Both the position numbers and the translations under genes were made by a program. This document shows positions 1-23,622 of a stretch of DNA of 23,622 bases, one piece after another (the first letter of the stretch is position 1; each line of letters opens with the position of its first letter). The stretch is taken from positions 1 to 23,622 of the forward strand of contig JBHIAT010000041.1 in NCBI GenBank assembly GCA_046758705.1, in the 5' to 3' direction. Source of the DNA: Candidatus Bipolaricaulia bacterium (GTDB lineage: Bacteria; Bipolaricaulota; Bipolaricaulia; JBHIAT01). The notes beneath the pieces were generated by a model. The model saw only the letters and a list, made by a program, of their open reading frames with translations. It was not told where the DNA came from and did no database searches.

Positions 1-1
1 T

Positions 2-1363
2 AGCGATCATCAACAACTAGAGCAGCTCGTTATCAAAGCCAGACATCGCTACACCGAAGTTGGGGAATCATTAACTGAGAAGTTCCTGAAACATTATGCC
101 GATGAGAGATTTCGGCTAACCGGGATGCTTCACCAAACCGAGATCTTTGAGAAGAAGGTAAAACCTAGGATCGTCGAGGGGAAAACGGCGTACGTCTGGG
201 TCGATGCCCTGCGCTACGAAATGGCTCGCGAGCTGGCCGAAACCCTTGACGAAGAATTTGAAATGGAAATCCAGCCCGCTTTGGGGATGATTCCAACCAT
301 CACCCCCATTGGTATGGCGGCGCTTCTGCCCGGCGCACATGAATCGGCCGCAGTGGTTCCTGCGAATGGAAATAAGTTGGCACTCAAAATAGGTGACACG
401 GTGCTTAAGGACCGGAACGACCGGGTGAAGTTCCTCAAAGACAGTGTGGAAGTGAAAGTCTTTGCTACCAAACTTGAACGGTTAATTCCCCGCCCCAACA
501 AGAAAATACGGGAGAAAATTAGTGATGCGGATCTGATCCTGATCACATCGCAGGAAATCGATTTGCTGGCTGAGGAAGATAACGTGCCTCTCACTCGTCA
601 GATCATGGGCTCGGTCCTGCGGAATCTGCAACGCGCCTTCCGAAATCTTAGCGAATTGGGAGTGGAAACCATTGTCTTCACTGCAGATCATGGTTATCTG
701 TTGGGTGAAGAACTGAGCAGCGACATGAAGATCGACGCACCGGGTGGCGATACCGTGGATCTCCATCGGCGAATATGGGTGGGTCGTGGAGGGGCGGCTG
801 ATTCATCCTATCTTCGCGCCCAACTCTCCGATTTCGGCCTTAGCGAGGATCTAGAGATCGCCACACCCTGGAACTTTGCCTGTTTCAAGGTGAGAGGTGG
901 CTCGACCGCCTATTTTCATGGTGGGCTGTCACCTCAGGAACTGTTCATCCCAGTAGTCACCCTGAAACCAAAGAAGGCCGAACCAGTGGGTCTCACCGGT
1001 GAAATCGAATGGAAACTGATTCCAGGCAGCCAAAAAATCAGCACCCGTTTCTTCTCGATACAGGTCAAAGGCACCACCACTAGCTTATTGGAACTGGTGC
1101 CCCCGAAGGTGCGAATTGAGATACGAGTTCAGGGAAAGTCTATATCAAATCCGGTCAGTGCATCCTATGGCTTCGAAGAAGCGACCGGAGATGTGCAACT
1201 CAGGCTGGTTGAGGACAAGCCTGGTGAAATAGAACCGAATACGATCACGTTAATGATTACAGAAGAAACGGATCAAAAGACCGTGACGGGCTATCTGCTG
1301 GATGCTACCAGCGGAACTGAACTGGCTCGTTTGGAAAAAGTCGAGATGGCCATCTTCATCTGA
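2..1363 (+). CDS. pglZ: BREX PglZ-domain protein (alkaline phosphatase-like fold), 5' truncated by the window edge
   Basis: The frame is open from base 2 (SDHQQLEQLV...) through ATG 125 to the stop at 1363. Motifs VDALRYE, TADHG and YFHGGLSPQE are typical of PglZ. Immediately upstream of brxL. Confidence 0.9.
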   Translation, partial: SDHQQLEQLVIKARHRYTEVGESLTEKFLKHYADERFRLTGMLHQTEIFEKKVKPRIVEGKTAYVWVDALRYEMARELAETLDEEFEMEIQPALGMIPTITPIGMAALLPGAHESAAVVPANGNKLALKIGDTVLKDRNDRVKFLKDSVEVKVFATKLERLIPRPNKKIREKISDADLILITSQEIDLLAEEDNVPLTRQIMGSVLRNLQRAFRNLSELGVETIVFTADHGYLLGEELSSDMKIDAPGGDTVDLHRRIWVGRGGAADSSYLRAQLSDFGLSEDLEIATPWNFACFKVRGGSTAYFHGGLSPQELFIPVVTLKPKKAEPVGLTGEIEWKLIPGSQKISTRFFSIQVKGTTTSLLELVPPKVRIEIRVQGKSISNPVSASYGFEEATGDVQLRLVEDKPGEIEPNTITLMITEETDQKTVTGYLLDATSGTELARLEKVEMAIFI

Positions 1364-1381
1364 AAAAGAAAAGGATAGCAG

Positions 1382-3409
1382 ATGTCCAAACTGGACCGGA
1401 AAGCGACCTCAGTGTTTGCCGGTAAGGTCGTACGCAAGGACCTTGTCAGAAAAGTAAAGGTCGGAGCCAACGTCCCGGTCTTTGTCCTTGAGTACCTGCT
1501 CGGCAAATACTGCGCCACCAACGATCCCGTGGCGATTGATGCGGGTTTGAAAGTGGTCAATTCAACATTGGCCGAGAACTTTGTGCGCCCGGACGAAGCC
1601 AACAAGGTACAGTCCCTCGTCCGTGAGAAAGGAAAGCATACTCTCATTGATAAGGTGAAAGTACGCTATCTTTCTAATGATGACAAATACTGGGCTGAGT
1701 TCGTCAACTTCGGCCACAAATACGTTCATGTCCCGGAGCGTTACATCCGAGAATATGATCGACTCCTCATGGGTGGAATCTGGACCCAAGTTGACATCCA
1801 CCATCAATACGATGATACAGCGACTGGAAAACGGAGCCCGTTTTGGATCGTCGACATGCAACCCATCCAGCTTGGGTCTTTTGATCTCAAAGAATATGGA
1901 GATTGTCGTCAACAGTTCAGTACAGACGAGTGGATCGACCTCCTGGTTCGTAGTATTGGGTTAGAGCCCTTCAACTTTGACAAACGACTCAAGCTCCTGT
2001 TTTTGACGAGACTTATTCCACTATGCGAGCAGAACTTCAATCTTGTCGAGCTGGGTCCCAGAGGTACGGGAAAGTCGTTCGCGTATCAGGAGATATCACC
2101 CTATACCATACTCCTCACGGGACCAACCACAGTAGCAAATCTCTTTTACAACATGGCTACGGGAAGGATGGGTCTTGTTGGTCTATGGGATACTGTTGCC
2201 TTTGACGAGGTGGCCGACCTTCAGAAGATGCAGAAAGAGGTGATCACGACCCTAAAGACTTATTGCGAGTCGGGGAGATTCGCCAGGGGCAAGGAGGCCA
2301 TGTCTGGAAATGCCTCGATCGCTTTGTTTGGAAACACGAACCAGCCGGTCGAGGTCATGGTGCGCTCCTCTCATCTGTTCACACCTATGCCGGATGTGAT
2401 CCGAGAAGACATGGCCTTTCTAGACCGCATCCATTTCTATCTGCCTGGCTGGGAAGTGCCTAAGATGCGGATCGAGTTTTTCACGGACCATTACGGGTTC
2501 GTGGTGGACTATCTGGCCGAGGCCCTGCGGGAGTTGCGCCGCCACAACTTCACAGAGATGATCGACCACCACTTCTCCCTGGGATCGCACCTGAATGCCC
2601 GCGATGTGAAGGCGGTGCGCAAGACGGTGGCCGGTCTGATCAAGCTGATCTATCCCCACAGCGAAGTTTCCAAAGACGAGATGGCCGAAATTGTGGAGCT
2701 GGCCTTGGAGGGGCGTCGCCGAGTGAAAGAGCAACTGAAAAAGATGGGCTCCTTCGAATACCACCAGACGTCCTTTTCCTACGTCGACAGCGAAACCCGT
2801 GAAGAGCGCTACGTTGGGGTGCCGGAAGAAGGCGGACGGAATCTGATCTCTACCGACCCACTCGCACCCGGTTCGGTTTATACGGCTTCAGTAGATGACC
2901 AAGGCAAGGTGGGATTGTATCGTCTCGAAGTCGGGTGTTCACCCGGCACGGGCAAGCTGAAGGTGGCCGGTGGTATTGACAACATCATGAAGGAATCGAT
3001 CCAAAGAGCATTTGCTTACATCCAGGGCCATAAGGTGGACATGGGAATCGCTCAAACTCTTGATACAACGGACTTCCATGTTGAAGCCATTGATCTGTTA
3101 ACCAACCGTATCTCTTGCGATGCTGGCATTGCCCTAGTGGTGGCGATCTACTCTGCGATCAAGAAGCAAGCGGCACTGCCGGGACTGCTGGTCCTTGGTG
3201 ATCTTAGCATTCAGGGGAATATCAAGGCGGTCCGTTTTCTGGCTGAGCCGTTGCAAATGGGCATGGATAACGGGGCTCGGCGCGCTCTGATCCCGATCGA
3301 GAACAAGCGCCACTTCCTGGATGTGTCGGCGGACATCGTGGAACGGGTCGATCCGATCTTCTACAGCGATCCACTGATCGCAGCTATGAAGACATTAGGG
3401 ATGAACTGA
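1382..3409 (+). CDS. brxL: BREX BrxL (AAA+ ATPase with Lon-like C-terminal domain)
   Basis: N-terminal GKVVRKDL and VPVFVLEYLLGKYC; Walker A ELGPRGTGKS; Walker B VAFDEV; AFLDRIH; Lon-like C-terminal domain. Follows pglZ with an RBS-like AAGGA. Confidence 0.93.
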   Translation: MSKLDRKATSVFAGKVVRKDLVRKVKVGANVPVFVLEYLLGKYCATNDPVAIDAGLKVVNSTLAENFVRPDEANKVQSLVREKGKHTLIDKVKVRYLSNDDKYWAEFVNFGHKYVHVPERYIREYDRLLMGGIWTQVDIHHQYDDTATGKRSPFWIVDMQPIQLGSFDLKEYGDCRQQFSTDEWIDLLVRSIGLEPFNFDKRLKLLFLTRLIPLCEQNFNLVELGPRGTGKSFAYQEISPYTILLTGPTTVANLFYNMATGRMGLVGLWDTVAFDEVADLQKMQKEVITTLKTYCESGRFARGKEAMSGNASIALFGNTNQPVEVMVRSSHLFTPMPDVIREDMAFLDRIHFYLPGWEVPKMRIEFFTDHYGFVVDYLAEALRELRRHNFTEMIDHHFSLGSHLNARDVKAVRKTVAGLIKLIYPHSEVSKDEMAEIVELALEGRRRVKEQLKKMGSFEYHQTSFSYVDSETREERYVGVPEEGGRNLISTDPLAPGSVYTASVDDQGKVGLYRLEVGCSPGTGKLKVAGGIDNIMKESIQRAFAYIQGHKVDMGIAQTLDTTDFHVEAIDLLTNRISCDAGIALVVAIYSAIKKQAALPGLLVLGDLSIQGNIKAVRFLAEPLQMGMDNGARRALIPIENKRHFLDVSADIVERVDPIFYSDPLIAAMKTLGMN

Positions 3410-3428
3410 TGAAGATCGAGATCGATCA

Positions 3429-4892
3429 TCAATCCTCAAACGGGTATGTGAGGATCGGGTGGCGGGCAGCGCGCACCTCGTCAAGGCGACGCACCGGGGT
3501 GGTGTGTGGCGCCTGTTTTAACAGCTCCGGGTTTTCTTTGGCCTCCTGGGCAATTTCTTCCAACGCTTCAGCGAACGCGTCCAGCGTCTCTTTGCTCTCC
3601 GTCTCCGTTGGCTCGATCATCAGCGCCTCGGGCACGATCAGCGGGAAGTAGATCGTCGGCGAGTGAAACCCATAGTCGAGCAAGCGTTTGGCGATGTCGA
3701 TCGTGTGCACGTCCTCCCCCTGTCCGACCCCCGACAGGACAAACTCGTGCTTGTAGAGCCGATCGTAGGGCAACCGGTAGATGCGCTTCAACCGCTCTTT
3801 GAGGTAGTTGGCGTTCAGGACAGCATTCTCGCTCACCGCTCTCAAGCCCTCGTCCCCAAGCGCCCGAATGTAGGTGTAGGCGCGCACCAGCACCGCGAAG
3901 TTACCGTAGAAGTTGTGAAGCTTGCCGATCGACTCCGGCCGGTCGTAGTCCAATCGGTAGCGATTGCCGTCTTTCACGACGATCGGGACCGGCAAGAACG
4001 GCGCCAGCCGTTCCACGACGCCGACCGGGCCAGCCCCTGGCCCGCCGCCGCCGTGGGGCGTTGAGAACGTCTTGTGCAGATTGTAGTGGACGATGTCAGC
4101 CCCCATGTCCCCCGGCCGAGCCCGGCCCAGGAACGCATTGAGGTTTGCCCCATCGAAGTAACACAGGCCGCCGACCTCATGGACAATCCCGGTGATCTCC
4201 ACGATCTCGTCTTCGAAGATTCCCAAGGTGTTCGGGACGGTGAGCATGATCCCGGCCGTCGCTTCGTCGGCTGTCTGCTCGAGTACCTTCAGATCGACGG
4301 TCCCGCGCTCGTTCGACGGAATCTGGACCGTCTCAAATCCGGCCATCGTCACTGACGCTGGGTTCGTCCCGTGGGCCGAATCGGGGACCAAGATCTTATG
4401 ACGCTGATTCAGTTCTCCGCCTACCTCGAAGTACTTTTTGATGAGGGACATTCCGGTTAACTCACCGTGGGCACCGGCCGCCGGTTGAAGTGTGATCGCG
4501 TCCATCCCACCGATCCTCCTGAGCCGCTCCCCCAGCTCATACATCAGCCGCAGACTCCCTTGAGACAGCGCCCCTGGCATCAGTGGATGGGCGTCCCGCC
4601 AGCGCGGGTTGTTGGCCGTTTCCTCGTTCACCTTGGGGTTGTACTTCATGGTGCACGAGCCGAGCGGGTAGAATCCGGTGTCGATGCCGAAATTCTTTTG
4701 GGAGAGTCTGACATAGTGACGGACGACCTCCGGCTGGCTGACCTCCGGAAGCCGCGCCACTTCGGCCTCACTCCTGAGCAGCTCGGCCGGGATCAGTTTT
4801 TCAGCGGGCTGTTCCCTCACATCGAGCTTCGGTAGCGAAATACCCCGTCGCCCCGGCGCACCCCGGTCGAAGATCGTCTCCCCTTTTCCCAA
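3429..4892 (-). CDS. gcvPB: Glycine dehydrogenase (decarboxylating) subunit 2
   Basis: [30 protein letters not shown] and the PLP-lysine motif [19 protein letters not shown] start 3 nt after the gcvPA stop. Confidence 0.96.
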
Positions 4893-4895
4893 CGG

Positions 4896-6236
4896 TCACA
4901 CCTCGCTCAGCACAGCGACGAATCGATCGAGCTCCTCGATCGTTCGCTTCTCGGTCACGGCGATCAGCAATCCATCTTCCAGCGTATCGTAGTACCGTCC
5001 CAGTGGAAGTCCGCCCAGGATCCCGTGGACCTGGAGGGTTTCCAGCACCTCGTCCACGTCCACCGCACAGCGGACGGCAAACTCGTTGAAGAACGGCGCC
5101 TGGAAGTAAAGTGAAAACCCGTCCAGCGCTTCGATCCGGTTTGCCAGATCGTGGGCCTTATGGAGGTTGAGCCGGGCAAGCTGTTGAAAGCCCTGCTTGC
5201 CAAGCGTCGCCAGGTAGACAGTCGCAGCCAGCGCCACCAGCGCTTGGGAGGTGCAGATGTTCGAAGTCGCCCGCTCGCGTCGTATGTGTTGTTCCCGTGT
5301 CTGAAGGGCCATGACGTACCCCTCTTTTCCATCGGCGTCAACCGTCCGACCGGCAATCCGTCCGGGGAGCTGACGCATGAACGCCTTCTGGGTCGCGAAC
5401 AGTCCCACCAACGGGCCACCGTAGTTCAACGGGTTTCCCAGCATCTGACCCTCCCCGACGACGATGTCGGCTCCGTAGGCCCCGGGCGGTTTTAGCATCC
5501 CCAGGGAGATCGGATGGGCACTCACCACCAACAATGCATCCTCTAACAGCTTCTTGAGCCCTAAGAGATCCTCGACCACGCCGAAGAAGTTGGGGTTCTG
5601 AATCAGAACCCCGGAGGCCTGGGGCCCGTGCCGCGCGATGAACTCCCTGTCGAGCCTTCCCGCCTCGTCGAACGGAATTTCAGCGATCTCAATCCCGGCG
5701 GCCCAGGCGTAGGTGTCTACCACCCGACGATAAAGTGGGTGAACCGACGCGCCGACCAGCACAGCGCCTGCCCCCCGGATTCGCTCGGCCATCAGCATCG
5801 CCTCCGCCAGCGCTGAACCCCCGTCGTACATTGAGCTGTTGGCGATCTCCATGCCGGTCAGCTCGGCGACCATCGTCTGGTATTCGAACATCCAGGTGAG
5901 TGTCCCTTGGCTCGCCTCCGGCTGATAGGGAGTATAGGCGGTGGAGAACTCGGAGCGTGAGATGATCTGACCGACGACGCTGGGGATGAAGTGATCGTAG
6001 ACGCCGCCGCCGAGGAATGAGATGTAGTCTCTGGGATCCAGGTTTCCCTCAGCGATCGTGGCCATCTCCTGGATCAACTCCGGCTCGCTCAACGGTTCCA
6101 ACCCCAGCGGCTCGTAATTATCGCGTACCGGCTGAGGAATATTCTCGAACAGTGCGTCGACCGAGTTGATCCCGAGGGCGGCCAGCATCTCGCGTCGGTC
6201 CTCATCGGTGTTGGGAATGAACGGATGGGCACTCAT
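4896..6236 (-). CDS. gcvPA: Glycine dehydrogenase (decarboxylating) subunit 1
   Basis: FLGGGVYDH, AYTPYQPEASQG, NSSMYDG, LQTREQHIRRERATSNICT. Confidence 0.96.
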   Translation of the reverse strand: MSAHPFIPNTDEDRREMLAALGINSVDALFENIPQPVRDNYEPLGLEPLSEPELIQEMATIAEGNLDPRDYISFLGGGVYDHFIPSVVGQIISRSEFSTAYTPYQPEASQGTLTWMFEYQTMVAELTGMEIANSSMYDGGSALAEAMLMAERIRGAGAVLVGASVHPLYRRVVDTYAWAAGIEIAEIPFDEAGRLDREFIARHGPQASGVLIQNPNFFGVVEDLLGLKKLLEDALLVVSAHPISLGMLKPPGAYGADIVVGEGQMLGNPLNYGGPLVGLFATQKAFMRQLPGRIAGRTVDADGKEGYVMALQTREQHIRRERATSNICTSQALVALAATVYLATLGKQGFQQLARLNLHKAHDLANRIEALDGFSLYFQAPFFNEFAVRCAVDVDEVLETLQVHGILGGLPLGRYYDTLEDGLLIAVTEKRTIEELDRFVAVLSEV

Positions 6237-6245
6237 GATCTCCAG

Positions 6246-6632
6246 CTACTCCAGGCTTGCGACGAACGCCTCATACGCGTCGGCGTCCATCAACGCGTCC
6301 AACTCGCTCACATCTTGGGGTGCGATGATGGCCATCCAACCTTGTTCGTAGGGCGACTCGTTAATCAGTTCTGGGGCGTCCTCCAGCGCCTCGTTGATCT
6401 CGACGACGGTCCCGCTCGCCGGGGCATAGACGTCGGAGACCGTTTTGACCGACTCGACCACGATGAAACTTTTACCCTGCTGGACTTCGGTGCCCACCTG
6501 AGGAAATTCAATGTAGACGACATCGCCGAGCTGATCCTGGGCGTAGTCGGTGATCCCGACCCGCACCTTTCCGTCCTCCAGCCTCACCCACTCGTGCTCG
6601 TCGGAGTACTTCAGATCTTTGGGATACAGCAT
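6246..6632 (-). CDS. gcvH: Glycine cleavage system H protein
   Basis: YSDEHEW, GITDYAQDQLGDVVY and the lipoyl-lysine motif VESVKTVSD. Confidence 0.97.
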   Translation of the reverse strand: MLYPKDLKYSDEHEWVRLEDGKVRVGITDYAQDQLGDVVYIEFPQVGTEVQQGKSFIVVESVKTVSDVYAPASGTVVEINEALEDAPELINESPYEQGWMAIIAPQDVSELDALMDADAYEAFVASLE

Positions 6633-6681
6633 GATTGCCCCCTATCTTAGCGACTCATCCCACCGGCCCTCTCCTGCTCTC

Positions 6682-8121
6682 TTAGCGGGCCGGTTTCGGC
6701 TCGACCGGGCGGCTGGCGGCCCGCGACCGGGCCATCGCCATCAGCGTCTCGACGAACGCCTCCTCGATCTTCCGCAGATCGGCCAAGGTGAGCGGGGCGG
6801 CGTCGAGTTGGCTGTCGTGGAATCGACCGTAGATGATCTCGTGGACCATGTCCTCGATCTGGGAGGTGCTGTGGTGTTCCATACTGCGGAACGCTGCCTC
6901 CACCCCGTCGGCCAACAACAGGATCGCCGTCTCCTTGGTGTCCGGCAGTGAGAGATCATAACGGAACTCGTCCTCGGAGATCTCTCGCTCCCCTTCCTTG
7001 CGGTCCTCCCGGAGTGCCTTCAGAAAGAAGTAGCGGATCAACGTGGTGCCGTGATGCTTGACGATGAACTGGAGGATATCCTCCCGGAGCCCATACTCCC
7101 GGCCCAGCGTGACCCCATCCCTCACATGGGAGGTGAGGATCACCTTGCTCATATTGGAGGTGAGCTCGTCGTGAGGGTTCTCGCCGCTCTCCTGGTTCTC
7201 GATGAAGAACTCCGGTCGCTCGAGCTTGCCGATGTCGTGGTAGTAGCCACCGACTCGGGTGAGCAACGGGTCGGCCCCAATCGCCCGTGCGGCAGCCTCA
7301 CCGAGGTTACCGAGGGCGACGCTGTGTTGGTACGTGCCGGGCGCCTCGTTCCGTAATCGCTCGAGCAACGGATGGGCTGGGTTGAGGTACTCCATCAACC
7401 CGAGCGGGCTTGTCTTCCGGGTCAGGTACTCGGCGAACGGCATCCCAGCCGTGACGATCAGCATACTGATCGGACCGTTGATCGCTGCCCATCCCAGCAC
7501 CCACCATTGGTCAATGTCCACCCCGTTGAACGGAATCTTAGCGATCTCAATCCCGGCGGCCATGAACAGGCTGACGATCCCGATATTGATCCCGGCAATC
7601 GCCAGGTCCCATTGTCTGCGGATGTTCCTCACGCTGAACAGCGCGGCCATCCCGCCCCCGAACGCCACCAGGGCGTCCCCCAGAGAGGGTCGAACGCCCA
7701 AACCAACCAGCACAGTGACCAGCACGACCGACACCAACCCGACCTCCGTGTCGAGGAAGATGACCAACAGCGCCACCCCAAGGCCGACGGGCACCAGATA
7801 CGGGGAGACGAGTGTCGCCGCTTTATCAGTCACAGCAATGATCAGCACGACGGACGCGATGAACAGCGAGAACCGCCCCCGTCTGATCAGCCTCCGTTTC
7901 CGAATCCACAGGTAGAGGCTAAGCAACAGCAGGGAGAGGGTGATGATCAGCCCGTTGCTCAGGATCACCTCCCAGGGATAGAAGTCCACGAACAGTCGGT
8001 TGAAGAGATCGAAATCCAGATCAAATGAGTAAAGGCCGATCGTCAGGAGGATCAGCAGGATGAAGCCACCGATCCATCGGATCGTGAGGCTTGTGTCCAC
8101 GTCATTTTTTCTTCTTGGCAT
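6682..8121 (-). CDS. Membrane-bound HDIG/7TM-HD phosphohydrolase (PgpH-like, possible c-di-AMP phosphodiesterase)
   Basis: Several hydrophobic segments, then APGTYQHS, YYHDIGK, FFIENQ, HHGT and LLLAD. Downstream of phoH, the usual context for this family. Confidence 0.85.
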   Translation of the reverse strand: MPRRKNDVDTSLTIRWIGGFILLILLTIGLYSFDLDFDLFNRLFVDFYPWEVILSNGLIITLSLLLLSLYLWIRKRRLIRRGRFSLFIASVVLIIAVTDKAATLVSPYLVPVGLGVALLVIFLDTEVGLVSVVLVTVLVGLGVRPSLGDALVAFGGGMAALFSVRNIRRQWDLAIAGINIGIVSLFMAAGIEIAKIPFNGVDIDQWWVLGWAAINGPISMLIVTAGMPFAEYLTRKTSPLGLMEYLNPAHPLLERLRNEAPGTYQHSVALGNLGEAAARAIGADPLLTRVGGYYHDIGKLERPEFFIENQESGENPHDELTSNMSKVILTSHVRDGVTLGREYGLREDILQFIVKHHGTTLIRYFFLKALREDRKEGEREISEDEFRYDLSLPDTKETAILLLADGVEAAFRSMEHHSTSQIEDMVHEIIYGRFHDSQLDAAPLTLADLRKIEEAFVETLMAMARSRAASRPVEPKPAR

Positions 8122-9091
8122 CGTAAGTCTGATAGGCCCCGATGATCTGTTTGACCAGTTGGTGGCGGACGACGTCCTGCTCCTGCAGGTAGATGAACGC
8201 GATCCCCTCGATCCCGTTAAGAACGTGGCGGACCTGATCCAGGCCCGATGCTTGCTTCAGGTCGATCTGCGTGATATCTCCGGTGACCACCACCTTAGAG
8301 TTGAACCCCAGGCGGGTCAGGAACATCTTCATCTGGTTCGGGGTCACGTTCTGTGCTTCATCGAGGATGACGAACGAGTCGTTGAACGTCCGCCCCCGCA
8401 TGTAGGCCAACGGTGCGATCTCGATCCGCCCGTCTTCCCTGAGTTGTTTGAACTCCTCCCATGGGATCATGTCATAGATGGCATCGTAGAGCGGCCGCAG
8501 GTACGGGCTGACCTTCGCCTGGATATCCCCGGGCAGAAACCCCAGCTCCTCCCCGGCAACCACTGCCGGGCGGGTCAGGACGATCCGCTTCACCTTCCCT
8601 TGTTGCAGGGATTTGATCGCTAGAGCGACTGCTAGGTACGTCTTCCCCGTCCCTGCCGGCCCGATGGCGAACGTGACGTCGTTGGCCACCACCGCCTCCA
8701 CATACCGTCCTTGGCCGACGGTCTTCGGGCGGATCTCCTCCCCCCAGTGGGTCACCTGGATGACATCGGAGAGAACCTCCTTGACATCCTGGTTCTCCTT
8801 CACCCGTCCGACCAGATACCGGACCTCCTCCAAGTCCGGTACGTGGTTATCATCGATCAGTTCGAGGAGTTTGTCGAACAGGATTCGGACCCGTTCCACC
8901 TCGCGCTCCTCCCCGATCAGTTTCACCTGATCCCCCCGAGCGATGATCTGGACGTCAAAGTGGTCACGAACGTAGTTTAAGTTCCGGTTGAATTGGCCGA
9001 GCAGGGCGGTTGCCTGGTGGTTGTCCTTGAGTATGATCTCGTGGTAGACGGTGTCCTTCATCTCTTCAAGATCTTCGACATGCTTTTCCAT
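8102..9091 (-). CDS. phoH: PhoH family ATPase (YbeZ/PhoH-like with N-terminal KH-like region)
   Basis: GPAGTGKTYLA, LTRPAVVAGEELGFLPG, PLAYMRGRT, ILDEAQN, TGDITQIDL. Confidence 0.95.
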   Translation of the reverse strand: MEKHVEDLEEMKDTVYHEIILKDNHQATALLGQFNRNLNYVRDHFDVQIIARGDQVKLIGEEREVERVRILFDKLLELIDDNHVPDLEEVRYLVGRVKENQDVKEVLSDVIQVTHWGEEIRPKTVGQGRYVEAVVANDVTFAIGPAGTGKTYLAVALAIKSLQQGKVKRIVLTRPAVVAGEELGFLPGDIQAKVSPYLRPLYDAIYDMIPWEEFKQLREDGRIEIAPLAYMRGRTFNDSFVILDEAQNVTPNQMKMFLTRLGFNSKVVVTGDITQIDLKQASGLDQVRHVLNGIEGIAFIYLQEQDVVRHQLVKQIIGAYQTYDAKKKK

Positions 9092-9131
9092 CTACATCTG
9101 ACTGATATGTTAACGACTCACCGGGGGTTTG

Positions 9132-10307
9132 TCAATCGACCGGTCTTTGGGCTTCAGGCCTGTTGACACCGAGCTTTAAGATGTATCCGACCTCCCGGGC
9201 TGCCATTCTCAGGAACGTCTCCGCCTCGGCCATCGCCTCCACCACCCCCATCGGCCGGGGGATGATGTCGATGATCGCAGTCACCCCCAGCTGGTAGAGC
9301 TCGTCGAGTTCCCCGTCTCGGGCGCCGGCGAGCACGATGAGCGGTTTCCCATGTCGTTTGGCGAGCCGAGCCACCCCGGCGACCACCTTCCCATAAGCGG
9401 TCTGAGCGTCCACCCTCCCCTCTCCACTGATCACCAGGTCGCAACCATCGAGCTGCGACTCGAAGTCGAGTTCCTCCAGGAACAGTTCGATCCCGGGGCG
9501 CAGTTCGGCGTTGAGGAATGCCATCAGGCCGAACCCTAACCCGCCAGCAGCGCCTGCTCCGGGTCGATCCCGGACCGAGATGCCGACCGCCGCCTCGACC
9601 CGATCGGCGAAATGCCCCAGATTGCGTTTCAACCGCTCGACCATCTCCGGTGTGGCTCCCTTCTGAGGCATATAGACGGCCACACCCGCGTCCCCGTCCA
9701 GCGGGTTGGTCACATCGCTCGCCACCAAGAATTCGGTCCCGTGAACCCGAGAGTCGAGCTCGGAGATGTCGATCTCAGCAACCTGGTCCAGTACGCCTCC
9801 GCCGTAGCCGACCTCCTCGCCCGTCTCACCCACCAGCCGGACACCGAGCGCCTGGGCCATCCCCGCTCCGCCGTCGACGGTCGCGCTGCCCCCGATGCCG
9901 ATCAGGATCCGTTGGGCTCCTCGCTCCAGCGCCGCTCGGATCAGCTCCCCCGTCCCGTAGGTCGTCGCTCGGAGTGGATCGCGCTCATCCCGCTCCACCA
10001 GATGGAGTCCGGAGGCTTCGGCCATCTCCACCACCGCTGTCTCATTGTCGAGACGCCCCCAGCGCGCCTCGACCGGCCGGCCGAGCGGATCGGTCACCCG
10101 CTCGCGGATCAACTGTCCCCGCTTCACCGTCGTCAGGATCTCCGCCGTCCCCTCCCCTCCGTCAGCCAGCGGCAGTTCGCTCGTGGTCGCCCCGAGAACA
10201 GATTCCAGTTCACGAGCGATAATGCGCGCCACTCGATCCGCCCGCAGGCTCCCTTTGAAGGAATCTGGAGCGATCAGCACCCTCATCCCCTGATCCTGAT
10301 TCGCCAT
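9132..10307 (-). CDS. glxK: Glycerate kinase (GlxK/GarK family)
   Basis: IAPDSFKGSL, PLADGGEGT, GIGGSATVDGG, GAGAAGGLG, GEGRVDAQT. Confidence 0.93.
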   Translation of the reverse strand: MANQDQGMRVLIAPDSFKGSLRADRVARIIARELESVLGATTSELPLADGGEGTAEILTTVKRGQLIRERVTDPLGRPVEARWGRLDNETAVVEMAEASGLHLVERDERDPLRATTYGTGELIRAALERGAQRILIGIGGSATVDGGAGMAQALGVRLVGETGEEVGYGGGVLDQVAEIDISELDSRVHGTEFLVASDVTNPLDGDAGVAVYMPQKGATPEMVERLKRNLGHFADRVEAAVGISVRDRPGAGAAGGLGFGLMAFLNAELRPGIELFLEELDFESQLDGCDLVISGEGRVDAQTAYGKVVAGVARLAKRHGKPLIVLAGARDGELDELYQLGVTAIIDIIPRPMGVVEAMAEAETFLRMAAREVGYILKLGVNRPEAQRPVD

Positions 10308-10411
10308 CGGTTGCGGCCCCCCTCGGTTGAGTTCGGACTTTGCTTCCTATTTTACACCATACCCTAACTATACCCAAAACACGGTGGAGACGGGAACAGA
10401 AAGCTCAAATC

Positions 10412-10440
10412 TTGAATCTTGATGCATCATCCGTTATACT
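10412..10440 (+). promoter_or_regulatory. Putative sigma70 promoter of the rpmF-plsX-fab operon
   Basis: TTGAAT (10412-10417), 17-bp spacer, TATACT (10435-10440), 28 nt before the rpmF ATG. Confidence 0.6.
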
Positions 10441-10468
10441 GTTTCAATCAGGGGATCGGGTGAGAGCA

Positions 10469-10663
10469 ATGGCTGTGCCCAAATACCGAGTATCCAAATC
10501 GCAGGGACGGAAACGCAGGACCCATTATCAGCTCGGACCGGTTACTGTCACCGAATGTCCGCATTGCCACGAGCCAAAACTCCCCCATCGTATCTGTACT
10601 AACTGCGGTTACTATGGCGGCAAGCAAGTCATCTCCGCCGCTGAGACAGAGCAGAAAGGTTAG
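10469..10663 (+). CDS. rpmF: 50S ribosomal protein L32 (zinc-ribbon form)
   Basis: MAVPKYRVSKS...CPHC...PHRICTNCGYY. The start is ATG 10469, not the ORF-track TTG 10340. Confidence 0.96.
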   Translation: MAVPKYRVSKSQGRKRRTHYQLGPVTVTECPHCHEPKLPHRICTNCGYYGGKQVISAAETEQKG

Positions 10664-10753
10664 TTGGAGCTGGGGGGGTGCCGAGGCAGCCCCACCGCTG
10701 AAGACAGTTCATTGGAGCCAACTATCTCAGGACAAAGCCCGGGTATTTAGGAA

Positions 10754-11779
10754 ATGAGCATGAGAATTATCTTAGACACCCTGGGCGGGGACAACCCACC
10801 GGAAGAGATTATTCGCGGTGGCGTGGCGGCGGCAAAGCGTTATGAGGGCATCGAAGTCGCCCTGGCCGGCCGATCGGAGCAGATCAAACCGGAACTGGAG
10901 CGCTGTGATCAATCGGTGACCGACCGGCTATCGATCATTGAGGCTCCGGAGGAGATCTCGATGTTCGAACCTCCGGTCCGAGCCGTCAAGAACAAGACGA
11001 ACTCATCGCTCGTCCGGGGAATCGAGGCATTAAAGGAGGAAGCTCCGGGGCAGGGGGATGCGTTGGTCAGCCCCGGCAACACCGGTGCGGTGATGGCGGC
11101 CGCGCTGTTGAAGCTCGGGCGAATCCGGGGAATCACCCGCCCCGGGATTGCAGCCGCACTGCCGACCCTCAAACAGGAGACGCTGGTCATCGATGTGGGG
11201 GCCAACACAGACTGCTCTCCTGAAAACCTAAAACAGTTCGCGATCATGGGACAGGTCTACGCCCGGGAGATCATGGAAATCGAGGACCCGCGGGTCGGGT
11301 TGCTCAACATCGGCGAGGAGCAGGGGAAGGGATCCGAACTCACGATCAACACCTACACGTTGCTCAAAGAGAGTTCCCTCAACTTCGTGGGGAATGTGGA
11401 GAGCCATTCGCTCATCACCGGCAGGGAGGTCGACGTGGTGGTCTGCGATGGGTTCGTGGGGAACGTGCTGTTGAAGGCCTATGAGGGAGGCGCGGAGGCG
11501 GTGTTGAAGCTGTTGAAGCGGTCGATCGAGCGGGATCTGTGGTCGAGGATCGGCGGACTCATCCTGGAGCCCACGCTACGGAATTTCATCCGAGAGATGA
11601 GTTCGTCTCACTACGGCGGTGCTCCGCTGCTGGGGGTGAAGGGGATCGTGATCATCGCCCATGGCCACGCCGATGCGGTAGCGATCGAGAACGCGATCGG
11701 GGTCGCCCAAAGCTCCGTTGTACAGCGGTTGATCGAGAAGATCCAACGAGGGATCGAGGCGGAGCTGAAGGAGGAGTGA
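10754..11779 (+). CDS. plsX: Phosphate acyltransferase PlsX
   Basis: DTLGGDNPP, SPGNTGA, DVGAN, LLNIGEEQGKG, VCDGFVGN, YGGAPLLG. Confidence 0.96.
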   Translation: MSMRIILDTLGGDNPPEEIIRGGVAAAKRYEGIEVALAGRSEQIKPELERCDQSVTDRLSIIEAPEEISMFEPPVRAVKNKTNSSLVRGIEALKEEAPGQGDALVSPGNTGAVMAAALLKLGRIRGITRPGIAAALPTLKQETLVIDVGANTDCSPENLKQFAIMGQVYAREIMEIEDPRVGLLNIGEEQGKGSELTINTYTLLKESSLNFVGNVESHSLITGREVDVVVCDGFVGNVLLKAYEGGAEAVLKLLKRSIERDLWSRIGGLILEPTLRNFIREMSSSHYGGAPLLGVKGIVIIAHGHADAVAIENAIGVAQSSVVQRLIEKIQRGIEAELKEE

Positions 11780-11783
11780 GGCG

Positions 11784-12767
11784 ATGGCGAACGTTGGCAT
11801 CATCGGGACTGGTGCTTACGTTCCTGATCGGGTGCTGACCAACCACGATCTGGAGCAGATGGTCGAGACCTCGGATGAATGGATCATCCAGAGAACCGGT
11901 ATCCGTGAGCGTCGCATCCTGAGGGAGGATGAGGATCCCTCGGTGATGGGGATCGTCGCCGCTCGGGAGGCGATTGAACGGGCCGGCATCGTGCCTGGGG
12001 ATCTCGATATGGTCATCGTGGCCACCAACGTCCCCGATAGGATCATGCCCGGTTCCGCCCCCTACATTCGCCAGGAGTTGGAGGTCGGCCGGGAGATCCC
12101 GTTCTTCGACGTCATGGCCGGATGCTCCGGCTTCATCTACGCGCTGGAGGTGGCCCGAGGGATGATCGCAACCGGTTCCTACCGCAACGTGCTCGTTGTC
12201 GGGGCTGACGCCATGTCACGAATCCTCGACTGGAAGGACCGATCGACCTGTGTGCTGTTTGGGGATGGCGCCGGGGCGGTGGTCGTCTCTCCAGTGGCGG
12301 GCGACCAGGGCATCCTCTCCTCATCCCTCCACGGGGACAGCTCCATGGCTGACCTCATCAAAATCGAGGCCGGCGGCGCTAAGATGCCGATCACCCCGGA
12401 ACTCGCCCGAAACGGGTTCCAGTACGTCCAGATGGAGGGTGGTGGCGTCTTCAAGAACGCCGTCAAGATGATGGAGAGTTCGACTCAAGAGGCGCTGGAT
12501 CAAGCCGGGGTCAGGCTCCAAGACCTCGATTGGGTCGCACCCCACCAGGCGAACCTGCGCATCATCAAATCACTGGCCGATCGACTTGATGTCCCGATGG
12601 AGAAGGTGCTGGTCAACATCGACCGCTATGCGAACACCTCGGCCGCGACCATCCCGCTGGTCTTGCACGAGGCTGCCGTCGACGGTCGGCTGAAGCCTGG
12701 CAATCTGGTGGTGCTGACCGCCTTCGGGGCGGGCGCGGCCTACGGAGCGATGGTTCTGCGGTGGTAG
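11784..12767 (+). CDS. fabH: 3-oxoacyl-ACP synthase III
   Basis: Catalytic triad motifs AGCSGF, PHQAN and ANTSAA; LFGDGAGA. Confidence 0.96.
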   Translation: MANVGIIGTGAYVPDRVLTNHDLEQMVETSDEWIIQRTGIRERRILREDEDPSVMGIVAAREAIERAGIVPGDLDMVIVATNVPDRIMPGSAPYIRQELEVGREIPFFDVMAGCSGFIYALEVARGMIATGSYRNVLVVGADAMSRILDWKDRSTCVLFGDGAGAVVVSPVAGDQGILSSSLHGDSSMADLIKIEAGGAKMPITPELARNGFQYVQMEGGGVFKNAVKMMESSTQEALDQAGVRLQDLDWVAPHQANLRIIKSLADRLDVPMEKVLVNIDRYANTSAATIPLVLHEAAVDGRLKPGNLVVLTAFGAGAAYGAMVLRW

Positions 12768-12778
12768 CCAGGGGAAAG

Positions 12779-13696
12779 ATGGAGGAACGGACAGCATTCG
12801 TCTTCCCCGGTCAGGGTTCCCAGTCGGTTGGGATGGGACAGCGGTGGTACGAGTGCTACCCGGTAGCGGTAGCCGAGTTCTACGAGCAGGCCGAAGCTGC
12901 CCTGGGCTTCGACATCAAGAAGCTGATCTTTAACGGCCCCGAAGCGGAACTGTCATTGACGGAGAACGCCCAGCCTGCCATCCTGCTCGATAGCATTATC
13001 AAGGATCATCTCCTCAAAGCACAGGGGGTTCGCCCCGAGATTGCCCTGGGACATAGCCTGGGAGAGTATTCAGCGCTGGTGAGCGCCGGGGTGGTTTCGC
13101 TCGAGGATGGCCTGCGATTGGTACGAAAGCGCGGCCGGTTGATGCAGGAGGCCGTCCCCATCGAGCAGGGGGCGATGGTAGCGATCCTCGGGTTGGCGTT
13201 CGACCAGGTCGTGGAGATCTGCGAGGCGGTCGAGGGGATCGCTGAAGTAGCCAACTACAACTCACCGACCCAGATTGTGATCTCCGGCAACCGGGACGCG
13301 GTCTTGGAGGCGGCGAACCGCGCCCAGGAGGCGGGCGCGATCCGGACGATCGAGCTGGAGGTCTCCGCCCCGTTTCACTGTTCTCTGATGGCTCCCGCTC
13401 AGGCCGGGTTGAAACGGAAGATCGCCGCAGTAAAATTTAGACGGCCAGCGTTCCCGGTGATCATGACGGTCAGCGGGCAGCTGGAGACAGAGTCCAAGGT
13501 GATCAAGGAGTTGCTCACCCGTCAGATCACCAGCCCGGTCCGTTGGGTTGATTATATCGAACGGTTGAGGCCGGAGGGGATCGAACGAACGATCGAGGTG
13601 GGGCCGGGGCAGGTTCTGACCGGGTTGAATCGGAGGATCACCCGCGAGATGGAACATCTCCGATTCTCCGATGCGATAAAGGCAAAGGCGTCATAG
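12779..13696 (+). CDS. fabD: Malonyl-CoA:ACP transacylase
   Basis: FPGQGSQ, GHSLGEY, VSAPFHC. Likely start is ATG 12779. The last codon and the TAG stop lie inside the adjacent mobile element end. Confidence 0.95.
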   Translation: MEERTAFVFPGQGSQSVGMGQRWYECYPVAVAEFYEQAEAALGFDIKKLIFNGPEAELSLTENAQPAILLDSIIKDHLLKAQGVRPEIALGHSLGEYSALVSAGVVSLEDGLRLVRKRGRLMQEAVPIEQGAMVAILGLAFDQVVEICEAVEGIAEVANYNSPTQIVISGNRDAVLEAANRAQEAGAIRTIELEVSAPFHCSLMAPAQAGLKRKIAAVKFRRPAFPVIMTVSGQLETESKVIKELLTRQITSPVRWVDYIERLRPEGIERTIEVGPGQVLTGLNRRITREMEHLRFSDAIKAKAS

Positions 13697-13906
13697 ACCC
13701 CACGCTTAACGGCGGGGGCTTGTGAGGTGATGAAATGAACAAGCCCATCTATGACCAGGTCTAGCGCCGGAGCCGATGGCAAGGCAACGATGGCGCTCCG
13801 TTGGAGGCGGGATAGCAGATCCACCCTGGAGTGCTTCCCCAGCCCCAGGCTCTGGAAGGCTGAACTGCAGACAACCTTTGGGGTAAGGACGAAACGGGCT
13901 CAGCCC
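13690..13906 (+). ncRNA. IscB-type omegaRNA (HEARO-like) scaffold, probably 3' truncated
   Basis: Perfect pairings GTCATAGA (13690-97)/TCTATGAC (13748-55) and GGGCTTGT (13716-23)/ACAAGCCC (13739-46); AGCGCC/GGCGCT; CCTGG...CTTCCCC...CCAGG; GGCTGA...TCAGCC. The layout matches the HEARO/omegaRNA pattern as I recall it. Confidence 0.75.
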
Positions 13907-13911
13907 TATTT

Positions 13912-13990
13912 AGTCAACAGTCAATGAGTCGACAGTCCATGGTCAACGGATCCAGACTGACGACTATGGACTTATGGACTATGGACTATG
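13912..13990. repeat. Inverted array of tandem 7-bp repeats
   Basis: AGTCAAC-AGTCAAT-(G)-AGTCGAC-AGTCCAT-GGTCAAC, a central GGATCC, then GACTGAC-GACTATG-GACTTATG-GACTATG-GACTATG. AGTCCAT is the reverse complement of ATGGACT. Confidence 0.9.
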
Positions 13991-14283
13991 TGGAATCGAA
14001 CGCGGTTTGGGCTTGTGAAGACGCACGCACTGGACGCCCTGTGCGTGGGCGAGGTCACAGGGATGTCGAGTGCGAGTGCCGGGTTGCCCGTCCTGGGAAT
14101 CCGGGCGATAGGTCGGGGGCGGCGGTGTCGGACCAACACGGACGCCTTTGGGTTCCCGCGCGGGTATCGGATGCGCCGAAAGCGGGTACAGGGGATGGGT
14201 ACGAGTACGAAACCAAAGGAGGGAGCGGTGGCACCTCCCCACGTTTGAAGATGGGGGCTTCCGCCGCCGCTTGGTCCAGGTGA
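13991..14283 (+). pseudogene. iscB: iscB (RRXRR-family) 3' remnant: RuvC-III region plus extreme C-terminus
   Basis: WNRTRFGLVKTHALDALCVG (RuvC-III H..DA), then GRGRRCRTNTDAFGFPRGYRMRRKRVQG. After a frame change, DGYEY...PRLKMGAS...TGA at 14281-83, resembling IscB C-termini. Confidence 0.8.
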
Positions 14284-14337
14284 TTGTCGATGGCTGAAGC
14301 CAAAGGGAAAGAGAAAGGGAAGGGGAAGGGAGAACGG

Positions 14338-15066
14338 ATGCGGTTTGTGGACAAGGTTGGGGTGGTAACCGGTGGGACGCTGGGGATCGGAAAAGCGATC
14401 GCTACCGCGCTCGTCCGGGAGGGGGCGACCGTTGCTATTCTGGCGCGGAACGAGGAGCGGGGACGCCAGGTCGAGGCAGCGCTCGGTGAGCACGCCCGGT
14501 TCTTCCCGGCCGACGTGGCCGACTTCGACGCGATGCAGGAGATGGCGCGGCAGATCTACGCGGCGTTCGGACGGATCGATCTGCTGATCAACAACGCCGG
14601 AATCATCCGGGACGGATTGCTGATGCGTATGAGTGAGGAAGACTGGGATCGCGTGCTGGAGGTTAACCTCAAAGGGGCGTTCAACTGCACGCGGGCGTTC
14701 ATCCGTTATATGCTGAAACAGCGGGCAGGGGCGATCGTCAACCTGTCTTCGATCGTCGGTCAGTTGGGAAACCCCGGTCAGGCCAATTACACGTCGGCGA
14801 AGGCCGGGCTCATCGGGTTGACCAAAACCATCGCCCGCGAATTCGCCTCGCGGGGGATCCGCGCCAACGTGGTCGCCCCCGGCTTCATCAACACCCGGCT
14901 GACTCAAGATTTGAACCAGAAGCGTCGTGACGCCTACCTCCAGCAGACCGCCATGGGTCGGTACGGCGACCCTGAGGAGGTCGCGCGGGCGGTCCTGTTC
15001 TTGCTCTCCGATGATGCCTCTTACATCACCGGCCAGGTGCTAAACGTCGATGGAGGTGTGTTATAG
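14338..15066 (+). CDS. fabG: 3-oxoacyl-ACP reductase
   Basis: TGGTLGIG, NNAGI, GNPGQANYTSAK, ITGQVLNVDGG. Likely start is ATG 14338 after AGGGAG. Confidence 0.95.
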   Translation: MRFVDKVGVVTGGTLGIGKAIATALVREGATVAILARNEERGRQVEAALGEHARFFPADVADFDAMQEMARQIYAAFGRIDLLINNAGIIRDGLLMRMSEEDWDRVLEVNLKGAFNCTRAFIRYMLKQRAGAIVNLSSIVGQLGNPGQANYTSAKAGLIGLTKTIAREFASRGIRANVVAPGFINTRLTQDLNQKRRDAYLQQTAMGRYGDPEEVARAVLFLLSDDASYITGQVLNVDGGVL

Positions 15067-15196
15067 TATAGCGTCGGTGGCCGTTGACAGCTGATTTGAC
15101 TTGCCTCTCTTGACAGACGGACGGTAAAACAGTAAATATATATGGTTATAAAAATCTGAATTCTATGGTATAACATGTTACGGAGGTGACCAGAAG

Positions 15197-15445
15197 GTGC
15201 CGGAGATTGCCGACAAAATCAAGAAGATCATTGAGGAGCAACTGATGGTCGATGGAACGGAGATCACCGAGAACGCCTCGTTCGTGGACGACCTGGGAGC
15301 TGACTCTCTCGATACCGTCGAGATGGTCATGGAGTTCGAGGACGAGTTCGGTGTCGAGATCCCCGATGAGGATGCGGAGAAGTTGCAGACGGTGGGACAG
15401 GCGATTGAGTATCTGACGCGGTTGATTGGAGAGAGCCACAATTAG
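15197..15445 (+). CDS. acpP: Acyl carrier protein
   Basis: Phosphopantetheine site [14 protein letters not shown] start after GGAGGTG. Confidence 0.97.
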
Positions 15446-15485
15446 CGTTTAGCGCCAGGATCATAAATCCTGTGCGCGATCGTCA

Positions 15486-16718
15486 TTATGCTCCATACTT
15501 CTCTCCCCAGTCGTTATAGCTAAACAGCACCGGCAGAACCTGGCCGTGGAGGACCCCGAGCCCTCCCGCCGTCGTGCTTCGCTCGTTGAACCGGTTGACC
15601 CCGTCCACCAAGACGTTAGGGCCGGCAAATACGATCGGCACCGGCTCAGCGGTGTGATCCCCGTAAAGGATCGGGGTCGCATGATCGCCGGTGAATGCCA
15701 GGTGGGTCTCGTCCCAGTCGAGATGCTGGAGAAGATACGCAAACATCTCATCGATGCGCTCAATGAACGCGATCTTCGCCTCCGCATCGTGGTCGTGACC
15801 GGCGGCATCGGTCCCCTTGACGTGGATGAAGACGAAGTCCAGGTCTTTTAGGGTTTCAACAGCCAGGATCGCCTTGTTCAAGATCTTCGAGTCGAGTCCA
15901 CCGGTCGCCCCCTCGGCCCGGAACGATCGAAGCCCGGCGAGCTTCGCCACGCCGATGTACAACGCCCCGGTGGCGATCACCGCACCTTCAATCCCGTAGC
16001 GCTCCTGGAGCGATGTCAGTTGCGGTGGGACCGCCGCTCCGCGGGGAAGCAGCAGGTTAGCGGGTAAGTCGCCCCGTCGCTCGCGCTCTCGGTTGAACGG
16101 CAGGTCGGCGAGCAGCTCGTAGGATCTTACGACCAGGGCGTTCACAATCTCAGCCGTTTGCCAGGCGGCCTCGGTCTCGACCAACGGCATCGCTCGGTGG
16201 ATCTTGACCCCTGTCTTGTGTGGGTCGGGATCGCTGATCTCACTGGATAGATTCTCCCCACGCAGGACCAGCGCCCCACGGTGTTCGGTGCTCACTTTGA
16301 AGTGGATGTCGACATCCGGATACGCGTTGAGTTTCAGTCCGTGAACTGCCCGTTCCAGCTCATTTTGACCCTCACTGATCCGCCCGGCCCGCCGATCCAC
16401 GACCACGAGATCGTCATCGACGGTGGCAAAATTGGTGCGCAGGCAGACGTCCCCCGGACCGACCTCCATCCCGATCCCGACGGCCTCGAACACCCCCCGG
16501 CCGGTGTACACGACTTCCGGGTCGTAGCCGAAGATCGACAGGTGAGCTGTGTCGCTCCCCGGCCGTACCCCCGGCTTGATTGAGTAGAGGAGACCGTTAA
16601 TCCCCCGTTCGGCCAGTGCATCGAGATGGGGAGCCCGCGCTGCCTCCAGGCAGGTCTTCCCATCGTAGTCGGTCGGCCGGCCCCCCAGCCCATCGGCGAT
16701 CACCAGGACAGCCTTCAC
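15486..16718 (-). CDS. apgM: 2,3-bisphosphoglycerate-independent phosphoglycerate mutase, archaeal ApgM type
   Basis: ADGLG, PGSDTAHLSIFGYDP, GRGVFEAVG, DRRAGRI, HVKGTDAAGHD, TGDHATP, HTAEPVP. Confidence 0.9.
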   Translation of the reverse strand: MKAVLVIADGLGGRPTDYDGKTCLEAARAPHLDALAERGINGLLYSIKPGVRPGSDTAHLSIFGYDPEVVYTGRGVFEAVGIGMEVGPGDVCLRTNFATVDDDLVVVDRRAGRISEGQNELERAVHGLKLNAYPDVDIHFKVSTEHRGALVLRGENLSSEISDPDPHKTGVKIHRAMPLVETEAAWQTAEIVNALVVRSYELLADLPFNRERERRGDLPANLLLPRGAAVPPQLTSLQERYGIEGAVIATGALYIGVAKLAGLRSFRAEGATGGLDSKILNKAILAVETLKDLDFVFIHVKGTDAAGHDHDAEAKIAFIERIDEMFAYLLQHLDWDETHLAFTGDHATPILYGDHTAEPVPIVFAGPNVLVDGVNRFNERSTTAGGLGVLHGQVLPVLFSYNDWGEKYGA

Positions 16719-16815
16719 CGATCGTTCACCCCCATAGCGGTCAATCGAATGTCATCGGGAGGGGCTTCTGACTCATGATCTCGATCGGACTTAGAACGAT
16801 CACGATCTAATCGGC

Positions 16816-17184
16816 CTAGCAGGCGGTGCAGCGCCCGTGGAAGACGATCGTATGGCGATCGACTGAGAACCCCGTCTCCTCCCCCACCAGGTGGTTCAGC
16901 CCTTCTTGACCGGGAACCTCCAGATCGTATATGGTGCCACAGTGATCACAGACGAAGTGATAATGAGCTTCGGTCCTGTAATCGTAATGACTGGGGCCAT
17001 TGATTGACTCCAGTTCTATGATCAACCCTTCCTCAGCCAACAGGCCGAGGTTCCGATAGATGGTTCCCAGGCTGATGTTAGGGATGACTCCCTTGACCTT
17101 CTCGTAGACCCGGTCGGCGGTAGGATGGGAGGTATCCCCCTCCAAGGCTGCCAGGATCGCCTGGCGCTGTTCTGTCATTCTCAT
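16816..17184 (-). CDS. Fur-family transcriptional repressor (PerR-like)
   Basis: MTEQRQAIL, HPTAD, SLGTIYRNL, HYHFVCDHCG and C-terminal CTAC (two CxxC). Near bcp. Confidence 0.9.
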   Translation of the reverse strand: MRMTEQRQAILAALEGDTSHPTADRVYEKVKGVIPNISLGTIYRNLGLLAEEGLIIELESINGPSHYDYRTEAHYHFVCDHCGTIYDLEVPGQEGLNHLVGEETGFSVDRHTIVFHGRCTAC

Positions 17185-17554
17185 AAGTTTTGCGCGGTGG
17201 AAACCCCAGACTTCAGTCTGGGGAGGAGCTGCACTCCTTTCTTAGGATAATTCCTGGGGTGGTTTGATTGGGTCACCCCTGGAGACCACCCCGAAACTCC
17301 CTCACCCGTGTGGGTGGCTATTAAGCCCTTCGACACTGACCGCCGGAGAGGTAGCCGACTAGGGCAAGGCATCCGCTACATCCTGTGACCGCCACGTCGG
17401 ACAGTTCAGTTGCCTTCAAACGACCCCCCTATGCCGGGAATCTTGGCCAGTCTAGTCTTCCACCCTGAGTTGGGCCTGCCAGGCGAGCTACGATAGTTAG
17501 CAAGGCTACCTCACTCCTTTTACAGGCCCCGGACTTGAGTCCGGGGTAGTTGAC
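17185..17554 (-). mobile_element. ORF-less (MITE-like) IS200/IS605 OMEGA element consisting of an omegaRNA plus both ends
   Basis: On the minus strand it starts GTCAACTACCCC. Matching perfect subterminal hairpins CCCCGGACT-TG-AGTCCGGGG (17527-46) and CCCCAGACT-TC-AGTCTGGGG (17204-23) differ by a compensatory base pair. Followed directly by ATGA. Confidence 0.85.
17300..17554 (-). ncRNA. IsrB/IscB-type omegaRNA scaffold (apparently complete); 3' boundary approximate
   Basis: Minus strand reads GTCAACTACCCC...AGACTAGACTGGCCAAG...GTCGTTTGAAGGCAACTGAAC. A GTAGC/GCTAC stem has a loop GCCCT (17361-65) complementary to downstream AGGGC (17325-29), a predicted pseudoknot. ACTGA/TCAGT pairing. Confidence 0.72.
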
Positions 17555-17583
17555 GAGGGCACCTATCCCTTATCGAACATGTA

Positions 17584-17602
17584 TAAAGTAACGGTTACTT
17601 TA
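17584..17602. promoter_or_regulatory. Fur-family-type operator (9-1-9 palindrome), probable autoregulatory site
   Basis: Perfect AT-rich inverted repeat TAAAGTAAC-G-GTTACTTTA just downstream of the -10 box that faces the Fur/PerR gene. Confidence 0.7.
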
Positions 17603-17606
17603 CCTA

Positions 17607-17635
17607 AGTATAATCGATGCAGCGGGGTTGTTCAA
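17607..17635 (-). promoter_or_regulatory. Putative sigma70 promoter for the fur/perR gene and the inserted omegaRNA
   Basis: Minus strand TTGAAC (17635-30), 17-bp spacer, TATACT (17612-07). Confidence 0.65.
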
Positions 17636-18705
17636 GTTCTTTCGATGACGATCGCGTCCTCGCTAACCTCCTTCACCACCCCGTCGATGCTGGCGTGGAG
17701 TGCGATGCTCAGGTTGGCGATATCCTTTATATCCCCTTCTACCGGCTCCCCGATGACATCCCCGACCTTCACCTCCTGACCGACCTCGACGGTCGGTTGG
17801 CTCGGCTTGCCAACCTGGTTCTGCTGAACGGAGATCCGAACCCGCTCCACCTTGTCCCTCAGATCGATGATATCGTCAGGCTGGGGATCCCAATCGAGGT
17901 ACCGGCTCAGGCCGAGTTTATCCATGATCACTGGCAGGGTGTCGCCCCAGATGGGCACGTCCTTGTCCTCGAGGTACTTGAACGCCTGCTGATTCCCTGA
18001 ATACAGGGATTTCTCAGCGATCAACAGGCCGTTGGTTGTCTTTTTGATTCCGTACTGGCCGACATCGACCCGATCGCCCATCATCGGCCCGCCGTCGATC
18101 ACCATGAGCTTATGAGATCGAGTCGTGATCACACCGGTGATCCCCAGGATGTCGACGACGTAGGTCCCGATCGGCGCCAGGTAGACCCGCTGTTCAGCCA
18201 CCTCGCCGTAGACGTTGAAGAATTTGTCGGTGACCGGCTGCTCGAGAAACAGCGCCCGGTACATGTTGTAAACGGTCTCGACGTTGTTGACGGTCACGCC
18301 GTACTGCGGCGGGATCTCATCGGCCGGAACCTCGATCCCGGTCACCGCCTTGGTGAGCCAGCGCTCCTCCCCCATTCCATAGGTGCTTTCGGTGTAGGCG
18401 ATCTCGAATTTATCCTCGAGATACTTGAGATCATCCTCGTCCTTGTCCTTGGCCCCGATGATGATCCGCTCGAACCCGAAGATCTCCTTGAGTGTATTCA
18501 GCACCTCTTGAAATTCATCGACATAGTTGTGCAGAATCAGTTTGTCCGCCTCATAACCCGGCTCCCCCTCCTCAGCGTTGACGATCAGAATCGGGGGCGG
18601 GTTGAGGTACTTAAAGTAGGTGGGGAATCCTGCTCCCCCGGCCCCAACGAGCCCGGCGTTTCGAAATACCTCGACAACCTGCTCAGGCGAATTGACCTCG
18701 GGCAA
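17632..18705 (-). CDS. PduS/RnfC-like flavoprotein (Complex I 51-kDa FMN domain + SLBB + barrel-sandwich hybrid), lacking the Fe-S domain
   Basis: AGLVGAGGAGFPTYFK, NAEEGEPG, YGMGEE, NNVETV, DGGPMMG, and C-terminal VGQEVKVGDVIG...LHASIDGVV. No Cys in 357 aa. TTG start 1 nt after the bcp stop, with an AAGGAGG RBS. Confidence 0.75.
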   Translation of the reverse strand: MPEVNSPEQVVEVFRNAGLVGAGGAGFPTYFKYLNPPPILIVNAEEGEPGYEADKLILHNYVDEFQEVLNTLKEIFGFERIIIGAKDKDEDDLKYLEDKFEIAYTESTYGMGEERWLTKAVTGIEVPADEIPPQYGVTVNNVETVYNMYRALFLEQPVTDKFFNVYGEVAEQRVYLAPIGTYVVDILGITGVITTRSHKLMVIDGGPMMGDRVDVGQYGIKKTTNGLLIAEKSLYSGNQQAFKYLEDKDVPIWGDTLPVIMDKLGLSRYLDWDPQPDDIIDLRDKVERVRISVQQNQVGKPSQPTVEVGQEVKVGDVIGEPVEGDIKDIANLSIALHASIDGVVKEVSEDAIVIERT

Positions 18706-18706
18706 A

Positions 18707-19171
18707 TCAGTTCCCTCCTTCGATCCCCTTCATCCGATTGAGAATCTCCTGACTGTGCTCTTGGGGAGAGACTTTGGGATAGACATGTTCAATGACACCC
18801 GACTCGTCGATGACGAAGGTGACCCGACGCGCCTTCCCTCTCGGATTCAGGACGCCGAACGCGTCCGTGATCTGCTTGTCGGGATCGGCAAGCAGTGTAA
18901 AACTCAGTCCATACTTGTCAGCAAACCGTTTGTGGGACGCGACATCATCTATACTCACTCCGACCACCTCAACGCCGGCGTCGGCGAACGCGCCCAGGTC
19001 ATCTTGAAACGCACACGCCTCTTTGGTACAGCCGGGGGTGTCATCTTTGGGATAGAAGTACAGCACCAGCTTCTTCCCCTGAAACTGGCTTAGGCTCACA
19101 TCGTTCCCGTCCTGGTCTTTAGCGGTGATCTCCGGCACCCGATCTCCCACACTCAGGGTCGGCATCTTCAT
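18707..19171 (-). CDS. bcp: Peroxiredoxin, BCP/PrxQ family
   Basis: LYFYPKDDTPGCTKEACAF (CxxxxC), RVTFVID. Confidence 0.93.
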   Translation of the reverse strand: MKMPTLSVGDRVPEITAKDQDGNDVSLSQFQGKKLVLYFYPKDDTPGCTKEACAFQDDLGAFADAGVEVVGVSIDDVASHKRFADKYGLSFTLLADPDKQITDAFGVLNPRGKARRVTFVIDESGVIEHVYPKVSPQEHSQEILNRMKGIEGGN

Positions 19172-19193
19172 CTCCCCATATTAAACCACGATT

Positions 19194-19222
19194 ATAGTAG
19201 CAACAGGCACTCCGGTTGTCAA
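19194..19222 (-). promoter_or_regulatory. Putative sigma70 promoter of bcp and the PduS-like gene
   Basis: Minus strand TTGACA (19222-17), 17-bp spacer, TG-C-TACTAT (19199-94), overlapping a TATAAT. Confidence 0.65.
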
Positions 19223-19262
19223 AGATCAGCGACCGATGTGGAGACGGACGGAAAGTATCCCC

Positions 19263-19293
19263 TTGACCTTCCAGTAACTGGAAGGTGTATAAT
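19263..19293 (+). promoter_or_regulatory. MerR-family (CueR-like) promoter/operator
   Basis: TTGACC, 19-bp spacer, TATAAT, with a perfect dyad ACCTTCCAGT-A-ACTGGAAGGT (19266-86) that fits ACCTTCC-N7-GGAAGGT. A MerR gene lies downstream. Confidence 0.9.
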
Positions 19294-19351
19294 TAACCTG
19301 GTACATCCCCTATGGGGGGATGGGAAGATCTAAACAAAGGAGGGATCTGTG

Positions 19352-19618
19352 ATGGTGAAGCTACAAATTCTCGAATCACCGGGCTGTGCCAAGTGCGCGT
19401 CGGCGAAGCAGTCGTGGGAGCGGATCAAGGATGACTACCCGCAGGTAGAAGCAGAAGCCATCGACATTACTGAGCACCCGGAGCTGGCCGTCGAACACGG
19501 CCTCATGTCCACGCCGGGTATCGTCATCGATGGCGAGCTGAAGGCATCAGGCTTCACGAATGAACAGCGCCTGAGGGAGCTGCTGGACGAGGCGATTCAG
19601 GCAAGGGAGCCGGTATGA
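19352..19618 (+). CDS. Small thioredoxin/glutaredoxin-like protein (CAKC)
   Basis: SPGCAKC, cis-Pro motif STPGIVIDG; AGGAGG RBS. Confidence 0.85.
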   Translation: MVKLQILESPGCAKCASAKQSWERIKDDYPQVEAEAIDITEHPELAVEHGLMSTPGIVIDGELKASGFTNEQRLRELLDEAIQAREPV

Positions 19619-20349
19619 CCGAGAACAAAGACCATAAAGAGGGGATGGTTATGGACAATAACAATAAAGGTGGGGACACGGCTGTGCTAACCGTGAGTGG
19701 GCGGCGGCTGTCGGCGAAACTTCTGATCATAGCCGCGGCCATCGCTGTGGCTGCCGGGCTTGCCGTCCTGTTCAATTCCTTCTTCGAAGGCGAGGCGGTA
19801 GCCAAAATTCAAGAGGCGATTGTAGGCACTGGAGACTTCTCAGCAGGACCTACGATTGCCTTCTCGCTGTCGCTCGTCATTGGCATAACCATGATTGTCG
19901 TTCCCTGTTCCTTTCCCATGATCTTCAGCCTGTCACCGGTGGCGGCGGAGGCCAAGACGACCCGGGGCTGGCTGGCCACCATGGGCCTGTTCACCCTCGG
20001 GCTGGCTCTGCCCATGGCGGCTGTGGGCGCCCTCGTAGGCGGTCTCGGCTTTGGCCTGAGAGAACTTTTCACCGAGAACGCCAAAGTCATCGCGGTGTCA
20101 TTGTACTCCGCCGTGGGAAGTGTCTGGTACGGCGCCGCGTTGCTCGGCGTCAACGCCATCGGCAGAGTGTTGCCCCTGTTTGTTATCGGGCTGCTGTTCT
20201 TTAGTGGCGTGCGGCCTCAGACAGTGACCCACTGGCTGACCCAGAAGCGGCAGACGGTCAAGCTGGTGAACGGCATTGGTCTGACCATCCTGGGTGCCTT
20301 TCTGCTCATCTTTTGGGGCATTATAGTTGGCCTGGGTGTCGGCTCGTGA
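19615..20349 (+). CDS. CcdA/DsbD-like membrane protein, probably internally deleted
   Basis: TM segment with PCSFP (the only Cys), GLFTLGL, and C-terminal GSVWYGAALL..AIGRVLPL...KLVNGIGL. The second CcdA Cys motif is absent. ATGA overlap with the thioredoxin-like gene. Confidence 0.6.
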   Translation: MTENKDHKEGMVMDNNNKGGDTAVLTVSGRRLSAKLLIIAAAIAVAAGLAVLFNSFFEGEAVAKIQEAIVGTGDFSAGPTIAFSLSLVIGITMIVVPCSFPMIFSLSPVAAEAKTTRGWLATMGLFTLGLALPMAAVGALVGGLGFGLRELFTENAKVIAVSLYSAVGSVWYGAALLGVNAIGRVLPLFVIGLLFFSGVRPQTVTHWLTQKRQTVKLVNGIGLTILGAFLLIFWGIIVGLGVGS

Positions 20350-20412
20350 TCTTTTAAGTGAGGTCATGGAAGTGAAGGTAAGGTCAGAAAGAAGCGCTGT
20401 GGGGTGATAAAG

Positions 20413-20838
20413 ATGGCTCAAGCTTTGTATATTGGCCAGCTGGCGGAGCGGGTCGGTCTGAATCCCAAGACGATCCGCTATTACGAGGATATTGGGCTCT
20501 TCCCCCGTCCGGAGCGCACCGCATCGGGCTACCGCGTGTACCGTCCTGAAGATGCTGAACGGCTGAAGTTCATCCGCAAAGCTCAGCTGCTTGGCCTGTC
20601 TCTGGGCGAGATTCGGGAGATCATCGGAATCCGAGAGCGCGGTCAGCTCCCCTGCGGCCACGTGCGCCAGCTGCTGGTTCGCAAGCTGGAGGAGCTGGAT
20701 CGACATATTGAGGAGATGATTTCGTTCCAACGGGACCTGAAGCAATACGTAGCAGAGCTGGAGGAGCGCGCTCACGACCCCAACGAAGTCGTTATCTGCC
20801 CGCACATCGAGGGGTATACGGGGCGGACGCTGAAGTAG
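20413..20838 (+). CDS. MerR-family heavy-metal-responsive transcriptional regulator
   Basis: IGQLAERVGLNPKTIRYYEDIGL, SGYRVY, LGLSLGEIREI, LPCGHV, C-terminal ICPHIE. Start is ATG 20413 or GTG 20404. Confidence 0.92.
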   Translation: MAQALYIGQLAERVGLNPKTIRYYEDIGLFPRPERTASGYRVYRPEDAERLKFIRKAQLLGLSLGEIREIIGIRERGQLPCGHVRQLLVRKLEELDRHIEEMISFQRDLKQYVAELEERAHDPNEVVICPHIEGYTGRTLK

Positions 20839-20985
20839 GTAGGTCAAGATTTGCGAGGGGTCAAGAGGGGTGAAATTTTTACTGTAATCGGCAACTGGGT
20901 AGAAAAGACAGTCTGCTTTGTCAAGGAAAACGGACACGAAGAGAGTGGCCCACAAACTTGACCATACAACTCCCAGAGTGGGGCG

Positions 20986-21444
20986 TTAGACGCTGCCCTC
21001 AGCCTGGGCTTCCAGTAGATCCTTCAGAGTGCCGAGATTGGCTTCTGTCTGCCTCTTGAACATGCGAGCGACGATTGGCTCGGCCACCTTGAAGAAACCG
21101 CTTGACTCTCCCTTGCCTACGACGGCGACCTTTGTACCGCCCTCGATAGCCTCAAAGGTCCAGCTGGCCTCCAGCTGTCCAGGCCCTGAGGTGGTCTTGA
21201 GCGAGACCGTCCTGTTCGGCTCGTACTCAGTGACCTCAAAGGTCGACTCGATCCGCCGGCCCAGGAATTGGCTTACCATTTGGTACGTCGTGCCCACACC
21301 TATCGGGCCCTCGGAAGTTTGCTCGTTTTCCAGGATCCCCAACTGCCACCGTGGGACATTCTCTGGGGCAGCCAGAAACGCGAAGACCTCCTCAACGGGT
21401 CGATTAATCACCACGCTTAGTTCTTCGCCTTCGACACTTGGCAT
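20986..21444 (-). CDS. SRPBCC (polyketide cyclase/START-like) family protein
   Basis: VINRPVEEVFAFL..PENVPRW, GVGTTY, VTEYEPNR, NLGTLKDLLE. ATG 21444 follows AAAGGAGA. Confidence 0.85.
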   Translation of the reverse strand: MPSVEGEELSVVINRPVEEVFAFLAAPENVPRWQLGILENEQTSEGPIGVGTTYQMVSQFLGRRIESTFEVTEYEPNRTVSLKTTSGPGQLEASWTFEAIEGGTKVAVVGKGESSGFFKVAEPIVARMFKRQTEANLGTLKDLLEAQAEGSV

Positions 21445-21494
21445 CTTGACATCTCCTTTCGTCTGTTGCCGGGGCCACCCTCCCGTGCTCACTG

Positions 21495-21989
21495 TCAATG
21501 TGGCTCGATTATATCCCTTATGAGAACCAGGTAGCAAATTGTGCTGAGAGCAAGAGGGTGAAGCTCAACCCGCGGCAAGTCTTTGGGTAAGCCACGCAGT
21601 CGCGCCTTGTATATGACGATGTGATACAGTTCACCCGCCTGTGGGGTACCCGGTGGATGAATCATCTCATAGAATGCACGAGGGCGAGGCTGGTCAATCA
21701 CCTCAAGTTGTTGGACTGAATTGCACCAGGGAATATACCAGGTGATAGGAGCGGGCACGATTTCAATGCCTGTTCCGATTTCCTCATTCGCTTCACGATA
21801 TGCGCACGTCAGCCAACCCTCACCTTCTTCTCGGTGACCACCAATACCAGCGTAGAACAGTTCTCCCGGAGGGCAACGATGTCGTGTGCCTGCAAGAAAG
21901 AATAGATAGCGTCCTTTATCATCTTGTAAAGCGAGACCAACGCCAGCTTCCGCGTTGTCGGGTACAAAGTCTGCAATCGCTCTTATCAC
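21495..21989 (-). CDS. Nudix hydrolase-domain protein, possibly 3' truncated
   Basis: Nudix box GGHREEGEGWLTCAYREANEEIG. GTG 21989 follows GAGGAG. The C-terminal tail looks non-conserved and overlaps the putative SRPBCC promoter region. Confidence 0.65.
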   Translation of the reverse strand: MIRAIADFVPDNAEAGVGLALQDDKGRYLFFLAGTRHRCPPGELFYAGIGGHREEGEGWLTCAYREANEEIGTGIEIVPAPITWYIPWCNSVQQLEVIDQPRPRAFYEMIHPPGTPQAGELYHIVIYKARLRGLPKDLPRVELHPLALSTICYLVLIRDIIEPH

Positions 21990-22099
21990 TGTGATTGTGC
22001 TCCTCAATCTGTTTTGAACTGGCCCACAATGACGCATAACTTCTTATTGGCGAACCTTTTTTCGCCCTTCTAACTATTGCCTCTTCATACTCCCCGCTG

Positions 22100-22822
22100 C
22101 TATGGATTGCCATTGGATTCAGTCCGCCTGTTCCCCTTGCTTGTGACGCGTTCACCCCGCTCCACCGGATAGCCGGCAGCCGCCCACTGGGGGAACCCGT
22201 TGGCCAGCCGTTTGACGCCGGTGATACCGTATCTTTTTAACTTTGCGATCGTCTCATCGGAGAGCGTGCAATAAGGGCCGCGACAGTACGCCACGATCTC
22301 CTCAGCCCCGACCAGCTCCTTCCAGCGGCGGTCGATCTCCTCGACCGGCAGTGAGATGGCCCCTTGGATATGACCCGCTTCATACTCATCGGCAGGACGC
22401 ACATCCAAGAGGATCACCTCTCCGGCCTCCATCCGCTCCCTGAGCTCCTCCAAGGTGAGCTCCTCTACCACCTCGCCTTGCTCTCGAAGCCCTTGAATGA
22501 TCCGCTGCATTTCCAGGAGTTGCTCGGTGGCGACCTCCTTCATGAGCTGACAGGCCCGGACCACCTTAGGGTTGACGATTCGATAGTAGACGTAGAGTCC
22601 CTGCTTGCGGGTGGTGACCAGGTTGTTTTGCCTTAAGAGGGTCAAGTGCTGGGAGACGTTGGCCTTGTTGATCCCCATCCGTTGGGTGAGTTCCTCCACT
22701 GACTTCTCGCCTTCGGAGAGCAGGTCGATGATCTGCAGTCTTTTGGGGTTGGCCATGACGCTGCAGACCTGAGCGTGGAGTTTGTAAGCCTCCTTATTCA
22801 AATCTAACCGTTCCTGTTCCAT
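22100..22822 (-). CDS. ArsR/SmtB regulator fused to a C-terminal rhodanese domain
   Basis: ANPKRLQIIDLL...ANVSQHLTLLR (ArsR HTH); LLDVRPADEYEAGHIQGAISLP and YCRGPYC (rhodanese). ATG 22822 follows AAGGAGG. Confidence 0.9.
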   Translation of the reverse strand: MEQERLDLNKEAYKLHAQVCSVMANPKRLQIIDLLSEGEKSVEELTQRMGINKANVSQHLTLLRQNNLVTTRKQGLYVYYRIVNPKVVRACQLMKEVATEQLLEMQRIIQGLREQGEVVEELTLEELRERMEAGEVILLDVRPADEYEAGHIQGAISLPVEEIDRRWKELVGAEEIVAYCRGPYCTLSDETIAKLKRYGITGVKRLANGFPQWAAAGYPVERGERVTSKGNRRTESNGNP

Positions 22823-22889
22823 CTGGACCTCCTTGGCTCCATGATCGGCTGTTTCACTGGTCAACACATTGTGCTTTCTTTTATTGAAA

Positions 22890-23488
22890 CTATTTGCTCA
22901 ACCAACGCTTCTCGAACAGGACTTTGGCGGCATGCCAGATGGTTCCAGGTCCCTTGAGCGTGACCTGGAGCGTCGGCGGCGTATAGAAGTTCCCGTAGCC
23001 ATAGGCCGCCCGGCCGTTCCCTACCTCCACAAAGCAAGCTCCGTCGCCCGCGAAGGACCGGACCTTGCCCCGACCCGTGATCGCCCGGACGATGTTGTGA
23101 GCCACCACCTCCGCCTGATTGGAGGCGAACACCCCGGCCACCGGCATCGGTTGAGGCTTCGGAGTGAACAGCTCCAGCTCCACCTGCTCCCGGATCCGCC
23201 GAGTTCGAAAGTAGGCCTCTATGAGAAAGGCTGCCTCATAGGGGGCGGCAGGACACTTGAACGGCAACCCGGCGATGGCCACCACCATCCGACCCCCTTG
23301 GAACGCCTGCAGGGCTTCCCACAACCTGATCGATCCCCCCAGCTCATAAAATAGGTGAACTCCCTCTATTCCCGCCGCCTGTCCACCATCACCACCCGAT
23401 GCTCCCGCCCCAGCCGCCGGCTCAGCTCGTGGGCCGCTGTCTGGCCGCCAACGCCTCCACCCAGAATCAGAATCGTTTGACCGGTCAT
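22890..23488 (-). pseudogene. Sulfide:quinone oxidoreductase-like FAD oxidoreductase with internal deletions and frameshifts
   Basis: ATG 23488 gives MTGQTILILGGGVGG...VMVDRRRE then a stop at 23366-68. Other frames give GVHLFYEL, FKCPAAPYE, PQPMPVAG fused directly to VFASNQAEVVAHNI, GACFVEVG and KVLFEKRWL. Confidence 0.8.
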
Positions 23489-23622
23489 GGTCGTGGTGTC
23501 ACCTCCTGACTCCATACGTCCTCTCCGACGATATCAACTGACCGTGCATCTGCATCCAATGTGACCTGTGCACCGAGGGGCAACGTCACCGTGTTTTGCA
23601 TATGACCACAGGGGAAGCGAAT
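23485..23622 (-). CDS. 3' end of an LD-carboxypeptidase (peptidase S66) gene, truncated by the window edge
   Basis: Minus frame IRFPCGHMQNTVTLPLGAQVTLDAD matches the S66 C-terminal GH...TLPLG pattern. Its TGA overlaps the ATG of the SQR-like gene. Confidence 0.65.
   Translation of the reverse strand: MRFPCGHMQNTVTLPLGAQVTLDADARSVDIVGEDVWSQEVTPRP

Follow-up and report, generated by a model that had tools for sequence, protein, structure and literature searches.

The fabD-fabG junction carries a probable insert

The window analysed here, a stretch of 23,622 nucleotides from a Candidatus Bipolaricaulia bacterium (assembly GCA_046758705.1, contig JBHIAT010000041.1), carries a fatty-acid operon with the gene order rpmF-plsX-fabH-fabD-fabG-acpP. 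Between fabD and fabG lies a 590-bp element in the same orientation as the operon, with a guide-RNA (omegaRNA) scaffold at one end and the remains of an iscB gene downstream (Table 1). The fabD-fabG gap is 641 nt in the window. In related loci, its median is 2 nt and its range -17 to 154. These values come from 55 loci: 99 related loci were considered, 93 of which have a FabD match, and 55 also have an adjacent, co-oriented FabG. The start region of fabG is untouched by the element.

Table 1. Genes and sequence features at the fabD-fabG junction (positions in the window)
Feature	Position	Strand	Basis or remark
fabD (malonyl-CoA:ACP transacylase)	12761..13696	+	ORF list; Pfam Acyl_transf_1, E 1.1e-41
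Predicted guide segment, 3' end of fabD (host sequence)	13673..13689	+	Adjoins the HEARO start; putative guide function
Complete decayed IscB (OMEGA) element, 590 bp	13690..14279	+	HEARO start, IscB homology, alignment with the C1 element
omegaRNA scaffold, HEARO RF02033 match	13690..13933	+	64.4 bits, E 3.3e-12, model positions 1-211 of 211
Guide-RNA-end subterminal hairpin (CCCCAC...GGGGGCTT)	13698..13721	+	Repeat search
Deletion scar: short tandem repeats, AGTCAAC-like units, then GACTATG x4	13912..13990	+	TRF; alignment with C1
IscB remnant, RuvC-III motif region to start of C-terminal domain	13976..14203	+	tblastn against C1 IscB residues 289-365
DGYEY C-terminal motif, frame-shifted	14194..14208	+	DNA-level alignment with DGYSY of C1 and DGYAY of C14
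Far-end subterminal hairpin, 19 nt from the tip	14237..14260	+	Repeat search; 3'-end alignment of window, C1 and C14 elements
GTGA flank, putative TAM	14280..14283	+	Also 3' of the C1 element, there in host coding sequence
fabG (3-oxoacyl-ACP reductase)	14338..15066	+	Probable start ATG 14338, 3' of the purine-rich tract 14302-14331

The fabD gene ends with GCG TCA TAG. Its final seven nucleotides (GTCATAG, 13690-13696) are also the first seven of the match to the HEARO model, and the final Ser codon and TAG stop (13691-13696) are element-derived. The far end of the element is directly followed by GTGA, and in the fabD frame the joining of position 13689 to position 14280 gives GCG TGA. The TGA at 14281-14283 is thus probably the native stop codon of fabD. 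The original prediction, made from the letters alone, had proposed the element start within the last codons of fabD, the restored GCG TGA and an element spanning 13690-14279 before the GTGA. All three points stand: the HEARO match begins exactly at 13690, a reading of the window sequence confirms the junction, and a second element of the same genome, described below, backs the boundaries with its homologous ends and its own GTGA flank. Since the element and the flank both begin with GT, the boundary is uncertain by 1-2 nt.

The two subterminal hairpins are direct repeats of a 24-nt hairpin motif, 79% identical to each other, and the motif of the guide-RNA end is also found at the starts of the elements called C1 and C14 in the same genome. 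The 3' end is likewise shared in an alignment with these two elements, which brings together the codons of a DGYxY motif, a GGAGG..CCTCC hairpin and a GCTTCCG block. Its ends are well defined and bear subterminal hairpins, the target is not duplicated, and a conserved short motif flanks the side opposite the guide RNA. It is present as one copy in the genome, where the only other DNA match is the C1 scaffold.

The guide-RNA scaffold is complete in extent and degenerate in its 3' third

The scaffold matches the HEARO model RF02033 over its whole length, with a score below the gathering score of 83 bits. The genome contains eight HEARO matches, including that of the window (E 1.5e-12 in this search); the apparently full-length IsrB-type copies C73 and C18 and a copy cut by a contig end (C162) score lower than the window copy, at 54-59 bits. 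The P1 stem and two 5' hairpins are kept, as is the conserved GCUUC..CAG loop hairpin; the fold is more stable than those of shuffled sequences (z -2.80), and the DNA shares 70% identity with the C1 scaffold (query positions 8-209).

The longer-range pairings have fared less well. The central stem retains 5 of 11 pairs, five model positions being deleted on each strand, vs no deleted positions and two marked non-standard pairs in each of C1 and C14. The bracketed pseudoknot retains three of five pairs, two of which are G-U. For the CUUCCCC loop, the best complement within the element is 5 nt long, and 371 of 500 shuffles match or beat it; the corresponding partners are 7 nt in C14 (32/500 shuffles) and 6 nt in C1 (166/500), in what is a low-power test. 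The 5' stems of the original prediction were thus recovered by the profile search (64.4 bits over 13690-13933), and its CTTCCCC loop is indeed devoid of a convincing pseudoknot partner. Its proposal that the omegaRNA is truncated needs a qualification: model positions 1-211 are matched throughout, so the RNA is not shortened relative to the Rfam model, and its 3' third has degenerated instead of having just been cut away. RF02033 itself does not cover elements further downstream, as pointed out by Meers et al. (bioRxiv 10.1101/2023.03.14.532601).

The scaffold sits at one end of the element, with the adjoining host DNA as the predicted source of the guide; in IscB elements the guide is encoded beyond the transposon boundary, according to Meers et al. 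(bioRxiv 10.1101/2023.03.14.532601). The predicted 16-mer (13674-13689) has no second exact match in the genome, nor any with up to one mismatch, and none of its genomic matches at two or three mismatches is followed by NTGA. A promoter and terminator scan found no terminator-like site on the + strand within the element, and the guide RNA would be transcribed by read-through from the operon. A promoter-like site, a consensus match only, is present inside fabD at 13409-13436.

The IscB protein is reduced to its RuvC-III region

A tblastn search with the intact C1 IscB as the query yielded a single HSP, a 76-residue stretch with 54% identity (E 2e-20 against an 801-nt stretch, 9.6e-16 against the whole genome), in which KTHALDALCVG of the remnant is aligned opposite KSHALDALCVG of the query. 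No HSP was obtained for residues 1-288, which comprise the PLMP region, RuvC-I/II and HNH. A complete IscB has PLMP/RRXRR, RuvC-I, -II and -III, and HNH; with only the counterpart of residues 289-365 of 434 left, the window copy is a remnant and not a working IscB member. Approximately 59 codons are missing between QTGD and DGYEY, and the reading frame is shifted. This distribution of kept and lost regions agrees with the original prediction, including its DGYEY tail, which aligns at the DNA level with those of C1 and C14.

Profile searches are consistent with this reduction. Pfam gave no family in any of the three remnant ORFs, the RRXRR profile covering only the lost N-terminus. The NCBIfam guided_IscB profile aligned with the remnant at its very end (positions 288-314 of 314; 16.7 bits, E 0.003), compared with a cut-off of 175. 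In PDB sequences, the sole match was TbaIscB (9k30_A), which is weak (E 1.1) and concerns the same motif.

The lost parts are replaced by a scar of short tandem repeats (TRF rows 13912-13947 and 13962-13990), which stands in place of the guide-RNA 3' tail, the start of iscB and codons 1-288.

An intact IscB element and other OMEGA copies in the same genome

The only intact IscB of the genome is encoded by an element of 1647 bp (C1:49379-51025). The protein of 434 residues matches Pfam RRXRR (242 bits) and HNH, as well as NCBIfam guided_IscB (441.8 bits). The element starts with GTCA and ends with CTG, followed by GTGA. Its host is a dipeptide-epimerase-like gene that is contiguous across the element and split exactly at 135|136 of PDB 1jpm_A: the upstream fragment ends at residue 135, and in the downstream fragment, residue 2 is the counterpart of residue 137. 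The boundaries proposed in the window are independently supported by these homologous ends and the GTGA flank.

The two elements are alike in their scaffolds (70% DNA identity), C-terminal protein regions (54%), 3' ends, initial GTCA and GTGA flanks. They differ in length (1647 vs 590 bp) and in that C1 has a full IscB with RRXRR and HNH. They are diverged lineages and not recent copies of each other. A wider scan of genome contigs with the remnant gave three loci, two of them 49% and 51% identical over residues 4-76 and a third whose 69% identity is confined to 28 residues. In the phylum, the 76-residue remnant has matches in two of 184 genomes, one of which is its own; the match in the other is 37% identical. 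As no closer intact relatives of the element were found, C1, at 54-57% identity, is the best reference.

At least two OMEGA families are present in this hydrothermal-vent lineage. The C14 element is followed by TAGT, unlike GTGA. In an IsrB-like family found on C18 and C9, the element ends on the ATG that is the start of the downstream gene. Guide-RNA-only copies without a protein, belonging to another family than the window element, are found on C9 and C151 (99.5% identity).

The existence of such copies, together with the single intact IscB whose element has an identical GTGA flank, raises the question of whether the relic could still work in trans. Its RNA, loaded on the C1 IscB, would cut element-free chromosomes, and recombination would restore the relic, which would need no nuclease gene of its own. 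The retained 5' domain and conserved hairpin of the guide RNA fit with this scenario, as does the co-oriented upstream gene, which is needed for IscB guide-RNA biogenesis according to Meers et al. (bioRxiv 10.1101/2023.03.14.532601). Moreover, in the filled site the guide match adjoins GTCA instead of GTGA, so that the relic would not target itself. However, the relic and the C1 element are not a cognate pair, given that their scaffolds are just 70% and their proteins 54% identical. The eroded central stem and pseudoknot, the loop without a partner and the A.C mismatches in conserved stems (see below) also speak against it, and we regard the scenario as improbable. An element-free chromosome would have the 3' end of fabD adjoining GTGA.

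A broader speculation, to which we likewise give little credence, is that the relic is a living guide-only element served by the C1 IscB and that the OMEGA families of this genome may colonise operons at gene-punctuation motifs. The flanks can be read as gene punctuation because GTGA holds a TGA stop codon and the ATG of the C18/C9 family is a start codon. If true, such insertions would cost the host almost nothing and would assure the guide RNA of being transcribed by read-through.

The relic might otherwise be a mobilisable miniature, similar to palindrome-associated transposable elements (PATEs), that a Y1 TnpA encoded elsewhere could excise or move. Both of its ends can be aligned with their C1 and C14 counterparts, each bears the hairpin motif, and the genome has six Y1_Tnp matches, all above the Pfam cut-off, of which one carries an internal TGA and another is incomplete. 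However, none of the six shares a contig with any of the eight HEARO matches, the genome has only one copy of the relic, and no excised allele was found in four metagenome runs. Current mobility of this kind thus appears improbable.

Relatives, metagenomes and a sister strain

A search of 41 genomes, the element's own included, with 1.8 kb of DNA revealed no empty site. The nearest of these belong to class-level relatives, which match the 1.8 kb at 63-73% identity, with a few matches, shorter than 50 nt, reaching 90%. A metagenome scan for FabD gave no base-level alignment of an empty site either: the best 80 of 541 relatives are all at most 51% identical. With relatives this distant, their support for the insertion is architectural only.

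Four metagenome runs (X1 to X4), from one study, all contain the element and yielded no empty or excised allele. Runs X1 to X3 may be the source samples of the assembly. Independent contigs from X1 and X2 cover positions 13200-14800 without a single difference, and the junctions are therefore not a binning artefact. No joint skips 13690-14279; the one joint listed, from 14374 to 14590, falls within fabG and stems from different contigs. The presence of the element in all four runs could reflect retention or plain fixation.

X4 represents a sister strain with about 1% divergence, in which the element is likewise present. At 13830 and 13864, the window has an A that creates A.C mismatches in two conserved stems, and the X4 contig (depth 4.5) has a G that would pair. 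The strains also differ by an 8-nt copy-number change at 13965 in the scar repeat. These differences rest on single low-depth contigs. Variants of X4 at 14229-14252 and at 13760/13762 were set aside, being dense, near contig ends, of low depth and maybe from paralogous elements of other organisms.

These data also bear on a possible regulatory role. Outside the element, GGGGAAG at 14322-14328, in the purine tract 5' of the fabG ATG, is an exact 7-nt complement of the CUUCCCC loop, and their pairing could make of the relic a domesticated cis-regulatory RNA that tunes fabG and acpP. The fixation of the element in all runs would be in line with this. However, the partner is part of a low-complexity purine repeat (TRF, 14302-14331), in which such a 7-mer is not unlikely; the element is carried by no relatives, which deprives the hypothesis of comparative support; and stem-breaking mutations have been tolerated. 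We hold such domestication to be very improbable indeed.

Proposed history and significance

Altogether, the insert is very probably a decayed, non-autonomous IscB (OMEGA) relic of the IS200/IS605 type. Its ancestor would have inserted, without target duplication, directly upstream of a GTGA, the TGA of which then served as the fabD stop codon. The first bases of the element, G TCA TAG, would since then have closed fabD and made FabD one serine longer. We infer this insertion rather than observe it, because no empty site is present in any genome or read set. The guide-RNA 3' tail and IscB codons 1-288 have since been lost, with approximately 70 nt of tandem repeats in their stead. Near the C-terminus, ~59 codons have gone and the reading frame is no longer kept. 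The relic still has two thirds of its scaffold, on the 5' side, the 76-residue fragment containing only RuvC-III and both transposon ends. The relic most likely is now an inert transcribed spacer of 590 nt tolerated by the operon, since it is without a nuclease gene and the long-range pairings of its guide RNA are gone. Some residual function is conceivable, considering how well the 5' domain, the loop hairpin, both ends and the fold stability are preserved.

Taken alone, this is an ordinary decayed insertion sequence of a known type. Its modest value lies in the base-level view of how an IscB element can land harmlessly on a TGA stop codon within an essential operon, with its own bases providing a new stop one codon further on. 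In addition, the contiguous C1 host gene gives a precise boundary and a GTGA flank for this IscB lineage, which helps TAM prediction, and the relic documents an order of decay in which the nuclease gene goes first and the guide-RNA 3' pairings next. The setting is a phylum in which remnant matches are this sparse among the genomes searched.

Comparison with known systems

A literature search for pseudogene or standalone HEARO-IscB copies found none; relics at stop codons may have been described earlier. The closest point of reference is ISGst5 of Geobacillus stearothermophilus, as described by Meers et al. (bioRxiv 10.1101/2023.03.14.532601). As in ISGst5, the scaffold of the window element is at one transposon end, the predicted guide is in the host flank, the gene upstream runs in the same direction as the element, and no tnpA is found inside it. 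Elements of this type also have a short motif beside the opposite end. For ISGst5, Meers et al. (bioRxiv 10.1101/2023.03.14.532601) give this motif as TTCAT, on the 5' side of the left end; by our own reading it corresponds to ATGAA on the iscB strand, vs GTGA here, a flank that is not AT-rich. Unlike in ISGst5, iscB is down to 76 residues with RuvC-III alone, the 3' part of the guide RNA is degenerate, and the window element is known from its sequence only.

Compared with HEARO (RF02033), the IscB omegaRNA, the window scaffold matches the full model, but differs by its sub-gathering score, its central-stem deletions, its poor pseudoknot and the lack of a functional IscB ORF downstream. Finally, PATEs are described in the same preprint (Meers et al., bioRxiv 10.1101/2023.03.14.532601) as protein-less IS200/IS605 derivatives. 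The window element resembles them in having kept its ends without a working protein gene. In contrast with PATEs, which occur as several dispersed copies, it is a single copy with recognisable gene debris, and the guide-RNA-only copies on C9 and C151 fit that description better.

The element at the fabD stop codon

The sequence is contig C41 of a 3.7-Mb assembly in 319 contigs, and the runs in which it occurs are labelled hydrothermal vent metagenome. The genome, roughly double any listed related genome in size (1.1–2.3 Mb), is the sole member of its own family and genus among them. The sequence contains the plus-strand operon rpmF-plsX-fabH-fabD-fabG-acpP, in which 641 nt separate the fabD stop from the fabG ATG. 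The 3' end of fabD reads GCG TCA TAG, its final seven bases (13690–13696) being GTCATAG.

An Rfam scan of 13000–15000 gave one strong match, on the plus strand, to HEARO (RF02033), the RNA now known as IscB omegaRNA, at 13690–13933 (64.4 bits, E 3.3e-12, model positions 1–211 of 211). It begins on the exact base at which the original prediction had placed the start of a decayed IscB element. The score is lower than the gathering score of 83. This is no sign of a false match, since only two of the eight HEARO matches in the genome exceed 83 bits and three IsrB-type copies, two having long open IsrB-like frames and the third truncated by a contig end, score 54–59 bits.

The other end was defined by homology with two IscB elements of the same genome, on contigs C1 and C14. 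The three 3' ends are alignable and have in common DGYxY codons, a hairpin of the GGAGG..CCTCC type and a GCTTCCG block, ahead of which the window and C1 elements also share TGAAG.TG. The tips of these two read CCAG and TCTG, respectively, each followed by GTGA. The C1 element (C1:49379–51025) splits a dipeptide-epimerase-like gene and thus serves as an independent boundary test. The 5' host fragment ends ...LETDYT and aligns up to residue 135 of 1jpm_A, a PDB chain used as residue ruler; from the GTG of GTGA the other fragment reads VSLGEVEAM..., its residue 2 aligning with residue 137. Hence, the host gene is exactly contiguous across the element and GTGA is host sequence, with an ambiguity of 1–2 nt because element and flank both start with GT. 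This host gene (C1:49232–51481; L002, L118) also lacks the equivalent of approximately residues 50–111 of 1jpm_A and ends prematurely; it is therefore a pseudogene.

By homology, the window element spans 13690–14279 (590 bp, versus 1647 bp for the C1 element) and is flanked by GTGA at 14280–14283, and its in silico removal, joining 13689 to 14280, yields GCG TGA in the fabD frame. Both ends, the flank and the join are as originally predicted. The original fabD stop would thus have been the TGA of the flanking GTGA. Insertion would have displaced it, the first bases of the element now supplying a Ser codon and TAG. The C14 copy, which is more distant (38% identity at the protein level) and has its HNH deleted, precedes TAGT rather than GTGA, which makes the flanking motif lineage-specific. 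This third IscB copy (C14:4557–~5976, L001) scores highest among the HEARO matches of the genome, at 117.9 bits, and lost its HNH region through an internal deletion (CAYCEVENVPLEVEVGTSG...).

Coordinates of the operon genes, the end motifs of the window element and the IsrB-like family loci (L003, L004 and L006–L008)
Feature	Coordinates	Strand	Remark
rpmF	about 10469–10663	+	
plsX	10754–11779	+	
fabH	11784–12767	+	
fabD	12761–13696	+	
fabG	14338–15066	+	probable ATG at 14338
acpP	15197–15445	+	
End motif copy	13698–13721		8 nt from tip
End motif copy	14237–14260		19 nt from tip
IsrB-like locus	C18:22978–~24326		
IsrB-like locus	C73:14544–~15902		
IsrB-like locus	C162:7280–7933		
IsrB-like locus	C9:15906–~16295		
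IsrB-like locus	C151:1977–~2366		

Relatives and metagenomic contigs

We compared the fabD-fabG junction with that of related genomes. Its gap architecture fits the predicted insertion, but the base-level empty site was not found: the nearest genomes compared belong only to the same class (63–73% DNA identity, except for a few matches shorter than 50 nt), and the top metagenome FabD relatives are at most 51% identical (best 80 of 541 relatives). Among 99 related loci, 93 have a FabD match, 55 of them with an adjacent co-oriented FabG match too. At these 55 loci, a median of 2 nt (range −17 to 154) separates the fabD stop from the position that corresponds to FabG residue 1, versus 641 nt here. 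Without the element the gap would be 54 nt, and it is 47–48 nt in two of the closest relatives. Such spacing supports a putative insertion. Of 184 genomes searched in the phylum, two, counting this one, gave a match to the IscB remnant.

Contigs from four metagenome runs of one study (X1–X4, of which X1–X3 may be source samples) were aligned over 13200–14800, and all four runs contain the element. In X1 as in X2, a single contig spans the entire region without differences, and two overlapping X3 contigs jointly cover it with two differences. X4 represents a sister strain (roughly 99%), whose contig over 13448–13759 crosses the fabD-element junction with three differences, all in fabD. No contig of the four runs has a joint skipping the element. 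The sampled population is thus fixed for the relic, which is no assembly artefact.

Remnant of the nuclease gene

The three small ORFs of the window element have no Pfam matches. The sole intact IscB of the genome, on C1 (434 aa; RRXRR 242 bits, HNH 45.7 bits, NCBIfam guided_IscB 441.8 bits), was used as a tblastn query against window 13600–14400 and the whole genome. In the window its residues 289–365 gave a single significant HSP, at 13976–14203, with 54% identity (E 2e-20; 9.6e-16 genome-wide). The remnant keeps the RuvC-III motif (KTHALDALCVG; KSHALDALCVG in C1) and the RGRG..R.N.D.(Y/F)GFPRGY block. Residues 1–288 have no counterpart in 13600–14400; the PLMP/RRXRR region, RuvC-I, RuvC-II and HNH are hence gone. 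The reading frame shifts past the equivalent of residue 365, and DGYEY (14194–14208) is the counterpart of C1 DGYSY, nine residues before the C1 C-terminus, which implies the loss of about 59 more codons from the interval between QTGD and DGY. The IscB similarity, the lost regions and the DGYEY tail had all been anticipated from the sequence.

State of the guide RNA

The HEARO alignment shows an intact 5' domain, with an 8-bp P1 stem and two hairpins followed by another; also present are the conserved GUGCUUCCCCAGC loop hairpin and, after it, the long hairpin, and the fold is stabler than those of shuffled sequences (z −2.80). The central stem retains 5 of 11 pairs, with five model positions deleted per strand in the Rfam alignment; those of C1 and C14 have no deleted positions and two marked non-standard pairs each. 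The bracketed pseudoknot has three of five pairs, two of them G-U. From complementarity in the Rfam consensus, we propose a family-wide pairing of the loop with a 3' strand (UUCGCC with GGCGAA), which the structure line of the model leaves unmarked. The corresponding partners are 7 nt long in C14 (GUGAGCC with GGCUCAC; equalled in 32/500 shuffles) and 6 nt in C1 (GCUUCC with GGAAGC; 166/500). The CTTCCCC loop of the window element was predicted to have lost its partner, and its longest complement within the element is indeed 5 nt, no better than chance (371/500) in a comparison of low power. Short tandem repeats replace the 3' tail (13912–13990), one scar repeat array differing by 8 nt in X4. 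Within 13763–13938, the X4 contig differs from the window only at 13830 and 13864, where each time an A of the window faces C within a conserved stem and the X4 G would pair (single contig, depth 4.5). These mismatches point to a probable relaxation of constraint in the lineage of the window.

The guide RNA thus combines a preserved 5' domain with a degenerate 3' part. That the element is a guide-only one for which the C1 IscB acts in trans is a reading we consider improbable. A role as a domesticated fabG regulator is very improbable. Its sole basis is GGGGAAG (14322–14328), an exact 7-nt complement of the loop CUUCCCC (13835–13841), 471 nt upstream; however, it sits inside a purine-rich (AAAGGG)n tract (14302–14331) ahead of the fabG ATG, and the complementarity is probably due to chance. 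We consider it very likely that the element is now an inert relic. Its value lies in a clean stop-codon insertion in an essential operon, a well-defined GTGA flank for the C1/window IscB lineage and a visible order of decay.

Other OMEGA elements and a riboswitch

The genome contains a second, IsrB-like OMEGA family devoid of HNH (see table). The C9 and C151 loci are ~390-bp guide-RNA-only copies with 99.5% identity, and fragments occur on C266 and C301. All copies have the far end ...CTATGG, and in C18 and C9 the gene that follows (lpdA-like and nucleotidyltransferase, respectively) uses the ATG of this end as its start codon. Start codons seem to be where this family inserts, just as the family of the window element does at a TGA stop. 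A c-di-GMP-I-GGC riboswitch is found on the minus strand of C14 (L001:1241–1314; 70.4 bits, gathering score 59). The string AAAGGCAAAC[CT]C occurs in the c-di-GMP-I-GGC consensus and also in 14 sequences matching the guide 16-mer with 2–3 mismatches, so the genome may contain further copies of this riboswitch.

Comparison with known IscB elements

A 24-nt motif (CCCCAC...GGGGGCTT) lies near both ends of the window element, with 79% identity between copies, and the C1 and C14 elements start with the same motif. IS200/IS605 elements, such as IS608, have subterminal hairpins unequally far from the two tips and generate no target duplication; the hairpins of the window element likewise lie at unequal distances, with no target duplication. 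The CCCCACGGCTA.AGCCGGGGG(T)CTT end-hairpin motif recurs twice on C101, at 2391–2414 (−) and 12162–12184 (+), ~9.8 kb apart in opposite orientations; these occurrences may mark where further IS200/IS605-type elements end. None of the six Y1_Tnp matches in the genome is on a contig carrying any of the eight HEARO matches. Insertion next to GTGA would have been catalysed by a Y1 transposase acting in trans. With both end motifs retained, the element could be a still-mobilisable miniature, a reading marginally less probable than service by the C1 IscB.

According to Meers et al. (bioRxiv 10.1101/2023.03.14.532601), IscB guides are encoded beyond the transposon boundary, so that guide-RNA biogenesis requires transcription from outside the element; IscB elements preferentially share the orientation of the gene upstream; and the TAM, TTCAT in the case of GstIscB, is situated 5' of the left end. 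Similarly, the window element is co-oriented with fabD, its guide would be 13673/4–13689 and its RNA would be transcribed by read-through. GTGA on the iscB strand, TCAC on the other, fits a TAM 5' of the left end. The window element works, or worked, like these IS200/IS605-family IscB elements. As its guide RNA and ends agree with theirs and its protein does not, it is the remnant of a family member rather than a working one.

Follow-up and report, generated by a model that had tools for sequence, protein, structure and literature searches.

A gene-less IsrB-type element with a conserved omegaRNA scaffold on the start codon of a PerR-like gene

In the window (the whole 23,622-nt stretch of DNA analysed here) we found a 370-nt element without an ORF of any known family, which contains an IsrB-type omegaRNA scaffold and ends directly before the start codon of a Fur-family, PerR-like gene. 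Judged from its sequence, it is probably a non-autonomous, gene-less (PATE-like) ISC1/IsrB derivative of the IS200/IS605 group, which has kept its cis-acting parts and lies on the perR ATGA. It belongs to a known transposon family, in which it is unexceptional though neat. The locus offers a clean natural case of a guide-RNA gene of IsrB type persisting, and probably moving, with no nuclease gene of its own, and it supports the view that the OMEGA parts (RNA, nuclease and transposase) are exchanged in trans. The coordinates of its features are given in Table 1.

Table 1. Features of the gene-less element and of the adjoining PerR-like gene (window coordinates).
Feature	Position	Strand	Basis
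Whole gene-less ISC1/IsrB-derived element	17185..17554	-	5' end by identity to contig C241, 3' end by AAAACTT/ATGA
omegaRNA scaffold, element nt 1-254	17301..17554	-	Identity to C241:4-257; aligns with 35 IsrB-linked omegaRNAs (other genomes)
omegaRNA core (long-range helix, inner helices, nexus pseudoknot loop)	17322..17410	-	Model R1
5' subterminal hairpin = omegaRNA stem-loop 1	17527..17546	-	Perfect 9-nt arms
116-nt 3' remnant	17185..17300	-	Last 45 nt homologous to isrB gene end and TAM-side terminus
3' subterminal hairpin	17204..17223	-	Perfect 9-nt arms
ATGA = family target site/TAM and PerR-like start codon	17181..17184	-	Same AAAACTT/ATGA junction in C241
Guide-equivalent 5' flank GATAAGGGATAGGTGCCCTC with SD-like AGGTG	17555..17574	-	Sequence
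63-codon ORF inside the element	17181..17372	-	TGA stop overlaps perR ATG (ATGA); no Pfam match
Fur-family PerR-like gene, 122 aa	16816..17184	-	Pfam FUR PF01475, E=4.1e-27, residues 1-115
Perfect 9-1-9 palindrome, candidate operator	17584..17602	.	Central 15-mer has no second exact match in the genome
Promoter-like TTGAAC-17-TATACT	17607..17635	-	Sequence scan

On the minus strand, the element opened with GTCAACTACCCC at 17554 and closed with GCGCAAAACTT at 17185. The guide-equivalent flank lay immediately 5' of it and ATGAGAATGACAGAA (longer: ATGAGAATG) immediately 3', where it forms the start of the ORF at 16816-17184. The 3' boundary was placed at the AAAACTT/ATGA end, which is common to contigs C241 and C28 of the same assembly. 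The original prediction had described a 370-bp minus-strand, ORF-less element between an SD-like flank and ATGA, with twin perfect subterminal hairpins and no nuclease or transposase ORF, and all of this was confirmed at these positions. The hairpins were found at both ends of the element, with no terminal inverted repeats, and the only ORFs inside it had 63 codons (minus strand) and 41 codons (plus strand). The frame of the 3' remnant agreed with the IsrB C-terminus (...AVQNL and stop). No second perfect match to the 20-nt guide-equivalent flank was present in the genome, and an off-target search for a near match to these 20 nt followed by NTGA found none elsewhere in the genome.

The RNA-like character of the element exceeds chance: its fold had a z-score of -2.8, and 0/100 shuffles folded as well. 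We collected 80 loci from other genomes encoding relatives (52-66% identity) of the intact IsrB on contig C18. A motif-plus-hairpin rule placed the RNA 5' end in 54/80 loci, 47 of which passed the filters, leaving 43 unique sequences. After exclusion of 8 near-duplicates, 35 of these omegaRNAs were aligned with the C18, C241 and window sequences (n=38). RNAalifold predicted 31 pairs, 27 of them with compensatory changes, and the addition of a 4-pair pseudoknot brought the number to 35. Across the 35 pairs, 91.2% of cells were paired as against 70.5% in shuffled alignments (0/500 reached the observed value), and at most 49.2% of cells paired in the slid-partner control. Changes on both sides were found in 29/35 pairs. 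In stem-loop 1, 6/7 pairs covaried across the IsrB omegaRNA family.

The window RNA made 32/35 of the family pairs (range over the 38 sequences, 25-35). In the window copy, one conserved pair was replaced by a G-G mismatch and a second by a G-U wobble; at these two sites, the contigs of DNA runs X1-X4 had G-U for G-G and U-A for U-G, giving better pairing. The nexus pseudoknot, in which a loop (CCCT) pairs with AGGG in a strand downstream of the long helix, was complete in the window (4/4 pairs), while in the family 96.7% of its cells paired and 2/4 pairs changed on both sides. The name 'nexus' comes from the work on DtIsrB (PMC9581776), to whose helices the pseudoknot and helices of the window would correspond.

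We then scored the locus with a core covariance model, R1, for which 36 sequences were used and both the window and C241 were left out. R1 gave the window 64.6 bits (E=1.7e-13). In a search of the genome that scored 150 of 832 first-look candidates, it matched three times, on C18, on C241 and in the window. On these sequence criteria the element's RNA is an IsrB-type omegaRNA with the conserved secondary structure of the family, and the predicted omegaRNA cassette of transposon origin is borne out by the R1 score, the 32/35 pairs and the near-identity to C241 described below. The proposed check with covariance models thus succeeded with the family-specific model but not with Rfam HEARO (RF02033), which gave a weak, partial match of 20.3 bits (E=0.07, gathering score 83) at 17450-17554, where the 5' 105 nt of the element match the start of the model (GUCAacuaCCCC hairpin). 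At gathering scores, Rfam had no match in the window. HEARO fits the IscB-type RNAs of this genome (54-118 bits) but not the IsrB-type ones, and the omegaRNA adjoining the intact C18 IsrB reached no more than 16.7 bits. HEARO is therefore weak for IsrB-type RNAs, and its failure here is no refutation. Other low-scoring Rfam matches were rejected: HgcC at 17124-17241 on the plus strand (23.6 bits, gathering score 50) drew on the hairpin and GGAGGAG and was put down to chance, and tRNA-Sec and ZNFX1-AS1 had E>7. Two loose genome motif scans for omegaRNA 5' ends were too noisy and were left out of the counts.

The genome (G000; 3.7 Mb, 319 contigs, 93.9% complete) is rich in IscB/IsrB elements, with 8 HEARO matches (54-118 bits) and 7 RRXRR-domain ORFs. 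Element nt 1-254 were 253/254 identical to C241:4-257, and an IsrB ORF of 293 codons lay directly downstream on C241 (locus L028, 281-1162; Pfam RRXRR, E=2.4e-36), the closest solved relative of its product being the DtIsrB nickase (8DMB, E=1.4e-35). The last 45 nt of the window element were 84% identical to C241:1114-1158, and both finish AAAACTT/ATGA. On C241, a hairpin and AAAACTT close the element; ATGA then opens a pyruvate dehydrogenase E1-alpha-like ORF (MNQQGLL...), and the TGA stop of the C241 IsrB overlaps the ATG of this downstream gene. Contig C44 finishes ...AACAGCAG and then runs 52 nt into this RNA gene from its start, and C241 opens with CAG and the RNA gene; since C44 and C241 share CAG and the RNA gene, they are neighbours. 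As read from these contigs, the assembly has two copies of the subfamily, a full one (C44/C241) and a gene-less one (window). The window copy retains the RNA gene to nt 254 and the last 116 nt but is missing isrB; only in the C241 copy does the RNA lie directly upstream of isrB. Their 3' parts are 16% divergent, and the gene-less copy thus did not arise from that on C241 by deletion alone.

A complete element was found on C18 (locus L025, 1253-2564), consisting of an omegaRNA, a 338-aa IsrB and an end hairpin. It lies directly 5' of an ATGA that opens a Crp/Fnr-like ORF (MSLPKCEKCK...). In the window and on C241, C18 and C28 alike, ATGA stands immediately 3' of the TAM-side end. The C28 copy is a contig-end fragment finishing ...AAAACCTT before its ATGA. 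Contigs break inside IsrB-type RNA 5' ends or TAM-side ends at C101:16-54, C123:11410-11448, C151:8609-8647 and the end of C28, and the assembly therefore undercounts these elements. On C67 (~10488, minus strand), the same 5' terminus and hairpin (GTCAACTACCCCGGAC...GTCCGGGGCTTG) were seen on a different element without an IsrB-type RNA core. This may be a TnpB-type element with shared termini, by analogy with the ISC/IS605B pairs reported in PMC4810608.

The C241 IsrB has suffered an in-frame loss of ~44 aa including the FDAHCIDS stretch, which aligns with the H..D motif of DtIsrB and which we read from the alignment as the RuvC-III motif. Among the best 120 of 3514 homologues, the C241 protein was the sole 293-aa form; the other 119 (318-435 aa) were all longer, and the deletion is therefore private to this protein. 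The only intact IsrB in the assembly is that of C18, which has 53% identity to the C241 protein; its alignment to 8DMB spans residues 3-295, and the motif is present. Six matches to Y1 transposase (PF01797) were present in the genome, and none of the six was linked to these hairpins or ends as the cognate enzyme.

Among sequencing runs, the locus was present in four DNA runs (X1-X4) of one study and in no listed RNA run. In X4 one 750-nt contig carried the sequence of 17181-17554 with 8 substitutions and with both flanks unlike those of the window. Judged from this single contig, which has a depth of ~7, the whole gene-less element probably occurs in a second genomic context and hence probably moves as a unit. 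On the X4 contig, the frame after ATGA was open for all 11 visible codons, and the peptide motif of the X4 flank was not found in G000 in six frames, so that no empty site of the X4 copy came to light. The locus DNA had no match in related genomes (0/40 of the same class), and exact-pattern scans of metagenome contigs gave 0 matches for the 20-nt flank and 0 for a 23-nt internal junction. The search for empty-site alleles, suggested with the original prediction, came back negative in both the 40 same-class genomes and the metagenome-contig scans. No joint across the element was seen in contigs of the four runs; in X4 the locus was only partly covered, and such contigs drop rare variants, which makes them uninformative on excision.

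The run contigs confirmed the junction between the element's tail and perR, in unique sequence, and showed the 254-nt part as a two-copy repeat with C44 and C241 continuations. Either end of this repeat is a break point in the public k=31 contigs, from which the copies cannot be phased, and the join of the 5' flank to the window element rests on assembly contigs C41 and C241.

The gene downstream of the element had been predicted to encode a Fur/PerR repressor, and a FUR domain spans its product (Table 1). The best NCBIfam models for the 122-aa protein were PerR models, though all scores were below their cut-offs (95 bits for a cut-off of 200). A thiol peroxidase gene and an RnfC-like gene precede it on the same strand, and a relative of its product was found in 66/121 genomes of the class, G000 included. 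When 11 of these loci were examined, 3 aligned from residue 1 (62%, 59% and 56% identity); the N-termini of the other 8 differed and their starts could not be placed. One orthologue opens with the same ATGAGAATGAC, and one keeps an unoccupied ATGA at its start. A Bcp-like gene adjoined the PerR-like gene in 2/11 loci, and relatives of the C44 genes did so in 0/11.

Upstream, the predicted TTGAAC-17-TATACT and 9-1-9 palindrome were both present, in a region with 3 promoter-like sites against 0.5 expected from shuffles. In three orthologue loci (L121, L122 and L129, ~1460-1500), TTGACA or TTGAAA was followed after a 17-nt spacer by a TATACT ending 6-9 nt before the ATG, which suggests that these three orthologues have leaderless transcripts and that the long leader at the window perR is therefore new. 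The window shares the TATACT with these orthologues, but here 52 nt of leader sequence precede the element. The insertion separates the SD-like flank from the repressor start codon by 370 nt, as had been predicted, and with the element present no SD-like motif was found within 20 nt of the perR ATG. It would thereby put a structured leader of ~415 nt before a repressor gene whose closest three orthologues are apparently leaderless. The 63-codon ORF stays open in the X4 variant, with 4 residue changes from 5 substitutions, and the overlap of its stop with the perR ATG is an arrangement that would allow translational coupling.

We surveyed the target site in the 80 relatives, taking as the element boundary the point where similarity between loci stops and requiring at least 2 supporting alignments (58 loci in, 22 dropped). 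The boundary tetranucleotide was ATGA in 49 of the 58, GTGA in 6, CTGA in 2 and TTGA in 1, so that 55/58 had [AG]TGA. The frame at the boundary NTG was open for at least 100 codons in 40/57 evaluable loci and not open in 17, compared with 1/57 for the control frame +2 at the same boundaries and 115/674 (17%) for other [AG]TGA sites in the upstream flanks; some of the surveyed loci are orthologous insertions in related genomes, and these counts are partly non-independent. Many of the boundary ORFs start, by eye, with signal-peptide-like stretches. An SD core (GGAG, GAGG or AGGA) was found within 14 nt before the RNA 5' end in 18/47 loci, against 0/47 and 3/47 for two windows further upstream and 7.4% for random 14-mers. 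It follows from this survey that lying between an SD and an ATG is the usual arrangement of the family. The start-codon placement singled out by the original prediction is therefore real but less special than claimed.

An element ORF ending on the TGA of the TAM was seen in 2/58 relatives. The idea that an SD-like motif from the element's own end keeps the host gene translated was rejected, such a motif being present in 9/58 relatives and absent from the window. In loci L085 and L086 (~2520-2550, one Poribacteria insertion), the frame begun by the boundary ATGA closes after 4 codons; AAAGGAG follows, and then a second ATG that opens a long ORF, placing the element upstream of the RBS and not on the start. 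The wording 'start codon' had 0 occurrences in PMC4810608 and in a 2026 review (PMC13565253), and a start-codon insertion pattern for IsrB/IscB was absent from the literature titles and abstract openings searched. A start-codon target and an SD-enriched flank matter both for the annotation of adjoining genes and for guide-RNA expression.

Several of these features have been described for known systems. The published ISC1 target is N/ATGA (PMC4810608), and the window element is inserted at such a site without target duplication. ISC1-1_MA of Microcystis aeruginosa (Kapitonov, Makarova, Koonin 2016, PMC4810608) has the same 5'-GTCA terminus and subterminal hairpins and is likewise inserted directly 5' of ATGA with no target duplication; ISC1 transposons differ from the window copy in that the latter has no isrB gene. 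The predicted order of flank, scaffold and ATGA agrees with the geometry reported for IsrB, with an NTGA TAM and the guide 5' of the scaffold (PMC9581776; 10.1101/2023.03.14.532601). The DtIsrB-omegaRNA complex (Hirano et al. 2022, PMC9581776, PDB 8DMB) likewise has a large structured RNA with a 5' guide, a nexus pseudoknot and an NTGA TAM, whereas the window scaffold has 254 nt and is without the last stem-loop of its sister copy. Removal of SL8 was reported to be tolerated in the DtIsrB omegaRNA (PMC9581776).

Nuclease-less omegaRNA genes have been published before, as stand-alone omegaRNAs (Altae-Tran 2021, as cited in PMC9581776) and as omegaRNA-carrying PATE-like elements, for which a need for outside transcription is described (Meers et al., 10.1101/2023.03.14.532601; PMC9581776). 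Like the window element, these have no adjacent nuclease gene; they depend, as the window element would, on proteins in trans and on transcription from outside. The cases described in these sources are of IscB and TnpB, whereas the window element is of IsrB type, and it also differs from them in lying on the start codon of a Fur-family repressor, below a promoter-like site and a candidate operator palindrome.

We propose that the element has retained what it would need in cis, namely both subterminal hairpins, which a Y1 transposase would recognise, and the omegaRNA scaffold, while isrB has been lost. It would thus occupy the position 5' of the family target ATGA, which here is the PerR-like start codon, in the same orientation as the gene. 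Since the element brings no promoter for the scaffold, and its guide lies outside, transcription would come only from the perR promoter. It would be expected to yield a leader of ~45 nt ending in the guide-equivalent 20 nt, followed by the scaffold and then perR, from which a guide RNA might be processed. If IsrB were supplied in trans, this RNA could direct nicking of the empty site (flank and ATGA) after excision, and such nicking would favour retention of the element. With the SD-like sequence 370 nt from the ATG, PerR translation would have to rely on something else, and a possible substitute is translational coupling to the 63-codon ORF ending in ATGA.

The element could instead be an inert relic, that is, a decaying and immobile remnant whose RNA has no partner and whose insertion is merely tolerated. 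We consider this possible, if rather unlikely. The two pair-weakening letters of the window copy would fit such decay, as would the failure to find an empty site or a cognate transposase and the state of the IsrB that adjoins the near-identical omegaRNA, which lacks RuvC-III and is the sole 293-aa form among the best 120 of 3514 homologues. A relic would hardly be expected, however, to have kept both hairpins perfect and 32/35 family pairs, or to recur in the same gene-less form in another context in run X4, and the genome does hold an intact 338-aa IsrB and six Y1 transposase matches. That the RNA guides this same truncated protein to bind DNA and so to repress, on the model of the nuclease-dead TnpB relatives (TldR), appears very improbable: its 293-aa frame is open and adjoins the near-identical omegaRNA, but no homologue of that length occurs among the best 120 of 3514, and elsewhere in the genome nothing close to the guide sequence precedes an NTGA.

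A different concern is assembly. If the two copies of the 254-nt repeat had been mis-phased, the perR promoter flank would truly join the full IsrB element and the 5' flank of the gene-less element would come from C44. The break of the k=31 contigs at both repeat ends leaves room for this, and the C44 flank has TGTATAAT 12 nt from the junction, much like the promoters of the near-leaderless perR orthologues. We nevertheless hold such an exchange to be unlikely. C41 runs through the repeat, and C241 opens with CAG, in which the C44 flank ends but the window flank does not, and shares a 55-nt overlap with the C44 end, so that the assembly phases both copies consistently. The TATACT common to the window and three orthologue promoters points the same way, as does the gene neighbourhood (Bcp-like gene beside perR in 2/11 relatives, C44-gene relatives in 0/11), and the tail-perR junction lies in unique sequence either way. 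Less likely again is that the element has become a domesticated leader, a structured RNA that sets PerR translation, for example via the 63-codon ORF, with its transposon functions irrelevant. In favour of this, the SD-like flank has been moved 370 nt away, the 63-codon ORF overlaps the perR start with its stop (ATGA) and is open in the X4 variant, perR is intact (62% identical to an orthologue), and the -10 box 6-9 nt from the ATG in 3 orthologues marks the long leader as new. Yet the same element is found at an unrelated site, 4/5 substitutions in the 63-codon ORF alter a residue, an element ORF ends on the TGA of the TAM in only 2/58 relatives, and nothing ties the RNA to PerR function.

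The reading as a mobile, gene-less IsrB derivative may be extended to the whole family, although we do so tentatively and regard the extension as doubtful. The IsrB target/TAM [AG]TGA equals a start codon plus A, and each insertion would therefore capture a host promoter, with the 5' UTR/RBS as guide. IsrB elements, including guide-only forms, might then be specialised start-codon occupants. The gene-less form, borrowing both IsrB and the transposase, would in that case be a parasite of a parasite. Guide-RNA output and PerR translation would both be tied to a promoter that PerR itself may control, and retention of the element would be linked to the peroxide response.

A second nuclease-less cassette was observed in the window at 13690-14283 (plus strand), with an IscB-type HEARO RNA of 64.4 bits (below the gathering score of 83). 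Its RNA starts inside the last codons of fabD and is followed by a decayed IscB C-terminal fragment, an 86-codon ORF with ...THALDALCVG..., and then by fabG; the end of this cassette does not lie on the fabG start codon.
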